Shown here piece by piece: positions 1-64,000 of a stretch of 64,000 bases of DNA. A model generated the notes under the pieces. That model was not told where the DNA came from and made no database searches. It worked only from the letters and a program-made list of their open reading frames with translations. Both the position numbers and the translations under genes were made by a program. The DNA comes from a virus, in the IMG/VR virus record IMGVR_UViG_3300045988_132388. The stretch is one strand, 5' to 3'. Within the stretch, counting starts at the first letter, position 1. Every line of letters starts with the position of its first letter.

Positions 1-831
1 GTACATACGGTCGCCTACGCCAAAGTCAGAAACAGGACAGATTGTAACCTTTGACATTCCAGGCAAAACGAAATTGCCACCTGCGTCATAATCAACCTTG
101 TAGTTGCCGTGATACTTGTTAGCATAGCCGGCTGCGATGTTATGAGCAGTGATTTCGTTCATATACACAAGAGTCTTCTGCTTGCGCAGACGAGCGTCCC
201 ACTTCAGATACCAGTTGTAGAAGTTGTCGTAAGGTGTAGAGTCGTTGTTGTCAGCTGGAGCGCCGATAGCCTCGCAAGGAATGAGGTTGCCATTAGCCTC
301 AGAAATAATGCCAGCCTCGATGTCATGCTTGATGCAGGTGTGAATACCGTCATAGAGAGCCAATGCCTGGTCGTGGGCAGGAACGTTTTCCTTGCCATCA
401 TCGAGCGAGATGTCGCCAAACCAGAAGTTAGCAGCAAGGTTGTCGGCGTAATTGCGAAGGATTGCTTCTACCGCTGCTGTTGACATCGGGTACTGCCCCT
501 GAGCGTCCGTACCGAATACTGTTTCACAATATGCGTCAATAGAATCAGTAAAGTGATCCCAAGCAAGACGGGCGACAAGGGTACGCTCAGTCAAAAATCC
601 CGCCTGACTGTTTACTACTGAGTGAACGTCTTTACGACGTGTTGTACCACCCTTGCGGAGAAGAATGTGGAAGGTACGCTTAAACTGCATACCGCTGATA
701 ATGTCGATACCAAGACGGTCGGTTTCTGCGGGATCGGTATAACCAATACCCATGAGAATTTCCTTAGAAACCTGCTCGGCTACATGCTGAAGCGCATCCT
801 TTCCGATAAAGTTGTTTGGAAGTGTTGCCAT
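1..831 (-). CDS. major capsid protein, N-terminal 277 codons (3' end lies beyond the window start)
   Basis: Absent from the ORF track because it runs off the window edge. A reverse-strand ATG at 831-829 opens a stop-free frame down to base 1 (MATLPNNFIGKDALQHVAEQVSKEILMGIGYTDPAETDRLGID...). It lies directly downstream of the protease-scaffold gene and behind the CA-rich leader shared by late genes. The product call is positional plus general resemblance. Confidence 0.6.
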   Translation of the reverse strand, partial: MATLPNNFIGKDALQHVAEQVSKEILMGIGYTDPAETDRLGIDIISGMQFKRTFHILLRKGGTTRRKDVHSVVNSQAGFLTERTLVARLAWDHFTDSIDAYCETVFGTDAQGQYPMSTAAVEAILRNYADNLAANFWFGDISLDDGKENVPAHDQALALYDGIHTCIKHDIEAGIISEANGNLIPCEAIGAPADNNDSTPYDNFYNWYLKWDARLRKQKTLVYMNEITAHNIAAGYANKYHGNYKVDYDAGGNFVLPGMSKVTICPVSDFGVGDRMY

Positions 832-903
832 AATTGTGTTTGAGTTTTGTGTTGTTGTTAATGTGTTGTTTTGTGTTGGTTGAGAACTTTGATTTAGCAA
901 GGA

Positions 904-2589
904 TTAATCCTCACCACGCTTGAAACGCTCAAAAGCTGCCTTACGCTCGACATTGGTCTTGTAAGGTGAAGGGTCAAACTCACGGAGAGTCTGCGTCTTC
1001 ACTCCCTCACCATTACTTTCGGGAGCTGCACCAATCTCCTGCTCCTCGCTCGGCTCGTTGGTGAGCGAAACAATCTGAGCATCCTTGTCAGAAAGGTTCT
1101 GCTCGGCTGTAGCAAGTGCATTCTTGGTGTTCTTCAACTCCTCGTCAGCCTTTGCCTTGCCGTCGTTGAGTGTAGCGATTTCCGCGTTTTTGTTAGCAAT
1201 AGCCTCGGCATGTGTAGCATTGAGAGTTTCGATTTCTTTACTGTGAGCCTCCTTAGCCTCGGCAAGTGCGGTCTCCGCGACTTCCTTTGCTTCGTTGGCT
1301 GCGTCTACCTGTGCGGAGAGTTCGTCGAACTTGCCCTGCAATTCTGCGAGAGCGTTCTCCGCTGTAGTGACTTTCTGCTCGGCATCAGTCACCTTCTGCT
1401 CAGCTTCCTTCATGTGGGCTTCAAGATTGTCAAGAAGCGAGGCGTTCATATACGCGCCCTCTTCCGTAACGGCAATCTCGCCAGCCTGCAATCCGCAAGC
1501 GTTGCAAATAAGAGGATATTTCTCCATATTTATATTGGTGTTTGTGTTTGTTGCTTCCGGTTTCTCTGGCTCCGGCTCGTTCTCAGGCTCGTTCTGTGGA
1601 TCGTCCTCTGGTTCATCTTCCGGCTCGTTCTGTGGCTCAATCGTCTGCTCACGGTTGATAAGTTCAGCTCTACCATCATAAAGGGCAAAAGTGTGTTGAA
1701 CCACCTCCTTAAACGACGACTGACCATCCATAAGAATACCCTTCACGTCCTCGGCATTGAACACCTTGCCATGCAGATGCTCATCGGTGGCGTTAGGGCA
1801 AGCTTTTTTAACGTCGGCACGGAACTCAACGCCAAGTTCGGCAAGCTCCTTGATAAGCTCCTTGTCATCATCCTTGTTAGCAAGGTCGCGGTAAGCCTTA
1901 TTCTTGTCGAACGACTTAGGATCGTAAAGTTCATGATAGGTCTCGTCGGTATACTTGTCTTTAGCTCCATCGGGCAAAGTGTAGAACGCTGCCATCACGC
2001 CGATACAACCTACAATATCTTTCGGATTCATATAATAGCGTTCGTCGCAAAGAGAGGCAAGATACATTCCTGCTGAAGCACACATACCATCAACCAGGGC
2101 TATAACCTTCTGCCCCTTAGAGTGGGCATAGTCGATGGCAAGTGCATAGTCATTCTTTGCCCATGCCGAGCCGCCAGGAGTGTTGATGATGAAAACGTGT
2201 CCACGACAAAGAGGATGATCGGCTACCCGCATCATCATGTCGCGATGGTCTATTGAACCATACGAACAATAGCCACCGTTGCGAGTGATAGGGCCGTCAA
2301 CAGACAATACCGAAACGAACGGGAAGTTCTGTGCCAGCTCGTCGTCGGCGGGAAGATCCAAAGTCCAGTTGCCTCTCACCTGCTTGCCATCCTCTGAAAT
2401 CTGATATTCCTCGGGATAGTAAGTCTTGCCGTCGGCATCCTCCGCGGTAACATATCCACAAGTCTTCTCCGGCTTGCTGAAAGCCGCATGAGTATTCAGA
2501 TTGTGCTCAAGCGACTGACGGATGCCATGCACGAAGTCCGGACTGACCATCCACTTCTTTTCAGTTAGAATTTCGTAAAGTCCTTTCAT
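904..2589 (-). CDS. prohead protease (S49/SppA-ClpP-like) fused to a coiled-coil scaffolding domain
   Basis: 561 aa. The N-terminal half carries serine-protease signatures (VFIINTPGGSAW, ALVDGMCASAGMYLASLCD). An acidic linker (EPQNEPEDEPEDDPQNEPENEPEPEKPE) follows, then a long Ala/Glu/Lys coiled-coil C-terminal half. The gene is immediately upstream of the capsid gene. Confidence 0.85.
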   Translation of the reverse strand: MKGLYEILTEKKWMVSPDFVHGIRQSLEHNLNTHAAFSKPEKTCGYVTAEDADGKTYYPEEYQISEDGKQVRGNWTLDLPADDELAQNFPFVSVLSVDGPITRNGGYCSYGSIDHRDMMMRVADHPLCRGHVFIINTPGGSAWAKNDYALAIDYAHSKGQKVIALVDGMCASAGMYLASLCDERYYMNPKDIVGCIGVMAAFYTLPDGAKDKYTDETYHELYDPKSFDKNKAYRDLANKDDDKELIKELAELGVEFRADVKKACPNATDEHLHGKVFNAEDVKGILMDGQSSFKEVVQHTFALYDGRAELINREQTIEPQNEPEDEPEDDPQNEPENEPEPEKPEATNTNTNINMEKYPLICNACGLQAGEIAVTEEGAYMNASLLDNLEAHMKEAEQKVTDAEQKVTTAENALAELQGKFDELSAQVDAANEAKEVAETALAEAKEAHSKEIETLNATHAEAIANKNAEIATLNDGKAKADEELKNTKNALATAEQNLSDKDAQIVSLTNEPSEEQEIGAAPESNGEGVKTQTLREFDPSPYKTNVERKAAFERFKRGED

Positions 2590-2651
2590 TTAAAATTTTG
2601 TGTTTGTGTTGTTGTTATCCTGAATACAACCTTTTTACCAGTTGCTAAAGT

Positions 2652-2723
2652 TGCGGAGGAGGGACTCGAACCCTCGACCTCCTGGTTATGAGCCAAGCGA
2701 GCTGCCAGCTGCTACTACTCCGC
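2652..2723 (-). tRNA. tRNA-Met-like (anticodon CAT), imperfect
   Basis: The minus strand reads GCGGAGTAGTAGCAGCTGGCAGCTCGCTTGGCTCATAACCAGGAGGTCGAGGGTTCGAGTCCCTCCTCCGCA. The anticodon arm is CTTGG-CTCATAA-CCAGG and the T arm is GAGGG-TTCGAGT-CCCTC. The D loop contains GG. Only 6 clean acceptor base pairs form, the D stem has a T-C mismatch, and no CCA is encoded. Confidence 0.7.
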
Positions 2724-2841
2724 TGTGTTATCCGAATGCAAAAGTAAAAAACATCCTATTAAGGCTTTGGACGAAAAATGCCGTCATCCTCACAGACAAC
2801 GGCACCGGTAGATAAAAAAAAATCAAAAAAAGAAATCAGCT

Positions 2842-3333
2842 TCATCTTACTGTAATCGGAATAAAATCCGACAGCGACTTGCATGAAGTAGTTAGCGACA
2901 TCTGCTCTTCAGTCTGCGAAACATTTGTAGTCGCATTGAAGGAAAAGGTGTTTGGTAACGTGTAACAAAGGTACAACTGCCCGTCTTCACGACGAATCAC
3001 AATATAGCAATCCTCCTCTTCGATAGCTATTTTTCTCTGTGTTTCGCGCACATTTTCCTTTCCGTCAGTGATTGTTGCACTTATTTCTAAAGAAAACAGC
3101 GTTTGGGAACCCATTTTACTGATAGTGGATTTAGCGGTCAAGGTTTCGGCAACCACCAGTGATTTATCCTGTGTGGCTATATGTAGAAGAGCATCGGTAA
3201 AACTACAGTTGTTGATATTCAGTATCTGTGCCACACTGAATGGCACAGGAATACTACTGCTTTTAGTAGGGTAGATGTAAACATCTGTTATTCCTGCAAG
3301 AAAAATCTCTTTGCAATTATCGGGTAAAACCAT
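2842..3333 (-). CDS. hypothetical protein
   Basis: 163-aa ORF co-oriented with its neighbours. No motif recognised. Confidence 0.6.
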   Translation of the reverse strand: MVLPDNCKEIFLAGITDVYIYPTKSSSIPVPFSVAQILNINNCSFTDALLHIATQDKSLVVAETLTAKSTISKMGSQTLFSLEISATITDGKENVRETQRKIAIEEEDCYIVIRREDGQLYLCYTLPNTFSFNATTNVSQTEEQMSLTTSCKSLSDFIPITVR

Positions 3334-3398
3334 ACGTATTATAATTTTGCTTGTTTTTTAATATTATTTTACATTCAATTTAACAATCATAAAGACTT

Positions 3399-4133
3399 TT
3401 AGTCCAACCATTGAAATTCATCAATATGATGACTACGTTCGGAGTCATCCCCATATTTCATGTCAAGACAGGAATACGACCGGAAGAAGTAGTGCTCCGC
3501 CTTGAGCCATCTTTCCACAATCCGGCGCATATTATCCTTCTCTTCCTTCGTGGGGTCTATGCCATAACGCATCAGAAAACGCTCAAGCATGGCAGCTTTG
3601 CTACGGGCTACGATTCTGCCGTTTGCCGTGCAATAGTCAAAGGTGGCAAGCACCCATTCCACTACGCTGCGCTTGAAGTCGTTGTTCAATGATTCAAGGA
3701 GCTTGTACACCCCATGCTTATCAAGATTCCACGTAGGAGTAACCACGCGAACGGTATCTATAACTTCAATCTCGTTGGGCAATTTTATACAGAGAAAGTC
3801 TTCATTGTCGCTCCTGCTGTAATCCTTATACCCATTGAGCTGCTGCACCTCTGCAAAGGTAAGATATTCCGAACTGTCACGCTTTACAACGACATTGCCT
3901 CCGAGAGGGTGTCTACCGTTCATCATGTTGCGCCACTGCTGATGGGAGAAGCACTGTGCGTTCACTTGTTGTGTAACGGCATCCGCATTGGACAGGGAGT
4001 TGCGCATCAGGAAGTGCTCAGGCATGTACATGTTGAATACTACAGGCTCGTTCTTGGCAAGAGTTTTGTTCGGGTCACGGTGGCGAAAATACTGACACCG
4101 GCTCGTAGGTAGACGAAGATAGATGTTAGGCAT
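3399..4133 (-). CDS. hypothetical protein
   Basis: 244-aa ORF ending 12 nt from the next gene. No motif recognised. Confidence 0.65.
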   Translation of the reverse strand: MPNIYLRLPTSRCQYFRHRDPNKTLAKNEPVVFNMYMPEHFLMRNSLSNADAVTQQVNAQCFSHQQWRNMMNGRHPLGGNVVVKRDSSEYLTFAEVQQLNGYKDYSRSDNEDFLCIKLPNEIEVIDTVRVVTPTWNLDKHGVYKLLESLNNDFKRSVVEWVLATFDYCTANGRIVARSKAAMLERFLMRYGIDPTKEEKDNMRRIVERWLKAEHYFFRSYSCLDMKYGDDSERSHHIDEFQWLD

Positions 4134-4144
4134 GAATGAAAAAA

Positions 4145-5101
4145 TTAATGCTTTGTTTCAAAATATGTTTTCATTATCGCCGTAGTTACGGTAAAGGAGT
4201 AGTTAAGGGCATCACGGGCTTCAACCTTGCCTGTTATGCGGTCGATTTTCTTGGCTTTCTCTTCATCGACATTCATGGCAAGAGACATGGTGTCAATATA
4301 TCTGCCGCCAGACTCGGTATGCTTGATAAACGTCTTGGCGATTTTCTTGTCAACATCAAAAATCTTGTGTATGGCTTCCACCATATCCTCTTCCGTGCAG
4401 AAGCGAGACAACGGATGCAGCTTGCGATATTTCGCAGAGTAGGTCTTCAACCGTTTAGTCATATATTCATTGATGGAATCGGAGTAGTCAAGATACAACT
4501 GTGTTTCCGGTCTACAGACATCATCGGGGCGAGAAGACTTGAAGAAACCGCGCAGTTGGGTAAGAACCTGCTGTACGGCATCAAACTGGTTGAACTCTAT
4601 TGCATTACCGAACACGTTGTACATATTCTGCTTTGCGTCTACGAGCAGACCTTCAAGCATATCGGCAAGAAAAACAATCTTGTCAAGGCTACTCACTAAA
4701 GTTTCAACCTTTTCCATAATTCCATCCTTGGAATAATCGACATAATACCTCAGCACATTGCCGAAAGGCAGAAAATCATAGGTTACGTCAGACTGGATAT
4801 TTGACTGCACTAAGACAGAATATATCAAATCAGCCAACCTGCGGTCGCGCTGCTGAATGGCGTTGACAATGGCTGCCATTTGCGTAGTATTCTTTGGTAT
4901 ACGTACCGTTGACCTTACCAGGGCGTTGCGCTTTTCCACGGCTTCAGTAAAATCAGGGTTGGCAAACAGTATTTTTAGTGCCTCGGTATACTTCTGGGCA
5001 GGCACGTCTTTCATATCAAACGTATATAACGTAGGCTGCGCCTTTATTTTCTTTTCTCGAAGCTCGTTGGTCGTCGAGGTAGATTTATTCTTCTTGCTCA
5101 T
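4145..5101 (-). CDS. hypothetical protein
   Basis: 318-aa ORF, tightly packed on the minus strand. No motif recognised. Confidence 0.7.
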   Translation of the reverse strand: MSKKNKSTSTTNELREKKIKAQPTLYTFDMKDVPAQKYTEALKILFANPDFTEAVEKRNALVRSTVRIPKNTTQMAAIVNAIQQRDRRLADLIYSVLVQSNIQSDVTYDFLPFGNVLRYYVDYSKDGIMEKVETLVSSLDKIVFLADMLEGLLVDAKQNMYNVFGNAIEFNQFDAVQQVLTQLRGFFKSSRPDDVCRPETQLYLDYSDSINEYMTKRLKTYSAKYRKLHPLSRFCTEEDMVEAIHKIFDVDKKIAKTFIKHTESGGRYIDTMSLAMNVDEEKAKKIDRITGKVEARDALNYSFTVTTAIMKTYFETKH

Positions 5102-5148
5102 GGTCTATTTTACATAATATGCGTTATTCATAAAACGGACAGCCGCTT

Positions 5149-5541
5149 TTAACGGTTGTCTCCGTTACCGTCAATCAAGCCATGCTGCTGACGCGACTGA
5201 AGCTTTTCGAGGTTCTGCCGGCAGACATCTTCAAGACTGAAACCAAGCACAGAACATACTCCGGCTATCTGCCACATCACGTCGCCACATTTTTTCTCGA
5301 TGTCCTTGATTTCTTCCTCAGTCATGCCATGGAAGGTCTGTGTCAAGATGCGCTCTCCGTTCTTGTCACGATCGCTCGTGCCGATAAACAACTTGCCCTT
5401 GCGGATTGCTTTTGCAAGTTTGGAGTGTAGTTCACCCACCTCTCCGCAGAGATTCATTGTCATGTAGGCGATATTGTTACAAGTAGGCATGCAGGTAGTC
5501 ATTGCCTTCTGCTGATATTCATTCAAAGTAAGATTATCCAT
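5149..5541 (-). CDS. MazG-like nucleoside triphosphate pyrophosphohydrolase
   Basis: 130 aa. It shows the all-alpha MazG pattern: LNEYQQKAMTT, GEVGELHSKLAKAIR, CGDVMWQIAGV and NLEKLQSRQQHG..GNGD. Confidence 0.8.
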   Translation of the reverse strand: MDNLTLNEYQQKAMTTCMPTCNNIAYMTMNLCGEVGELHSKLAKAIRKGKLFIGTSDRDKNGERILTQTFHGMTEEEIKDIEKKCGDVMWQIAGVCSVLGFSLEDVCRQNLEKLQSRQQHGLIDGNGDNR

Positions 5542-5572
5542 AAACTAATTTGCGTTTTATTCAACTTTATGG

Positions 5573-6472
5573 TTATATATCAAAGTCGGGAATATATTCT
5601 CGCATTCTTCCTATTATAATTCCGCGTATCACACCGCACACGTATTTTGCGTTGGGATGTGCCTTGCCGGTAGTCTCATTGAAGCGTAGGTCAATGATAT
5701 GTTTCCACTCATTGAGGTTATAGGTGTAGGCAACCACGGTGTAAGTGTCGAGAGGTAAAATGCCACGTGCGTCCTGCGGTTGCAGTCCGGCTCTCAGCAG
5801 ACGGGTATATATCCATGAGCTGAAGCGGCAAGCTGTCCGGTAGAGGAATCGCTGACGGCGTGTACCAGCATGATACCATTCGGGCTCGGCTATCTGTACT
5901 CCTCCTTTCTTCTCCAGGTTACAGTAACGGGTACTTTGCTCGGCAATAGCGTTGGGGGATGTACGGTTGAGCTCTCGCGAGGTGCTTATCTGTGTGGTGA
6001 CAACGAACGTCATACGCAAGAGCCACAAAGCTGCATTGCATTTGGCTTTCACAGCCCGACGAATAAACTCTTCCTCGTCTATCTGGAACGGCATAAGCAT
6101 GTTCTTCAACTGCTCTTGCTCGCACAAAAACTGCAGATTGGTACTAATCCATACCTTGCTGCCCTTTACGGCATAGGATATATAAGGCGAGGCAACCATC
6201 AAAGACCATACCAGGGTAGTATGCAATTGCTTCTCGTTAGGCACGAAGAAATATGCGGTAGCATGGCGAAACATGGAGCGGTGTCCGCTTTCCCAGAAAC
6301 TCTTGCTACGCAACATGTCGCGCTCATGCAAGAAAGCCTTGCGTTCTTCGCCATCAAGACCTGGATCGGGCAGCTTGCCCTCACTCTTGTAACATATCCT
6401 GCCTACATCGGCGATATGTTGTGCAAAATCTTTCATTGGCCACCAAGCCACAGAGGGATCTATAAATTTCAT
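5573..6472 (-). CDS. ThyX-like (flavin-dependent thymidylate synthase fold) protein with a divergent active-site motif
   Basis: 299 aa. SGHRSMFRH aligns to the ThyX GHETPFEH motif. SRELNRTSPNAIAEQSTRY aligns to RQWFRHRIASYNELSGRY, so RHR is replaced by R-T-S. ARGILPLDTYT...NLNEWKHIIDLR aligns to AR.vLPL....N.R.l..f..LR. Confidence 0.75.
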   Translation of the reverse strand: MKFIDPSVAWWPMKDFAQHIADVGRICYKSEGKLPDPGLDGEERKAFLHERDMLRSKSFWESGHRSMFRHATAYFFVPNEKQLHTTLVWSLMVASPYISYAVKGSKVWISTNLQFLCEQEQLKNMLMPFQIDEEEFIRRAVKAKCNAALWLLRMTFVVTTQISTSRELNRTSPNAIAEQSTRYCNLEKKGGVQIAEPEWYHAGTRRQRFLYRTACRFSSWIYTRLLRAGLQPQDARGILPLDTYTVVAYTYNLNEWKHIIDLRFNETTGKAHPNAKYVCGVIRGIIIGRMREYIPDFDI

Positions 6473-6498
6473 ATATATATGTATCTTTAAGTTTTTTA

Positions 6499-7080
6499 TT
6501 AATCAGTAAAAGTAGACGAGGTTTCGCCAAAGGGACTGAGCTTATCCATGACAAATGGTATAGTACAGACATATTGCGCTACTTTATAGCGTAGGTCTTC
6601 TTTCGACATACCTCCATTGTTAAATATTCTGCGGTCGAATTTAATCCCCATAGCTGCATTCAGACGCTCCACGTCCCGCAATATACGTGAGAGCTTGACA
6701 CCTCTTGCCAAACGTGTTACTGTAGAACTTTTGATATAAAAGGAATATATCTGAATTTCGGGATGACGATCTTTCATGTCTATCAATCCGACTTCATCCA
6801 CAATATAGATAGCTATATCTTTCACCTGATCTACAGTAGCCCAATATTCATAGCCACCATACTGTGTATATGCTAACACCTCATCAGGATCCACATTAAA
6901 CTCTTTTACAAAATGATGCTCTCTGCCTTCCTGTTCTCCTTCACGCATAGGACGTGTGGTATAGGAACAGATAATAGGCCAGTCTGTCATTTCTGACATT
7001 ATCCGAGCTACAGTGTCCTTTCCTGCACCGCTCAGACCGGTAATTGTTATTAGTTTCATATCAATCTTCTTTATATTCAC
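6499..7080 (-). CDS. guanylate-kinase-like dNMP kinase
   Basis: 193 aa. It has the P-loop ITGLSGAGKDT and YTTRPMREGEQEGREHHFV, a GMP-kinase-type motif. The start could instead be the internal Met at 7059, which would remove the 20-nt overlap with the upstream gene. Confidence 0.8.
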   Translation of the reverse strand: MNIKKIDMKLITITGLSGAGKDTVARIMSEMTDWPIICSYTTRPMREGEQEGREHHFVKEFNVDPDEVLAYTQYGGYEYWATVDQVKDIAIYIVDEVGLIDMKDRHPEIQIYSFYIKSSTVTRLARGVKLSRILRDVERLNAAMGIKFDRRIFNNGGMSKEDLRYKVAQYVCTIPFVMDKLSPFGETSSTFTD

Positions 7081-8167
7081 TCAAAAGAGCGTTGCCGCAG
7101 GTTATTCTATCCTCGTCCTCTTCCACAGAAGGAACAAAAACAATCACATCCCAACCTGCCTTGACAAGCGGTTGTTCAAACTGTTTGTAAACATCGTATG
7201 TGTAATATCCCTCCTCAGTCTGAATGCCATTACTTATAGCCTCTTTTGTCTCGTGAATAGGAGTTATCTTTACAATGAACTTTTCCTTATCAAAGAGTTT
7301 GTCCAAAACGGCAGGGTCTAATATCGTGTCTTTAGTGACAGGAAAATTCAACGTGTACTTTCTGCCGACCGGCATAGGTAAATCACGGCAAATCTCTGAG
7401 ATTTCCTGCAAAGTCAAGGATCGACCACGGAACAAATCATTACGCTGCTCTTCATCTGTAGAGTTTATAGACAACTGCAATCCGGCTTCACCTCTAAACT
7501 CGTAGTTCTTGAGTTGACAGAACTCACCAAGAATACGTTTCAGAGTTTTGCTTCCCAAAGAACCCGGAAGCATGGTCGTAAATACAGGATGGATAACATC
7601 TGCATCCATGAATACGTTGACATCATCCCTGAGATAGCACAGCAAATATATCTTGATGTTATTCCAGTTGAATGACGGTTCGCCCATACGAGCCAGATGA
7701 AGGTTGAAACGCTTGGTGTGCTGACACTCCGAACGAACGATAGCCGATATTACTTCTTCTCGCAGATCGCTAACCTTAGCATTACCGTGGAAACCGACTT
7801 TAGGGCAGTCACAGAACTTACATTTCATCGGACATCCTTTTTGAGTGGAAATAGTAACAACCATCTTATCCTCAAGATCTACCTTCTTATGGGTTACACC
7901 ATTAATTTCCTTAGTCAATCCAAGGAAGTCCGCCTTTATGTTGGCTTCCTTGCCATAGTCGCCAACATATAAATATTCAAGACATTTTTTAGTATCACTA
8001 AAAATTGCTCCAGTACGAGTCTTAGATTCTTTAATCATAATAGAAATACATATCGTTTTATTGATATTTTCAATCTTTAATTCAAATGGACGAGAAGTTA
8101 TAAAACGAGGTGAGCCACATTCTTTATACGGCACTTCTGTGATAGTGATGGCGATAGTGATAGCCAC
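7061..8167 (-). CDS. RlmN/Cfr-like radical SAM RNA methyltransferase homologue
   Basis: [36 protein letters not shown] parallels the E. coli RlmN stretch [47 protein letters not shown] parallels MGMGEPLLNLNNV. The C-terminal ITCGNAL parallels AACGQL. The annotated start is GTG at 8167; an ATG at 8038 is an alternative. Confidence 0.75.
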   Translation of the reverse strand: [368 protein letters not shown]

Positions 8168-8190
8168 CGCAGTCGGGTGATAGTGATAGC
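8141..8190. repeat. three copies of GATAGTGAT(G/A)GC
   Basis: Copies lie at 8141-8152, 8153-8164 (in tandem with the first) and 8179-8190. They sit between the tRNA-like RNA and the radical SAM gene. If the GTG start is real they encode AITIAITI; otherwise they lie in the leader. Confidence 0.6.
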
Positions 8191-8204
8191 GAAATAAAAG
8201 ATGT

Positions 8205-8350
8205 TGACTGCGGAGTGATTTTCGCGCAATACTTGCTCTAACCAGCTGAGCTACTTTTCTTCCGAAAAGAAAAGATAGGATTCGAACCTATGACCTCGTG
8301 AGACACGTTTCGGAAAAACGTATGATTCACTAAAAAGAAAACTCCGTATG
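8205..8350 (-). ncRNA. circularly permuted tRNA-like RNA (YrlA/Y-RNA-like topology)
   Basis: The minus strand from 8300 to 8231 reads AGGTC ATAGG-TTCGAAT-CCTAT CTTTTCTT-TTCGG-AAGAAAAG TA GCTC-AGCTGGTTA-GAGC A. In order this gives variable loop, T arm, both acceptor strands closed by a loop, U8-A9, D arm and A26. There is no anticodon arm. The flanks (8337-8346 and 8211-8223) are complementary. Outer boundaries are approximate. Confidence 0.6.
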
Positions 8351-8426
8351 CTATCAGTGTGAGGGTCAGTTTCACGGTACAAAACCTTCAGTCTGACCTT
8401 ACCCACCTCGTATTATATTTTATGTT

Positions 8427-9350
8427 TTACAAACCGTTGACCTCCGCATATATTCCCTGGAGATTATTAGGGATGATAATGCGCAGAGACGTTATCTCTT
8501 TGATTTCTTCCTGTTGCCACTCAACGAACATCGTCTGTAATCTCGACATTTCGGTATCGAAATTGTTTCTCTTTTCTTGATGTTCTGCATACTTCTTCTT
8601 GTATTCAGCCAATCGCTTGCTGTACTCCTTCTCGGCTTCAATGCGGAAACGATGCTCAATACCATTAAACTCAGCTTGCAATGCTCGATATTCGCCCTGA
8701 AGCTGAAAGAAGGTCCTGTTCAGTCGGTCGATGGTACCGGGTTCAACATTATAAGAGAACACGACCATATCGCGGCCTTCACCTTCTATCTCCGTAGGAT
8801 TAGCCAGACGGTGTGACACTCTCTTCAAGGCCAGAGGCAACAGTCCGTCGGGATGAATATACTTACCATACACCGCCATCTTGGTTTTCAACTCAATATA
8901 GCGGTTGCGATCCTTTACGTTCAGAATCTCGTTGCCCACCTTGTCAATATCGGAAACGGGGTCAGGAGCAACCGGCTTTTCAGGAAGAGTAATATTGTGA
9001 TCGTCAGCCCACACCATGAAGTTGCAGTCTTGCACTGACTTCAAACCTTTCTCACGTTCATTGATAGCCTCACGCAGCCAACCGATAAGGGCATTGCACT
9101 GAGCTACGCGACGTATAACATCGGGAATAGCATCAAGGGTGTCAAGAGGGGCTTCCACAATCGACGGCTGTGTATCCCCAAGCAGACGTGCGCTCTTGGT
9201 GTAAAGACGTAAGGTATCAGCCTGCGCTAAGATGCGCTGCGCATACTCTTTAGCCATGTTTGCAACATGGTTAGCAGATGTGGCTGTCAAACCTTCTTTC
9301 GCAAAAAATACTTTGTTCATATATATCGTTTTTTGTTCGTATTTTAACAT
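8427..9350 (-). CDS. hypothetical protein
   Basis: 307-aa ORF. An alternative start exists at the Met 10 codons downstream. No motif recognised. Confidence 0.7.
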   Translation of the reverse strand: MLKYEQKTIYMNKVFFAKEGLTATSANHVANMAKEYAQRILAQADTLRLYTKSARLLGDTQPSIVEAPLDTLDAIPDVIRRVAQCNALIGWLREAINEREKGLKSVQDCNFMVWADDHNITLPEKPVAPDPVSDIDKVGNEILNVKDRNRYIELKTKMAVYGKYIHPDGLLPLALKRVSHRLANPTEIEGEGRDMVVFSYNVEPGTIDRLNRTFFQLQGEYRALQAEFNGIEHRFRIEAEKEYSKRLAEYKKKYAEHQEKRNNFDTEMSRLQTMFVEWQQEEIKEITSLRIIIPNNLQGIYAEVNGL

Positions 9351-9380
9351 TTTAGCAATCAGTAGAGAATCATAAGACCA

Positions 9381-9409
9381 CCGTAAGACATCCGTAAGCT
9401 ATCCGTAAA
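9381..9409 (-). promoter_or_regulatory. three CCGTAA(G/A) boxes at 11-bp spacing upstream of the 8427..9350 gene
   Basis: Boxes lie at 9381-9387, 9392-9398 and 9403-9409. On the coding (minus) strand they read TTACGG(A/T), which shares TACGGAT with the iteron core at 49.2 kb. Confidence 0.4.
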
Positions 9410-9514
9410 GGACGCATAGAAGGTGTTTTTAGTTAAAAATCCTTCCGATTTACTGTGTCTGCAACTGTTCTAAAAAGAAACATCTTACTACATATCTTAA
9501 TCAATTTCGTCACT

Positions 9515-10618
9515 TCAATTCGTTCTTCCATATATTTCCCGCAGTTCTTCACGTGTAAGGAAAATATCACTCTTATGACACATTTTTATGAAAGTGTTTT
9601 CTGTTACTTTCGGATAATTGGCAAACTGCGGCCACATTCTTCTTAACTCCGACTCACGACGAGCATTAGAATCTGGTGGACGGAAACGTGATATACGTCT
9701 CCACATATCCAGTCCTGCCACATGGTCAATGCTATATAAAGAAATGCCACACTTCACCCACTCTTCATAATTACCCATAATGTCAATACCTTTTGCTTCT
9801 ATCTTGCTCACCAAACGCTGAGCCTTGAGGTAAACAATATCGGGAGTATCATCCTCCCAAGAAAATTTGCGGTATCCAGGATTACAACCCGAAGCACCAT
9901 TCGACACGTGCGAAAAGGTTCGATGATAACATGGCGCTGGTGTCAGTTCCACTTCGCTTACATTAAGCCCCTTGTACGCCACGGCACCTTTATTTATATA
10001 TATATGCCCAGGATCATCCCACGAGGCAAAGCGTACACGACCAATATTGCCACACTGTCTGTCGAGCATAATACCGAAAGCAGCATACTCTTTTAGTAGG
10101 GCTTTAAATTGTTCCTTATGTCGGTCCGGATAAGCAAGACGTACTAAGCCGAAACATCCCATACCACTACACGAACGCATCAATAAGGCTATCTCAGGGC
10201 GGAACTGGCAGACCATGCGGATATTCTCGAAATTGCTCAGTTGAGCATTATCTGCCAAGTCAATGTCTATGGCGAGCCATCCGGTATGCTGCTTCAGATG
10301 GGTTTCACGGCGCGACACAGGGGCGATATATTTGCTTCCGTCACGACGAGTACATTCGTCGTTGCGTATCTCAAAGAGTCCGCTCAATGTAGCACCAGGT
10401 AATCGCTTCTTGGTTTTAATATACTCAGGCATTTTCTTTGCCTTGGCTCCATACTCCTGGCGCAGGGCGCGAAGATGCTCCACATACGGCTTCCACCTTT
10501 CCGTCAGACAAAACTCACGGATAGACATCTGCTGAATACACTCCCCTGTCTCTTGGTCTACATATCGACCTACATTGTCAAGTGCGTCAGAATATATGGA
10601 ACATATCTCGTCGAACAT
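9515..10618 (-). CDS. VirE-N/BT4734-like primase-type domain protein
   Basis: 367 aa. TGWLAIDIDL, MRSCSGMGCFGLVRL and GRVRFASWDD resemble the primase-polymerase-like domain common in Bacteroidota mobile elements. The family call is from memory. Confidence 0.55.
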   Translation of the reverse strand: MFDEICSIYSDALDNVGRYVDQETGECIQQMSIREFCLTERWKPYVEHLRALRQEYGAKAKKMPEYIKTKKRLPGATLSGLFEIRNDECTRRDGSKYIAPVSRRETHLKQHTGWLAIDIDLADNAQLSNFENIRMVCQFRPEIALLMRSCSGMGCFGLVRLAYPDRHKEQFKALLKEYAAFGIMLDRQCGNIGRVRFASWDDPGHIYINKGAVAYKGLNVSEVELTPAPCYHRTFSHVSNGASGCNPGYRKFSWEDDTPDIVYLKAQRLVSKIEAKGIDIMGNYEEWVKCGISLYSIDHVAGLDMWRRISRFRPPDSNARRESELRRMWPQFANYPKVTENTFIKMCHKSDIFLTREELREIYGRTN

Positions 10619-10807
10619 ATCTTTTACACTCCTTATTGTTTTCGGTTACAAAATTAAAAAATACATTTCACTCCAACAAACATTTTGTCTTTTTATTTGA
10701 GTGTCACATACTTTTTAACTTTTATAGTTCTATTAGTTAAGGGTTATACCTAATATTAAGCCAAGTAATATTCATAAACATCAGTTTCGCCCCAACCTTT
10801 ATATATA

Positions 10808-10815
10808 TACCTTTG
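10808..10815 (+). promoter_or_regulatory. Bacteroidota-type -7 promoter box TACCTTTG
   Basis: Matches the TAnnTTTG consensus and lies 43 nt upstream of the ATG at 10858, at the head of the plus-strand block. Confidence 0.5.
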
Positions 10816-10857
10816 CCACAAGTCCGATAATGGACGAAACTAAACAACACAAACACT

Positions 10858-11367
10858 ATGCAGATTAAAACGCAAAACGGCGACTATGACGTTGCCAGCA
10901 AGGGACTGGGCAATACAGCTCTCGGTCTCGGCATCGCAGGATTGGCTACCAGTCTGTTAGGCGGTGGTGCAATGCTCGGTGGTCTTGGAAATGGCAAACA
11001 AATGACTGCCAACCCTAACGACCCCGACGCAAGGTTCGTAACCAAGAGCGAGACTAACCTGATCCAGGAGAACTCTACTCTCAAAACGGAACTTGCTATC
11101 CAGAAGAGTGAAAACTACACAGACAAGAAGCTTGTAGAGGTGACACAGTATATCGACACGAAGCTGCGCCGTGTGGAAGACAAGGTTGATGCCAACAAGG
11201 ACGCACAGCAAGCCGTGAACGCACAGCAGATGGCTTACAATGCCGCTGCAAATGCAAACATCGACGTGCTGAAGTCACAGGTGGCAGCACTGAACGGTGT
11301 CACTAAACTCTTTGTACCGTCATCTAATGTCTGTCAGACGGGATGCGGTTGTGGTTGCAACGCATAA
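10858..11367 (+). CDS. hypothetical Gly-rich membrane / coiled-coil protein with a C-terminal CQTGCGCGCNA tail
   Basis: 169 aa. It has a hydrophobic Gly-rich N-terminus (GLGIAGLATSLLGGGAMLGGLG), a coiled-coil middle and a Cys-Gly tail. Confidence 0.7.
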   Translation: MQIKTQNGDYDVASKGLGNTALGLGIAGLATSLLGGGAMLGGLGNGKQMTANPNDPDARFVTKSETNLIQENSTLKTELAIQKSENYTDKKLVEVTQYIDTKLRRVEDKVDANKDAQQAVNAQQMAYNAAANANIDVLKSQVAALNGVTKLFVPSSNVCQTGCGCGCNA

Positions 11368-11380
11368 AACGTGAAGTGAT

Positions 11381-11803
11381 ATGGAATATTCTAATTCACA
11401 AATCTTGGCAGCAGTCGTGTCCGAATGGGCGCGACCTGCCATTTCACAGATTGCCGCAGGTAACATCATGCGTCTGCCTATGCTCCAATCGCTGCAAGCT
11501 ACTATCGGCTCGCTCGGACTGGTAAGCGGAACGTATAACCTACAGAAGGATATAGAACCGCTCATCCAACCTGTAGTCAACTCACTGGTTACTCCAATGC
11601 TCACGCGCTACTTCAGACAGATACCGGAAGAAAGTATTCCGCAGATGGCGCACGACATTGTGGAGAAGATTCGCTACAACGGACCGCTATCCGTTCTCGA
11701 AGGCGTGATAACGTTTGACGAGGAAGACCTGGATGAACTTGCTGACCTCTTGCAGAAAAACCTGCCGGTGGAAAGTGTAGACCATTACCAGGTTAAGAGA
11801 TAA
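11381..11803 (+). CDS. hypothetical protein
   Basis: 140-aa ORF starting 13 nt after the previous stop. Confidence 0.65.
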   Translation: MEYSNSQILAAVVSEWARPAISQIAAGNIMRLPMLQSLQATIGSLGLVSGTYNLQKDIEPLIQPVVNSLVTPMLTRYFRQIPEESIPQMAHDIVEKIRYNGPLSVLEGVITFDEEDLDELADLLQKNLPVESVDHYQVKR

Positions 11804-11860
11804 GTTTACTAACATAAGCGTCGGCTCGCATCGTCGCTATATTAAAACACAAATAAGAAT

Positions 11861-12283
11861 ATGAACAAACGTACTATTCCGGCTATTATTACAGCCACGC
11901 TTGCAGTAGGCGCAACAGCCACTGCTCCCTATTATGACGTGAATATCACACAGCAGCTCTGTACTCCGGCTTGTGTGGACGAGACACCCGTGTTTACTCC
12001 CTCATTCTCGGTAAAGAGTATTGCAAAAGTGGGTACATCGCAATACCTTGTAGTACTCCATGTGGAAGGTGTTATCAACTATGTTCCGTGTAACTGTGGC
12101 ACATGCTGCACTCGCTCGCAGATGGTAAGTCAAGATTTCACCATTCCGGTATTCAGTGCTACCGACATCAATAGCGTCACACCTACCATCGGCGCGGTAC
12201 AGAACGGTATCGCCAGGATTGCCTGCTGCTCATGCAGCAAGACTTTCGTATCGGATGCACCCCTCACCTTAACCATCGCATAG
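11861..12283 (+). CDS. hypothetical secreted Cys-rich protein
   Basis: 140 aa. It has a signal-peptide-like N-terminus (MNKRTIPAIITATLAVGATATA) and clustered Cys (CNCGTCCT, CCSCS). Confidence 0.7.
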   Translation: MNKRTIPAIITATLAVGATATAPYYDVNITQQLCTPACVDETPVFTPSFSVKSIAKVGTSQYLVVLHVEGVINYVPCNCGTCCTRSQMVSQDFTIPVFSATDINSVTPTIGAVQNGIARIACCSCSKTFVSDAPLTLTIA

Positions 12284-12284
12284 C

Positions 12285-12581
12285 ATGCCTATGTTCCTGT
12301 TGACAAGCATGATCCTGATGGTATCCGTGAATCTCATTCACCATCTCGGACTGGCTCAGGCTGTTGCCGAGGTGGTGGATAAGATACTGGGATGCAGCCA
12401 ATGCTTGACGTTCTGGAGCGTTATTGCCGGACTGACATATCTCGGTCAGGACATTATTACGGCGGTATTCCTTGCTATCACGATGGCTTACCTATCTAAT
12501 TGGTTTGGACTGATATTATTGTATCTCCAAAGAAAATTCACTACATTGTATGAAAGAGAAAAAGATAAAAAAGCAAGATGA
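12285..12581 (+). CDS. small integral membrane protein (possible holin-like)
   Basis: 98 aa with three hydrophobic segments and a basic C-terminus (REKDKKAR). It starts 1 nt after the previous stop. Confidence 0.65.
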   Translation: MPMFLLTSMILMVSVNLIHHLGLAQAVAEVVDKILGCSQCLTFWSVIAGLTYLGQDIITAVFLAITMAYLSNWFGLILLYLQRKFTTLYEREKDKKAR

Positions 12582-12696
12582 AAGTAAGCCAATGGAGAAA
12601 TCTTCCGGCTTTCAACGGCATACAACATTCGCTACTTTGGTGCCGATAATTCCCAAATTCAAGGGCATCTGCCCTAATTGTTAAAACAAAAAGAAA

Positions 12697-13194
12697 ATGA
12701 AATACATTCAATTAATAGAACAGGCTCGCGCCACTGGAGTGGCGAACGAGAGTAAAATGAACGCGGCCATCGCGCAGATGTCGTGCGACCTTGAAAGCGT
12801 AAAGAACGAGAAACCAAACTTGTTTTGGCGTATTATGCGTCATCAGCATGCTGTACTCTATGACCGCCACTACAGCGAGAAGTTTGCCAATCATGACGTG
12901 AATTGTCTGGAGTATGGTGAACCGGATGAAGAGGGTATGCCCACCCTGCATGGCGCACATTGGACACGTTCGCAGGTTATGGAAGCTACACGCGACCTTG
13001 AGTTTCATCCAAAGGTGAACAACTGGGACAAATATGTAGCCTTCAATGCCATGTACGCCGACCTCTGCACCGACATGAAAGAGGAAGAGATAATCACGGC
13101 AGCATACCTGTTTTACTTCCGTGATGCCGACTGGCAGACGGATGATGATTGCACTAAGATATGGGATTACATGTCCTTACATGCAACAATGTAA
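12697..13194 (+). CDS. hypothetical protein
   Basis: 165-aa ORF, last gene of the plus block, followed by a hairpin. Confidence 0.7.
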   Translation: MKYIQLIEQARATGVANESKMNAAIAQMSCDLESVKNEKPNLFWRIMRHQHAVLYDRHYSEKFANHDVNCLEYGEPDEEGMPTLHGAHWTRSQVMEATRDLEFHPKVNNWDKYVAFNAMYADLCTDMKEEEIITAAYLFYFRDADWQTDDDCTKIWDYMSLHATM

Positions 13195-13227
13195 AATGAC
13201 TTTTTGCTAAAAAGAATAAAGCATCAA

Positions 13228-13272
13228 AAAAGTCCCTCGCGCCATTCATTATGCCGCAAAGGGACTTTCATT
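13228..13272 (+). terminator. stem-loop terminator candidate
   Basis: AAAGTCCCT (13228-13236) pairs with AGGGACTTT (13260-13268) and a T-rich tail follows. Confidence 0.5.
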
Positions 13273-13348
13273 ATGCAACAAAAAACTTATTTTATCTTTC
13301 TATTAGTATTTCTTTTTACTAATAAGTCTAACATAAGCGGAATTTATC

Positions 13349-13356
13349 TACCTTTG
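13349..13356 (+). promoter_or_regulatory. Bacteroidota-type -7 promoter box TACCTTTG
   Basis: TAnnTTTG match 42 nt upstream of the LysR-family gene ATG. Confidence 0.5.
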
Positions 13357-13397
13357 TATTCATAAAACTTACATTCTTTCATTTAAAAACAATAACT

Positions 13398-14303
13398 ATG
13401 GAACTACGACATCTACGATCTTTTGTTTATGTGGCGGAAACTCTTTCATTTTCTGTCGCCGCCGACCGATGTTGCGTCACGCAATCGGCAATCAGTCAAC
13501 ACATCAAAACCCTGGAGGAAGAGCTGGGATGCAAACTACTAATTCGTACCTCGCACGACATTACGCTTACAGAATACGGCGAAGCTCTTTTGCCTCGCGC
13601 AAAGGACATACTAAAGCAGACCGCCGACTGTAAAGAACATATACATGCACTAAACAACTGCATGACCGGTGAGTTGCGTATTGGTGTTGGTTCGTTTATC
13701 GCTCCATATATCCGCGAGGCTGCAATCATTTTTATGGAGCGTTACCCTAACGTAAGGCTTAATGCTGAAATGACAAAAGCCACCAGCCTGAACCATCTGT
13801 TACGCAACCACGAACTCGACATAGCGTTCACGATGAACACAGCATATAAGAATGAGGGTATTGAATCTATACCGTGCATACCCTTCCATATCTACGCCAT
13901 AATGCGCAACACCCATCCATTGGCAAAACTGCCGGAGGTGTCATATAAGGATATGCTCTGCCACAGCGTTATTATGCCGGCTGTGGGGGAACGTGTGTTC
14001 AATACCTTTCAGCAATATATGCGACACGACCTTACGAAGCTCAACATCAAGTGTATAGTAAGTGATCCTGACGAAGACCTTGCTATCGTGGAGGAAAAAC
14101 AAAGCATAACTTTTATGCCTAAGCTTTATCTGAAGAACCACCCTACCCTCGTTGCCAAACCTATTGCTGAACTAAAGACAGCCCTTATGAGTAATGCTCA
14201 CTATATGCAGGACGTGCCTCTCAAACGCTCCGCACAGATATTCCTTGACATTATAAGACAAGAAGCAATACCATATATCCAGGAATTGGAGAAAACCTAT
14301 TGA
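13398..14303 (+). CDS. LysR-family transcriptional regulator
   Basis: 301 aa. The N-terminal wHTH signature is MELRHLRSFVYVAETLSFSVAADRCCVTQSAISQHIKTLEEELGCKLLIRT, and a C-terminal effector-binding-size domain follows. Confidence 0.9.
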   Translation: MELRHLRSFVYVAETLSFSVAADRCCVTQSAISQHIKTLEEELGCKLLIRTSHDITLTEYGEALLPRAKDILKQTADCKEHIHALNNCMTGELRIGVGSFIAPYIREAAIIFMERYPNVRLNAEMTKATSLNHLLRNHELDIAFTMNTAYKNEGIESIPCIPFHIYAIMRNTHPLAKLPEVSYKDMLCHSVIMPAVGERVFNTFQQYMRHDLTKLNIKCIVSDPDEDLAIVEEKQSITFMPKLYLKNHPTLVAKPIAELKTALMSNAHYMQDVPLKRSAQIFLDIIRQEAIPYIQELEKTY

Positions 14304-14847
14304 AGATGCGAGAAACGGCAGAGAAAAATGAACTTTACCGCTTCTCGTGAACATTTTTGCCCTCAAAAGTTCAAAAATGATTTCTACCCTATTGTTAATT
14401 TTCCTTTTATTGTTCAAAAACGCTCTATGGAGTTCACGTCGTGACCCCCATTTGACCGCTATTTGAATACTCTCAAAAAGGTTTTTTTTGCCTAATTTTC
14501 AACTACTTATTATATATAAAGTTCAAAAAATAAATTATTTTCTTGGTTTTCAGGAGCGTAAAGACAACAAAAAAATATAAAAATATAGAAATATATGGCG
14601 AAAAAACCTCTTTTTCGAGCCGTTTGCCTTTCCTCTTAACTATCGAAAACGATTTGATTATCAGATGTTTACGGCATAGCCGTGAATGCTACTCACTTAT
14701 TGTTTGAGGTCGGGGGATTTTGAAAAGGGCAAAATAAAAATGGTCGGAAAATTTTAAAGTCAGTAGTGAAACGGGGAGATTTTTGGACTTTTGGACTTCT
14801 GTGGGCGAAAAAAGACGCGTTTTCGACGATGGAAGTCCACTAAAATA

Positions 14848-14886
14848 AAAGACCGTCACGTCATCACGACGGGGCGGTCTTTTTTA
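14848..14886. terminator. bidirectional stem-loop terminator
   Basis: AAAGACCG (14848-14855) pairs with CGGTCTTT (14875-14882). T/A runs flank both sides. It sits at the convergence of the LysR unit and the tape measure gene. Confidence 0.6.
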
Positions 14887-14928
14887 ATGTTTGCTATATG
14901 AAAACTATCGAAATGTTCTTTTTGCGTT

Positions 14929-17900
14929 TTATGCCTTACCTTTCATAAACTGATAGGCTTTTGTCATGCTGTCATAGAGTTTACCACGGCCATACATATC
15001 TATTCTTGCCTCTATTGGCTCGTCGAGACGCACGAGGAGGGCTCGTACGGCTTGCAGGAGGGCTGCATTGCTGGCGACGCTTGCTGTCAACAGGTCGTCT
15101 GCCGCTGACGCGCCAGACGGGAGATTACCTATGGTCTCGCCAACGTTGCCATTATCAAATGCCCGGCGGGACGCGCTGCGTCCCGAATAGTTGCGGTCGT
15201 AATTGACGAGAGCCTTCAGAAGTTGCGGATTGTTCATCATCATGGCTTGTGTGGTCTCGCGTCCGATTACCAATTCTGGGCCATTCTCGGCTACTAAGGA
15301 TGGTTGGCCGTTGATGGTGGTGGCGGTAGGCTGTGTGAGGAGCGATACGCCATCGTGGGGCTTGTTGTCCTCTGTTGCCCAATAGAGACTGCCATCGTTG
15401 CCAACGAACGGTTTCAGGTCTTGCACGTTACCGGAATCGTAAGTAAGCATGCCGGAGACGATTTTGGTGTTTTTGCCGGAAGAAGATGTGTTTGCCTTAT
15501 CACCTCCTCCAATCTTACTGATAGCAAAGTTGAGCAAGCCCATAAGGGTAGCCATCATTGCACTAAAGGCGATTGGTCCGGCGATAGGTCCGAGAGTGCT
15601 GACACACCAGCCGAAGATACCTGCTGAACGAAGGGCTGCCATTACTTGCTGATGAATACCTTCAAGTTGCTGTTCGGTCAAATGCGTTGCTTCATCCGCA
15701 GCTATCATTGCTTCCCCATTAGCTACCTGTCCTTGAACTTGTGCCGTACCGAACGCCTGCTGCATAAGGAGCAACTGCGTATAGTGAGCCGTGGTCTGCG
15801 CACGGTCTATTTGCTGTTGGCTTATCATCTGAAGGGTGTTGGTGGCAAACGCTTTTATCATCTGCTTTAAGGCTGTCTTCAATGCCTTGCGTCCTTCAGA
15901 AGCGTTTTCGGTCATAGTGGCAAAAGCATCGCCCACCGACTCGCCGAAGGTTTGCAACGGTCCCATGAAGGTAAGAAGTGAATTATACTGCTCAAACATA
16001 TCTCCCGTGAGCTTCTTGGCATAGTTAGCCTGTTCTGCCATGATTGACTTTCGGGCATCAGCAAGATGTAGCTCACTGGCGTTGTGCTCTTCGAGGAACC
16101 TATAATATCGCTCGGCAAACTCCATGCGAGCCTTCATTAGTTCAAGTTCAGGATCGGAAGCCTGTACCGACTCCATACCCATACGCTGACCGGCATTACG
16201 GTAGCCACCCTTGACTGCCACCTCTTGCTCTGCACCAGGTAGAGCTTTCTGATATTCCTTATAATAATCAGTCTTAGACCATCCGTAATCATTCAGTCTC
16301 TTGCGCTCGTCGTCGCCCTTCTTGCTTGCCGACTCGTATTCGTTGTTATACTTTATCAGTTCGAGATAAAGAGCCTTGAGATTTTGCGCCGAGAGTTTTG
16401 AAAAATCGAAGCCCTCATTTGCTACAGACAGGAACTGAAGGAACTGATTCTGAAATTCCTCGCTTTCCGGATTGAGACTATATAATACAGTAATAGACTC
16501 GCGTGCCTTAGTAGTCAGCTTGTCAAAAGCAACATTCATCTTTTCAAGACCTTCGGGAGAGTCGGTACGAATACCCGCGGCTGGCTGCAGGAAACCTAAG
16601 CGATCGAAATTGCTACGGGTGTTGCGGTCAACAGCACCTGTATAGTCATGTTCGTTCAAGATCTTCTGTATCTCGCGCTGACGGGCAAGCAACTTCTCTG
16701 CTGCCTCGCGCAATTCCTTAGAGCCATTGGCAAATATCTGGTCGAGCAATGCGCCGAGGTTTTCTGCGAGAGTCTTATTGTTTTCGCGAGAGAGGTCGCC
16801 GGACAGTTTGGTGAACAATTTATGAAGTTCGCCCACATCCGCTTTGCCAATCAAATCGAGCAGTTGCTTAGAAGTTTCCTCATCGTAAACCATCACATCC
16901 TCGTCCATGTGGGAATAGAACTCTTTCCAGCCATCGCCAAGATTAGTGATAGACTGGCGAGCCGTACCAAGAGCACGATCCATTTGCGATTGTAGATAAT
17001 CCAACTGTTCCTTCTGCTGACCTTCACTAATCTTCTCCCCATCGGCATTCATCTGAACCACCCATTCCAGGTATTTGCGCATTTGTTCCTCATAGAAAGC
17101 CTTGATATTAGCGATAAGCGCATTGGCACGGTCTTTTGCTATGTTCTTTTCATCACGGTTAGGATTACCACCGGAACCAGTGTTTCCCCCACCTTTACCA
17201 CCACCAACAATTTTTTCCTTTTTCTTGTCTTTCTTGTCATCAACAACAAGTTTTGCTCCAAATTCTTTATACAACGCATCCTCTTGTGCAACAATATCTT
17301 TATATTCGCGTAGAGCTTTATTACGCGCCCACTCTGCTGCATACTTTTGCATCCGTTGTCCGATAGCACCGGATGCCTGTCCACCCATCGCAGCACCACC
17401 CGAAGTGACCGGTGTTGCTCCAAAATATTTTTTAGAAGACTTCGCAAGTTTTTTCGAGTCAAGAGAATATGTAGGGTTAGGTGTACCGGAAAAGGTATTC
17501 ACATTAGTATTGGCATACGCTTCTGTCTTCTGCTGAAGTTTAAGGAAAGCATCCACTTTTTTACGTCCAAGTTCGGCAAGTTTAGAGCGAGCACCTTCCA
17601 GTTCATAGTAACTCTGCAAACGCGTGAAGTTTTTATCCCAAGCCTTAGTGTTCTCTTTAACAGCTCCTGTCTCTGAGTTAATCTTTGCGTTAAGGTTAGG
17701 AATAGCGCTATTCAACTTTTCCATAGCTTGACGACGAAGAGCCATAGAGGCTGTAGTATCGTGCATCACGTTGTGCAAACTCTTCAAGGATTCTTGCTCC
17801 TCCATAGCTCTGCGCTTACCTTCCTCTTGAACCTCATTGAGCACTCGCTGTCCTGCTGACACCTGATAAAGCGAAGCCGTCCACTGGGCAAGTTTCACAA

Positions 17901-20397
17901 CAAGAACTCCAGCAAGACCAATAAGACCGCCCATCACACTCATCTGTCCCACAAAAGATAACTTCTTGAAAGACGAAAACATCACATTCCAAGCGTTCGC
18001 AAGAGACATTGTTTTGCCAGTCAACCCAGTTGTAAGTTCTGCTAACTTAGCAAACGCACCGGCTACTCCTGCCGTACCCAACATAGTAACGAGCGTCGGC
18101 AACATACTAAGGAACAGCTTCATTGCGGTCATAAGCAGCATAATAAGCATACGCACCTCGGTCATAAACGTAATGTTATGAACGAGAGCATCCACCATTT
18201 CATACCATGCCTTAGCCAAATCGCGCACCGGACCACTTGCAGCATCTGCCGAAACGAACTGCTTCTCAAAAAGGTTAGCGGCTCGTTCCATATATGCAGC
18301 AGCGGTCTCCTGCTGCATTTCATACTCCGTAGTAACAGCCGTACCCTCATTGAAAGCCTTGTTAGATTCAGTAACGGCCTTGTCGAGCATACCTACTTTT
18401 TCTGCCATCGTAACCATGACCTTAGTAAGACGAGCACCGTCCTCAGAACCAAGATCCTTGAAGAGAGAGTTTAGCGCAAACACGTTCTTGCTTTCGTGCA
18501 TCTTATGGAATATAGTTTGAATGGCTTCCATACCTTTGCCTTCCTCAACCATCTTCTTCAACGATCCTTGCGCAATGCCAAGGTCTTTTTCTATTGAAGA
18601 AGTTCCCTTGCGCAACTCTACCACAAGTTTACCAAACGCAGTAGCTGCCACTTCGGGCTCAAGGGCCATGGAGTCTACAGCAGAACCGATAGCGAGAATG
18701 TCAGGTGTCGTAAGGGATGCTGCATCACCAAGCGCAAGCAAACGGTTGGAGAAGTCAACGATTTTGCCCGAACTGGCCGTAGATGTAGATGCCAATCGGA
18801 AAATGGCAGAGCCAGTTCTCAGCATAGCATCTTCCACGCCATACTTATCTATAAGGCCCGACACCTCAGTAATCTTAGCAAGAGCCGTTAACGCTTCAGC
18901 GCCCAAATCCTCTTTCAATGCGACGTTTACCTGGTCGGCGGCACGAACGAAACCTGCTAAATCTTTAGTTGTAACGCCAAGCTTAGCTCCCGCATAGGCC
19001 AAGTTGTTTAGCTCTTCTATGCTTGTACGGGTCTCAATTTTAGAAAGTTCCTTAGACAACTGAGCCACGTCTTCTTGTGAACTTAGCGCAACCTTGCGGA
19101 TATTGGTAAGCTGTTCTGCAAACTTGGCGTTCAGACGAAATATATCAAAGAGATATGTCTTGAGCATATTGAACGCTGAAAACAATCCGACGTATGCCGT
19201 GAGGTTCTTCAGGGCTGTCTGCCATGCCCCGCCCTGCTTGTGTGCTGCGCCCGTCGCCTCGTCGATATTCTTCTTCAGCTCCTTCATCGACTTCTGTCTG
19301 TCAGCAAACTCCTTACTCTTGGTATTAATTTGGTTCAGTTCCTCTTCGAGTTGCTTGTAAGCACGACGCAGTTCGTCGAGAGAAGCCTTGCCTTGCTTGC
19401 TACGAGTGAGAATGTCGTTAAGAGCCATCTGCGACATGCGGGTACCCTTGAGGGTCTGTTCGAGCATGGAGTATTGGCGACGGAGGTCGGCTACATACTT
19501 GCTACCAGCGGGGAGTTGTTGTATCTTCTGTGCGATTACTTCCATCGTGCGCTTGATGTCTTCACCCGAAGCCTTGTTAGGTTCAGCCAATACCTGCTTC
19601 ATCTGCTTCCAGCTCATTGATGCTTTCTGAGTCTTACCCGACACAGCCTCTAATCGCTTCTCTATCTCCTGGAGCTCGCTGTTGTATTTTGCAATATCAG
19701 CCGAATTGCCTGTAGGTGTATTGTCGCGAGCCTCAGTAAGCGTAGACTTGGCTCGGCGCAAATCAGATGCCGAAGCGTTTTGACTGGTTACGGTCTGACG
19801 AGCCTCAGTTACGCTCATCTTACCCTTGCGTCTGTCCTCCTCGGCTTCAAGCTGCTTCAATGTGGCGAGATTCTGCTGATAGGACGCATCCGATTTTTGC
19901 AGCGAACCTACGAGGTCACGCTGTTGCTTGATGGCCTTGTCGAGCCATTGATCTGACTGGTTGGAGACATTCTTCAGACCATCAGCAATCTTGACGTACT
20001 GACCCTCTATAAGGCGTATCTCATCACCCACCTGCTTCATCTCGCTTCGTATCTGCTCTGCCCTTTTCAGGTCGGCATCCGAGCCGGTAAGTTTAGCGAG
20101 AGCCGACTTGCCAGAACCCATAGCGCGGCGCAGATCGCGGAGCTTAGTATTGGTGAGGTCTTGCACCACCTCGCCCAATCGTTTCGTGTCCTCGATATTG
20201 TCGCGCTGCACTTGCGAGAGAGCCTTTAGCGTGCGTTCAGCCTGCTTACACTCAGCCGTATTAGCCTGACCTGCGGCTGTCATCCTCTGAATGTCGGCAG
20301 TATATTTTTGCACAAGATTGTCAATCTCTTCCAACACCTTCTTGGCTGTAGAGGCATTGGCCGTGATTACTACTTTTGCTAATCTTTGTGTTGCCAT
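14929..20397 (-). CDS. tail tape measure protein
   Basis: 1822 aa. The sequence is Ala/Gln/Lys/Glu-rich and coiled-coil-like with central hydrophobic segments. It has a tape-measure-core-like stretch (AKLGVTTKDLAGFVRAADQVNVALKEDLGAEALTALAKITEVSGLIDKYGV). Confidence 0.9.
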   Translation of the reverse strand: MATQRLAKVVITANASTAKKVLEEIDNLVQKYTADIQRMTAAGQANTAECKQAERTLKALSQVQRDNIEDTKRLGEVVQDLTNTKLRDLRRAMGSGKSALAKLTGSDADLKRAEQIRSEMKQVGDEIRLIEGQYVKIADGLKNVSNQSDQWLDKAIKQQRDLVGSLQKSDASYQQNLATLKQLEAEEDRRKGKMSVTEARQTVTSQNASASDLRRAKSTLTEARDNTPTGNSADIAKYNSELQEIEKRLEAVSGKTQKASMSWKQMKQVLAEPNKASGEDIKRTMEVIAQKIQQLPAGSKYVADLRRQYSMLEQTLKGTRMSQMALNDILTRSKQGKASLDELRRAYKQLEEELNQINTKSKEFADRQKSMKELKKNIDEATGAAHKQGGAWQTALKNLTAYVGLFSAFNMLKTYLFDIFRLNAKFAEQLTNIRKVALSSQEDVAQLSKELSKIETRTSIEELNNLAYAGAKLGVTTKDLAGFVRAADQVNVALKEDLGAEALTALAKITEVSGLIDKYGVEDAMLRTGSAIFRLASTSTASSGKIVDFSNRLLALGDAASLTTPDILAIGSAVDSMALEPEVAATAFGKLVVELRKGTSSIEKDLGIAQGSLKKMVEEGKGMEAIQTIFHKMHESKNVFALNSLFKDLGSEDGARLTKVMVTMAEKVGMLDKAVTESNKAFNEGTAVTTEYEMQQETAAAYMERAANLFEKQFVSADAASGPVRDLAKAWYEMVDALVHNITFMTEVRMLIMLLMTAMKLFLSMLPTLVTMLGTAGVAGAFAKLAELTTGLTGKTMSLANAWNVMFSSFKKLSFVGQMSVMGGLIGLAGVLVVKLAQWTASLYQVSAGQRVLNEVQEEGKRRAMEEQESLKSLHNVMHDTTASMALRRQAMEKLNSAIPNLNAKINSETGAVKENTKAWDKNFTRLQSYYELEGARSKLAELGRKKVDAFLKLQQKTEAYANTNVNTFSGTPNPTYSLDSKKLAKSSKKYFGATPVTSGGAAMGGQASGAIGQRMQKYAAEWARNKALREYKDIVAQEDALYKEFGAKLVVDDKKDKKKEKIVGGGKGGGNTGSGGNPNRDEKNIAKDRANALIANIKAFYEEQMRKYLEWVVQMNADGEKISEGQQKEQLDYLQSQMDRALGTARQSITNLGDGWKEFYSHMDEDVMVYDEETSKQLLDLIGKADVGELHKLFTKLSGDLSRENNKTLAENLGALLDQIFANGSKELREAAEKLLARQREIQKILNEHDYTGAVDRNTRSNFDRLGFLQPAAGIRTDSPEGLEKMNVAFDKLTTKARESITVLYSLNPESEEFQNQFLQFLSVANEGFDFSKLSAQNLKALYLELIKYNNEYESASKKGDDERKRLNDYGWSKTDYYKEYQKALPGAEQEVAVKGGYRNAGQRMGMESVQASDPELELMKARMEFAERYYRFLEEHNASELHLADARKSIMAEQANYAKKLTGDMFEQYNSLLTFMGPLQTFGESVGDAFATMTENASEGRKALKTALKQMIKAFATNTLQMISQQQIDRAQTTAHYTQLLLMQQAFGTAQVQGQVANGEAMIAADEATHLTEQQLEGIHQQVMAALRSAGIFGWCVSTLGPIAGPIAFSAMMATLMGLLNFAISKIGGGDKANTSSSGKNTKIVSGMLTYDSGNVQDLKPFVGNDGSLYWATEDNKPHDGVSLLTQPTATTINGQPSLVAENGPELVIGRETTQAMMMNNPQLLKALVNYDRNYSGRSASRRAFDNGNVGETIGNLPSGASAADDLLTASVASNAALLQAVRALLVRLDEPIEARIDMYGRGKLYDSMTKAYQFMKGKA

Positions 20398-20419
20398 TGT
20401 TATTATTGTTTTTGTGTTG

Positions 20420-20947
20420 TTAGAGTGTGATATGAATATCCGAATTCTCGAAAGCCTTAATTATCTGTGCTTCGCCTTGGTAGCCGTAGAAATCAACGAG
20501 ATAGTTTTGCATACGTGTCTGCAGGTGTCGAAGCTCCATCATAATGGCAGGACGCTGTGACCGACCCGCTCCATAGCGTTTCCATGAACGGACGTAGCGT
20601 CTTGCGTAGTTGGCCTTTCGTGCGCTATCCACATCGTTGTACTTAGTACCGAGACCTACACCCATATCTACAAAGCGCATATAGTCGTTGTAGGTAAACT
20701 CGTAGGTCCAGCCTTCGGGAGTGTCGTTCACAATCCTGCCTTGGAAAGAGTTTACGCCCACTCCTTCGGCGTGCCATTGACCGCGTGCCGCACGAGCCGC
20801 ATTGACTGCTCTGAATCCGCTATAGATTTCCTTCGGATAGATACATTGCGTCTCGGTGTTAATCTTGAGCTGACGCAGAACGTCGCCAAGATACCAACGT
20901 GCGGTGTCTTGAAGGTCGAAGGCGGGAGATTGAATAGCTTTAGCCAT
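20420..20947 (-). CDS. hypothetical protein (tail-assembly position)
   Basis: 175-aa ORF directly upstream of the tape measure gene. No motif recognised. Confidence 0.65.
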   Translation of the reverse strand: MAKAIQSPAFDLQDTARWYLGDVLRQLKINTETQCIYPKEIYSGFRAVNAARAARGQWHAEGVGVNSFQGRIVNDTPEGWTYEFTYNDYMRFVDMGVGLGTKYNDVDSARKANYARRYVRSWKRYGAGRSQRPAIMMELRHLQTRMQNYLVDFYGYQGEAQIIKAFENSDIHITL

Positions 20948-20958
20948 ACCCTACCCTC

Positions 20959-21549
20959 CTATCCTTTCGTGTTGTCCTTTGGCACGATATACTTGCCGTT
21001 GCTGCCACACGCGAAGTTGTAGAGCGGTTGCAGGCTCTTCCAATCCATGCCCACTACGAGCCATTGTCCGGCATAGATGTCGCCCACCAAACCGAAGGAG
21101 ATGGAACTGGTGTCGATGCTTTGCAACTCTGCCATCACCACGGCATCGTCGGCAAAACTGCGCTTTGTGACGGGGCAGCGGCCTGTGCGTTTCACCTCAA
21201 GAAGCCACGACACGAGGTCTTTACAATAGTCCTTCAGACTTTCGGCTGTCTGTTCTATCTTGCGACCGTCGTAACGGCCAAGGGTCTGCGGTGTGTCTTT
21301 TACTTTAGCGAGAAACCACACCTGCTGAGAGACAGATGCCTTCTTTGCGTCAACGAGTTCGCCAGTGGTAATGATACTGTATAGCATGCAGGGCGAGTGT
21401 ATGATGTTGGCGTTACGGGAAAAGATGTTCTCAAGGTCGATGTAGCGGATGCGGAAGAAACTCTGGTCTTCGAGGCGTTCGCTTTCGGGTTTATGAGAAA
21501 GGGGCTTGTAAATGGAAGCCCAATGCTCAAGAATGTTGCTTATTGTCAT
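20959..21549 (-). CDS. hypothetical protein (tail module)
   Basis: 196-aa ORF, 11 nt from the next gene. Confidence 0.65.
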   Translation of the reverse strand: MTISNILEHWASIYKPLSHKPESERLEDQSFFRIRYIDLENIFSRNANIIHSPCMLYSIITTGELVDAKKASVSQQVWFLAKVKDTPQTLGRYDGRKIEQTAESLKDYCKDLVSWLLEVKRTGRCPVTKRSFADDAVVMAELQSIDTSSISFGLVGDIYAGQWLVVGMDWKSLQPLYNFACGSNGKYIVPKDNTKG

Positions 21550-21589
21550 AGTGCTATATATTTATTAACCGCAGAATACGCAGAAACTC

Positions 21590-22120
21590 TTATTTTGCTG
21601 ACTCATCCGATGTTTCCGATGCTTCAGCTTCCTCCTTATCCTTCATCAGCTCTTTCAGCTTCACGTTGAAGTGTCGCTCGGTCTTGTCTGCCACAATCTT
21701 TTGCAGCACTCTTGCCCAAGCCGCTCCGTTGCAGGTGCTCTCGTTCTCAAGTATGCTGACGAACTGTACGAGGCAGTACATGGCGGTGAGCTGGTTGGCG
21801 AGGTGGGTGTTCATATAGCCCAACACGTTGCGGTCGAGATACGAGGCGAGGCAAATGCACATGATGAGCACAGAAAAGGTCCACACCATCTTTGCCATCT
21901 TCTTGGAGCGCAGCTTACCATCCATCTTGCACTTTGGGTTGCGCTTGATGGCTTCGCGGTATCTTTGGTAGATGCGTCGGTTGCACCGCCACGCCGTGTA
22001 GCAGTCGATGATGAGAGCGAAGAAGCACACGGTGATAAAATTGATCGAGGGCTCTATGTGAACCCACAGCAAGCCGAGCACTGCGGCAATGGCTCGCGAG
22101 ATGTAGAAGGGGTTGTTCAT
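21590..22120 (-). CDS. holin-like membrane protein
   Basis: 176 aa with several TM helices. QFVSILENES resembles the Phage_holin_4-type motif. The C-terminus is charged. Confidence 0.55.
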   Translation of the reverse strand: MNNPFYISRAIAAVLGLLWVHIEPSINFITVCFFALIIDCYTAWRCNRRIYQRYREAIKRNPKCKMDGKLRSKKMAKMVWTFSVLIMCICLASYLDRNVLGYMNTHLANQLTAMYCLVQFVSILENESTCNGAAWARVLQKIVADKTERHFNVKLKELMKDKEEAEASETSDESAK

Positions 22121-22278
22121 TTTTGTGTTGTGTTTTATGTGTTGTTGTTCTGAATTTTATACACAAAGTTACTGATAAACTGCTACGCACAGCGGACATG
22201 GTGGGGTGCGTGGAGATGGGGTATGTCCGTATGGGGAAGAAAGAATATCGTAACTTTGGCTACATAAAACACAACACT

Positions 22279-23082
22279 ATGTCAGGAATTACGCAAAATA
22301 CATTGGCTCGCATCGACAAGTGGCTCTCATACGGCACGAGCATACAGACGGCTTTTCCGAAGCTGGAGCAACGCTACCGTATGGAGGTGTGCTCGGAGTT
22401 CTACAAACGATGGGTGCGAAACAAGGACATCGACCCTCGGACCACCTGCTGCAATATTGCCCGACGCGACTATGAGATGTTCTTCAACCGTGCGGCGCAG
22501 GGCCACAAGGATGCGCAGGAAATGGTGCTTGCGCTGAAGATTACACTCGACGACGAGGGTAATATCCGTCCGCGCACCATTACGGAGCTCAACAACGACG
22601 TGATGGTGTGCAACCACCTGATACGTTTCTTTCAGACCGACGAGAGTCCACGCCACAGGGCTATGTATCTGAGCAGTGCCGAGTGGTTGATACGCACGGG
22701 TAAGCAGCAGAACAACGATCGTGCGGTGGATAAGGGTATGCAAGCCTTAGCTAATGTGTATGGCAACTTCCAGGAGGAGAAGGACGCTACGGACGAGATG
22801 CCGGACATGAGTCGCATTGCCATCACGCAGGACGTGAGTATCGTGAAGCGCGACCGCATCAACTACACCGAGGAGGAGAAGCTGCGCATGGCTCGCAAGT
22901 ATGGTCTCACCACCAAAGACCTGCAGGAGATAGAGGACGACGAGATGTTCGGCGACAAGCGCGAGGAGGAGCCGGACTATTTCGAGTATATGGAAGAGAA
23001 GGACGAGGAGGATGTGATTAGACACGGGTACATGAAAGAAAGCAAATTGACGAATCCTGAGCCAACGAATGATGCGGAATAA
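22279..23082 (+). CDS. hypothetical protein with an acidic C-terminus
   Basis: The ORF-track ORF starts at 22123. The ATG at 22279 (MSGITQNT...) is preceded by the CA-rich leader AAAACACAACACT seen before other genes, so it is the preferred start. Confidence 0.6.
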   Translation: MSGITQNTLARIDKWLSYGTSIQTAFPKLEQRYRMEVCSEFYKRWVRNKDIDPRTTCCNIARRDYEMFFNRAAQGHKDAQEMVLALKITLDDEGNIRPRTITELNNDVMVCNHLIRFFQTDESPRHRAMYLSSAEWLIRTGKQQNNDRAVDKGMQALANVYGNFQEEKDATDEMPDMSRIAITQDVSIVKRDRINYTEEEKLRMARKYGLTTKDLQEIEDDEMFGDKREEEPDYFEYMEEKDEEDVIRHGYMKESKLTNPEPTNDAE

Positions 23083-23105
23083 ACAGAAGATATAAAAGAA
23101 TAGAG

Positions 23106-24161
23106 ATGAAAATAGGACTCATAGACGTGGACGGACGACACGGCAAAAAGAAATGGGGAGCTACGATATACCCTAACGTGGCTCTCGGCAAGATTGCACG
23201 TTGGCACACGAAGTGGGGCGACAAGGTTGAATGGGCTCAGCCTACCAACCTTTTCGACAGGCATCATTACGACATACTGTATGCCAGCAAGGTGTTCAAC
23301 TTTTCGCCCGACATCGACTTTCGACAGTTCTCATTCGGCCGACTGGAGAAGGGTGGCACTGGCTATGACATCTATAAGCGCCTGCCTGACGAGATAGACC
23401 GACTGCAACCGCTATATGAGTTGTTCCCATGGGTACCAAAGAACCATGCTTACGGCAAACTGACCGAAGGCTGTCCCAACAAGTGTTTCTGGTGTGTAGT
23501 GCCAAAGAAGGAAGGACTCATACGCCCGTACATGGATATAGAGGAGATAGCCATCGAGGGCAGAACGCACGTTGTGCTGATGGACAACAACATTCTTGCG
23601 GCGGGCGACTATGCCAAGAAGCAGCTTCAGAAGATAATCGACCTCGGTCTGCATATCGACTTCAATCAGGCGATGGACGCACGGCTTGTCACTCCCGAAT
23701 ATGCCGAGCTGTTAGGCAAGGTGAAATGGATAGACTCCCGCATCCGCTTTGGTTGCGACACCACCGCACAGATTGCAGAATGTGAGCGAGCCATGCAACT
23801 TATCAATGCGGCAGGATTCCGTGGCGAATATTTCCTATATACCATGATAGGCGGAAAGAACGACTTTCGAGAATGTTTCCACCGTCTGCACTACTGGTGG
23901 GAGCGACTGCAACGCTTCCGCAAGAACCATGAAGGCAGAGCCGTGTATGCCTACGCACAACCATACCGCGACCCTACAAATCCCAATCACGCCATCCCCG
24001 AATGGCAGAAGGATATGGCCCGATGGTGCAACAAGCGAATGATATTCTACGCCACCGATTTCAAGGACTTCATGCCAAGAAAAGGATTCAGGTGCGAGGA
24101 ATATCTGAGGGAATACGAAGTGAACGGAAACGGAATCGAGGCATCTACTGCCTGTAGGTGA
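23106..24161 (+). CDS. radical SAM protein with a B12-binding-like N-terminal domain
   Basis: 351 aa. The CxxxCxxC motif GCPNKCFWC follows a Rossmann-like N-terminus (MKIGLIDVDG...). Confidence 0.75.
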   Translation: MKIGLIDVDGRHGKKKWGATIYPNVALGKIARWHTKWGDKVEWAQPTNLFDRHHYDILYASKVFNFSPDIDFRQFSFGRLEKGGTGYDIYKRLPDEIDRLQPLYELFPWVPKNHAYGKLTEGCPNKCFWCVVPKKEGLIRPYMDIEEIAIEGRTHVVLMDNNILAAGDYAKKQLQKIIDLGLHIDFNQAMDARLVTPEYAELLGKVKWIDSRIRFGCDTTAQIAECERAMQLINAAGFRGEYFLYTMIGGKNDFRECFHRLHYWWERLQRFRKNHEGRAVYAYAQPYRDPTNPNHAIPEWQKDMARWCNKRMIFYATDFKDFMPRKGFRCEEYLREYEVNGNGIEASTACR

Positions 24162-24287
24162 TAGGCATCACTTGATGAAGGTAATAGCATTGTTTACATA
24201 CAACAATGGGTATCGCTTTGTATGCAACTTTATAAAGTTACTCCTTGTGAGCTATGGGGCAAGTTTTCATAAAGAAAGGAATGAATT

Positions 24288-24650
24288 ATGATAGAAAAAG
24301 AAAATATCAAGGTTGGGTTGGATTTTGTTTTGCCATATAGAGAGTTCTATGACAAGGCAGAAGAGGAGAAATATCACAATCGTTTGATAAGTGGCAATAG
24401 AGAATGGCGTGGTCAGAGATACTATACAGATATACGACTTGCTGGGGTAGATGATACAGTAATAACGGCATACCAGCCGATTTTTAGAGTTGTTGAAATA
24501 ACAACAGTGGCTAACATAACTGGCGTGTATGATGTAGTTAGTATTAAAAATATAAAGAGTGCCAACGGGGATTTTGAGCAGATTGATTTCTCTTTTATAG
24601 AAGAATATGGTGAGGTTGTAATGGACAAGAAAAAAATGAAGATATTATAA
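24288..24650 (+). CDS. hypothetical protein
   Basis: 120-aa AT-rich ORF between the radical SAM and PAPS-reductase-like genes. Confidence 0.55.
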   Translation: MIEKENIKVGLDFVLPYREFYDKAEEEKYHNRLISGNREWRGQRYYTDIRLAGVDDTVITAYQPIFRVVEITTVANITGVYDVVSIKNIKSANGDFEQIDFSFIEEYGEVVMDKKKMKIL

Positions 24651-24655
24651 AAAAT

Positions 24656-25687
24656 ATGGAGTTAAACATTACGCTTTCTGAAGCATTGGAGCGAGCTTCG
24701 GAAGGACTGCGAAAGAAGATGCTTCACTCAGTGGAGCTACTGCAAAAAGCAGAGAGGATTGCTCTGAACTATGATGCCGAGAATGGATATTACTTAGCGT
24801 TTAGTGGTGGAAAGGACTCTCAAACTCTTTTCCACATAACTCAGTTAGCTGGAGTTAAATTCCACGGTCACATGAGTCTAACAAGCATTGATCCACCCGA
24901 AGTGATACGTTTCGCAAAGAAGAACTATCCCGAAGTGGAACTGCTAAAGCCTGGCAAATCAATCTTCCAGCACGCTGTAGAAAATCAAATTCTGCCCACT
25001 ATGCGTGTGCGTTGGTGTTGCGCTGAATACAAGGAGACGGCAGGTGCTGGCAAGGTTACGCTAATCGGCATCCGCAAGGCAGAGAGCACACGCCGAGCCA
25101 AGCGAAATGAGGTGGAAATAAACAACCGAAAGTTTAGCGGCGATCTTGACGGTCTCGACGAATACCGACAGGAGCAGAAGGCTAAACGTGCTCGTCGCAA
25201 ATCTAAAGAGCAAGGTGTGAACATCACAAATGCTGATGAAGAAAAGACGTTAGGTTGCATCCACGGCAAAGAGAGTCTGCTGATCTCGCCCATCATCTAT
25301 TGGACGGAAAAGGACGTATGGGAGTTCCTCAACGATGTAGTGAGGGTTCCACATTGCTCGCTTTACGATGAGGGTTGGCATCGCATAGGTTGCATAGGCT
25401 GCCCAATGTCGTCTGCAAAGCAGAAGCGCATCGAGAACGAACGTTATCCGCACGTAAAACGAAACTGGATTAAGGCGATTAAAGCCATCCGAAACGGGGG
25501 GGGTATTCAAAAAAGAATATATCTGGTGGAACATCCGGAAGGACTGGATGCCTCTCAGAAATGTCAGAGGATTGCTCAGGACGCAGGCGGCTACATCAAG
25601 CATTCAGACCCAAAACACTGGATGGGGAGGAAGAATACGAGGAGCAGCTATGCCAACACCAGGGGTTTCATCCAGCTCCTCTTCTGA
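24656..25687 (+). CDS. PAPS-reductase / PP-loop ATPase family protein
   Basis: It has the PP-loop YLAFSGGKDSQTLFHI and the C-terminal Cys pair GCIGCPM. The 3' end is uncertain because of a G8 tract at 25496-25503. Confidence 0.8.
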   Translation: MELNITLSEALERASEGLRKKMLHSVELLQKAERIALNYDAENGYYLAFSGGKDSQTLFHITQLAGVKFHGHMSLTSIDPPEVIRFAKKNYPEVELLKPGKSIFQHAVENQILPTMRVRWCCAEYKETAGAGKVTLIGIRKAESTRRAKRNEVEINNRKFSGDLDGLDEYRQEQKAKRARRKSKEQGVNITNADEEKTLGCIHGKESLLISPIIYWTEKDVWEFLNDVVRVPHCSLYDEGWHRIGCIGCPMSSAKQKRIENERYPHVKRNWIKAIKAIRNGGGIQKRIYLVEHPEGLDASQKCQRIAQDAGGYIKHSDPKHWMGRKNTRSSYANTRGFIQLLF

Positions 25688-25820
25688 CCGCTTGACAGAG
25701 GAGCAAGAGAACGAAATAGCGGAGAATATCTACGATTGGTGGATTTCGGGCAAATCATACAAACAATGGTATGCCGAGAAATTCCAACAGATGAAATTTG
25801 ACTTTGGGGAGGAATTATAA
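25548..25820 (+). CDS. possible alternative 3' extension of the PAPS-reductase-like gene (frame +1)
   Basis: 90-aa ORF overlapping the 3' end of 24656..25687. Its frame is open all the way back to the G8 tract. The ending ...EQENEIAENIYDWWISGKSYKQWYAEKF looks protein-like. Confidence 0.3.
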   Translation: MPLRNVRGLLRTQAATSSIQTQNTGWGGRIRGAAMPTPGVSSSSSSDRLTEEQENEIAENIYDWWISGKSYKQWYAEKFQQMKFDFGEEL

Positions 25821-25876
25821 ACAACACAAAACAACACACAATATGAACAACAAACTAAACGGAAAGGAGGTCCACA

Positions 25877-26470
25877 ATGGCTAAGGACTGGGTGGGCGGC
25901 TCGGCTGCTGTATTCAAGACATTAGGCGCAAGCAACCATACGGATGCGGATCGGCAGCGGGAGGATTACTATGCCACTGAGCCGAAAGCGACGGAATGGC
26001 TGTGCAAGCTGGAGCGATTTGAGGGAAGGATATTGGAACCTTCGTGTGGCGAGGGTCACATGAGCGAGGTGCTGAAAGCAGCAGGGTATGAGGTGGTGAG
26101 CCGCGACCTTGTGGATAGAGGTTACGGTGAGGTGGCCGACTTCCTCGCAATAGACAACTTGGCGTGGAACGGAAACATCGTCACCAATCCGCCCTACAAA
26201 TTCGCGCAGCAGTTTGTGGAGAAGGCCCTAAGCATCATCCCCGAAGGAAAGAAGGTGGCGATGTTCCTGAAACTGACTTTCCTTGAAGGCAAGGCGCGAC
26301 GCGCTCTCTTCCGTTCTACTCCCCCCATTCGTGTTTGGGTAAGTTCGTCACGACTGAAATGTGCTCCCAACGGAGATTTCAATGCTATTGTTGGCAGCGC
26401 AGCGGCATACGCATGGTTCGTATGGGAGAAAGGATATAAAGGCGAGACAACTGTGAAATGGTTTAACTGA
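25877..26470 (+). CDS. DNA N6-adenine methyltransferase (small, NPPY type)
   Basis: 197 aa with AdoMet motif EPSCGEGHM and catalytic motif IVTNPPY. Confidence 0.75.
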   Translation: MAKDWVGGSAAVFKTLGASNHTDADRQREDYYATEPKATEWLCKLERFEGRILEPSCGEGHMSEVLKAAGYEVVSRDLVDRGYGEVADFLAIDNLAWNGNIVTNPPYKFAQQFVEKALSIIPEGKKVAMFLKLTFLEGKARRALFRSTPPIRVWVSSSRLKCAPNGDFNAIVGSAAAYAWFVWEKGYKGETTVKWFN

Positions 26471-26492
26471 TAGAATTACAAAACGACAAAGC

Positions 26493-27263
26493 ATGATAGA
26501 ACTGAATAAGATATATAATGAGGACTGCCTGGAAGGGATGAAACGGATTCCTGACGGGAGCGTGGATTGCATTGTGTGCGATTTGCCGTATGAAGTTCTG
26601 AACAAAGGCAATGAAAAAGTACGATGGGATAACATTATCCCGATAAAGCCTCTATTCAAGGAGTACTGGCGAATAGCGAAAACTAACGCTCCCATTATTC
26701 TCTTCGGTCAAGGAATGTTTACGGCACAGCTAATGATGGCAGAGCCAGACACATGGCGATATAATCTAATTTGGCAAAAAGACAGACCAACAGGCTTTCT
26801 TAATGCGAAGCGTATGCCTATGCGAAGCCATGAGGATATTGCTGTGTTCTACCGTGCGTTACCTACATACAATCCACAAATGAGACAGGGTTCCCCCTCT
26901 CATTCACGAGGACATAAACAAGGAAAAGCAAGGGGTAATGCTTGTTATGGCAACTATAATATTGAGACCTACTCAAAAGAAGCAACAACAGAGAAATATC
27001 CTATATCTGTATTGTTATTCGACAAAGAAAAGAATCTTGATATGCACCCCACCCAAAAACCTGTCGCTCTTATTCAGTATCTCATCCGTACCTACTCCAA
27101 CGAGGGCGACACCATCTTGGACAACTGTATGGGCAGCGGCACCACCGCCATTGCTTGTATAAAAGAGAAGCGCAACTTCATCGGCTTCGAGCTCAACAAG
27201 GAGTATTACGACAAAGCTTGCAAGCGCATCAAACTGGAGCTGGCGCAACCCACTCTCTTCTGA
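26493..27263 (+). CDS. DNA methyltransferase, beta-class (N6A/N4C)
   Basis: 256 aa. The catalytic CDLPYEV motif is N-terminal and the AdoMet motif DNCMGSGTTAIAC is C-terminal. FIGFELNKEYY is also present. Confidence 0.85.
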   Translation: MIELNKIYNEDCLEGMKRIPDGSVDCIVCDLPYEVLNKGNEKVRWDNIIPIKPLFKEYWRIAKTNAPIILFGQGMFTAQLMMAEPDTWRYNLIWQKDRPTGFLNAKRMPMRSHEDIAVFYRALPTYNPQMRQGSPSHSRGHKQGKARGNACYGNYNIETYSKEATTEKYPISVLLFDKEKNLDMHPTQKPVALIQYLIRTYSNEGDTILDNCMGSGTTAIACIKEKRNFIGFELNKEYYDKACKRIKLELAQPTLF

Positions 27264-27293
27264 CAACACAAAAAACAACACACAAAACAACAC

Positions 27294-27524
27294 ATGAGTA
27301 ACAAACGGCACAAATACTTCAACAAGATTCCGCCATTCAAGCCAGATCCCGAGCACTACACTCGCAAGCAGCGCTCATGGAAGGCGAAGGAAGCTTACAA
27401 GACCGAGGATGATGCTTGGGAATATCTCAATCAGAACCCGAAGCTAAGGGCGCAGGGCATGACGGTGTATAGATGCAGGACGTGCAACAAATGGCACATA
27501 GGGCATAAGACGCACAGCGAATAA
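27294..27524 (+). CDS. small basic protein with a Cys/His motif
   Basis: 76 aa containing YRCRTCNKWHIGHKTH. It lies behind a CA-rich leader. Confidence 0.6.
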   Translation: MSNKRHKYFNKIPPFKPDPEHYTRKQRSWKAKEAYKTEDDAWEYLNQNPKLRAQGMTVYRCRTCNKWHIGHKTHSE

Positions 27525-27551
27525 GGAACACAACACAAAATCAGGATAACA

Positions 27552-29546
27552 ATGCAGCAAGCACACAACATTTACTTAACTAAATTCCAGCAGCAGTCGC
27601 TTTATATGGGGGCCAAGGACGAACGAGTGATTGCTGCCCGCCGTGTGGGTAAGACCGACGGATTGGTGGCTCCTTACGTCTGGACGGCATCAAACTCCAT
27701 GCCTGGTATGCTCGGTGCATGGGTGGCAGTGTCGCGTCAGCAGGGCTTCGGCAAGACCATACCAAGTACGATGGCGGCCATGGAACGCATGTTCGGATTT
27801 ACGCAGGGCATCCATTTCGGCTGGGGGCGACCGCCGAAGCACGCGCGAGAGAGCATCTTCAAGCCTAAGAACTACGATAATTACATCTGGTTTGCCAATG
27901 GTGCCGGATGGGTGCTTATATCACTCTCGCAGACTGCCAGTGCCAACAGCTACACGTTTAGCGCGCTTGTGGGGGACGAAGCGAGGTTCTTTCCGCTAAA
28001 AAAGGTAACTGACGAGTTGCTGCCGGCTCTTTCAGGCCAGACGCATCCGTTGGGCGACATCAACTTTACGGAGTATAATCCGATGTATAAGAGCACGCGC
28101 TTTCTCTCTGATGCTGCCCTTACAGCCAAAGGGTCGTGGCTCGAAAGAGAGGAGGAGAAGTTGGACTTGACCGTTGAGACAGGTCCATTCAAGGGCAAGA
28201 CTTACCGATGGGTACAAGAGCAGTTGGAGGATTACGCCAACAAGGTGATACGCTACAACGACCTGCTGTATAACGCCAAGAAGACCAATCACTCGGTTCA
28301 TGTGGTGCCGAAGGAGCTGTGCACGATGATCCGTGCCGTGGCTCTGAAGATGATGAAACATGAAGGGCAGTTCAAGATTATGCCCAACCACGGGCAACAT
28401 GTCACAAAGGGCATGGTGGAAATGGCCGTCAACTATAAGCTCATTTCGCAGGACGATGCCGAACTGATTTACGATTACGAATATCTGATTACACCGGAAG
28501 AGGATTTTGAGATGCAGATGTTCCTGCGCTCAAAGAAATTCTCTGAAGACTATCTGCGTGAGCTGCGCCGTGTGGCTTTCTGTGTGCGACGTGCGTCATC
28601 GCTCGACAATGTAGATATTTTAGGTGAAGACTATATCCGTCAGATGAAGCGAGATCTTCCGCCATACACTTTCGCGGTCTCAATTCTCAACATAAAAGTG
28701 CAGAAGTCGAACGATGGCTTCTACTCCAACCTCGACATTGATCATGTCCACGGATATATCCCCGACGAAATAAACCCTTTATCGTCTGCCAACTTTACCA
28801 CGCAAAAAGTGTCGGGCATCATCGGCGGACGGAAAGTTACAAGCGAGAGCTATCAACCCGACTTCAAGGAGTTGGGCGAGCGCAACGACTCGCGCCAGGA
28901 TTCCGACTGCATCAACTCACTCCCTTTATATATAGCCCTCGACTACAATGCCAACATCAATACGTTGGTAGTGGGACAAATATACGAGCGTGACGGCATG
29001 GAGTGTCTGAATGTCATCAAGAGTTTCTATGTAAAGAACGAGCGCAAGCTGCGTGAGTTGATTGCCGATTTCTCTGCCTATTACGCACCCAAGCGAGCCA
29101 TCAACCGCGACGTGACGTATTTCTATGATGCTACGGCAAAGCAGGGCGCGTCATACGCCACCACCGACGAACGTTTCTACATGACCGTGATTGCCGAACT
29201 GGAGAAGCACGGCTGGAACGTGACGGCCATTGACATGGGCGTGCCGGAGAAGCATGAGGTTAAACATAAGGTAATCAACGATGCCTTGGCGGGTATCGAA
29301 TATCCTGCCATCCGCATAAACCAGGTGAACAACCCTGACCTTATCATTGCCATGCAGCTGTGCGAGGTACAGATTTCATATAAAGGTTTCCGCAAGAACA
29401 AATCAGGAGAAAAGGAACCCGAGGCGGAAGACAACCTGCCTCTCCAGCAGCGTACCGATTTTACGGACGCTTTCGACCCCCTGTTTCTCGGCTGCAAATA
29501 CTTCAGAGGAAGCCTCGGATGGTTCTGTCTGCCGAGCGGAAGATGA
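27552..29546 (+). CDS. terminase large subunit
   Basis: 664 aa with a Walker A-like AARRVGKTDG and a Walker B-like SALVGDEARFF. Its size fits an ATPase plus nuclease, and a terminator follows. Confidence 0.8.
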   Translation: MQQAHNIYLTKFQQQSLYMGAKDERVIAARRVGKTDGLVAPYVWTASNSMPGMLGAWVAVSRQQGFGKTIPSTMAAMERMFGFTQGIHFGWGRPPKHARESIFKPKNYDNYIWFANGAGWVLISLSQTASANSYTFSALVGDEARFFPLKKVTDELLPALSGQTHPLGDINFTEYNPMYKSTRFLSDAALTAKGSWLEREEEKLDLTVETGPFKGKTYRWVQEQLEDYANKVIRYNDLLYNAKKTNHSVHVVPKELCTMIRAVALKMMKHEGQFKIMPNHGQHVTKGMVEMAVNYKLISQDDAELIYDYEYLITPEEDFEMQMFLRSKKFSEDYLRELRRVAFCVRRASSLDNVDILGEDYIRQMKRDLPPYTFAVSILNIKVQKSNDGFYSNLDIDHVHGYIPDEINPLSSANFTTQKVSGIIGGRKVTSESYQPDFKELGERNDSRQDSDCINSLPLYIALDYNANINTLVVGQIYERDGMECLNVIKSFYVKNERKLRELIADFSAYYAPKRAINRDVTYFYDATAKQGASYATTDERFYMTVIAELEKHGWNVTAIDMGVPEKHEVKHKVINDALAGIEYPAIRINQVNNPDLIIAMQLCEVQISYKGFRKNKSGEKEPEAEDNLPLQQRTDFTDAFDPLFLGCKYFRGSLGWFCLPSGR

Positions 29547-29557
29547 AAAACAACAGA

Positions 29558-29590
29558 AAAGGCAGACGTTTCGCAACGGCTGCCTTTTTT
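29558..29590 (+). terminator. rho-independent terminator
   Basis: AAAGGCAG...CTGCCTTTTTT. A GC-containing stem is followed by a T6 run just after the terminase stop. Confidence 0.7.
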
Positions 29591-29668
29591 GTCCCCTTCA
29601 CTAAGGGAACTCAACTATATTTTATTAAACATACCAGGTCAAACATTCTCTTTTTCTTTGCTCATTGC

Positions 29669-30031
29669 TTATCTTATTTTAAACTGCTTTGATAAAAATG
29701 AATCATTCTTTATCAAGTTGATAATTTCTTCTTCCGTATGAATGCCTTTCCAAAATAGTTCTGTATGATCGCCAACTCGTTCTTCATCTACAGAGTATGG
29801 AACACCATAATTTGTATAAAACTCTCCATGATGTTTGATGAGATGGCGACCAGGATTCTTCCGAATATTATTTATCCAAGCATCACAGTCGCACTCACAC
29901 CATATCTCATATTCTGCATTTGTCAGTGTTTTGTCAATGCCGATTGGATAATGTCCGGAACACCCATTTGTTCCAAAGTAAATAATCTCTGCCATATTCT
30001 CTTCTTTTAATCCTCTCCCTGCTGTCACCAA
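29669..30031 (-). CDS. hypothetical protein
   Basis: 120-aa ORF. The likely start is the internal Met (MAEIIYFG...) at 29995. Confidence 0.6.
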   Translation of the reverse strand: MVTAGRGLKEENMAEIIYFGTNGCSGHYPIGIDKTLTNAEYEIWCECDCDAWINNIRKNPGRHLIKHHGEFYTNYGVPYSVDEERVGDHTELFWKGIHTEEEIINLIKNDSFLSKQFKIR

Positions 30032-30046
30032 GGAGAGGAGGGTTAG

Positions 30047-30202
30047 TTACTCTACTTCTGCAGTCTTCCAGTCTGGGTAGCCGCCCAAGTCCTTCTCTTC
30101 ACCACAATTCATTTCAAGCCACTCTTGCAGACAATCCTTAACTTCTTCTCTGTCTTCTGTGTCGTCATACGATTCAATGACAACTGTAAATTTGTATTTC
30201 AT
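30047..30202 (-). CDS. small acidic hypothetical protein (51 aa)
   Basis: Hand-translated: MKYKFTVVIESYDDTEDREEVKDCLQEWLEMNCGEEKDLGGYPDWKTAEVE. It is below the ORF-track size cut-off. Confidence 0.4.
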   Translation of the reverse strand: MKYKFTVVIESYDDTEDREEVKDCLQEWLEMNCGEEKDLGGYPDWKTAEVE

Positions 30203-30238
30203 ATTATTACTATTTATATCCTTTGCAGGATGGGTTAA

Positions 30239-30376
30239 TTAATCTTCTACAATAAATCCATTTTCTGTGCAAGTATCAATAGCTCTAATTGCTACCCAAA
30301 TAGCTTGCCTCTGTTCATCGTCTGTAAGACTACTCCTAATCTCACACAACTTTCTCTTTGCTTCTGTTGCTTTCAT
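30239..30376 (-). CDS. small hypothetical protein (45 aa)
   Basis: Hand-translated: MKATEAKRKLCEIRSSLTDDEQRQAIWVAIRAIDTCTENGFIVED. Confidence 0.35.
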   Translation of the reverse strand: MKATEAKRKLCEIRSSLTDDEQRQAIWVAIRAIDTCTENGFIVED

Positions 30377-30402
30377 ATTATTATTTTTTTGCCCGAAGGC
30401 GG

Positions 30403-30801
30403 TTAAACGCCCAACATTCTATCAATAAATTTATGCACAACTTCTACAGCCTTGTATTCTTCTACCCTTATTTTTTTTTCATATCTGTTGCAAAGTAAGG
30501 TCAATGCGCCTCTAAGATTAATTAATTCATCTTCCGCAAGCATCTCTTTACTTACCAAACCTTTAATAGAAGTCGAGTTGAGTTTTAAAACTTTGCTATT
30601 TACAACTTGTCTGTCTAATCCACAAAAACGTATTGCTTTATCTATTGCATCAAACGTTGCTTCATGACAAATACAAGCATCATCATCATCCAGATATGCC
30701 ATTGTATGCCACCGACATGGTATTCCACAAAAGGTATTTTTCTGAACCGAGTAACGTATTTCTCCATTAGCAAGAGTTTCTTCAACTATTCTCTTAGCCA
30801 T
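30403..30801 (-). CDS. hypothetical protein
   Basis: 132-aa ORF. Confidence 0.6.
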   Translation of the reverse strand: MAKRIVEETLANGEIRYSVQKNTFCGIPCRWHTMAYLDDDDACICHEATFDAIDKAIRFCGLDRQVVNSKVLKLNSTSIKGLVSKEMLAEDELINLRGALTLLCNRYEKKIRVEEYKAVEVVHKFIDRMLGV

Positions 30802-30803
30802 AT

Positions 30804-30980
30804 CTACACCTCCATTTCGTGATTAATTCCAAATCCAAAGAGAAGATGCTGTAATTGGTGGACGTATCGTAACTTTAGACGGAGACCATCAACTATAAAA
30901 TAATTCGATTCGGGATATATTGCTATTGGTGCTGTCCCGAAAGTCAGTTCTTCTATTTTCTTGTTGTCAGTCATACTCAT
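30804..30980 (-). CDS. small hypothetical protein (58 aa)
   Basis: Hand-translated MSMTDNKKIEELTFGTAPIAIYPESNYF... It fills the gap between two ORF-track genes. Confidence 0.35.
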   Translation of the reverse strand: MSMTDNKKIEELTFGTAPIAIYPESNYFIVDGLRLKLRYVHQLQHLLFGFGINHEMEV

Positions 30981-30982
30981 AA

Positions 30983-31678
30983 TTATTTTGTTTGCTTTTC
31001 TTTATCTTCGTCTGCAAGTATGCTCTCGACATACCTCACAACTCTTTCATATTCTCTGCCCGACTTCTCGCCATCGGCATAAGCTTTTTTTATCAGTTCT
31101 TCGCCTGTGCCATAGAAACAGCCTACTTTCCATTTTTTATTAGAACGAGTCCATGTGAAATACCGTCCACTGCTCCAGAAATTCTTAAAGACGATGTAGT
31201 CTGTATCGTTATAGACCGTCGCATAGCCACAGACCACCGCATTGCCATATACCTCTGCATTGCCACAGATTCTTACATTGCCATGTACCTCTGCAATGCC
31301 ATAGATCATTGCGTTGCCATAGACCTCTGCATTGCCATGTACCTCTGCAATGCCATAGATCCTTGCGTTGCCATAGACCTTTGCATAGTTATAGACATTT
31401 GCGTTACCATAGACACATGCGTTGCCATAGACCTCTGCATTGCCATAGACCTCTGCATTGCCATAGATCCCTGCGTTGCCATAGACCTTTGCATGGATAT
31501 AGACCTTTGCGTTACCATAGACCCATGCGCTGCCAACGTGTGAAAGGTTTTCCTCCTTCTCTATCCAACCGCCAAGTTCTCCGGCTTTAACAGAGCCAAA
31601 ATCCTTTAATGCTTTAATTCTATACAATCTGTGACCTACATGTACAATAAATTCAGAGGTTAATTCGTACTTTTTCAT
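30983..31678 (-). CDS. hexapeptide-repeat (xVYGNA) beta-helix-like protein
   Basis: 231 aa with about 17 consecutive six-residue repeats (AKVYGN AGIYGN AEVYGN AEVYGN ACVYGN ...). Unique N- and C-terminal domains flank the repeats. Confidence 0.8.
   Translation of the reverse strand: MKKYELTSEFIVHVGHRLYRIKALKDFGSVKAGELGGWIEKEENLSHVGSAWVYGNAKVYIHAKVYGNAGIYGNAEVYGNAEVYGNACVYGNANVYNYAKVYGNARIYGIAEVHGNAEVYGNAMIYGIAEVHGNVRICGNAEVYGNAVVCGYATVYNDTDYIVFKNFWSSGRYFTWTRSNKKWKVGCFYGTGEELIKKAYADGEKSGREYERVVRYVESILADEDKEKQTK
31214..31525. repeat. 18-bp tandem coding repeat
   Basis: This is the DNA periodicity underlying the hexapeptide repeats. It keeps several shadow frames open on both strands. Confidence 0.8.
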
Positions 31679-31887
31679 AATTCACTGTTGTTTTCTATAT
31701 TTACTAATTACCGTCTTTATTTGTTCATTCCTGCCCCCCAAAGCCTTGGATACCATTTAGGAGAGACGGTCAATCGGTGTAGTAGTTATCTTCTTTGCAA
31801 GTCTTGCTTTCATGATCTTTTTAAATTCTTCCAAATTACCACAACTCATCGACTATATTTTTGAGTGTAGCCATTACGGTTTTCTTA

Positions 31888-32121
31888 TCAGGATAAAGGC
31901 GGGTTTTTTTGCCGGACTATCCTAATTATATTAGAACGAGAAAGAAGAGATCCTTCTTCTTTGTTCCCACTTATAACCAAATAGCCTTGCTCTTCCAAAT
32001 AATCTTTTATATCGTCGTTATCGAGACGAGCGAGAATATCATCCGTGTTAATTCCGTCGTCCAATATCATATCTATAAGGTCGGCAACTTCGATTTCTCT
32101 TTGGATTGTTACTGTACTCAT
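31888..32121 (-). CDS. small acidic hypothetical protein
   Basis: The internal Met (MSTVTIQREIEVADLIDMILDDG...) is the preferred start. The longer ORF-track version overlaps the upstream gene. Confidence 0.55.
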   Translation of the reverse strand: MSTVTIQREIEVADLIDMILDDGINTDDILARLDNDDIKDYLEEQGYLVISGNKEEGSLLSRSNIIRIVRQKNPPLS

Positions 32122-32200
32122 AATTCTTTGTCTTTGTTCCCTCCCGACAGCACACAGAAGATGAACGCTGCGAGGAGAAAGATGGTTAGTATTAGGATTG

Positions 32201-33385
32201 TCATGGCTGCACCTCCTCAAATTTTCCGTCGATTAACTGATACCATGTGTCAGACTTGATTCTCTCTCCGTCCACGAACTCGGTTTTAACACAGATTGGG
32301 ATATTATATCTCTTAGTTTCATCCCATCTCCATTCGGAGAGCGTTATCCATGAGCCAACCTTTGCTTTTGCTATAGAATTATTGCCAGCACACATAATAA
32401 CAGAATCTTCTCCTGTGCTATCAATCTTAGCAGAGTCGCCTGATGAGCCAATCTTAGCAGAGTCGCCTGATGAGCCAATCTGAGCAAAGTCGCCTGATGA
32501 GCCAATCTGAGCAGAGTCGCCCGATGAGCCAATCTGAGCAGAGTCGCCCGATGAACCAATCTTAGCATAGTCGCCCGATGAGCCAATCTGAGCAGAGTAG
32601 CCCGATGAGCTAATCTGAGCAGAGTCGCCCGATGAACCAATCTTAGCATAGTCGCCCGATGAACCAATCTTAGCATAGTCGCCTGATGAGCCAATCTTAG
32701 CAGAGTAGCCCGATGAGCCAATCTGAGCAGAGTAACCTGATGAACCAATCTGAGCAGAGTCGCCCGATGAGCCAATCTTAGCAAAGGTGCCTGATGAACC
32801 TATCTGAGCAGAGTCGCCCGATGAGTCAATCTGAGCATAGTAACCTGATGAACCTATCTGAGCAGAGTCGCCCGATGAGTCAATCTGAGCATAGTAACCT
32901 GATGAACCTATCTGAGCAGAGTCGCCCGATGAGTCAATCTGAGCATAGTAACCCGATGAACCAATCTTAGCAGAGTTGCCTGATGAGCCAATCTTAACAG
33001 AGGCGTCTGATGAGCCAATCTGAGCATAGTCGCCTGATGAGCCAATCTGTTTTCTTCTTTCTTTGTTGTCGTTCAACGCACCATCTGCCTTAATTTTAGA
33101 TGGTGATGTAATATCTTTCAGCCACTCGATACCTATATTAATGATGTCAGTCAGCTTCAACTCAGCCTTAATCTTGATACAAGAAGAGCATACCTTTGTT
33201 GAATCTTCTTCTTCTTCAATCTTACCAGACTGTTCTACCTCTGCAAAGCGAGAGTTGAGCATATCGTAGTAGTCCCATATTTCCATTGGAAACTTGCAAG
33301 CATAGAAACCTCGTTTACAACACTCGATTTCCCCGTTCATTTCGTATTCTTTTCCGACTTCGTATTGAAAGTCTCGACATTTCAA
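32201..33385 (-). CDS. nonapeptide-repeat (IGSSGxxAx) solenoid-like protein
   Basis: 394 aa. A Cys-containing N-terminal domain is followed by about 23 nine-residue repeats (QIGSSGDYA, KIGSSGNSA, QIDSSGDSA ...) and a unique C-terminal domain. Confidence 0.8.
   Translation of the reverse strand: MKCRDFQYEVGKEYEMNGEIECCKRGFYACKFPMEIWDYYDMLNSRFAEVEQSGKIEEEEDSTKVCSSCIKIKAELKLTDIINIGIEWLKDITSPSKIKADGALNDNKERRKQIGSSGDYAQIGSSDASVKIGSSGNSAKIGSSGYYAQIDSSGDSAQIGSSGYYAQIDSSGDSAQIGSSGYYAQIDSSGDSAQIGSSGTFAKIGSSGDSAQIGSSGYSAQIGSSGYSAKIGSSGDYAKIGSSGDYAKIGSSGDSAQISSSGYSAQIGSSGDYAKIGSSGDSAQIGSSGDSAQIGSSGDFAQIGSSGDSAKIGSSGDSAKIDSTGEDSVIMCAGNNSIAKAKVGSWITLSEWRWDETKRYNIPICVKTEFVDGERIKSDTWYQLIDGKFEEVQP
32411..33049. 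repeat. 27-bp tandem coding repeat
   Basis: This is the DNA periodicity underlying the nonapeptide repeats. All frames stay open across it. Confidence 0.8.
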
Positions 33386-33435
33386 GTTTCTGTCGAAGCC
33401 TTTATAGGCTATTATTTTGTTCTATTCTGCCATAA

Positions 33436-34170
33436 TCAATCCTCCTTATATGGTTCGGTTGTACCGAGAAGATGTTTGGTCTCCTCGTTGTAGGGAATAC
33501 ATTGAGCATAGCAACAGGATAATGTTGCGTAAGGGTAATCATCATCTTCTTCCTTGCTCTTGAATCCGAAAAGATTCGGCTTCCAATAATCCTGTTCACT
33601 ATCCCTTACAAGGACCTTGTCGAAGGGCTGCAGCATGTGGTCGGAGGAATTAGCGGCCTCTTTTCCCCTGAGAAGTTCGTCGATTTTCTCTTTTACCTCA
33701 CGAACACGGGATTCATTTTCCACCTTGGTGTACAACAAGGTGTCCTGAAAACAGTGTGTTATAAGTTTTTCAGAGGTGGTAATGCCTCTGGATGCCTCAA
33801 ATTTCATGTACCCGTCATCCAAAAACCTCTCAAACATAAGGAATTTCGGGAATAAGCTATCTGAGGCATCTTCGAGAATATCACCTTTCTTCCATGCGAA
33901 TTTAGACCAGTCCTGCATTTCCTTTGAAGGAAAGAGGGTTGTTTCCGCGCCATCATCTTCATAACCGGTATTATATTTACCCTCTTTCGTAAAATAATGA
34001 ACGTTTTGTTTTCTTACCGCAATAAGACTTCCCGAGACACAAGGAACGGTTACTTCCACCAGTGATAAGCTACCAAAGACTGGAGACCACAATTTAGTTT
34101 CATAAGGTTTCCCCTCAAGTATTTTTGCGATATTCAAATTATCTGTTTCCATATTCTTATTGTTTTTCAA
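33436..34170 (-). CDS. hypothetical protein
   Basis: 244-aa ORF. Confidence 0.65.
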   Translation of the reverse strand: MKNNKNMETDNLNIAKILEGKPYETKLWSPVFGSLSLVEVTVPCVSGSLIAVRKQNVHYFTKEGKYNTGYEDDGAETTLFPSKEMQDWSKFAWKKGDILEDASDSLFPKFLMFERFLDDGYMKFEASRGITTSEKLITHCFQDTLLYTKVENESRVREVKEKIDELLRGKEAANSSDHMLQPFDKVLVRDSEQDYWKPNLFGFKSKEEDDDYPYATLSCCYAQCIPYNEETKHLLGTTEPYKED

Positions 34171-34192
34171 AAGTTAATTGTTCAATATACAT

Positions 34193-34567
34193 CTATACGG
34201 ACAGCGAAGGATTGCCTATCTTGTCGGGCAGTATATTATGTCTGCAACCGTTTATCCAGGAATACAGGTTGATATAACCCTTACGCTCCATATTGTCAAC
34301 GTTAGCGTCGCGCCATTCAGCATACTGTTCATAAGATAATCCCGACCGAAGGATAAGCACCATTTCTTCAGGAGTAAGAAAATCGCTATCCGCGAAATCG
34401 CAAGTGCCACCCGGCTCGTCGCCTATCCAGTACCAGTTGTCACGACCGCCATTAAACAGTACCTTATTGGTAATCCGTGCAAGGTCGTTACACGCATCGT
34501 TGAAACGCTGGATAACCGAAACGACATCGGCTGTAAGTTTATCATTCTTTTTGTTCATAGTTGTCAC
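34193..34567 (-). CDS. hypothetical protein
   Basis: 124-aa ORF. Confidence 0.6.
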   Translation of the reverse strand: MTTMNKKNDKLTADVVSVIQRFNDACNDLARITNKVLFNGGRDNWYWIGDEPGGTCDFADSDFLTPEEMVLILRSGLSYEQYAEWRDANVDNMERKGYINLYSWINGCRHNILPDKIGNPSLSV

Positions 34568-34678
34568 ATTCGTTTTCAGTTCTATATTCTACATATTGTT
34601 TCTTAGACAGGCAATACCCGCCGTTTATCATGTTGCGGACATGCCTGCATACCGGACAGAGATTGTTTCGCATAACGC

Positions 34679-35227
34679 TCACTCTCTATTCAGTAAATTC
34701 TGCTTTATATCCTCATACATTGCCATTTCAACCTTCTTTCCGTCATAATGTCCCACGGCAAGCAGCTGTCCGTTCTCCTCGGTAGCATGCTTCGCCGATG
34801 GCGCATTAGAGCGGATGATGAAGATGTCGAACTCGTGGATGCAGTCAAGTTGCTCAGGGGGAATCGGCTTCATGTTTGTACGTGCCTCCTGCCGTATGCG
34901 GCGAATGTCGTTTTTGTCGATGTCGGGATATTTCTTCTGTGCCTCACGCACCACCTTTGTTTCGGTGTCGATACGCCGACGTTCATAGTCCTCACTGATA
35001 AGATTGAAATTCTGCCATTCCACCAGAATATCGAGAAAGTTTCTGAAGCCTTTCTCGCCTTGAGTCATTTGTGCAACGGCAAGGCTCTCCTCGATAAGCA
35101 GTATTTTCTCCTTTACCTGCCAATGAACCATCCCCCGGCGGTTAAGCATCGTGACGAGAGCGAGAGCCTTTGAAAGCCTACGCAAGTTACGCTGCTCTTT
35201 CTTTTGTTTACTAAAAGGATTCCACAT
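34679..35227 (-). CDS. hypothetical protein
   Basis: 182-aa ORF. Confidence 0.65.
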   Translation of the reverse strand: MWNPFSKQKKEQRNLRRLSKALALVTMLNRRGMVHWQVKEKILLIEESLAVAQMTQGEKGFRNFLDILVEWQNFNLISEDYERRRIDTETKVVREAQKKYPDIDKNDIRRIRQEARTNMKPIPPEQLDCIHEFDIFIIRSNAPSAKHATEENGQLLAVGHYDGKKVEMAMYEDIKQNLLNRE

Positions 35228-35239
35228 GATATTTATATT

Positions 35240-35554
35240 TTAATGAGTTATAAACCGTGTTCCGTCTACCTCCAATACCAGGATGTCGTTCACCACACGT
35301 ATCTCTCCCGATGGAATGAACTGCACCTTACGTTGGTGGGTCAATGTGTTTACCGAGAGGCACACACATTGACCCTCATCGACATGCCCTGTCTTTGTGA
35401 CAAACTTGATATAGAACGGATGCCGCGCCACCTGGGTGGCGGTCTGAGGATGCACATAGCCCGTGACGAGCTGCTTGCTGCGCGGGTCTATCCACTGCCA
35501 TTTCTCTGTGTATGCCCGCAGATTGGTATATGACTGTTTTGGATTCTCTCTCAT
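35240..35554 (-). CDS. hypothetical protein
   Basis: 104-aa ORF. Confidence 0.6.
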   Translation of the reverse strand: MRENPKQSYTNLRAYTEKWQWIDPRSKQLVTGYVHPQTATQVARHPFYIKFVTKTGHVDEGQCVCLSVNTLTHQRKVQFIPSGEIRVVNDILVLEVDGTRFITH

Positions 35555-35559
35555 AAGGC

Positions 35560-36234
35560 TTAGATGTTAGTAAATGAATAATGATCGTGTGGTCCGTCAG
35601 ACTCTCCCTCCTCCTTATAGGGTGGAAACCGGCAGTCGAGAAAGAGACGAAGGTGAGTATTCGTCACCTTGCGCTTATCCTTATTCACTTGCTGTCGATG
35701 GCGCAGTACGTCGGGCAGGAGAATGTTACGGAGAGGATTACCCCAATCAAGCGTTTGCGACGCAAGGCGATAGTTGGGGTAGAACATCAACACGTAACGC
35801 TCAAGGGCAGGACAGGGGCGGTCGGACATGACTCCGCTTATCGTGAGTGCTCTATCCTTATTATATAGCACCAGGTGAGCGGTGGTGTCCGACACGTCCT
35901 TTGTTCGGGTGTACAGAATCCTGTCCGAGTATTCTGCCAAACACTTCTTGATTATATCGTCGCACTTCCTCGCCGTGGAGAGCACGAGAGTAGTTATCCA
36001 TTTTCGTTCAAAGCACTGCTGAAGAAAAACGCAGGTGTCGGTGTTCATTGTAGGCATGGCGAGCACCATTACGTGCGGATCGATAAGCAGATAACTCACG
36101 GCGCGATAGAACTTCTCCATCGTCACGTCGCCGTGGGTATAGAACGTTAGCATGCGCTGCGGAGCCTGCATCACAGCCTTGGGGAGTTTCTTGTCTACAC
36201 AGCAGGGGGGAATGAAAAGAAGAGTATCGTCCAT
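35560..36234 (-). CDS. hypothetical protein
   Basis: 224-aa ORF downstream of the clamp gene. Confidence 0.65.
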   Translation of the reverse strand: MDDTLLFIPPCCVDKKLPKAVMQAPQRMLTFYTHGDVTMEKFYRAVSYLLIDPHVMVLAMPTMNTDTCVFLQQCFERKWITTLVLSTARKCDDIIKKCLAEYSDRILYTRTKDVSDTTAHLVLYNKDRALTISGVMSDRPCPALERYVLMFYPNYRLASQTLDWGNPLRNILLPDVLRHRQQVNKDKRKVTNTHLRLFLDCRFPPYKEEGESDGPHDHYSFTNI

Positions 36235-36272
36235 GAGATTTTACTATTTATTAGTTATTAATTATTAATTGA

Positions 36273-37454
36273 TTAGTCGTTAATTACGACGGGCATTATG
36301 AGCGCAAGCACTGATGGCGATGGCTCATCGGCGGTAAGCACGGCAGCACGGGTCTTGTCGGAGAGCTCCATGCGGATGGCGTCTCCCGGCACCGCACTTA
36401 TCGTTGAGCGGAGGTGAACACCGTTGAAGGCTATATAGAAGCCATCCTCGCATTGGGAGTTATGAAGCAGCACCTGGTCGGATGCCGAAAGTGAAAAGTC
36501 TGCATTGTCGGCAGAGATATTGAAGAACATACCGTCCTTGCGCAAGATGACGCTATTGTCCGCTTCAGAAGCAAACAGTCCTACTCTCTTCAGGATAGCA
36601 AGCATTTCCCTTTTGTCGAAGACGACAAAGAACGGATTGCCACGCGGAATTACAGCGTTATAGTTGGGGTATCTGCTCTCCAACGCCTTGCAGATATACT
36701 CTATGTTGCCGGAAGTAAAGCGGATAATGTGGTTGTCGCTCTCAACGGTTATCTCCTCGCAATTCTGGAAGGCCGCAAAAGGTTTGAAATAACTCATGTG
36801 GAGGATTATCTTCTCCGGCTTGCCACTACGGAAGAAGTCGTAACCGTTCTTTGCGGGGTCGTTGCTAAGAGTTTGTTTGAAGAGCCTATGACCGTCGGAA
36901 CCCACGAAATATACAGAAGAAAGATCGTCGGAAACATCAATACACAGACTGCTCAATGCCGGACGGATTTCGTCGTTTGCCAAGAAGTCCGTCACTTTTG
37001 ACAGGACGTCGCCGAACAATGCCATCGGCAGGACTATCTTTATGGCATCTTCGCCTGGTGTAGTAATCTGTGGAAACTCGTCGGCATCCAGCCATGTGAG
37101 CTGTGCTTTACCGGTCTTCACGTTGTCGTCAGCACCATGACAATACTCTACCGCGAGCGAATGGTCGTCGTTGAAGGTGAAGTTTACGGTGCAGTCCGGC
37201 AATGTGGCGAGGAACGGCATGATGAACTTGATAGGCAGCACGACGGACTTGAATGTGCCTTCCACGATACTCAGAGGGGCAGGGATGGTAAGACGTGAGT
37301 CCGATGTTGCCGAGGTGAAATAGAACCCACCGTCAGCATGCTGCGTCAGAAGCACATTGTCAAGAATGGCAATGGTATTTTTGCTTGCGATACAACGTGC
37401 TGACTTCTGAAAAGCGATGTTGAGCTCGCATGATGATTTAGCTTGAAGTTTCAT
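36273..37454 (-). CDS. dnaN: DNA polymerase III beta sliding clamp homologue
   Basis: 393 aa. The N-terminus (MKLQAKSSCELNIAFQKSARCIASKNTIAILDNVLLTQ) follows the beta-clamp pattern, and the length fits three domains. Confidence 0.75.
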   Translation of the reverse strand: MKLQAKSSCELNIAFQKSARCIASKNTIAILDNVLLTQHADGGFYFTSATSDSRLTIPAPLSIVEGTFKSVVLPIKFIMPFLATLPDCTVNFTFNDDHSLAVEYCHGADDNVKTGKAQLTWLDADEFPQITTPGEDAIKIVLPMALFGDVLSKVTDFLANDEIRPALSSLCIDVSDDLSSVYFVGSDGHRLFKQTLSNDPAKNGYDFFRSGKPEKIILHMSYFKPFAAFQNCEEITVESDNHIIRFTSGNIEYICKALESRYPNYNAVIPRGNPFFVVFDKREMLAILKRVGLFASEADNSVILRKDGMFFNISADNADFSLSASDQVLLHNSQCEDGFYIAFNGVHLRSTISAVPGDAIRMELSDKTRAAVLTADEPSPSVLALIMPVVIND

Positions 37455-37483
37455 ATTTGTTTATTCTTATCGTTTATAATGTT

Positions 37484-38092
37484 TTAGAACGGCAGGTCGT
37501 CTTCGCCATATCCGTCTCCGTCAAACGGAGTGTTCTGCTGTCCGTCAGCCGGTGCCACATACGCCGTAGCACTACCTGCAGTCTGATAAGCCTGCTGCGG
37601 ATAAGGAGTCTGCTGTGCGGTTGGCTGTGGTTGATAGAGCATTGCTAACCGTTTGTTCATCCTGTTGCGGATAGCCTTGAAGAGATGGGTGTTCTCGTCG
37701 GTAGGGTCCTGGTTGACAATATCCGCATCGCGCTCCTTGTTTGCCTCCTTCACCTGCTCCACAAGTTTAGGGAATCTTGCTACTATTGCCTTGATATAGT
37801 CTGCGGAGAACGACAGCTGCATTTCGTGTGTCGGCACTGTCACGTCGCTGTCGCCACGCTCCTGTGCCGAACGGCGTACAGCGTTTTTGTACTGTTCATT
37901 GAGAGGCCAAATGCTTACACGCATCTTAGCTAACGTACGGTCCGGATTCTTAGGATGCTGCTCCACTTTGATTTCATTCAGGTCTGCCGGAATGCAGACG
38001 TACACTCTCTTAGGGTTGTTCTTGTCGATACCCTTGAACACCTGCGCTCCGTTTAGCGAGAGCAGGTCGATGTTGCCATTGTAACTTGCCAT
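37484..38092 (-). CDS. single-stranded DNA-binding protein with an acidic DDLPF C-terminal tip
   Basis: 202 aa. A Gln/Pro-rich linker precedes the terminal GDGYGEDDLPF, which mirrors the bacterial SSB tip DDDIPF. The N-terminal domain is not an obvious canonical OB-SSB sequence. Confidence 0.6.
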   Translation of the reverse strand: MASYNGNIDLLSLNGAQVFKGIDKNNPKRVYVCIPADLNEIKVEQHPKNPDRTLAKMRVSIWPLNEQYKNAVRRSAQERGDSDVTVPTHEMQLSFSADYIKAIVARFPKLVEQVKEANKERDADIVNQDPTDENTHLFKAIRNRMNKRLAMLYQPQPTAQQTPYPQQAYQTAGSATAYVAPADGQQNTPFDGDGYGEDDLPF

Positions 38093-38110
38093 TTTTTAGT
38101 TATTAATTAT

Positions 38111-38161
38111 TAGTGATTAATGATTAGCTATTGGTGATTATTGATTAATTGTTGGTGATTA
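38111..38161. repeat. about 2.5 copies of a 21-bp unit carrying GTGATTA / TGATTA boxes
   Basis: GTGATTA occurs at 38113, 38134 and 38155. TGATTA occurs at 38121 and 38142. The array is directly upstream (minus sense: TAATCAC) of the SSB start. Confidence 0.6.
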
Positions 38162-38165
38162 TTTA

Positions 38166-38400
38166 CTAAAATAATCTTGCTCTGCTGTCTTCCATATCAT
38201 CCATCGTGCGCACCTTGTGCCATTTCTTGATTCTGTTTTTCGGTGCATACACCGTTGACAGACTGAGATATTTACCGCAAGCGAGGTGCAGCGGACTGAT
38301 ATTGCCGCCGTACAGCGGAGAACTCTGCTCCCTACAACTGCAATTTATCTGGTCGTAGGAAAGGCAAAATTCACATTTAGGGGGGGGTGAATGTTCGCAT
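38166..38400 (-). pseudogene. Cys-rich small ORF interrupted at a C8/G8 homopolymer
   Basis: The ATG at 38400 runs into TAA right after the 8-nt tract (38380-38387). With one base fewer, the frame continues for 77 codons in all (MRTFTPPKCEFCLSYDQINCSCREQ...RARLF) to the stop at 38166. Confidence 0.5.
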
Positions 38401-38411
38401 AATAGAAATCT

Positions 38412-38837
38412 TTATCTGAAATTAACAATAAAAGGAGGTAGAGGATTTCTCTCCAATGCCTCAATCCGTTCTATATCGTCAAGAGAATAACTCTCAGCAC
38501 AATATTCATCGAAGAACCTGTTCGGCGTCTCTCTCGGATAATCCGCAACAGTCTTTCCTTCTGCATCAATTTTGTCATAATCGGTATAACGACCTTTACA
38601 AGGCGTAAACTTCTTTATGTCTTTAGGCGTAAAAACAACCAGAATCTCGGTATTGACGATACCTCTCAATCGACGTATATCTTTTTCTGCCTGTTTTTCA
38701 TCACCTATTCCGAAGCAGAAGCCTTTTGCCGTAGTTGCCGAACCTCGCTTTATTCTATGGTCGGTGGTATTCAATAAGGTCCAACCTTTGGCTAACTGGG
38801 AAAACTCCCCATAAGACATATATCGGTATAATTTCAT
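38412..38837 (-). CDS. hypothetical protein
   Basis: 141-aa ORF. Confidence 0.65.
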   Translation of the reverse strand: MKLYRYMSYGEFSQLAKGWTLLNTTDHRIKRGSATTAKGFCFGIGDEKQAEKDIRRLRGIVNTEILVVFTPKDIKKFTPCKGRYTDYDKIDAEGKTVADYPRETPNRFFDEYCAESYSLDDIERIEALERNPLPPFIVNFR

Positions 38838-38993
38838 ACTCTAAAATATTTTAAGTTAAACAGTTCTTTCGGTTGTCGAAACGGCAACAAGAAATCACCC
38901 TTTATCTGTTTTATCATCTATTTTCAGTTTCATTCTTTCGTCCTCAATATACTCATTACAGTATTCTGCCGGAACATAGGTGTGGGCGAAGAA

Positions 38994-39755
38994 CTATGAC
39001 GCTCCTACCACACGCAATGTTTCACGCTCATTGAGCACTGTATGGAACTTTTTCTTTATGAATCCAAAGATAATGTCTTTTGCCGTTACCACATCATAAG
39101 CCCACACAACAAAAATGTCGCCTTTGTGGATTCCCGACGGGTGCTTGTCGGTAGGTTCGTAATGGTCGGCGTCAATAAAGGTAGCCTTCACCTTAAACGG
39201 CTCCTTCTTAGGCGCATCGGAATCTTCAGCAAGAGCTTTTTCCTCTTTTTCAATATCCTCGTTCGTCCTTCCAATAAAACGGATGTTATTCAATACTTCA
39301 ACCTTGGTAATATAGAAGTAATTCGTTAAATCACTATCGTTAAACACCTGCTCAAACGCTCCTTCGGCATAATCTGCGGCAAGATCTACGGCGCGACGCA
39401 AAGAGTTGGAGCGAACAATCAGTACAGCGTTACGTCCATTGGTGCAATGCAGCGTAACCTTAACATGGCGAACGATGTGCCACTCGGTAAATTCTTTGGC
39501 TCTGAGAAGTCCGTCCGTAACGGTCACTTCCTTTACGCCTGCGGCTTGCAGGTCTTTCACGTTCTCCTCGTCGAGTATTTTTCCTCGCTCAAAGATAACC
39601 TCACTACGCTCAATATCTACCTTCTCTTCGGTGTCCTCGTCAATAAAGGTCTCCATCTGGGTGTTGCATGCTCTCTCCACGAGGGTTTTACCAACAGCCT
39701 TTTCTACAGGCAGTGTCTCCACCACGTAATCCTTACGCAAAATAATCTTCTCCAT
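38994..39755 (-). CDS. hypothetical protein
   Basis: 253-aa ORF immediately downstream of the primase-helicase gene. Confidence 0.7.
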   Translation of the reverse strand: MEKIILRKDYVVETLPVEKAVGKTLVERACNTQMETFIDEDTEEKVDIERSEVIFERGKILDEENVKDLQAAGVKEVTVTDGLLRAKEFTEWHIVRHVKVTLHCTNGRNAVLIVRSNSLRRAVDLAADYAEGAFEQVFNDSDLTNYFYITKVEVLNNIRFIGRTNEDIEKEEKALAEDSDAPKKEPFKVKATFIDADHYEPTDKHPSGIHKGDIFVVWAYDVVTAKDIIFGFIKKKFHTVLNERETLRVVGAS

Positions 39756-39780
39756 AAATCATTTTCTTTTAATGTTAATA

Positions 39781-42700
39781 TTAGAATGGCAAATCCTTGT
39801 CTTTTATCTGACTGACGGTATTTGCCGCATTATTAATCTCACTGCTTCCGCCATAACGTTTCCCCTGCTTGCGCGACATAAAGTTCTCCCAACGGGTTTG
39901 TTCTTCGTCGGTAAGGGAAACTATATTACCATTGTCATCACGATATGGCAGTGGATCGGGTTGCTCCGCGTAAGCACGGGCAATGCGCTTCAGCTCTTTA
40001 TAGTCTTTCGGTATTTCGTCCTTGCCGGGGCGGTAGAAGAAGAACACATGCTTAGAGGTCTGAAGATAACGAATACATTTCATTTCTACCGTCTTGTCAT
40101 TCTCCCACTCTCGACCTGAGAAGTACTCCTGTGTAACCCACGCCTGTAACTTGAAACACTTGCGGTGCTTGTCAGCATCGTTCTCGAAAAGATGCTTAGG
40201 GTTGCAGGTGATACCCATATTCTCGCAATAGTCGTATATCTTCTTCTTGAAGGTGGCTCGGCTATACTCCTTCGATTTACCCTCGGAGGCATCAGCCCAC
40301 TCACGCATAAACTCGTTAAACATATCGTCGGTACAGATAGGCACTCCATAAACCTCGTTGCGAGAAAAGAAAAACTCGAAATAGTTCACGATAGTCTCGG
40401 TGAGCTTCTGTACCATCTGACGGCGACGCACATTCTCCTGTGGTGCAATGGCAAAGGTATGGTAGCGCATGAGGAACTGAACTGCCAAGGCACAGATATA
40501 GATAATCTGATTGCGGTCAGCATCGGACAGGTCTTCGGGGTTCTTGCTAAAGCCTTTCAGTATATCGCTCATCATGCGTGCCGGTTGTCGTTTTTGCGGA
40601 TTCTCACGTGCAAAACGGTTTGAGAAACTAACCAGCGGAAAACGACCTATCGTAGACGAAGCATCATTAGACAATGGATAGTTTGATGTAATAACGTGTA
40701 GAGGCGAATCCTTCATCTTAAAGGAGATAGCATCACTATTCTTCCGCTCGGCATTCGTTCCACCAGTTATCTGAACATAGAAGTAATCCAACGGAAAACT
40801 TCTCGGTTTGTCTTCCCAATGAACCACTCTGAACTTGCCCGGATATTTTATAATGTCCGTCAAAACAAAACGAGCATCACCAATATCCTTAAAGTGTCGC
40901 ATATCGACTCTGAACACATTGACGGCAGTACCGACGAAAGTATTTATAACCCATGACTTGCCGGAGCCACCTGTTGCCTGTTTCTCGTCAGGAATAGAGT
41001 CTTCCAACAAGTAAGGACAGACATTCTCCATTTTATCCCAAGTGCGGAAACACACACGACCGATACCCGAAATCATATTCACAAAATGGCTGTTGATAAC
41101 CGTCATATCGTCCACAGACATCTTTTGCTTGTTGCGAATAACATCCTGCTCCTGTTCCCACAAAGTGTTGGCGCAACCACGAATGATACGCAATACCGGC
41201 CATAGGTCCTGCTCACGCTTACCGTTCCAATCCACTTGCCAACGATATGTCTGCGCCCACTCAGCCAGTTCTGCTTTCATCTGTCCTATCTCTATGATAG
41301 AGAACACCGGCAAACCGTCCTCGTTGCGCATAGCCTCCTTGGCTTCAATAGACTTCTTCTTGTCAATATATTCCTGACTCTCCCTTATGGAGAATGGAGG
41401 GCTGAACACGCGCATCGTGAAGTCGTATGGCTTACGAGCCAAAGCCGGAATAAAAAAGTTGATATTGTCGTAATCGACAGGCAAAATCATATCGGGAGTA
41501 ATCTTCAGAGCTACATTACGGAAATAGAAATATTCCGTCTTGGCATCAAAAGCGTCGGCAAAATCAATCACCATAGATAGCAAACCGCCCGCGCTCTTTT
41601 CAGAAAAAGTCTTGTCTACCATATTGGCACAATCCGACATAAGGCGTCGCTCGGTGTCACTGTGTCGCCAACACTGCTCGATAAAGTCAAGTAACAAATC
41701 TTTCATTGCCTGAATAATGCTACTACTGACGATATACTCAACAAAGCAACGGTCGAGGTGTATATACTGTCCTACGAGGTCGGTACTCTCCGGATCCACC
41801 ATGCGGTAATATCCGTGCGCACTCATAAAAAGCCACACCTTAGAGGGCGACACCTTACATGTAGGCGGTTTCGGTTTTCCACTACGAGGGTCGCGTGGAT
41901 ATTCTATCTCGAATGGGTTAGTATTCTTGGCTCCACGCAAACGGCTATATAACGGTATGCGAATGTCATGGTCGAACTTAAAGTTATCCTCGTCAGTCAT
42001 GTGGTAGGCAATCATATAGTCACGCACACTACGAGGCGAACAACCATATAGCCATTGCCACCGTTGGTTATAACGTGAGCGGAACGCTTCGGGTAGCATT
42101 GCATAACAGAGATCACCGAACTTAGTGGCTATCGCTCCACAATCTCGCTGCGAGGCGATATCATTCGGATAGAGCATTACAATACGCTCGGCAAAGCGAT
42201 TCATTTTTTGATACTGGATAGGCTTAAAATCGATAGGGTCCAACTTCCACTTTCCATGGTCGATATACCAGAAATTGTTTCGCCCTATAGAGAATGCCAC
42301 ATGATACCAACAGTTGTATTGAAAATGCTGGTCTTCTGCCTTGTCGATACGCAAGGAGCGCATAGCATAATACACGCTCAATGCGTCTTCGGGTGTGCGA
42401 CAAAACACGATATTACGAGCCTTTATCTCGTTAACGGGTATCTTGACTTCTATTCTCCTAAACGTGCCTTTCGGTTCTCCATCCTTTGTCTCGTTTTCTC
42501 TCCAGTCCTCATAGGTCTGTGTGTATCTTTCTTCTGGTTCAAACTTTTCAATGGCTGCATGAACGGCAGTCGTTGAGCTATCACGATGATCCATAGCATA
42601 AGTGAACACCCTGTCGCCCATAAGCCAACGGCTCACCTTGCGTACACTGTGCTCTTCGCAAGTAGAGAACACTATCGGTTCGCCTTTCATTGCCGGACGG

Positions 42701-43470
42701 AACAGGCAGCCGCAAGAACCTTGTGGTGCTATCACGTCGGTGGCGAAACATACAAATAAAGGATTCCATGGTGTGCCGTAGATTATCTCGCTCACCTGTT
42801 TACCCTCACGCACCACATGGGGCAGCGTTACGCTATCTACAGCATAGATGCGGAAATCCCTGTTGAGCATGTCCGTAGTAAAGTCCTTGCCGAAACCAAA
42901 GGTAGGCAGACCTTTTACCAGTGTCACCTCACAGCCCAACGCAGCAAGTTCCTGTGGGTTGAAGTCCATCTTCGGCATGAACGAGAAGGTATCTATAGTC
43001 TGTGGCGCAATAGTACGATAATCCATCTTGCCAAAGAGCATAGGGAAAGCAGCTCTCGTATCTTCCTTGTCGCCATAAACCCTTACCGCCAAATCCCGGC
43101 AAAGACGCAACAGACTGGCTCCGTGCATCGGCAAGTTGCGCATGGCTGCATAAAGTTCCAATGCGCCATACCCCTGCTTGCCAGTCTTCGTACACTTCCA
43201 ATGTACCGCACCATGCTTTGCCTGGGTATCATCATCAACCCCTACCCCATTATACAGGCCACCACGCTCATCATTATAAATGATGAAATGTGGCGTTTGT
43301 CCAGCATTCGCACTGCCATCAAACTGTAGGGCGTCATCCTCCGCACCCTTCTTCTGGCAGAAGGGACAGAAGCACGCTGTCTGACCTTGGAAGTGTTGCT
43401 CGTCGGCTGGCTTCACAAGGAAAGTCAGGTCGATATTGGCAAGACGGTTTATAATTGGATGGAATTGCAT
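39781..43470 (-). CDS. primase-helicase (zinc-finger N-terminus, C-terminal P-loop NTPase)
   Basis: 1229 aa. The N-terminal Cys motif is CFCPFCQKKG...HWKC and the C-terminal Walker A is QATGGSGKSWV. Size and architecture match phage/plasmid primase plus SF3-type helicase fusions. Confidence 0.7.
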   Translation of the reverse strand: MQFHPIINRLANIDLTFLVKPADEQHFQGQTACFCPFCQKKGAEDDALQFDGSANAGQTPHFIIYNDERGGLYNGVGVDDDTQAKHGAVHWKCTKTGKQGYGALELYAAMRNLPMHGASLLRLCRDLAVRVYGDKEDTRAAFPMLFGKMDYRTIAPQTIDTFSFMPKMDFNPQELAALGCEVTLVKGLPTFGFGKDFTTDMLNRDFRIYAVDSVTLPHVVREGKQVSEIIYGTPWNPLFVCFATDVIAPQGSCGCLFRPAMKGEPIVFSTCEEHSVRKVSRWLMGDRVFTYAMDHRDSSTTAVHAAIEKFEPEERYTQTYEDWRENETKDGEPKGTFRRIEVKIPVNEIKARNIVFCRTPEDALSVYYAMRSLRIDKAEDQHFQYNCWYHVAFSIGRNNFWYIDHGKWKLDPIDFKPIQYQKMNRFAERIVMLYPNDIASQRDCGAIATKFGDLCYAMLPEAFRSRYNQRWQWLYGCSPRSVRDYMIAYHMTDEDNFKFDHDIRIPLYSRLRGAKNTNPFEIEYPRDPRSGKPKPPTCKVSPSKVWLFMSAHGYYRMVDPESTDLVGQYIHLDRCFVEYIVSSSIIQAMKDLLLDFIEQCWRHSDTERRLMSDCANMVDKTFSEKSAGGLLSMVIDFADAFDAKTEYFYFRNVALKITPDMILPVDYDNINFFIPALARKPYDFTMRVFSPPFSIRESQEYIDKKKSIEAKEAMRNEDGLPVFSIIEIGQMKAELAEWAQTYRWQVDWNGKREQDLWPVLRIIRGCANTLWEQEQDVIRNKQKMSVDDMTVINSHFVNMISGIGRVCFRTWDKMENVCPYLLEDSIPDEKQATGGSGKSWVINTFVGTAVNVFRVDMRHFKDIGDARFVLTDIIKYPGKFRVVHWEDKPRSFPLDYFYVQITGGTNAERKNSDAISFKMKDSPLHVITSNYPLSNDASSTIGRFPLVSFSNRFARENPQKRQPARMMSDILKGFSKNPEDLSDADRNQIIYICALAVQFLMRYHTFAIAPQENVRRRQMVQKLTETIVNYFEFFFSRNEVYGVPICTDDMFNEFMREWADASEGKSKEYSRATFKKKIYDYCENMGITCNPKHLFENDADKHRKCFKLQAWVTQEYFSGREWENDKTVEMKCIRYLQTSKHVFFFYRPGKDEIPKDYKELKRIARAYAEQPDPLPYRDDNGNIVSLTDEEQTRWENFMSRKQGKRYGGSSEINNAANTVSQIKDKDLPF

Positions 43471-43610
43471 ATAGTTCTTTTTATATATAAAAGGACTGTC
43501 GGCAATGTGTCTGTATCAGACATAAACGCCCCGAAGCCTTTAATCCTTAGCGAAATATAAGATACGTGATATATTATCACCCACACTGCCTTCAGTCCTC
43601 TTTTTTTAGT

Positions 43611-44039
43611 TTATAGATTTACGAAAGTATTGAGCTTATAGTATCTAACCTTGCAGTTGCAGATTCTCTTTATGTGAGCTACCAGCAATACAGTAAGCTC
43701 ACTGAAGGAGATAAACTGCTCGTTGATGCCGATAATTCGTACCGCCACCCTCCAGTAACATTTTCCATTGCGTCGGCGACAGGAATGTTCGTTGCTGATA
43801 ATCATATCCTGGACACTGCCGTTCATCACGTTAAAGATAAACTGACAAGCATCTCTTATCAACTCAAACGGCGCTTGAAAAAGTAATACCCGCTCGTCGT
43901 AATTGTCCCCACGCAAAGCCTCGGTATAGGCAATACGATGGATAAGAGCATAGGGCGAGGTACGTCCGTCCCGTTTTATATTTTCACGGTTAGGAGTGTA
44001 GGGCTTTGAGAAGATGTGACTATAGACCCGCTTTCCCAT
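43611..44039 (-). CDS. hypothetical protein
   Basis: 142-aa ORF starting 1 nt after the upstream stop. Confidence 0.6.
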   Translation of the reverse strand: MGKRVYSHIFSKPYTPNRENIKRDGRTSPYALIHRIAYTEALRGDNYDERVLLFQAPFELIRDACQFIFNVMNGSVQDMIISNEHSCRRRNGKCYWRVAVRIIGINEQFISFSELTVLLVAHIKRICNCKVRYYKLNTFVNL

Positions 44040-44040
44040 T

Positions 44041-44700
44041 TTATGCTTTTTCAGAAATGTTCAAACTGCTCAGATATTTCATTATTTGCCACGTTGAATA
44101 GATACTACGTTTGCAATCATAGACAGGATTGTGCGGCTCGCCAGGTCCGTCGTATTCATCAACCAACCTGCAAGCCCTGCTGCAATCAAACTCCCCACCT
44201 GCCTTGTCGCAGACAATTTTCGCACCTTCCATAAAGAATGTGCGGTGGTCGCGGAAATTCTTGTAGCTGACAGGACTCTCGATACCATATTTGCTGCATA
44301 TATTCTTTAATATGGCAATATCAAAATCAGAACCTTGTGACCACAACTTTACTTCTTTGGTAGAAGTTTCGTCTTGCACATACGCGATAAAACTAAAAAA
44401 ATCCTCTATGACGCTATCTATCGACTGTAGAGGTTTTTCGTCGTAATCCAACAATGACTTTTTTACATCATCGCCCTGTGTTGCCCACCATTCCGATGTC
44501 TTTCTATCAAAGGTTAGTCCATCAATAAATGATGATCGCAGGTCAACGTGACGATAAAAAAAGTAACCGTCGGAAAGACCGTCCGTAAAAGGATCGTCTT
44601 CCGCCGCGGCATTCCATGCCACAGCTCCGATGCTCATCACGGCAGCCGTGGGGCACAAGGCACAGGTTTCTAAGTCAAAGGTTATATTCAATTCACCCAT
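44041..44700 (-). CDS. DEDD-family 3'-5' exonuclease
   Basis: 219 aa. It has the Exo I motif ITFDLETCAL near the N-terminus, later acidic motifs (WSQGSDFDIAIL) and a C-terminal H..YD. Confidence 0.7.
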   Translation of the reverse strand: MGELNITFDLETCALCPTAAVMSIGAVAWNAAAEDDPFTDGLSDGYFFYRHVDLRSSFIDGLTFDRKTSEWWATQGDDVKKSLLDYDEKPLQSIDSVIEDFFSFIAYVQDETSTKEVKLWSQGSDFDIAILKNICSKYGIESPVSYKNFRDHRTFFMEGAKIVCDKAGGEFDCSRACRLVDEYDGPGEPHNPVYDCKRSIYSTWQIMKYLSSLNISEKA

Positions 44701-44715
44701 AAAATACTCTATTTT

Positions 44716-45186
44716 TTAATTAACAAATTCTTCGATAATGGCTTTCACGCCCTTTAATTCCCAAGGTTTCCAGTCATCCGCCTTGAAACGGGTACGGACT
44801 GTCATCTGGGAAGACATGCCCAGTTCCGACATCCTATCACAAAGAACCTTTCCCATCTTTAGGTTTGTGACAAGTTCGTAAAACTTTCTGTCGTTATATT
44901 CTGAAGAGAGTGCAAGCACAGCACCATATCCTCTGCTGCCTTCCTCTCCTTCCGGTATATTATCGGTATTACTCTTCTCTTTTACAAGAAAAGAGTCTTT
45001 TATATGCGACACTCCCATAATCTCCCACTTGCAGAATCCTTTGTTGAAGAACCTGTTATAGCAGGTTGATTTAGGCATGCCATACCCCTCAAACAAGACG
45101 TATAGCCTTTTTTTCTCTTCGGGGGTAAGTTCTGTAGCAGATAATATACCGCCGTCAAATATTTTCTTCCAAATATTCTTGGTCAT
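44716..45186 (-). CDS. hypothetical protein
   Basis: 156-aa ORF, divergent from the plus-strand HTH gene. Confidence 0.65.
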   Translation of the reverse strand: MTKNIWKKIFDGGILSATELTPEEKKRLYVLFEGYGMPKSTCYNRFFNKGFCKWEIMGVSHIKDSFLVKEKSNTDNIPEGEEGSRGYGAVLALSSEYNDRKFYELVTNLKMGKVLCDRMSELGMSSQMTVRTRFKADDWKPWELKGVKAIIEEFVN

Positions 45187-45201
45187 TCAAATGATAAATT
45201 T

Positions 45202-45209
45202 TATATTTG
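45202..45209 (+). promoter_or_regulatory. Bacteroidota-type -7 promoter box TATATTTG
   Basis: TAnnTTTG match about 100 nt upstream of the ATG at 45307, within the divergent intergenic region. Confidence 0.4.
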
Positions 45210-45306
45210 TATGCAAAGATAGCGCATATTACACGACTATCCAATAATATTACCATTTTTAACATAAAAAATTATTCGAATATCATACAATTTAAAATTT
45301 AACAAA

Positions 45307-45909
45307 ATGAAAGAGCATAACATCGTGTACAATTATGGGTTTCTCGCCGACTGGATGCAGGCTAACCCATCTATTAAGAGAAACGAGATTCTTCAAAGCA
45401 TGGAGATGAGTGACTACAACACCTTGCGCAACTGGGTGGATGGTATAACAATGCTCCCGCTTACACAGCTGATGAAATTCTGCAACCGCTTCAATATTCC
45501 CATTACTGCATTCTTTCTGGATGAGAAAGCCGACGACACATCAATCATAGCACCTATCACACCAAGCTCTATGATTGAACCTGCCAGAGGATGGCCCGAC
45601 TCCAACCGGAAGGCAGGTATCAAGGTGTGCGACCCACGCTCTAACGTCCACATGATTACGAACATGCCTGACTATATAAGAGAAAGGGACACTACGGATA
45701 TTTGCGAACAGACCTCAGATAATATTAGTAGTGTGCCAGAGAAAGAACGAATGCGTTACATTGATATAATAGAGAAGCTCAACGACCGGTTAATGGCTCT
45801 GTCCGAAGAGAATATCAAACTGAATAAACAGATAAACAAGATGAAAAAAGAAAGGAAGGGAAATATTTACGGCTACGGCATGGTTGCAGAAACCGACCCT
45901 CATATATAA
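45307..45909 (+). CDS. putative HTH regulator (repressor-position gene)
   Basis: 200 aa and the only plus-strand gene within about 34 kb of minus-strand genes. It has an N-terminal HTH-like segment (NEILQSMEMSDYNTLRNWVDG) and a C-terminal coiled coil. Confidence 0.5.
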   Translation: MKEHNIVYNYGFLADWMQANPSIKRNEILQSMEMSDYNTLRNWVDGITMLPLTQLMKFCNRFNIPITAFFLDEKADDTSIIAPITPSSMIEPARGWPDSNRKAGIKVCDPRSNVHMITNMPDYIRERDTTDICEQTSDNISSVPEKERMRYIDIIEKLNDRLMALSEENIKLNKQINKMKKERKGNIYGYGMVAETDPHI

Positions 45910-45914
45910 CAAAA

Positions 45915-45946
45915 GCATCCGCCTATCTTCGCAGACTGGCGGATGC
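45915..45946 (-). terminator. stem-loop terminator (minus sense)
   Basis: GCATCCGCC (45915-45923) pairs with GGCGGATGC (45938-45946). On the minus strand TTTTGTT follows. The position would stop read-through into the antisense of the HTH gene. Confidence 0.6.
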
Positions 45947-46006
45947 AACAAAAACAAAAAACTAAAAACGTCTTTTTAAATAAACCTATGATTAACTAAC
46001 TTAAAC

Positions 46007-46528
46007 CTATGTCTCGTTTATAGCCGCCATACGACGGTGGTAAAACTCCTTTTTTTCTATCGGAGTAACTGATATGTCTGCTGTCAGATACGGAACACTA
46101 ATGTACCAATATCCGTGATGTAGGAATACCATTGGTGTCTCATTGCCGAAAGAGAACGGCAAGGAAAGTCCGTCTTTATTCTTCTGTGGGATGAAATTCA
46201 GTATACCTATCAGTTCTGACTCGCTTACCACCGGCAATGAATACATTTCTTTTTCCAACTCGGAGCCTTCCTCTGGTAAAAAGAACGTGCGACCATCCGG
46301 TGTGGCTATCTTCTCCCATCCGTCTTTAATGACGGTATTGTCAAACTCCACGGCGCCTACTCCTCCTGCCATTCCTTCAGCAGACTCGTAATAGTGGCTT
46401 GCGCCTACTTTCTCTGCCCACTGTCGAGCGGTTTCTTCTGCTTCGGCGCAACGCTTCATAAATTCCTGTAGTTTCATGCCTACCTGACTTTCGCCGGATG
46501 TCTTGTAATAATAATGTGGCTTACTCAT
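46007..46528 (-). CDS. hypothetical protein
   Basis: 173-aa ORF. Confidence 0.65.
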   Translation of the reverse strand: MSKPHYYYKTSGESQVGMKLQEFMKRCAEAEETARQWAEKVGASHYYESAEGMAGGVGAVEFDNTVIKDGWEKIATPDGRTFFLPEEGSELEKEMYSLPVVSESELIGILNFIPQKNKDGLSLPFSFGNETPMVFLHHGYWYISVPYLTADISVTPIEKKEFYHRRMAAINET

Positions 46529-46590
46529 AATCTTATAGTAATTATTTATTAATGATTATTTATTAGGGATTAATTGCTGGTGATTAGTGG

Positions 46591-46884
46591 TTATCTCAGT
46601 CTGCAATAGATGACGGGTTCGCCGCATTCATCATTCCGCATTTTAAAGCCTCGCAACTCCAATTCTTTGAGATACAATGCTAACGGATCACCCAGGGGAC
46701 AAACTACAGCCTTGAAGTATGTACGCAACTGATAGTCGGTATACATATCGCAATCCTCCGTCCAATGATCCTGCGGCTTGTACCGTTCACAGAACGCCTG
46801 TATCTTGGATGGTATAACGAAGTCCTGAAGTGTTACTTCCGGCTGCACGGAAATTGCTATTTCATCCTTTTTCTTTTGTCCCAT
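46591..46884 (-). CDS. hypothetical protein
   Basis: 97-aa ORF. Confidence 0.6.
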   Translation of the reverse strand: MGQKKKDEIAISVQPEVTLQDFVIPSKIQAFCERYKPQDHWTEDCDMYTDYQLRTYFKAVVCPLGDPLALYLKELELRGFKMRNDECGEPVIYCRLR

Positions 46885-46889
46885 AACAG

Positions 46890-47480
46890 TTACTCGTTTT
46901 TATGTTTCCTTGCGTCAGACCAAGCTATAAAGGCAACGATTGCCGTCACAAACAGGAAAAAGAGTGTTCTTAGCCACCACGGTACAACAGTTTCGTTCTT
47001 CGTGCTCTTCTCTTTCACTATATTCGTACTATCATTCTGCATCCAATGTGTCCAATAGGAATCGAAATAATGGTTTGCAACGCTATCCATGTAGTTTAGA
47101 AGTAATGCTGTCTGTTCCTCCTTGTGTCGCTGCAGCATCTGTGTGTCTGCCTGTTTGCTAAAGCTATTCTTGCGCTTAATGGTTCTGTCGGTTGTCGTGG
47201 TCTTGTTGCCGAACGAATCCTGACTTTCAACGATACGCTCGGTAATGGTTTCCTCGTAATCGCCGTTCTCCATTGTGGAGGTGAAAACGTGAGAGCTGTC
47301 TGACACTGCACCCGACACTACATTTAAATCCTTTCTGACTGAGGCTGTAGTGTCATACGCAGCAACCGTCACGCTATCTCTTACCTTTTTCGATATACCG
47401 ACCGCAGCCTTTTGTGAGGTGGCACATGCCGACAATAGCGTAAATGCTATCAATACCCATATAACTTTATAAATCTTCAT
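46890..47480 (-). CDS. lipoprotein with a C-terminal TM anchor
   Basis: 196 aa. It has a lipobox signal peptide (MKIYKVIWVLIAFTLLSAC) and a C-terminal hydrophobic helix (TLFFLFVTAIVAFIAW). Confidence 0.7.
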   Translation of the reverse strand: MKIYKVIWVLIAFTLLSACATSQKAAVGISKKVRDSVTVAAYDTTASVRKDLNVVSGAVSDSSHVFTSTMENGDYEETITERIVESQDSFGNKTTTTDRTIKRKNSFSKQADTQMLQRHKEEQTALLLNYMDSVANHYFDSYWTHWMQNDSTNIVKEKSTKNETVVPWWLRTLFFLFVTAIVAFIAWSDARKHKNE

Positions 47481-47546
47481 TGCCGTTATTTTTTATTTCC
47501 GTTACAAAGGTACGTAAAACTAAAATAACGAACAGGACATGCTAAA

Positions 47547-47580
47547 ACACCGCCCTACCCTATCCAAGGTAAGACGGTGT
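47547..47580 (-). terminator. stem-loop terminator after rep
   Basis: ACACCG (47547-47552) pairs with CGGTGT (47575-47580). On the minus sense TTTT follows. Confidence 0.5.
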
Positions 47581-47595
47581 GTAAAAAAATATGTA

Positions 47596-49191
47596 TTACT
47601 TGATTTTTCTATATTGCAATACAATTTTTTTTCGCTTGTCGTTCTTGAAACAATGTCCAAGAAGCTGACTTAACTTATTGAAAGAAATGTCATCTTTTAT
47701 GGCATTCTCCATACCTTCTATCTGCTCCTGTGTAACAACAAGCTGAACGGTGTTGCCATCGTATTGATCAAACGTCATCTTTCTCAACAAGCCTGACAAT
47801 TCACAACCCAACCACTCGCCTGTTTCGCCATCAAGCATGGCGATAAGCTGCTGCCATTCCTTTTCGCCCGGCTTAGGCTTTACATCTTCGGTACCAGCAA
47901 ACAGGAGGAGTTGCTGCTGCACCTCGGTTTTCTTACTATGCTGCTTTATCCATTGCTCCATAATATAAAAGATAAAGTTCTCTGTCGTGCCACTCCAACT
48001 GTGCGGCTGCTCCACCGCCTTTGGCACACCATTATAGGCATACGTCTTAAAATCGCTCCAGAGGTCTTCGGGAACATCGGCAACAAATGCTTTGAGCTGT
48101 TCTTTGTCGAGTGTGGGGTATAGCGACATCAACTTGGCGCATAAACGCTTTTCTGACGAACCGCGATGCAGCTCTATTTCTCGCGCTACGCCCAACGGTG
48201 TGCGCTTGATGTGAAACTTTATCTTCTCAGGATTGCCTCGTTTTGCACTGCCTCTATAAATCGGTTCGTAGCCTTTTTTGTCAGGATCGGTACATGCCAG
48301 CATTATCTCAATCTTGTTTTCCTCACAGAGTCGCTCCATGTCACCACGTGCTACGTCCAACACCTGTTTGCGAAACTGCGAGAACTTCTGATACTTCTCA
48401 GTAGTCACAACTTTTGCGGGCTGCATATCGTCACCTTTCTCAACATCAACTTTGAACATCCCCAATGCTTCCTTCAGTTCGCGATAATCAATAGAAGGGT
48501 GCATCTGGCCCTTGCTCGCATATTTCATCAGAAGAAGGTAAAGACGTGACGTATAAGCCGAATTGCAGAAGTAAGCTATACGTTCAAGATGGTTGAAATA
48601 TCCGTCTGCCATATCAAACACGGCTTTTGCCACCTCTATATTAATTGTTACCTCAATATACCCGTCACGACGAAACTTGCGCACTTCCAGTCCGTCCTCG
48701 TCTATCTTTGTATCGCCGTCTCTGGAATAGTTGAAGTCTCCTCCTTCTCGCGACGTGAAGTTTTTCGGAATAAATATCTTACTGAAGATAGGCATATAGT
48801 CCTCACCTTTTCTAAGTCCTGTCTCCGGATCGAAACGCGGCAGGTGAAACTCTATCTTCTTCATCTGGTTTATCACCTTTACCGATTCGTCATAATGGCT
48901 GCTGTCTATACCAAAATCAGCCAGGCGCAGACGTATGGGTCCCATCTTCAACAGGTCTTCTTTCGTGATTCCTCCGTTAGGACGTTCTTTGCTTAGATAT
49001 CGGTGTTCGTTCAAGAACTTGGCGAAATGGTCTTGCAGTCGTCCGCTTACCAGCAACATAACGTCCTGTTGTATGAGAGAATAACTTTTAGCGTATGACG
49101 CATAGTTGACAGGTGTGTTTATCCAACGCAATTCGTTCAGGGCTATTTGAAGTTTGCCTTCTTTGTCTTCTTTTTTTGCTTTCTTTGCCAT
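47596..49191 (-). CDS. rep: plasmid-type replication initiator protein
   Basis: 531 aa. The gene abuts the iteron array: its start is 3 nt from the first iteron. The N-terminal region resembles Rep_3/RepB-type initiators, but the family call is tentative. Confidence 0.6.
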   Translation of the reverse strand: MAKKAKKEDKEGKLQIALNELRWINTPVNYASYAKSYSLIQQDVMLLVSGRLQDHFAKFLNEHRYLSKERPNGGITKEDLLKMGPIRLRLADFGIDSSHYDESVKVINQMKKIEFHLPRFDPETGLRKGEDYMPIFSKIFIPKNFTSREGGDFNYSRDGDTKIDEDGLEVRKFRRDGYIEVTINIEVAKAVFDMADGYFNHLERIAYFCNSAYTSRLYLLLMKYASKGQMHPSIDYRELKEALGMFKVDVEKGDDMQPAKVVTTEKYQKFSQFRKQVLDVARGDMERLCEENKIEIMLACTDPDKKGYEPIYRGSAKRGNPEKIKFHIKRTPLGVAREIELHRGSSEKRLCAKLMSLYPTLDKEQLKAFVADVPEDLWSDFKTYAYNGVPKAVEQPHSWSGTTENFIFYIMEQWIKQHSKKTEVQQQLLLFAGTEDVKPKPGEKEWQQLIAMLDGETGEWLGCELSGLLRKMTFDQYDGNTVQLVVTQEQIEGMENAIKDDISFNKLSQLLGHCFKNDKRKKIVLQYRKIK

Positions 49192-49193
49192 AT

Positions 49194-49526
49194 CTACGGA
49201 TTTGTTTACTTAAACCTACGTTTTTATGTACCAAAACCTACGGATTTGTTTACTTAAACCTACGGATTTGTTTACTTCGTATGCTCTAACTCGTTGATTT
49301 TCAACTCCTCCAAATCTCCTTAATATAATTATAATATAAACTATTATTTTATTCCTTTTGAAAACGAATAAATCCATATCTTATAATTATATTATATTAA
49401 GAGGTTTTGGACATATTGATTATCAGTTAGTTATCTACGGCGAGGTAAACAAAAACGTAGGTTTTGGTAAACAAATCCGTAGGTTTAAGTAAACAAATCC
49501 GTAGGTTTTGGTAAACAAATCCGTAG
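49194..49526. repeat. iteron-type replication origin
   Basis: Four direct CTACGGATTTGTTTAC-type iterons start at 49194, 49216, 49238 and 49260. Four inverted copies start at 49445, 49467, 49489 and 49511. All are at 22-bp spacing and flank an AT-rich core with imperfect inverted repeats (49316-49404). Confidence 0.8.
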
Positions 49527-49592
49527 GTATTATAAGCCAAAAACAGCACACCTTTGTAGTGACTTGGTAAAAAACTTTAGTAGGATTTTACC

Positions 49593-50030
49593 TTACTTGT
49601 TTCTATCCAAGAACTCTATCACAGCCTGTAGCGCCAAATCCTTGATAGGTATACCCGTGCGCATTTTCATCAGGGCAATGCGCTCGTAATACTCCATAGG
49701 CACGTAAATAGTAATACCGTTCTCGGTCTTTCTGCCCTTCGGCTTGCGCATGTTCACAGCAATATCGTTACTAAACGATGTTGTTGCCGGCTGATCTGCT
49801 ACATTTGTCGGTATCTCTGTCTCAGTTGTTGTAGGAGCAGTCGGCTTGTCTGTACCCAGAGTGTCTGAGGATGGCGCTGGGGCGGTACCCGCCGCTTCCC
49901 TACTCTCCTTTTTCTCTCTGTTCTCCTTACGCTGTTGTCTTCCCGTCTCCAGTATGCGCTCGTTTTCGTCTATTGCGTCCGAATTCTCCAAATCGAAAGG
50001 TAAAACTCGCTTTTTCATTTCTCTTGCCAT
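49593..50030 (-). CDS. ribbon-helix-helix partition/centromere-binding protein (ParG-like)
   Basis: 145 aa. A disordered N-terminus is followed by a C-terminal RHH pattern (ITIYVPMEYYERIALMKMRTGIPIKDLALQAVIEFLDR). The gene is directly downstream of parA. Confidence 0.6.
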   Translation of the reverse strand: MAREMKKRVLPFDLENSDAIDENERILETGRQQRKENREKKESREAAGTAPAPSSDTLGTDKPTAPTTTETEIPTNVADQPATTSFSNDIAVNMRKPKGRKTENGITIYVPMEYYERIALMKMRTGIPIKDLALQAVIEFLDRNK

Positions 50031-50045
50031 ACCTTATATAATATA

Positions 50046-50921
50046 TTAAAACGTGAAACTGTTGATTATTTCCTTAGTAAAACGCTCATAGTCCTGCCCC
50101 ACCCTACAATATGGTGCATAAGAAAAAATATCCTCACGCATAGCCTGAGCTTCCACCATCTTCGTATCGCGACGTGTGTAAGCGTCAAACATATAGTCCT
50201 GGTACTTCTCACCCAGGTATGCTTTAAACTCCTTTGTGGCGTTCGTCTGGTCGTTACTCATAACCATCAGCAAGCCACGAATATCAAGGTCAGGATTCAA
50301 ATCCTCGCGCGTCTCCTCGATGGCATTGATAATCTCGGCAATACCTTTTGTCGCCAATACTTCGAGCTGCACGGGCAATACCACGCTTGTGGCTGCTGTC
50401 AGTGCGTTGTACGTGAGCAACGACATGGCAGGGGGACAGTCTATCAGCACGTAGTCGAAAGCTTCCGTAACGGTCGTTACGCCCTCGTCTGCCAGTTCTG
50501 TACCGCTCAACTCGTTCAGTGGTTTTGTGAGCAACTTATAAAGTGCCTTGCGGGGCATGGCTCTCTGGTTTAGGAAGGGTTCGATGGATATAAGTTGTGA
50601 AGCTGCCGGAGCGAGATAGATGCCATCGCGTACCTGATAGATGGGCAGATTGCTCTGCTGTACCAATGCGTCGTAGACGGTAGGCTTGCCAACGTTCTGA
50701 GTCTCGCTCCATCCGAAGAGGAACGATGCACATGCCTGGGGATCGAGGTCTATGATGAGCACACGCGGTAAACGCTTGTGTCCGTCGGCATCCGTGCCAA
50801 ATTTTCCCTTACCAAAGATGCGCAGTCCTGCTGCCAAGCTCTGTACTGTTGTTGTCTTACCTACTCCCCCCTTATGGTTTACGAAGGCAAGAACTTCTCT
50901 TAGTCTTTCCATATTCTTCAA
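50046..50921 (-). CDS. parA: ParA-family partition ATPase
   Basis: 291 aa with the deviant Walker A motif VNHKGGVGKTTT. VLIDCPP and other ParA/Soj-type motifs are also present. Confidence 0.9.
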   Translation of the reverse strand: MKNMERLREVLAFVNHKGGVGKTTTVQSLAAGLRIFGKGKFGTDADGHKRLPRVLIIDLDPQACASFLFGWSETQNVGKPTVYDALVQQSNLPIYQVRDGIYLAPAASQLISIEPFLNQRAMPRKALYKLLTKPLNELSGTELADEGVTTVTEAFDYVLIDCPPAMSLLTYNALTAATSVVLPVQLEVLATKGIAEIINAIEETREDLNPDLDIRGLLMVMSNDQTNATKEFKAYLGEKYQDYMFDAYTRRDTKMVEAQAMREDIFSYAPYCRVGQDYERFTKEIINSFTF

Positions 50922-51028
50922 GTTTTAAAATGTTTATATTGTCTATTCCAGTCTTCAGAAACACTATGCTTTCTGTAAGACGTTACAAATTTAAGAATTA
51001 TAATCCACATTCGCAAACATTCACGCAC

Positions 51029-51200
51029 ATTTATTTGTTTATTTGTTGATTTCTTCCTTTATTTGTGACTTTATTTGTTGATTTCTTTGTTTGTTAATGT
51101 ATGAATTTATGTGTTTGTGGATTTGTGTATTTATGTATGGATGTATTTGTGTCTATCCATAAATACACAAATGTGGTTTTATGGTTTTGTGGAAATGTGG
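51029..51200. repeat. TTATTTGT / ATTTGTG repeat field upstream of parA (candidate centromere/operator)
   Basis: TTATTTGTTGATTTCTT occurs twice (51040 and 51071), among many ATTTGT(G/T) repeats. A 14-bp inverted repeat pairs ATTTGTGTATTTAT (51121-51134) with ATAAATACACAAAT (51159-51172). Confidence 0.5.
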
Positions 51201-51227
51201 AAACACACAAAAACATTGTGCTCATTA

Positions 51228-51922
51228 TCAGTCCCATTCATCATTTACAGTAATATCCACGCCTTCCTTTTCTCTTATACGTTCCGACCGAAGGGGCAGG
51301 ACGCAATACTTCGTCTTCATTCCGGCGCGCGTCACGGTGGAGTGAGGCGTGAAGGTATAGTATTCGCCCGTGCCATACTGTGTGCCTCTTGCCTTGGCAT
51401 CTGCATCCGCAGGAGTATCGTAGCACAATATGCGCTGCTTGCTATACCAGTAGCCTTCGGGCAAGTCGGCATACTTCAACACCTGCGCAGCCTCCAATCT
51501 CGTAGGCAGTCTGTAGCGAGAGTCGGTAATCAGCACCGATGGGGTGGGGCAGTCTTCTACAGGCGTGAGCACGTTCGCCGTTACCGTCCATGGTGCTGAC
51601 GTAGCATCGAGTAGGGTAGGGTTGTCGCTCCTTGTTGCCACCACCTTCAGCACGTGCTCACCATAGTCGAGCGTCAGGTCAGGCTCGGCAAAGTCCGTTG
51701 CCGTGCTCGTCTGATGGAGCACCTGCAGCAGCTTACCCGTCGCCTTGTCGTAGTCCATGACATAGAGGTCTGTCAGCATGCTGCCGTTAGCAGAAAGTGC
51801 GGCACGGGTGCCTTGCCTGTCGGTTGTCCGCTCTCTACTAAATCTTCGTTGTCACCGTTGCATGATACAATCGTCATGCCTGCGGCTGCAATGGCAGCAA
51901 TCATCATCAAATTAGATTTCAT
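51228..51922 (-). pseudogene. lipoprotein gene split by a frame change (signal-peptide ORF 51773-51922 plus 183-aa body 51228-51779)
   Basis: The hand-translated upstream ORF is MKSNLMMIAAIAAAGMTIVSCNGDNEDLVESGQPTGK..., with a lipobox. It overlaps the start of the 183-aa ORF. The body frame is open back to about 51852, so a single indel would fuse the two. Confidence 0.45.
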
Positions 51923-52042
51923 AATCTTTAGATTTTAGTTAGTAAATTGATTTTGAAGCCAACAGAAAACACAAAATCCACAGAATATTTTAATAGACAA
52001 ATTCCGTTCATTCCGTACCTTCTGTTGGCTTATAACAGTGGC

Positions 52043-52273
52043 TTACCCTACAAGCGAACGGACAAGGTTTGATCCCTTCTCTGTCAGCTCATACACATCC
52101 TCATTGAACATTCGCTGATACCACTTTGTAAGATAACCTGCTTCAACAAGCTCCTCCAGCTCGGGGCACGCTGCCGTTCCGTCGCTTCTACGATGATACC
52201 CTGCGAAGCCTTTGTTCCGGATATGCTTCATTTCCATAATCTGCTCACTTGAAAATTTCTCTGTTTCTGCCAT
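52043..52273 (-). CDS. hypothetical protein
   Basis: 76-aa ORF. Confidence 0.55.
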   Translation of the reverse strand: MAETEKFSSEQIMEMKHIRNKGFAGYHRRSDGTAACPELEELVEAGYLTKWYQRMFNEDVYELTEKGSNLVRSLVG

Positions 52274-52340
52274 AATTATATAAAGTTAAAGTTTAAAATG
52301 TTATATTATGTCTATAAAAGAGGCAGTCCTTATAGTTGTT

Positions 52341-52655
52341 TCACCTCTTCTTTACCTTCTTCTCTGAAAGAGAGACTGCCTGTTTCTTCTTCAACCAGGG
52401 ATAGAGCCAATACCCCTCATAGGGCTGTTGAGCTCTAATGATAGCATATTCTTCGTTATGCTGAAACAAATCGCTTGGAATCTTCTCTATCACCTTCCCT
52501 TCCAGCTCGAAATAATGCGTCACCCTGCACTCCTTCAGGAGTTCATAAAACGGATCGTCGAAATAATCGGCGAAGATATGCTCCTGAGTGTCAAGATTCA
52601 GAAACTCAAACGAGCAAAAAGGGGCGTCAAAGAAGGCTTTTAGTATTTTGTACAT
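52341..52655 (-). CDS. hypothetical protein
   Basis: 104-aa ORF. Confidence 0.6.
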   Translation of the reverse strand: MYKILKAFFDAPFCSFEFLNLDTQEHIFADYFDDPFYELLKECRVTHYFELEGKVIEKIPSDLFQHNEEYAIIRAQQPYEGYWLYPWLKKKQAVSLSEKKVKKR

Positions 52656-52689
52656 TGCTCTTACATTAATGAAAATTATTATTCATTCC

Positions 52690-52713
52690 TCTGCGCATTC
52701 TGCGTATTCTGCG
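52690..52713. repeat. three TCTGCG boxes at 9-bp spacing
   Basis: Boxes lie at 52690-52695, 52699-52704 and 52708-52713, between the ligase stop and the next gene start. Confidence 0.5.
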
Positions 52714-52717
52714 GTTA

Positions 52718-54247
52718 TTATTTACTGAACGCACCTCCAAGAAGCGGTAGCAAGAAAACTCCTGCACCAAGCAGTGAGAACAGCAATACACATGCGGCTG
52801 CAATCAGCAGGGCTGCCAACGCATAGGTCAGAATTTTCTGGGCGCTGAAAGGAGAACTTTTCGACATCAACACGGTGCCATCGTTGTTTACTCGCAGCGT
52901 CGGCTCGCCTACCTGCGGATAGTTACGCTTGCGCTTCGGCTTCGGCTGGGGTATAGGTTCCGACTCTACTTCTAACTCTACATCCGACTTTGCTTCCGGC
53001 TCCTTACTCTGATTGAAATCCTGCTCTATAACGTGAGGCTCCGGATGATGAACAATACCCGATTCTTCCTCCACCTTACCATCCACACACACGATAACGT
53101 CGCCGTGCAAGCTGACCTCTATCTTGCAGCCCGGCACAAGGTCCTTTTGGTTGAAGGTCTTTTCGCTTCCGCAGTTGGCATGGGCAAAGCAGTGACCGTT
53201 CATCTCCACTTCGTCGAAGTCGGCTACATACGTCACCTTGCCAGTCTTCTCGCCTACCGTGGTATGATGGCCGCGATAAGTGGTAACAGCCTTGAATACG
53301 GGACGAAACTTAAACGCGCAGTTATATTTAGCGTCATGGTCGGTCTGTCCGATGCGGTCGTAATAGTCGTAGTTGTCAAACTTGAATACGAGTCCGTCGG
53401 TAGGGTAGGGCAGCTTCTCGCGCTTCACCTCGGCAGCACACACGACGTTCTCGATGTCCTGCTCCAGCTCGGCATCCGTCTTTTCGAGATTGAGAGCCGA
53501 CACGAAGCCCGAAGTCTTAAAGCCGTTACGCTCCAAGGCTTGCATCGCCGGCATGTGTCTTGTCACTCCATCCATGATAAGACGGAAGGGATGAAACTCC
53601 AGACGCTTGCACTCGTCCTTTACAGCCACCTTCTTGGACATGATGCCGTTGCTCGTAGAACGGGGTGATTTGCCAGCCTTGCTATAACGGACAAACTCCT
53701 CAAGCGAGATAATAACCTCACCTCTCACCTCCACTCGGTCGTACTGGCTCCATGTGTCCACATGGGCAGGGACACCCTGCACATGCTTTATATGGTCCAG
53801 GCAGTCGTTGCCAAACAGCTCCTTGCCATGCCCATAGGTGGCTTCTGCCAACACTCCCTGGCGATATACTAAGCTCACGGTCTCGCCGTCAAACTTCCAT
53901 TCTACAGCTACCTCCGTGCCCTTGCTGCTGATGTTTGCGGCTCTCTGCTGCGCTCTCAGGTATTTCACCACCGCCTTGGCATCATGCAACTTCTTCATGG
54001 AGAGGCATGCCGTGCGACGTGCCACGGTACGCTTGCCGTTGCCGTTCTCGCTGTAGCACTGCTGAGTAGGAGAGTCGGGCAATATCTCGTCCGCGTGCTG
54101 CTCTTCGTACTCCTGCAAGGCAAAGTACATCGCGTCGTATTCCTCGTCGCTGATGGTCGGACAGTTCAGCCCGAAGTATCTATAGTCGTGCATCTTCACC
54201 ACGTCCACCAACGCACGATAATCGTCAAAATCCTTAATCTTAGCCAT
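52718..54247 (-). CDS. ligA: NAD-dependent DNA ligase homologue, truncated, with a C-terminal hydrophobic tail
   Basis: 509 aa. It has the LigA Ia region (DYRYFGLNCPTISDEEYDAMY...LPDSPTQ) and adenylation motif VEWKFDGETV. No HhH or BRCT-length region is present. The protein ends ...ILTYALAALLIAAACVLLFSLLGAGVFLLPLLGGAFSK. Confidence 0.8.
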   Translation of the reverse strand: MAKIKDFDDYRALVDVVKMHDYRYFGLNCPTISDEEYDAMYFALQEYEEQHADEILPDSPTQQCYSENGNGKRTVARRTACLSMKKLHDAKAVVKYLRAQQRAANISSKGTEVAVEWKFDGETVSLVYRQGVLAEATYGHGKELFGNDCLDHIKHVQGVPAHVDTWSQYDRVEVRGEVIISLEEFVRYSKAGKSPRSTSNGIMSKKVAVKDECKRLEFHPFRLIMDGVTRHMPAMQALERNGFKTSGFVSALNLEKTDAELEQDIENVVCAAEVKREKLPYPTDGLVFKFDNYDYYDRIGQTDHDAKYNCAFKFRPVFKAVTTYRGHHTTVGEKTGKVTYVADFDEVEMNGHCFAHANCGSEKTFNQKDLVPGCKIEVSLHGDVIVCVDGKVEEESGIVHHPEPHVIEQDFNQSKEPEAKSDVELEVESEPIPQPKPKRKRNYPQVGEPTLRVNNDGTVLMSKSSPFSAQKILTYALAALLIAAACVLLFSLLGAGVFLLPLLGGAFSK

Positions 54248-54282
54248 ATTCTATAAAGTATTTAAAATGTTATTATTTATTT

Positions 54283-54843
54283 TCACTTCTCTACTTGCGC
54301 CAATACGCCTACGACCCGTGCTTTGTCGTCGATGTACCTATTAACCAGACAATAGTCGCCTGTCTTCACCTGCTCGTAAGTAATACGCTTATAATCCCCG
54401 AAGCTTCCCGACGGTCTGTAATAACGTCGCTTACTTTCGTCTTCAGGGCATTCTGACGGTGAACTAATAACAAGGGAGCCAATGTTATTGCGGAAAACGC
54501 CATCTTTCCACGTTCCTTCCTTGTAAACATGGTAAGTCTCAGGCTCTTTTACCTCCGACAATATCATGTCGCGAGCCTTCAATCCTAAGTCAGCATAAGG
54601 CTCGGTAAGGTCTACCTCAAAATCAAAGCAGGTTGCAGCGCGAAGAATGCACATCGCATAATCTGTCACAGCACCCTTGCCTCCGCTCGTAACGCGCACA
54701 CAGCGCATGGTCTCCGTGATATACTGGCCGCCTCCGTGCTGGATGATCCACTCATGCACATCGTCGGCTACGATATACCGCCGTGTCCTGCCCTCCATGG
54801 CAGGGCGACCGGCTCTTGTATTTTCAGTCTTTATAATTTCCAT
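54283..54843 (-). CDS. hypothetical protein
   Basis: 186-aa ORF. Confidence 0.65.
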   Translation of the reverse strand: MEIIKTENTRAGRPAMEGRTRRYIVADDVHEWIIQHGGGQYITETMRCVRVTSGGKGAVTDYAMCILRAATCFDFEVDLTEPYADLGLKARDMILSEVKEPETYHVYKEGTWKDGVFRNNIGSLVISSPSECPEDESKRRYYRPSGSFGDYKRITYEQVKTGDYCLVNRYIDDKARVVGVLAQVEK

Positions 54844-54855
54844 ATTTCCGTCGTT

Positions 54856-55506
54856 TTAATCCTCGTCTATAATACCGTTGTATGTAGCCTCTTTCACTTT
54901 CAGCTCCGCAGGCAGCCATGCAGGCCACCAGGTAACATCTAACGCCCATTGGTGCATATCGCAACCCTCTGTACGATAACTCCAAAACACGTGCAAGATA
55001 CTGAACACTTCCCAAGCCTCGCTGTCGGTCAGCTCCGACAACACGCCTCTCAGATTCTCCTCTTCGGCTTTCGTCATATCCACACTTTTCTCCATCTCCA
55101 ACCAGTCGCACACCTCGGCATACAACATACAAGCAGCGTGCACCGAGTCCACATCCGTCAACAGCAGACTGTTTGTAGCCGCAGCCATAGCGAGCCAGTA
55201 GTTTTCATTGCTCAACTTCCAAATAGCAGAGCGACGATCGTCCCAGTCATCACACAATGCTACCTCTGCATGATTCTCTGCCATCCAGTCGCCTATCTCT
55301 CGCATGATACATGCCATTCCCGACGCATCGGAAGGGTCGAAGTCGGCGGGGATTTTTACCTCCTGACTTTCATTAAACAAACCTTCGCGAAACTCAATCG
55401 CGATGCCACTCTCATTGTCCTTCACCGTCCACATCAGATTCTTGCCCGATGTCAACTCAAATCTTTCTTTTGCCATAATATTTCTTTTTATTTTTTTACT
55501 TTTCAA
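54856..55506 (-). CDS. hypothetical protein
   Basis: 216-aa ORF overlapping the upstream HTH gene by 11 nt. Confidence 0.65.
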   Translation of the reverse strand: MKSKKIKRNIMAKERFELTSGKNLMWTVKDNESGIAIEFREGLFNESQEVKIPADFDPSDASGMACIMREIGDWMAENHAEVALCDDWDDRRSAIWKLSNENYWLAMAAATNSLLLTDVDSVHAACMLYAEVCDWLEMEKSVDMTKAEEENLRGVLSELTDSEAWEVFSILHVFWSYRTEGCDMHQWALDVTWWPAWLPAELKVKEATYNGIIDED

Positions 55507-55720
55507 TCATTTTCAGTTCCGCGCCTAACGCTCCTGCAATCTTGTTGAGAACGTCGATATTAACGGCATACTTGCCGGCTTCCACACTGCGGACGTTGGC
55601 AGGAGTGATACCCGCGATCTGGGCGAGCTGCTCCTGCTCCCAACCCTGGGCGGTGCGCATCGCACGGATGCTCTCGCCCATGGCCTTACGCTTGTCATAA
55701 ATTATTTGGTCTTTTTCCAT
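55496..55720 (-). CDS. XRE/Cro-type HTH regulator
   Basis: 74 aa. IRAMRTAQGWEQEQLAQIAGITPANVRSVEAGKYAVNIDVLNKIAGALG is a classic HTH_3 pattern. Confidence 0.85.
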   Translation of the reverse strand: MEKDQIIYDKRKAMGESIRAMRTAQGWEQEQLAQIAGITPANVRSVEAGKYAVNIDVLNKIAGALGAELKMIEK

Positions 55721-55739
55721 ATTGTCTATAATAAATCAA

Positions 55740-56519
55740 TTATTTGTCGTTCTTTTCTGCCTCCTCCAGCTTCATGTATATCAGCGTGTACTTGTCGTAA
55801 TACTGACGCGGTGCAGCCGAAGAGTAATATGTGTTCCGGCTCTCCTTGATGCAGGGAGCTGCATCCACAATACGCTTGCCGAAGCCCTGAATGGCGTGAG
55901 TCTTGCCGATGATGGAGATACCAGACAGGTATGCTTCGCGCACCTTCACGGCAAAACGATGTAAAGCGGCTTTACTATTCTTCTCCTCCTTCATCACCTT
56001 TGCCAACACCTTCAGATGGTCGGTCGTTCGTGCTTTCGTGCGCAGCTCCACCGTGCCCTTCTTCTTATAGTTGATGCAAACGGCATACTCACCAGGCTTC
56101 AGTTGTTCCAGGTGCTCCTCCAGTTGGTCGTACCGCTGCAGCACTTCAATAGGCTTGACAATCACGCTGTCCTTTGTGCCGGCAAGTGCAGCCCTGATTT
56201 CCCGGGCTTCCTGTAAAGCCTTTGCTTTCGCTTCTGCTTCCGCTTTCAGGCGCTGCTCCTCACGCTCTCGCTGTGCTGTCTCCTCGGCTATCTCGCGATC
56301 CACGGAAGCGCGTATCTCAGCAACATCGTTGCCCATGTCCCTGCAAGCTGCCCAAAGACCGCCGCCGAACGTTTTATGGCTGTTGATTAGTCTTTTTTCA
56401 TTGTCACACCTACTGCCATCCATCCGAGTGACACGCAGCCTCCCCGTCTGCTCGTCTCGATATACAAGCAAATATGTGGAACGCAGTTTCTTCGACTTCC
56501 AAACTCTGATTTTTTCCAT
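55740..56519 (-). CDS. hypothetical protein with a central coiled coil
   Basis: 259-aa ORF. Confidence 0.65.
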   Translation of the reverse strand: MEKIRVWKSKKLRSTYLLVYRDEQTGRLRVTRMDGSRCDNEKRLINSHKTFGGGLWAACRDMGNDVAEIRASVDREIAEETAQREREEQRLKAEAEAKAKALQEAREIRAALAGTKDSVIVKPIEVLQRYDQLEEHLEQLKPGEYAVCINYKKKGTVELRTKARTTDHLKVLAKVMKEEKNSKAALHRFAVKVREAYLSGISIIGKTHAIQGFGKRIVDAAPCIKESRNTYYSSAAPRQYYDKYTLIYMKLEEAEKNDK

Positions 56520-56531
56520 AATTCTCTGTGA

Positions 56532-56891
56532 TTATAAATGCACACTATAATAAGGCAATGCTTCAAATACTTCGCGCTCTATAACGTGATAGTATTGCGA
56601 TTCATCCTCTGGCTCAATTCCGAGCAAATCGAAGCAGTCGCCAGACTCATTAGGTTCAGCCTTGATATACTGGCGTATGCTATACCATGATGATCCGTTT
56701 ATGTTGTCGAGCAACATCTGACGTGTAGCCTCGGTATCACCACCACCAAGGAAGTATTGTGCCTTCTTGCTCTTGAATACGAAATCGGCTGTAAGCTCTC
56801 TTGTCGCAAACAGGTAACGCTTGCCATTCTTGACGGAATAATTATCGTCTGTCAAATCGTGAGGATTTCTTTCTACTTCGTAAATTTTCAT
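56532..56891 (-). CDS. hypothetical protein
   Basis: 119-aa ORF. Confidence 0.6.
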   Translation of the reverse strand: MKIYEVERNPHDLTDDNYSVKNGKRYLFATRELTADFVFKSKKAQYFLGGGDTEATRQMLLDNINGSSWYSIRQYIKAEPNESGDCFDLLGIEPEDESQYYHVIEREVFEALPYYSVHL

Positions 56892-56911
56892 ATCGTTTCC
56901 GCTTTACAGAA

Positions 56912-57316
56912 TTACCTGTTCTCTTTATATATATTCGCCTGGTCTTCAATGGCCTTCTTCAATGTCCAGTCAGACTTCGGATAAACGCCATCACTAAGGC
57001 CGGCATTAAAATTCACGTAGAAGTCTTCTCTGTCCTCTCTTACTGTAATGGTCCTACCATCATACTCAATATCCTGTCCATCATTATCGCAGACTTCCCA
57101 TCCTTCAGAGGTATAAGACAAAATCTTATCGCCGTCAGTAACATAATCTTCGTCGTCATACTCTATGTCATCAGAATCATCCGTATAAAGCCAATACGTA
57201 CTATCCTCGCATATTTCACGCACAAGTCCGCAGCAATCGTCTTCAGGATTCTTCTCACAATATTCTGTCAAAAACTCTTTCAAGTCGTCTAATGTCTTAA
57301 TGTCTGATTTTTTCAT
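56912..57316 (-). CDS. highly acidic small protein
   Basis: 134 aa, very rich in Asp/Glu (DDSDDIEYDDEDYVTDGD...). Confidence 0.65.
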   Translation of the reverse strand: MKKSDIKTLDDLKEFLTEYCEKNPEDDCCGLVREICEDSTYWLYTDDSDDIEYDDEDYVTDGDKILSYTSEGWEVCDNDGQDIEYDGRTITVREDREDFYVNFNAGLSDGVYPKSDWTLKKAIEDQANIYKENR

Positions 57317-57348
57317 ATTGCTATACGTTTTTAGTTTTATATTTTAAT

Positions 57349-57831
57349 TTATCTCAATTCTTCGTCATAAATATACGACACATCATGCCACTCGCGGCAG
57401 AAATAGCCGCGCTTGCCGTATTCGTAGGCGAAGGAGAAGATACGAGACACGTCCCAGCAATCATCGTCAAGCTGTAATTTTTTCTTTGCTGCCATAAACT
57501 CCTCGCAGTCCGTGACTTCCTGGGCTGTACCGTTGTTGAATTTCGCTGCATAGCGCAGCGCGGTTTCCTCATCGTCAATCATCTCGCAATCTCCATCTGT
57601 CACCACCCAGGTAGTAGGCAGGGTGTACCAAGGGAACTGCTTCGCGTTCTCCTCTTCGATATAGGCAGCCATGCGGTCTGCCACTTCGTCTATGTCGCCG
57701 TAGAAGTCTCCACACGCCGAATCATCCAATACGACATAATCGCCGTATGTCAAAATAAAACAGTTAGAATCATCCAAACTTTCGCGAACTTCAAAATCTC
57801 TTCCGTTTAATGTGATTTCCTTGATTTTCAT
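57349..57831 (-). CDS. acidic small protein
   Basis: 160 aa. It is the first gene downstream of a TAnnTTTG box. Confidence 0.65.
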   Translation of the reverse strand: MKIKEITLNGRDFEVRESLDDSNCFILTYGDYVVLDDSACGDFYGDIDEVADRMAAYIEEENAKQFPWYTLPTTWVVTDGDCEMIDDEETALRYAAKFNNGTAQEVTDCEEFMAAKKKLQLDDDCWDVSRIFSFAYEYGKRGYFCREWHDVSYIYDEELR

Positions 57832-57899
57832 AATTTTTCTGCCGCTTATAGGTTGCCGCCCTGTTTAAGTTAGAAATAATGTTTTTTCTTTATCTGTTG

Positions 57900-57907
57900 C
57901 AAAGGTA
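57900..57907 (-). promoter_or_regulatory. Bacteroidota-type -7 promoter box (TACCTTTG on the minus strand)
   Basis: The plus strand reads CAAAGGTA. The box is about 70 nt upstream of the ATG at 57831. Confidence 0.45.
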
Positions 57908-58080
57908 GTGATAATTTTTGAAACTACCAAATAAAAAGCCGTTTTATTTCAAGTAAAATGTACTTTTATTGTTTTTCTACCTTTTTACACCGGATTCCCC
58001 ATATCTTCTGCGTCATCTGATGTTTTTTTAACAACAAATATCACATATTAGTGCGATTAGTGTCATTCGTTGTTTTCTCA

Positions 58081-58250
58081 TTGTCGCCCATCCAGGAGCT
58101 CGAACCTGGCGCCACGCCTTGCCGTGGTGGGCGTTGCGCTGTGGCTATCCTCACGGACCGCCAGCAGCTAAAAAAATACTCTGAGTATCATTATGCAAGA
58201 TCCCGCCGAAGGAGTCGAACCGTCGCAAAGGCCGTGCCGGACGCGGGATG
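58081..58250 (-). ncRNA. structured RNA element, copy 1 (two T-arm-like minihelices plus a GNRA hairpin)
   Basis: The minus sense reads ATCCCGC...GACGG-TTCGACT-CCTTC-G-GCGGGAT, then a U-run. Next comes the hairpin GCTGCTGGCGGTCC-GTGA-GGATAGCCACAGC. It ends with CGCCCA-CCACG-GCAAGG-CGTGG-CG-CCAGG-TTCGAGCT-CCTGG-A-TGGGCG. A second copy lies at 59591-59757. Confidence 0.55.
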
Positions 58251-58259
58251 GGGTGCGTT

Positions 58260-58439
58260 TTAGAACGTCTGACGGAGGCAAGAGAACAGTACATCAAGTC
58301 CTGAGTTGTACTCTATACGCTCCTTGCTGCTGAACTCGTCGAGGTTGGGAGGTGTCAGGGTGATGTACTCGATAATGCGTGTCATTGCCTCACGGAGGCT
58401 CTCTTTATCCATATCTATTGTTATAACTGTCTTTTCCAT
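58260..58439 (-). CDS. small hypothetical protein (59 aa)
   Basis: Hand-translated MEKTVITIDMDKESLREAMTRIIEYITLTPPNLDEFSSKERIEYNSGLDVLFSCLRQTF. The stop abuts RNA element copy 1. Confidence 0.45.
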   Translation of the reverse strand: MEKTVITIDMDKESLREAMTRIIEYITLTPPNLDEFSSKERIEYNSGLDVLFSCLRQTF

Positions 58440-58465
58440 TGTTGTTTTAATTTTTATTTATATCG

Positions 58466-58594
58466 TTATTTGTTCGTAAATGCTCCTCCCAACAGAGGGA
58501 GGAAGAAAACGGCTGCTCCTAACAAGGAAAACAGCACTACACACACGCTGGCTATCACCAAGGCTGCGATGATATAGGTTAACGCCTTCTTCAT
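58466..58594 (-). CDS. 42-aa membrane micropeptide paralogous to the ligase C-terminal tail
   Basis: Hand-translated MKKALTYIIAALVIASVCVVLFSLLGAAVFFLPLLGGAFTNK. Its ATG overlaps the upstream stop (ATGA). About three quarters of residues are identical to the last 37 residues of the ligase, while the DNA is clearly diverged. Confidence 0.55.
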   Translation of the reverse strand: MKKALTYIIAALVIASVCVVLFSLLGAAVFFLPLLGGAFTNK

Positions 58595-59220
58595 CTGAGG
58601 AAATGATTACCCTCCAGCTTCGCCATCGTCTCCAGATATACCATCTGCGAGGTATAGTAACAGAGATTTGTGTATGTAGTTATCCAGTTGTTATATTCTT
58701 TTTTCACTCGGTCGCTACGGTTTGAAAGGTCGAAGAGTCTCTTCCAACGCTGATAAATCTCGTCTGTATAGTCTCTCAGCGGTCTGAGAGACGTTTCCAA
58801 GTCGCAAGGCTTAGAGTATACGGGTGCCGGATAAGTAATCTCACCACTTGCCACCTTGTGAAATACTTGGCGGTAGACCTCGAACACTGCGCGAACCTTA
58901 CGAGCGATGAAAAACTCAAGGCAAGGGACGGAGAGCATGTAGATGTTAGTCGGGCGACCTCCTTGAGGTTTTGCGCATCTTTGCGGAAAACTATCAGAGT
59001 TTTCCGCATTTCTGCGTAAAACTTGATAATCAATGTCTTCGACAAACAATCTGTCGTTTTTCAAGGCTCTCACTGCCTCTTCTTTTCTGCCGAATACTAA
59101 CGGCCACACATCATCGAGATTAACGGGAAATTCCTCGCTGTCTCTTGTCAATCTTAATACTTCCTCGAAGTACGCCTTAATCTCTTGATCGGTACTTTGT
59201 TTTGTTAATTGTAAAATCAT
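58591..59220 (-). CDS. hypothetical protein (possible AntA/Bro-type DNA-binding N-terminus)
   Basis: 209-aa ORF. FPVNLDDVWPLVFGRKEEAVRAL...GGRPTNIYMLSVPCLEFFIARK is loosely antirepressor-like, with low certainty. Confidence 0.6.
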   Translation of the reverse strand: MILQLTKQSTDQEIKAYFEEVLRLTRDSEEFPVNLDDVWPLVFGRKEEAVRALKNDRLFVEDIDYQVLRRNAENSDSFPQRCAKPQGGRPTNIYMLSVPCLEFFIARKVRAVFEVYRQVFHKVASGEITYPAPVYSKPCDLETSLRPLRDYTDEIYQRWKRLFDLSNRSDRVKKEYNNWITTYTNLCYYTSQMVYLETMAKLEGNHFLR

Positions 59221-59278
59221 ATTGTTTTGATAAAAAAAATGAAATCCTCAATATTTTATACACTATATAAAGAGGCGT

Positions 59279-59560
59279 TTACCACTTGATAGAAACTATC
59301 ATTGCCACGAACATTACCACCACGCCGAAGCCGAGGTATTGCCACCCCGTCATTATTACGGGGTCTTCCTGGTCGGTGAAGTTGTGGCGACTGTTGAGCC
59401 ACTGGCATACGCTCAGGGCTGCACGCTGTGCAAATCCGAAAGCTTTCGCCATGCACTGCAAAAGGAACACAAGACAAAGCGTCAGGCACTTGCAAAAAGA
59501 TCGTGCTACGTCCGCTGCGCTCACCTGGGGCGCGGTCGGTGTTGTTGCTGTTGCTTTCAT
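59279..59560 (-). CDS. small membrane protein
   Basis: 93 aa with two hydrophobic segments. Confidence 0.55.
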   Translation of the reverse strand: MKATATTPTAPQVSAADVARSFCKCLTLCLVFLLQCMAKAFGFAQRAALSVCQWLNSRHNFTDQEDPVIMTGWQYLGFGVVVMFVAMIVSIKW

Positions 59561-59590
59561 ATCTTTCTAATTTTTATAGGGTTTATAATA

Positions 59591-59757
59591 TTGTCGCCCA
59601 CCCAGGAGCTCGAACCTGGTGCCACGCCTTGCCGTGGTGGGCGTTGCGCTGTGGCTATCTTCACAGACTGCCAGCAGCAAAAAAATACTCTGATTATGAT
59701 TATGCAAGATCCCGCCGATGGGGTCGAACCATCGTAGAGCCATGCCGGGCGCGGGAG
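59591..59757 (-). ncRNA. structured RNA element, copy 2
   Basis: It has the same architecture as copy 1. It shows a compensatory change in the hairpin (GTCT-GTGA-AGAT), a perfect T-like stem (GATGG-TTCGACC-CCATC) and a 7-bp closing stem (CGCCCAC/GTGGGCG). Confidence 0.55.
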
Positions 59758-59771
59758 AAGAAGAGGTGGGG

Positions 59772-59954
59772 TTATCGTTGTACACTCAATTCTACGGTTT
59801 CGCATTGACGAATACACTTCTTCCTGAACTTGCAGCGACTATGCTTCTTCAGGTATCTCAGCTCCTGGTCGGCTTCTTTTTCTGTATACTCTATTCCGTT
59901 GTACTCACGCCAATCACCTTCAATAAAGGCGTAAATGCTATAAAATTTTGTCAT
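59772..59954 (-). CDS. small hypothetical protein
   Basis: 60-aa ORF behind the cassette motif. The stop abuts RNA element copy 2. Confidence 0.5.
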   Translation of the reverse strand: MTKFYSIYAFIEGDWREYNGIEYTEKEADQELRYLKKHSRCKFRKKCIRQCETVELSVQR

Positions 59955-59976
59955 AATTCCGTCGTTTTTTAAAGGT

Positions 59977-59990
59977 TCTATAATATAGGG
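59977..59990 (-). promoter_or_regulatory. cassette motif TCTATAATATAGGG (minus sense CCCTATATTATAGA), copy 1
   Basis: 22 nt upstream of the ATG at 59954. Confidence 0.5.
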
Positions 59991-59996
59991 ATGCTT

Positions 59997-60269
59997 CTAA
60001 GATATTTCATACTTGCCAACCTTCACGGCATAGCCGATGTATGTCAGCTTTGTGCGCCCGAAGGCTCTCACGTCGCTATACCATGGCGTGTAAGTCAGGA
60101 ATATGCTGTCATCCTTCAAGGTACAGCCGTGTATGTCACAGCTTACACAATGACCTTGCTGCTTGTGCTTTATATAAGCGGCCTTCGCCTCTCGTAATGT
60201 TTTATAACATTCGCCGCCGAATTTATACGGTTCATAAACGCCAAACTTATAATAATCTATTCTTATCAT
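59997..60269 (-). CDS. hypothetical protein
   Basis: 90-aa ORF. Confidence 0.55.
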   Translation of the reverse strand: MIRIDYYKFGVYEPYKFGGECYKTLREAKAAYIKHKQQGHCVSCDIHGCTLKDDSIFLTYTPWYSDVRAFGRTKLTYIGYAVKVGKYEIS

Positions 60270-60285
60270 AAAATTCTAATAAAAG

Positions 60286-60299
60286 TCTATAATATACTA
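60286..60299 (-). promoter_or_regulatory. cassette motif variant TCTATAATATACTA, copy 2
   Basis: 16 nt upstream of the ATG at 60269. Confidence 0.4.
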
Positions 60300-60536
60300 T
60301 TCGACAATAATTTCAATCCGTGACAAATCATTGTCTACATTGATTGCATACCCCTTATAATTGATGCCGTAGCCTATGCAGCCATAACTACAAAATAAAG
60401 GTTCACAAATCATTCGGGAGCCATACCAAGTGAAGCCTCTTGGATCTCGATTATATCCATTAAGCCAATTTTCACAATCGCCTGAACGTTTCACAATAGC
60501 ATTGATTAAACGCCTCAATTCATTAGGTATTCTCAT
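60297..60536 (-). CDS. hypothetical protein
   Basis: 79-aa ORF. Confidence 0.55.
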   Translation of the reverse strand: MRIPNELRRLINAIVKRSGDCENWLNGYNRDPRGFTWYGSRMICEPLFCSYGCIGYGINYKGYAINVDNDLSRIEIIVE

Positions 60537-60558
60537 AATTTTCTAATATTTTACACGT

Positions 60559-60572
60559 TCTATAATATAGGG
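60559..60572 (-). promoter_or_regulatory. cassette motif TCTATAATATAGGG, copy 3
   Basis: 22 nt upstream of the ATG at 60536. The spacer CATAATTTTCTAATATTTT is identical to that of copy 4. Confidence 0.5.
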
Positions 60573-60574
60573 TG

Positions 60575-60922
60575 TTACTTGCTTTGTGTCCCAGCCGAGC
60601 GACGGTGCGCCATTCCCGACTTGACAAAAATTTGGGGGACGGAGAGGTGGCGGCCGGCAGAGGCAGGCGCGGCACACACGGCTGCGCCGTAGTATATAAG
60701 AAGGCGAGAAAGGTAATCAAGGGAGGAGCACCAGAGGGGCAGCGGGGTGGCGTGAGAAACAGATAGCGCGACATTCACGGCTTTAAAATCGGCATCGGCA
60801 GGGATAGTGTCGCAGTCTGCGGTGGGCGCGTTGTGGGCGATCCACTCGCGTATATTTTCGTTCAGACTGGCGGGGGCATTGTACCGCACGCCCAGAATTG
60901 AAAAAGTTCTTTTCTTATTCAT
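60575..60922 (-). CDS. hypothetical protein
   Basis: 115-aa ORF in GC-richer DNA. The frame choice is less certain because shadow ORFs are also open. Confidence 0.5.
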   Translation of the reverse strand: MNKKRTFSILGVRYNAPASLNENIREWIAHNAPTADCDTIPADADFKAVNVALSVSHATPLPLWCSSLDYLSRLLIYYGAAVCAAPASAGRHLSVPQIFVKSGMAHRRSAGTQSK

Positions 60923-60944
60923 AATTTTCTAATATTTTGAAAGG

Positions 60945-60958
60945 TCTATAATATAGGG
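60945..60958 (-). promoter_or_regulatory. cassette motif TCTATAATATAGGG, copy 4
   Basis: 22 nt upstream of the ATG at 60922. Confidence 0.5.
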
Positions 60959-60970
60959 GGTATCTCCTGA

Positions 60971-61003
60971 GCGTGTGCGGAATCCTTAATATTTCGCACA
61001 CGC
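60971..61003 (-). terminator. 9-bp-stem hairpin after the 805-aa gene
   Basis: GCGTGTGCG (60971-60979) pairs with CGCACACGC (60995-61003). There is no clear U-run. Cassette motifs 4 and 5 flank it. Confidence 0.4.
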
Positions 61004-61015
61004 TATAATATAGGA
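61002..61015 (-). promoter_or_regulatory. cassette motif variant GCTATAATATAGGA, copy 5
   Basis: Immediately downstream of the 805-aa gene stop and overlapping the hairpin arm. Confidence 0.35.
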
Positions 61016-61017
61016 GT

Positions 61018-63435
61018 TTATGCGGCGGTGTGCTGCTTTGGATGTGGCGTGCCGAACAGGTAGCGCCATTCTTCAGGCGTGAGCGCTTCGGCGGCTCTGC
61101 GGTCGGCGGTGCTGCTTAACCTCTGGATGGCCTCCAGTGCGCAAGATGTGGCCGACCGTTCGCCCACGCTTTCGGGCGATATGCTCGCGGCTAACGTCAT
61201 GAGGTCGTACACCTCCACGCCTAAAGCGTTGAGGGCATGCAGCCTGGCGCGTAATGCGTCCAGCGGGTTTTTATTCCTGCCGTTCTGGCGAAGGTCGGCG
61301 GCGACGTAACGCAATAGGGCGAGGCGTTCAGCGGGTGCCGTGATTTCATCGGCTGTGGAATCGGGCGGCGTGCTCTCGCCTTTCTCGGTGCTGTCTTCCG
61401 GCTGCTCCTCCTTGCTGAAGCCGTACAGCGTGCGGAACTCGTCAGCCGTGAGCACGGCGGCGGCACGCTGTCGGGCGCGTTGGTCGGCCTTATAGTCGGC
61501 ACGTTGCACGAGGTCGGCAACGTCCACGCCACACACAAAGAGGGCGGAAAGTCTCGCGTTTATGGCGGCTATGTGCTCCCCTGCTTGCGTCAATCGGTCG
61601 AAGTCTTCGGCGGCACTACGCAACAGCTCCAGGCGGTCAGATGCCAGCACGTCCGCGAAGTCTTCCGCGTTGTCGGTCGGTGCGGTTGCCGTGATTTCGG
61701 CGGCCTCGTATAACGTAGCATCTGCGCCCGTCTGGGCGGTTGTGCTGTCTTCTTCGGCGGTCTGGGCATCAGCTACCACGAACCACTCGCGCAGGCGTTC
61801 CACGGCCTCGGGTTCGCGTGCTTGCCACTGCTGGGCGGTTTTGTTCCAGGTCGCACCGTGTGCCTTGATTGCCTTACGGTTGCGGTAGGTGGTGCGGCTG
61901 TCGCCTACCACTGCCACGCCCTCGGCAGTCTCCAACAACTGCAGACCCTCGGCGGGTGCGTCGGTGTCGGTCTGTGCTGCATCCTGAGCGTGTGCGGCTT
62001 CGGTGTGCTTGGTCGGTGTCGGGTCGGTAGGCTCTGGCGTTGTGGTCTTGGTGTAGCTGCGCACATTCCAAGCACGGCGGGCGATGGTCTCGGCGTTCTC
62101 GGCGTAACCGTGTGCGAAGATGTCGCACACGTCCACGCCCAGGGCTGCGGCCACGGCCTCGGCCTCCTTGTTGGCGTATGTGTACGCGTCAGTATAACCG
62201 TATTTATTGCGATTGTCGGCGGCTGGCACGGCTGCGAAGATCTGCGCCAATATCTCGGCGCGTGCCTCGTCCGACATTTCGCGGCTTGTCTTAATATCGC
62301 CGCCGTTGCTGCCCATGGTCAGGCGTGCGAAGTCGGCAAACTCGGCGTAATCTACGCCCGTACTGTCGTCCCATCCGTTGAAGGTGTCACGGCAACGGCA
62401 GAACAACGAAAGATCGGTTTTTTCGTTGAACTCCTCAACGGTCGGGCCGTCGGTCCATGACAATTCAAAATCGGCGCCCCAGCCGTGGCGAACCTTCAAA
62501 GAGAATTTAACGCCGGGGAAGGCGGCGCGACACATTGCTAAAATATTAGCCTTCCGCGCGTTCATTAGCTGGCGGCTTGTGGTCTTCGGGTCAGCCTCTA
62601 ACGGGCGCACATCCTGCATCAGGTGCGCCCACTTGGCGCAACGTGCGCGATACTTTGCGCGGCGCTGCGCTCTCTTCTCTGCTGCCTGTCGCTCCTCTTC
62701 CGCCTTGCGGGCTTCTTCGGCTGCCTTAACGCTTGCCACCTCGTCGGCGAGCATTACGGGCCACTCTATAGGTACATATATATAACGGGCGTAATTGTAG
62801 CCCTCGGAATCTATAAGATAGTATTTGCCCGATGGTGACACGACGAGCGCGCCGACGGTATAAAAAGTACCCAATTTTTCAGGGTCGTTATAGTATGTAT
62901 CGCCTTCGTCCACGTCCTCAGAACGTGAAAAGCCCTGCAGGTTGTGACGTGTTACCAGTTCATCGGCAAGTCCCGGGCGTACAAAATCCGCCTCCGATAC
63001 ATTTATAATTTGCTCAACACAACATAAGCGGGCGGGCTTCTCGGCTGCGTGTGTGTAGTAGTTGAGGTTGTGCAGCTCCTCCATCAGGCCGCGGCCTCCG
63101 TCACACTTTAGGCCGCTATTATCAGCCCAGAAGAAGCCACCAACGGCGGGCACTCCTTCGAGGCGGTCGGCCTCCTGCGCGTGCTGTGCGTACTTGGTGC
63201 GCTGGTGTGCGGCCTTCTTCTCTGCGATGATCTCGCGGGCTTTTGCTTCTGCTTGCTCGGTCGTGTCCTTGCCGAAGGTTTTAATATATGCCGGACGTGA
63301 TACGGGCGACATGGTGCCGCACCATCCGCACAAGCAAATATATTGCTCGTTGTCGCTGTAATACTGTGCGCTCTCGGCCTTGTCGGCAAATACTTTTACT
63401 AAATTCTCGACTATCTCGTTAAATGTTGCTTTCAT
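61018..63435 (-). CDS. large GC-rich multidomain protein (polyvalent-protein-like)
   Basis: 805 aa. It has a Cys-containing N-terminus and a basic coiled coil. FSLKVRHGWGADFELSWTDGP...TFNGWDDSTG is a domain reminiscent of those in large polyvalent proteins of mobile elements. A small G.T.YRNRKAIKAHGATWNKTAQQW module and two ~90-aa C-terminal repeats follow. Confidence 0.7.
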   Translation of the reverse strand: MKATFNEIVENLVKVFADKAESAQYYSDNEQYICLCGWCGTMSPVSRPAYIKTFGKDTTEQAEAKAREIIAEKKAAHQRTKYAQHAQEADRLEGVPAVGGFFWADNSGLKCDGGRGLMEELHNLNYYTHAAEKPARLCCVEQIINVSEADFVRPGLADELVTRHNLQGFSRSEDVDEGDTYYNDPEKLGTFYTVGALVVSPSGKYYLIDSEGYNYARYIYVPIEWPVMLADEVASVKAAEEARKAEEERQAAEKRAQRRAKYRARCAKWAHLMQDVRPLEADPKTTSRQLMNARKANILAMCRAAFPGVKFSLKVRHGWGADFELSWTDGPTVEEFNEKTDLSLFCRCRDTFNGWDDSTGVDYAEFADFARLTMGSNGGDIKTSREMSDEARAEILAQIFAAVPAADNRNKYGYTDAYTYANKEAEAVAAALGVDVCDIFAHGYAENAETIARRAWNVRSYTKTTTPEPTDPTPTKHTEAAHAQDAAQTDTDAPAEGLQLLETAEGVAVVGDSRTTYRNRKAIKAHGATWNKTAQQWQAREPEAVERLREWFVVADAQTAEEDSTTAQTGADATLYEAAEITATAPTDNAEDFADVLASDRLELLRSAAEDFDRLTQAGEHIAAINARLSALFVCGVDVADLVQRADYKADQRARQRAAAVLTADEFRTLYGFSKEEQPEDSTEKGESTPPDSTADEITAPAERLALLRYVAADLRQNGRNKNPLDALRARLHALNALGVEVYDLMTLAASISPESVGERSATSCALEAIQRLSSTADRRAAEALTPEEWRYLFGTPHPKQHTAA

Positions 63436-63479
63436 AATCTTTGTATTTTTGTTACTAATTCAGTGAATAAAAAGGGGGT

Positions 63480-63493
63480 GCTATAATATAACG
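63480..63493 (-). promoter_or_regulatory. cassette motif variant GCTATAATATAACG, copy 6
   Basis: About 45 nt upstream of the ATG at 63435. Confidence 0.35.
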
Positions 63494-63623
63494 TTATAGT
63501 CTGTTTTCTGCCAGACACTCATTATATCCGTAGTCCTTTTGCTGATACATCAGGGCGGCTGTGATAGTCTGGGGGGTAGCGGTGATTGTCTTCATAATCT
63601 ATAGGGTGTTATATGGTTAGTAA

Positions 63624-64000
63624 TCAGGCGCGAAACATACGACGCCAAAAGCTGAAGATCTCGAACGGCATACAAACAGGGAAAGAGCCAGGGAACAGAC
63701 GGGCAACCACTGCCAAGGCGTTACATTCCACATTGATTCCAAGTTCAAGCGCAGGGCCAAACATGACGAGGAGAGAGAGAAAGAAGCGCACGCGCCCAGT
63801 GATGCCGAATGCGTCGAAGATCGCGAGCAAGCCCGCAACACAGCCGAACGCGGCAGAAAATGCAAGGATGAGAACGACGAGGAGCGAGAGGAGGAGAGCG
63901 GCACGCCTGGCGGCCTTGGCTGCGTATGTCTTGCCGCTTGCTGCTACCTTTGCGGCTGTCTGGGTGAAGCGTGACGGCTCGGCGGGTGTCTGGTTGCCCT
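63624..64000 (-). CDS. membrane protein, C-terminal part (5' end beyond the window)
   Basis: Hand translation of the frame containing ORF 63624..63830 stays open to base 64000. It gives ...AARRAALLLSLLVVLILAFSAAFGCVAGLLAIFDAFGITGRVRFFLSLLVMFGPALELG..., with several hydrophobic helices. Confidence 0.55.
   Translation of the reverse strand, partial: GNQTPAEPSRFTQTAAKVAASGKTYAAKAARRAALLLSLLVVLILAFSAAFGCVAGLLAIFDAFGITGRVRFFLSLLVMFGPALELGINVECNALAVVARLFPGSFPVCMPFEIFSFWRRMFRA

What the first reader, a model, noticed from the sequence alone, without database searches (positions are those of the whole stretch)
58081..59757. Duplicated ~170-nt structured RNA element carrying two tRNA T-arm/acceptor-like minihelices
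Two copies (58081-58250 and 59591-59757) lie 1.5 kb apart. Both are on the minus strand and both begin a few nt after the stop of a ~60-aa gene. In the minus sense each copy contains three modules:
- (A) A 7-bp closing stem (ATCCCGC/GCGGGAT) enclosing a T-arm look-alike (GA(C/T)GG-TTCGAC(T/C)-CC(T/A)TC).
- A U7 run following module A.
- (B) A long bulged hairpin capped by GTGA.
- (C) A three-way junction with closing stem CGCCCA(C)/(G)TGGGCG, hairpin CCACG-GCAAGG-CGTGG and a second T-like arm CCAGG-TTCGAGCT-CCTGG.

The plus-strand ORFs across the copies change frame at an A-run indel, and their substitutions are mostly non-synonymous, so coding is unlikely. Together with the permuted tRNA mimic at 8.2 kb, this gives the phage three tRNA-like modules. 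They could be processing punctuation (RNase P/Z), 3'-end protection, or decoys for tRNA-targeting enzymes or defences.
Basis: partly seen in the sequence, partly recalled or inferred. Interest (0 to 1): 0.75.

Follow-up and report, generated by a model that had tools for sequence, protein, structure and literature searches.

The report
Anticodon-less tRNA mimics punctuating phage operons
A Prevotella-type phage carries two copies of a conserved non-coding RNA cassette, in which two tRNA look-alikes lacking the anticodon arm flank a terminator-style hairpin; it most likely lets the host's tRNA-trimming enzymes cut and cap the phage's early messages.

Summary
Two 169-nt minus-strand copies (58080-58248 and 59590-59756) are about 90% identical. 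Each starts 10-15 nt after the stop codon of a 59-60-aa gene.

Each copy has four parts:
- tRNA-like module A;
- an AU-rich linker with a U run;
- hairpin B, with a covarying stem and a near-invariant GUCCGYGAGGAUA cap;
- tRNA-like module C.

A and C are related to each other. Each is a tRNA without its anticodon arm: a 6-7-bp acceptor stem, a short D-like hairpin, a canonical T-arm, and then N73 and an invariant C74.

I found about 77 distinct modules in about 50 related phage contigs from gut metagenomes and Prevotella MAG bins. Stems pair in about 95% of cells and show many compensatory changes. G·U pairs fix the sense strand. ARAGORN and Rfam do not recognise the element.

The modules can occur separately. 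B-type hairpins followed by a U tail serve as ordinary terminators elsewhere, including twice in this window. B is followed by either C or a U tail, never both. A always sits 6-17 nt after a stop codon.

My best reading (inferred, about 0.45) is a tRNA-mimic processing and 3'-end-formation cassette cut by host RNase P and RNase Z. Rival readings are mini-tRNA decoys, a tRNA-flanked sRNA, and a DNA-level site. I rate it a new variant of a known kind.

The parts
58199..58249 (-). Copy 1, module A. It is a tRNA-like RNA without an anticodon arm. Acceptor U58248-C58243 pairs with G58206-A58201, and A58249-U58200 adds a 7th pair. A D-like hairpin lies around 58241-58231. The T-arm is G58224-G58220 / loop 58219-58213 / C58212-C58208. 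N73 is U58200 and C74 is C58199.
   Evidence: Generic tRNA-like model R2 scores 50.0 bits, E 1.7e-07. Sequence read. The A alignment pairs in 96.6% of cells, with C-G to U·G changes and two T-stem pairs carrying double changes.
58169..58198 (-). Copy 1 linker: UUGCAUAAUGAUACUCAGAGUAUUUUUUUA. It is AU-rich and probably single-stranded, with a U7 run at 58176-58170.
   Evidence: The motif (C)AUAAUC..AGUAU(4-9)G U(3-5) is conserved upstream of B in nearly all relatives, including those without A. The U-run length varies. There is no TAnnTTTG promoter box here.
58138..58168 (-). Copy 1, hairpin B. An 8-bp outer stem with one bulge is followed by a G·A mismatch and then GUCC-GUGA-GGAU, a 4-bp stem with a GNRA loop.
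   Evidence: Part of the R1 match, 104.8 bits. Eight of 12 pairs show double changes, and the G·U pair is kept in 56/58 sequences. The same cap occurs on U-tailed terminators.
58083..58137 (-). Copy 1, spacer GCAA (58137-58134) plus module C. Acceptor C58133-A58128 pairs with U58090-G58085. The D-like hairpin is 58126-58113. The T-arm is C58109-G58105 / 8-nt loop 58104-58097 / C58096-G58092. N73 is A58084 and C74 is C58083.
   Evidence: R2 scores 58.2 bits, E 4.3e-09; R1 match. Covariation in the acceptor, D-like and T stems.
59708..59757 (-). Copy 2, module A. It has a 6-bp acceptor and a fully paired T-stem, GAUGG/CCAUC.
   Evidence: R2 scores 49.7 bits, E 2e-07. The MFE fold reproduces the module.
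59679..59707 (-). Copy 2 linker: UUGCAUAAUCAUAAUCAGAGUAUUUUUUU.
   Evidence: Alignment of the two copies; conserved in relatives.
59648..59678 (-). Copy 2, hairpin B. Its cap is GUCU-GUGA-AGAU, a compensatory C-G to U-A change relative to copy 1.
   Evidence: R1 scores 102.4 bits; sequence.
59593..59647 (-). Copy 2, spacer GCAA plus module C. Here the 7th acceptor pair, C-G, is formed. The motif AUAUUAUAAACCCUAUA and the start of the 93-aa gene (59560) follow directly.
   Evidence: R2 scores 59.6 bits, E 2.3e-09. This copy is positionally orthologous to the divergent 'b' variants in relatives, which precede the same gene family.
57900..57931 (-). Canonical Bacteroidota-type promoter (TTTG-N20-TACCTTTG), about 150 nt downstream of copy 1. 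It marks copy 1 as sitting at the end of a transcription unit.
   Evidence: Pattern scan. This is a consensus match only, not shown to be functional.

Best explanation
The cassette is a cis-acting RNA processing and 3'-end-formation element in the phage's early, small-gene operons.

Proposed mechanism (all steps below are inferred, none was observed):
1. The cassette is transcribed as part of the mRNA.
2. Modules A and C fold into the 'top half plus elbow' of a tRNA: acceptor/T-arm stack, T-loop docked on a D-like loop, then N73-C74. This is the part that host RNase P, RNase Z and the CCA-adding enzyme recognise. The anticodon arm, which those enzymes do not need, is missing.
3. RNase P cuts at the 5' edge of C. 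The upstream RNA then ends in hairpin B plus a 4-5-nt tail. This is the same kind of end that the phage elsewhere makes by intrinsic termination at B-type hairpins with a U tail.
4. Cuts at A, which sits 6-17 nt after the stop codon, detach or cap the upstream coding region.
5. The result is a punctuated transcript with defined, structure-capped ends, plus two released mini-tRNA-like RNAs of about 50 nt.

Shown here: the structure, its conservation, its sense strand, its modularity and its fixed position relative to ORFs.
Inferred: transcription, cleavage by RNase P/Z, CCA addition, and any effect on mRNA stability.
For: 1. Structure under selection.
- B+C: 61 distinct sequences, 95.4% of cells paired against 27-38% for slid controls, and 22 of 27 pairs with double changes.
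- All tRNA-like modules: 77 distinct, 95.5% paired, and 8 of 11 pairs with double changes. Whole acceptor helices are swapped between types (CGCCCA/UGGGCG, CGCCCG/CGGGCG, CACUCC/GGAGUG, UCCCGC/GCGGGA, GGCCGC/GCGGCU).

2. Sense-strand RNA. About 125 G·U cells, including a G·U kept in 56/58 B hairpins, would be A·C mismatches on the other strand. The element always has the orientation of the flanking ORFs.

3. tRNA end-processing determinants are kept.
- The T-loop is UUCRA (partly required by my search patterns, but also present in modules found only by the models).
- The acceptor plus T stack is 11-12 bp.
- C74 is invariant in 77/77 modules. N73 is A in 61/77. N-1 is A in 62/77.
- Positions 75 onward vary, so CCA is not encoded. 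The phage's own tRNA-Met also lacks an encoded CCA.

4. Position. A starts 6-17 nt after the upstream stop in 30 of 34 distinct contexts, although the upstream genes belong to many unrelated families. Copy 1 lies about 150 nt upstream of a canonical promoter, that is, at an operon end.

5. B is a 3'-end hairpin.
- At least 10 distinct B-type hairpins (different stems, same cap) are followed by a U tail at gene ends. Two are in this window (45915-45946 and 2777-2806).
- 54 are followed by C after 4-6 nt with no U tail. None has both.

6. Precedent. An anticodon-less tRNA-like module with a 7-bp acceptor (M. smegmatis YrlA) is cleaved by RNase P and CCA-tailed in vivo (PMC4201824).

7. No canonical promoter in the window linkers, so co-transcription with upstream genes is the simplest reading.
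Against: - There are no expression or end-mapping data. Cleavage is wholly inferred.
- The acceptor stems are mostly 6 bp plus a mismatch, and the same paper bp a major determinant for RNase P.
- The window copies of C have an 8-nt T-loop.
- The near-invariant B cap and the conserved linker sequence are not explained by a pure 'cut here' function. They suggest an additional sequence-specific partner, either a protein or an RNA.
- RNase P cleavage at A would leave the upstream mRNA with an unprotected 3' end, which is hard to rationalise as beneficial.
- Covariation for A alone is weak (2 pairs with double changes).
- Alignments A3 and A6 were fitted to the models, which inflates the pairing counts somewhat.
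Confidence: 0.45

Rival explanations
1. The useful products are the released mini-tRNAs. After excision and CCA addition, A and C act in trans as decoys or sponges. Their targets would be proteins that read the acceptor/T-arm/CCA end of tRNAs. These could be host anti-phage effectors that attack tRNA 3' ends, or host tRNA enzymes the phage wants to titrate.
For: - The modules keep exactly the acceptor/T-arm/elbow/C74 part and discard the decoding part.
- There are two paralogous types per cassette and up to four modules per genome region.
- At least one immune nuclease, Cas12a3, binds T-arm + acceptor + CCA and cleaves truncated tRNAs that lack the other arms (PMC12851939).
- The cassette lies in an early region next to a polyvalent LPD29 protein, a typical place for counter-defence genes.
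- The same phage also carries a YrlA-like tRNA mimic.
Against: - No such effector is known for these hosts, and none was sought here.
- A decoy needs high copy number and stability, which is untested.
- It does not explain why A must sit 6-17 nt after a stop codon, nor why B and the linker are conserved.
- Nothing distinguishes it computationally from the processing model. Both share the first steps.
Confidence: 0.2
2. The functional RNA is the middle piece: the AU-rich linker plus hairpin B. It would be a small regulatory RNA or a protein-binding site (nut/boxB-like). Its ends are defined by the flanking tRNA mimics, or by a U-tail terminator, much as tRNA-flanked guide RNAs or tRNA-spacer sRNAs are excised.
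For: - The linker sequence and the B cap are the most sequence-conserved single-stranded or apical parts.
- Linker+B is the constant core. It occurs as A-linker-B-C, linker-B-C, A-linker-B-Utail and [B-C]-linker-[B-C].
- A was never found without linker+B (26/26; the four loci new from that scan read).
- In every arrangement the predicted 3' end falls just after B.
Against: - No target or partner was identified.
- Complementarity of the linker to AUUAUG start regions is only 6-7 nt of AU-rich sequence.
- U-rich tracts also precede plain B-type terminators, so the linker may simply be part of the terminator module.
- A GNRA-capped hairpin could be conserved for stability alone.
Confidence: 0.15
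3. It is a DNA-level or merely historical feature. It could be a recombination hotspot or mosaic boundary, a protein-bound site, or decaying remnants of phage tRNA genes with no RNA function.
For: - Flanking genes are extremely mosaic.
- Some copies are truncated inside B or reduced to C alone, as expected at recombination joints (L010 2494-2581, L034 6952-7039, L005 8503-8585).
- The two window copies look homogenised (90% identity), whereas the orthologous upstream site in relatives holds a divergent variant.
Against: - Compensatory changes that keep helices, G·U pairs tolerated on one strand only, invariant T-loop and C74 positions across paralogous types, and a fixed orientation relative to genes are all signatures of selection on a folded sense-strand RNA. 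They do not fit duplex DNA or neutral decay.
- Recombination at conserved sequence is an expected side effect, not an alternative function.
Confidence: 0.07
4. B+C (or the whole cassette) is an independently transcribed small RNA gene. Its promoter would lie in the U-rich linker, with B as a 5' leader.
For: - Many relatives have TAnnTTTG-like strings (for example GTATTTTTG) 5-8 nt before B.
- The 'b' variants have no A upstream.
Against: - The T-run length varies from 4 to 9, so spacing to the TA is not kept.
- The window copies have no TAnnTTTG at all, and no -33 TTTG. The scan for the Bacteroidota consensus finds seven clean intergenic promoters on this strand elsewhere but none in the linkers.
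Confidence: 0.08

Closest known systems
Plant mitochondrial t-elements and mitochondrial 'tRNA punctuation' (established knowledge, not tested here)
   Same: Partial tRNA-like structures (acceptor/T-arm) sit next to coding regions within polycistronic or extended transcripts. They serve as RNase P / RNase Z cleavage signals that define mRNA ends. Location at ORF borders matches: A lies 6-17 nt after stops.
   Different: Those are organellar. Here the setting is a dsDNA phage of Bacteroidota. The module is paired with a dedicated conserved hairpin (B) and an AU-rich linker. Cleavage is not demonstrated.
MALAT1/MEN-beta 3' end with mascRNA (established knowledge)
   Same: A tRNA-like structure directly downstream of a protective RNA structure. 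RNase P cleavage creates a non-terminated 3' end capped by that structure and releases a small tRNA-like RNA that is CCA-tailed. The B-(4-5 nt)-C layout is formally analogous.
   Different: That case is a eukaryotic nuclear lncRNA whose protective element is a triple helix, not a GNRA hairpin. mascRNA keeps a (short) anticodon arm. There is no sequence relationship.
YrlA / bacterial Y RNA-like RNAs (Rfam RF02553; PMC4201824)
   Same: tRNA mimics with a T-arm, a D-arm and an acceptor-like stem but no decoding function. M. smegmatis YrlA is cut by RNase P and CCA-tailed. They are also found in phages. This same window has a weak YrlA-like match at 8205-8316.
   Different: In YrlA the arms are permuted (T-arm, acceptor hairpin, D-arm) inside a Ro60-binding stem, and the RNA accompanies an rsr gene. 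A and C are in tRNA order with free ends. They have no Ro-binding stem and no RF02553 match even at E = 10. No TROVE protein was seen among the 30 window proteins scanned against Pfam.
tmRNA tRNA-like domain
   Same: An acceptor stem plus T-arm without an anticodon arm.
   Different: There is no G3·U70, no tag reading frame and no pseudoknots. ARAGORN (including permuted tmRNA) and Rfam are negative. Each module closes on itself within about 50 nt.
RNase P-processed phage sRNAs (P1/P7 C4 RNA, P4 CI RNA) and T4 tRNA-cluster stable RNAs (established knowledge)
   Same: Phage non-coding RNAs whose ends are made by host tRNA-processing enzymes acting on tRNA-like features.
   Different: There is no sequence or architectural similarity. 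Those are trans-acting antisense or immunity RNAs, whereas this cassette sits at ORF ends in mosaic early operons.
Intrinsic (Rho-independent) terminators / lambda boxB-type GNRA hairpins (for module B)
   Same: A GC-rich hairpin. The same capped hairpin followed by a U tail sits at gene ends in these phages. The GNRA-type loop is conserved as in boxB.
   Different: In the cassette B has no U tail. The 13-nt cap is conserved across unrelated stems, which ordinary terminators do not show. No N-like or other partner protein was identified.

Membership tests
Canonical tRNA | A cloverleaf with an anticodon stem-loop (5-bp stem, 7-nt loop), detectable by tRNA finders. | tested here: not met
   ARAGORN finds only tRNA-Met at 2650-2724 in the window. 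Rfam tRNA (RF00005) gives no match in 57900-59900 even at E = 10. No arm lies between the D-like hairpin and the T-arm. Two ARAGORN 'tRNA-Ala' calls on B+C in relatives rest on a G·U/U-run acceptor and are artefacts.
Canonical tRNA | A T-arm with a 5-bp stem and a UUCRAnn loop, stacked on a 7-bp acceptor stem, followed by a discriminator. | tested here: met
   GGUUCRA is present in nearly all modules. The T-stem and acceptor covary. The acceptor is 6-7 bp. N73 is followed by an invariant C74. The window C copies have an 8-nt loop, whereas relatives have 7.
tmRNA (one-piece or permuted) | A tRNA-like domain with G3·U70 alanine identity, plus a tag ORF and pseudoknots. | tested here: not met
   ARAGORN tmRNA search is negative and Rfam is negative. 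The third acceptor pair is C-G in both A and C.
YrlA / Y RNA-like (RF02553) | A match to the covariance model, a permuted T-arm / acceptor hairpin / D-arm inside a Ro-binding stem, and a neighbouring rsr (Ro60/TROVE) gene. | tested here: not met
   No RF02553 match at the cassette at E = 10. The arm order is tRNA-like, not permuted. No TROVE domain among the 30 window proteins scanned against Pfam. By contrast, 8205-8316 does match RF02553 weakly (33.6 bits against a gathering score of 69).
tRNA-like processing signals (t-elements / mascRNA type) | A partial tRNA fold retaining the acceptor/T-arm stack and elbow, placed at the border of a longer transcript. | tested here: met
   Architecture shown. 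A lies 6-17 nt after stop codons in 30/34 contexts, and C abuts hairpin B or the next gene's upstream motif.
tRNA-like processing signals (t-elements / mascRNA type) | Actual endonucleolytic cleavage by RNase P (5' side) and RNase Z (3' side), with CCA addition. | not testable with these tools
   This needs end-mapped RNA-seq or in vitro assays. The only precedent is from YrlA (PMC4201824).
Intrinsic terminator (module B) | A GC-rich hairpin immediately followed by a U tract. | tested here: not met
   In both window cassettes B is followed by GCAA and then module C. The terminator scan lists nothing at B. B-type hairpins with U tails do exist elsewhere: 45915-45946, 2777-2806 and at least 8 more in relatives.
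Any described RNA family (Rfam 15) | A covariance-model match. | tested here: not met
   No gathering-level match, and no relevant match at E = 10 over 57900-59900.
Protein-coding sequence | A conserved reading frame, with indels in multiples of three. | tested here: not met
   1-nt indels between the two copies. Variable U-run and loop lengths among relatives. No ORF is shared across copies.

The most novel reading that the evidence does not exclude
Phages of Prevotella have evolved a bacterial counterpart of the MALAT1/mascRNA strategy. A terminator-type hairpin is given its 3' end by RNase P cleavage at an adjacent anticodon-less tRNA mimic, rather than by termination. The excised, CCA-tailed mini-tRNAs (A and C) then double as decoys for host factors that read tRNA acceptor ends, for example immune nucleases or transferases that attack the CCA tail. 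The same genome's YrlA-like RNA without a Ro60 gene would belong to the same tRNA-mimicry toolkit.
Probability: 0.15. Interest if true: 0.85.

Novelty: new variant of a known kind. Interest (0 to 1): 0.62.

Why it matters
If the inferred mechanism holds, this would be a clear case of a DNA phage using partial tRNA mimics to hand its mRNAs to the host tRNA-maturation machinery. That would be termination-independent 3'-end formation and operon punctuation in a bacterial system. Comparable mechanisms are so far known mainly from organelles and eukaryotic lncRNAs.

It concerns abundant but poorly understood gut Prevotella (Segatella) phages with no close cultured relative.

The family is compact, modular and well supported by covariation, so it is directly testable:
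- RNase P/Z assays;
- end-mapping in metatranscriptomes.

It also offers natural parts (mini-tRNA processing signals, a conserved capped hairpin) for RNA engineering in Bacteroidota.

Even if the function turns out to be decoy or regulatory instead, it adds a new class of anticodon-less tRNA mimics to the phage-host conflict over tRNAs.

Tried and rejected
- **Known-family searches.** ARAGORN, Rfam at gathering level and Rfam at E = 10 recognise nothing at the cassette.
- **Annotated phage genomes.** Neither blastn with the element nor megablast with 56-64 kb finds a match. Distant protein similarity is only to Flavobacterium, Cellulophaga and Porphyromonas phages.
- **First genome-contig scan.** It returned nothing because I miscounted the distance to GGGCG in the pattern. 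The corrected pattern found 3 Prevotella MAG contigs.
- **ARAGORN 'tRNA-Ala' calls on B+C in two relatives.** Rejected as artefacts: the acceptor is built from the U run and G·U pairs.
- **Own promoter in the linker.** Rejected for the window copies: no TAnnTTTG, and the T-run length varies. The sigma-70-like hits TCGACT-N17-CATAAT inside A/linker are discounted, because to my knowledge the primary sigma factor of Bacteroidota recognises the -33/-7 consensus rather than the sigma-70 -35/-10 boxes, and because the '-35' is simply the T-loop.
- **A plus the U run as an intrinsic terminator.** Rejected: they are 24 nt apart, and the small AUACU/AGUAU hairpin before the U run exists only in copy 1.
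- **Long-range pairing of the U run with A-rich sequence downstream of C.** Only 7 nt of AU, and not conserved in the window.
- **Resemblance of the B cap to other RNAs.** I noted by eye a likeness to SRP RNA domain IV (GGUCC-GGAA-GGA), the sarcin-ricin loop, and Cas13b or type I-C CRISPR repeats. None has model support, and none was pursued.
- **attP or tRNA-gene remnant.** Rejected because each module carries both acceptor strands and covaries.
- **Partner RNA enzymes.** Pfam (30 proteins) and PHROGs (10 large proteins, partly the same ones) gave no Ro60, RtcB, CCA-adding enzyme or RNA ligase. The only RNA-related hit is an Rv2179c-like 3'-5' exoribonuclease domain at 44041-44700.
- **csRNA catalogue of PMC10690425.** It could not be checked because no supplements are held.
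- **Not used.** The metagenome scan, the protein homology searches and structure prediction. They would not discriminate between the remaining hypotheses.


Full report
**1. The observation**

The window holds two direct copies of a 169-nt sequence on the minus strand, at 58080-58248 and 59590-59756. They are 90.5% identical and 1.51 kb apart. Every gene I take as real in 46-64 kb is on the minus strand except one at 45307-45909, so the copies are in sense orientation.
- Copy 1 begins 10 nt after the stop of a 59-aa ORF (58260-58439).
- Copy 2 begins about 15 nt after the stop of a 60-aa ORF (59772-59954).

The minimum-free-energy fold of copy 2 reproduces them exactly.

Thermodynamics alone is not significant (z = -0.8 and -1.6), so the case rests on comparative data.

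The two copies differ by two single-base indels. Relatives vary in loop and U-run length. Coding is therefore excluded.

**2. Relatives**

Nothing similar is in the annotated phage collection. Pattern scans found the following:
- IMG/VR gave about 50 contigs of 50-106 kb. Most are from one metagenome project (3300045988) and a few from others.
- A scan of one genome per species found the element only on three contigs binned with uncultured Prevotella MAGs.

The window itself looks like a tailed phage, possibly plasmid-like, of a Bacteroidota host:
- It encodes a tape-measure protein, an NAD-ligase, a sliding clamp, a ParA-type ATPase and a weak Rep3 match.
- Its head protease finds only Flavobacterium, Cellulophaga and Porphyromonas phages, at 31% identity or less.
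- Its operon starts carry the Bacteroidota TTTG-N20-TAnnTTTG promoter consensus.

**3. Anatomy**

Aligning 39 diverse B+C sequences and building a covariance model (R1) recovered 74 instances in 49 sources. Only two are in the window.

On the 61 distinct sequences:
- 95.4% of cells form standard pairs, against 27-38% when the 3' partners are slid by 1-3 columns.
- 22 of 27 pairs show changes on both sides. This breaks down as 8/12 in B, 5/6 in the acceptor stem, 4/4 in the D-like hairpin and 5/5 in the T-stem.

This alignment is fitted to the model, which inflates the numbers somewhat. However, the swaps are visible in raw sequence, for example CCAGG/CCUGG against CGAGG/CCUCG against GGGG/CCCC, and CGCCCA/UGGGCG against CGCCCG/CGGGCG against CACUCC/GGAGUG.

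About 125 G·U cells, including one G·U kept in 56 of 58 B hairpins, would be A·C mismatches on the opposite strand. The folded molecule is therefore the sense strand, that is, RNA.

**4. A and C are the same kind of thing**

R1 weakly aligned its C half onto module A. I then built a second model from A-, C- and other module types, using only the acceptor and T stems as structure (R2). Scanned with filters off, it finds exactly four modules in the 64-kb window, all on the minus strand:
- A at 58199-58249
- C at 58083-58134
- A at 59708-59757
- C at 59593-59644

In the relatives it finds 111 modules.

Across the 77 distinct modules:
- Stems pair in 95.5% of cells.
- 8 of 11 pairs show double changes.

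The common architecture, in 5' to 3' order, is:
- N-1, usually A
- a 6-7-bp acceptor stem
- one or two nucleotides
- a 3-5-bp hairpin whose loop usually contains GG (D-arm-like)
- a 3-7-nt connector
- a 5-bp T-stem with a UUCRAnn loop
- one nucleotide
- the acceptor 3' strand
- N73 (A in 61, U in 11, G in 5)
- a C74 that is invariant in 77/77 modules

Positions 75 onward vary, so CCA is not encoded. The phage's own tRNA-Met also lacks an encoded CCA.

There is no anticodon arm. ARAGORN and the Rfam tRNA, tmRNA and YrlA models do not accept the modules.

For A alone the diversity is low and covariation is weak. It pairs in 96.6% of cells, with two pairs showing double changes and several C-G to U·G changes.

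**5. The cassette is modular**

Relatives show these arrangements:
- A-linker-B-C, as in the window.
- Linker-B-C without A. These are the divergent 'b' variants that occupy the position of window copy 2, directly upstream of the same 93-aa gene family.
- A-linker-B followed by UUUUU and no C (L017, L052, L034, L010).
- Tandem [B-C]-linker-[B-C''] (L039, L022, L025).
- C alone (L005).
- Copies truncated inside B (L010, L034).

Module A was found 26 times in IMG/VR; each is followed by linker+B (the four loci new from that scan read).

The linker is conserved: (C)AUAAUC..AGUAU(4-9)GU(3-5).

**6. Hairpin B is a terminator-type hairpin**

The cap (N)GUCYGNGARGAUR sits on unrelated stems elsewhere in these genomes. 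There it is directly followed by a U tail at gene ends.

Two such terminators are in this window:
- 45915-45946(-): GCAUCCGCC-AGUCUGCGAAGAUA-GGCGGAUGC-UUUUGUU
- 2777-2806(-), just upstream of the tRNA-Met promoter

Among the 69 distinct matches to a loose cap pattern in the fetched data (5 are stray hits without a B-type hairpin), 54 are followed by module C after 4-6 nt with no U tract. At least 10 are followed by a U tail without C. None has both.

U-rich sequence also precedes the plain terminators. The cassette's U run may therefore belong to the B module rather than being a terminator tail for A.

**7. Position**

The genes flanking the cassette are highly mosaic, with many unrelated small-protein families on either side. 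Nevertheless, A begins 6-17 nt after the upstream stop codon in 30 of 34 distinct contexts.

Window copy 1 is followed, about 150 nt downstream, by a clean Bacteroidota promoter (57900-57931) that starts the next operon. Copy 2 and the 'b' variants are followed within about 32 nt by the next start codon, preceded by an AUAUUAUAAACCCUAUA motif.

The window linkers contain no TAnnTTTG box. The simplest reading is that the cassette is transcribed as the 3' part of the upstream message.

**8. Mechanism (inferred)**

The anticodon arm is the one part of a tRNA that RNase P, RNase Z and the CCA-adding enzyme do not need. A and C retain the acceptor/T-arm stack, the elbow and the N73-C74 end. This is established tRNA biochemistry, and I did not test it here.

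A directly relevant precedent exists. The anticodon-less tRNA-like module of M. smegmatis YrlA is cleaved by RNase P in vitro and in vivo and receives CCA. The authors stress that a 7-bp acceptor stem is important for this (PMC4201824).

I therefore propose that host RNase P cuts at the 5' edge of C, and probably of A, and that RNase Z or exonucleases trim the 3' side.

The mutual exclusivity of 'C' and 'U tail' after B fits a model with two interchangeable ways of ending an RNA in a B hairpin:
- intrinsic termination, or
- RNase P cleavage 4-5 nt downstream.

This is formally what happens at the MALAT1/mascRNA junction. It is also how t-elements define mRNA ends in plant mitochondria.

What this model does not explain:
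- the near-invariant B cap;
- the conserved linker;
- the benefit of a cut right after the stop codon.

Acceptor stems of 6 bp plus a mismatch are also suboptimal for RNase P.

**9. Rivals**

- **Decoy or sponge.** The released mini-tRNAs may be the point, acting on factors that read tRNA acceptor ends. Such factors exist: Cas12a3 binds T-arm + acceptor + CCA and cleaves truncated tRNAs (PMC12851939). No link to these hosts was shown.
- **Linker+B as the functional RNA.** The middle piece may be the working RNA or protein-binding site, excised by its tRNA-like flanks.
- **Independent promoter in the linker.** This is unlikely for the window copies.
- **DNA-level or neutral-remnant explanations.** These are contradicted by compensatory changes, one-strand G·U tolerance and invariant tRNA-specific positions. 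The conserved sequence clearly does act as a recombination joint as a side effect.

**10. Comparison and novelty**

The element is not a member of tRNA, tmRNA, YrlA or any Rfam 15 family. The defining features were tested and not met.

It works most like tRNA-like processing signals (t-elements, mascRNA). It shares its 'tRNA without an anticodon arm' design with YrlA and the tmRNA tRNA-like domain.

A large-scale catalogue of phage candidate structured RNAs mentions unnamed tRNA-like motifs from IMG/VR (PMC10690425). I could not check whether this one is among them.

I rate it a new variant of a known kind: a new, well-supported RNA family in an understudied phage group, with a specific, testable and unusual proposed mechanism. 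The function remains unproven.

Noticed in passing
It scores 33.6 bits, E 1.1e-05 in a 401-nt search, which is below the gathering score of 69. The arm order is T-arm, acceptor-like hairpin CUUUUCU/AGAAAAG, then D-arm GCUCAGCUGGUUAGAGC, inside an outer stem. The fold z-score is -2.0. No Ro60/TROVE or RtcB gene lies nearby. The neighbours are a radical-SAM-like protein (7061-8167) and an unknown 307-aa protein. A YrlA-like RNA without Ro60 in a Bacteroidota phage would be unusual.
   Followed up: partly
window 59976-59989, 60285-60298, 60558-60571, 60944-60957, 61001-61014, 63479-63492 (all -): The motif CCUAUAUUAUAGAA, with a palindromic core CTATA-T-TATAG, recurs 25-45 nt upstream of the start codons of successive small genes and of the 805-aa gene. 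There are 15 matches at 3 mismatches or fewer, against 5.5 expected. A variant, AUAUUAUAAACCCUAUA, follows cassette copy 2 and the 'b' variants in relatives. It is a candidate phage-specific early promoter or operator, distinct from the host TAnnTTTG promoters.
   Followed up: partly
window 45915-45946 (-) and 2777-2806 (-): Two intrinsic-terminator-like hairpins carry the same conserved cap as module B (AGUCUGCGAAGAUA and UGUCUGUGAGGAUG). They sit on unrelated stems, are preceded by U-rich sequence and are followed by a U tail. A conserved 13-nt cap on otherwise unrelated terminators suggests a cap-specific binding factor.
   Followed up: partly
window 57900-57931, 50986-51017, 47505-47512, 45214-45221, 22164-22171, 10649-10680, 2739-2746 (all -): Only seven intergenic matches to the Bacteroidota -7 box TAnnTTTG occur on the minus strand (three also have TTTG at -33). 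Each lies just upstream of a gene block or of tRNA-Met. This gives a tentative operon map of the phage.
   Followed up: no
window 50046-50912 (-), 47596-49191 (-), 61018-63435 (-), 44041-44700 (-): These are a ParA/AAA_31 ATPase (E 2e-36), a weak Rep3_N initiator match (E 1e-3, below cut-off), an 805-aa protein with an LPD29 'large polyvalent protein' domain, and an Rv2179c-like 3'-5' exoribonuclease domain (E 2e-26). Together they suggest a phage-plasmid lifestyle. The exoribonuclease could take part in RNA 3'-end trimming.
   Followed up: no
L050 942-1033 and 1503-1584 (+) (IMGVR_UViG_3300012344_000020): A third sequence type of anticodon-less tRNA mimic: GGCCGC / CGGG-UAUUUAGG-CCCG / CGGGG-UUCGAGU-CCCCU / GCGGCU-AC. 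It occurs twice, 11-12 nt after stop codons and 40 nt before the next gene. It has no B hairpin and is followed by an AUAUUAUAG motif. The tRNA-like module can therefore work without B.
   Followed up: partly
L039 8645-8842, L022 1543-1739, L025 11868-12065 (-): These are tandem arrays [linker-B-C]-[linker-B-C'']. The second tRNA-like module has a completely different acceptor helix (CACUCC/GGAGUG), and its T-stem appears to end in tandem G·A pairs. ARAGORN miscalls the first unit as a 93-nt tRNA-Ala.
   Followed up: partly
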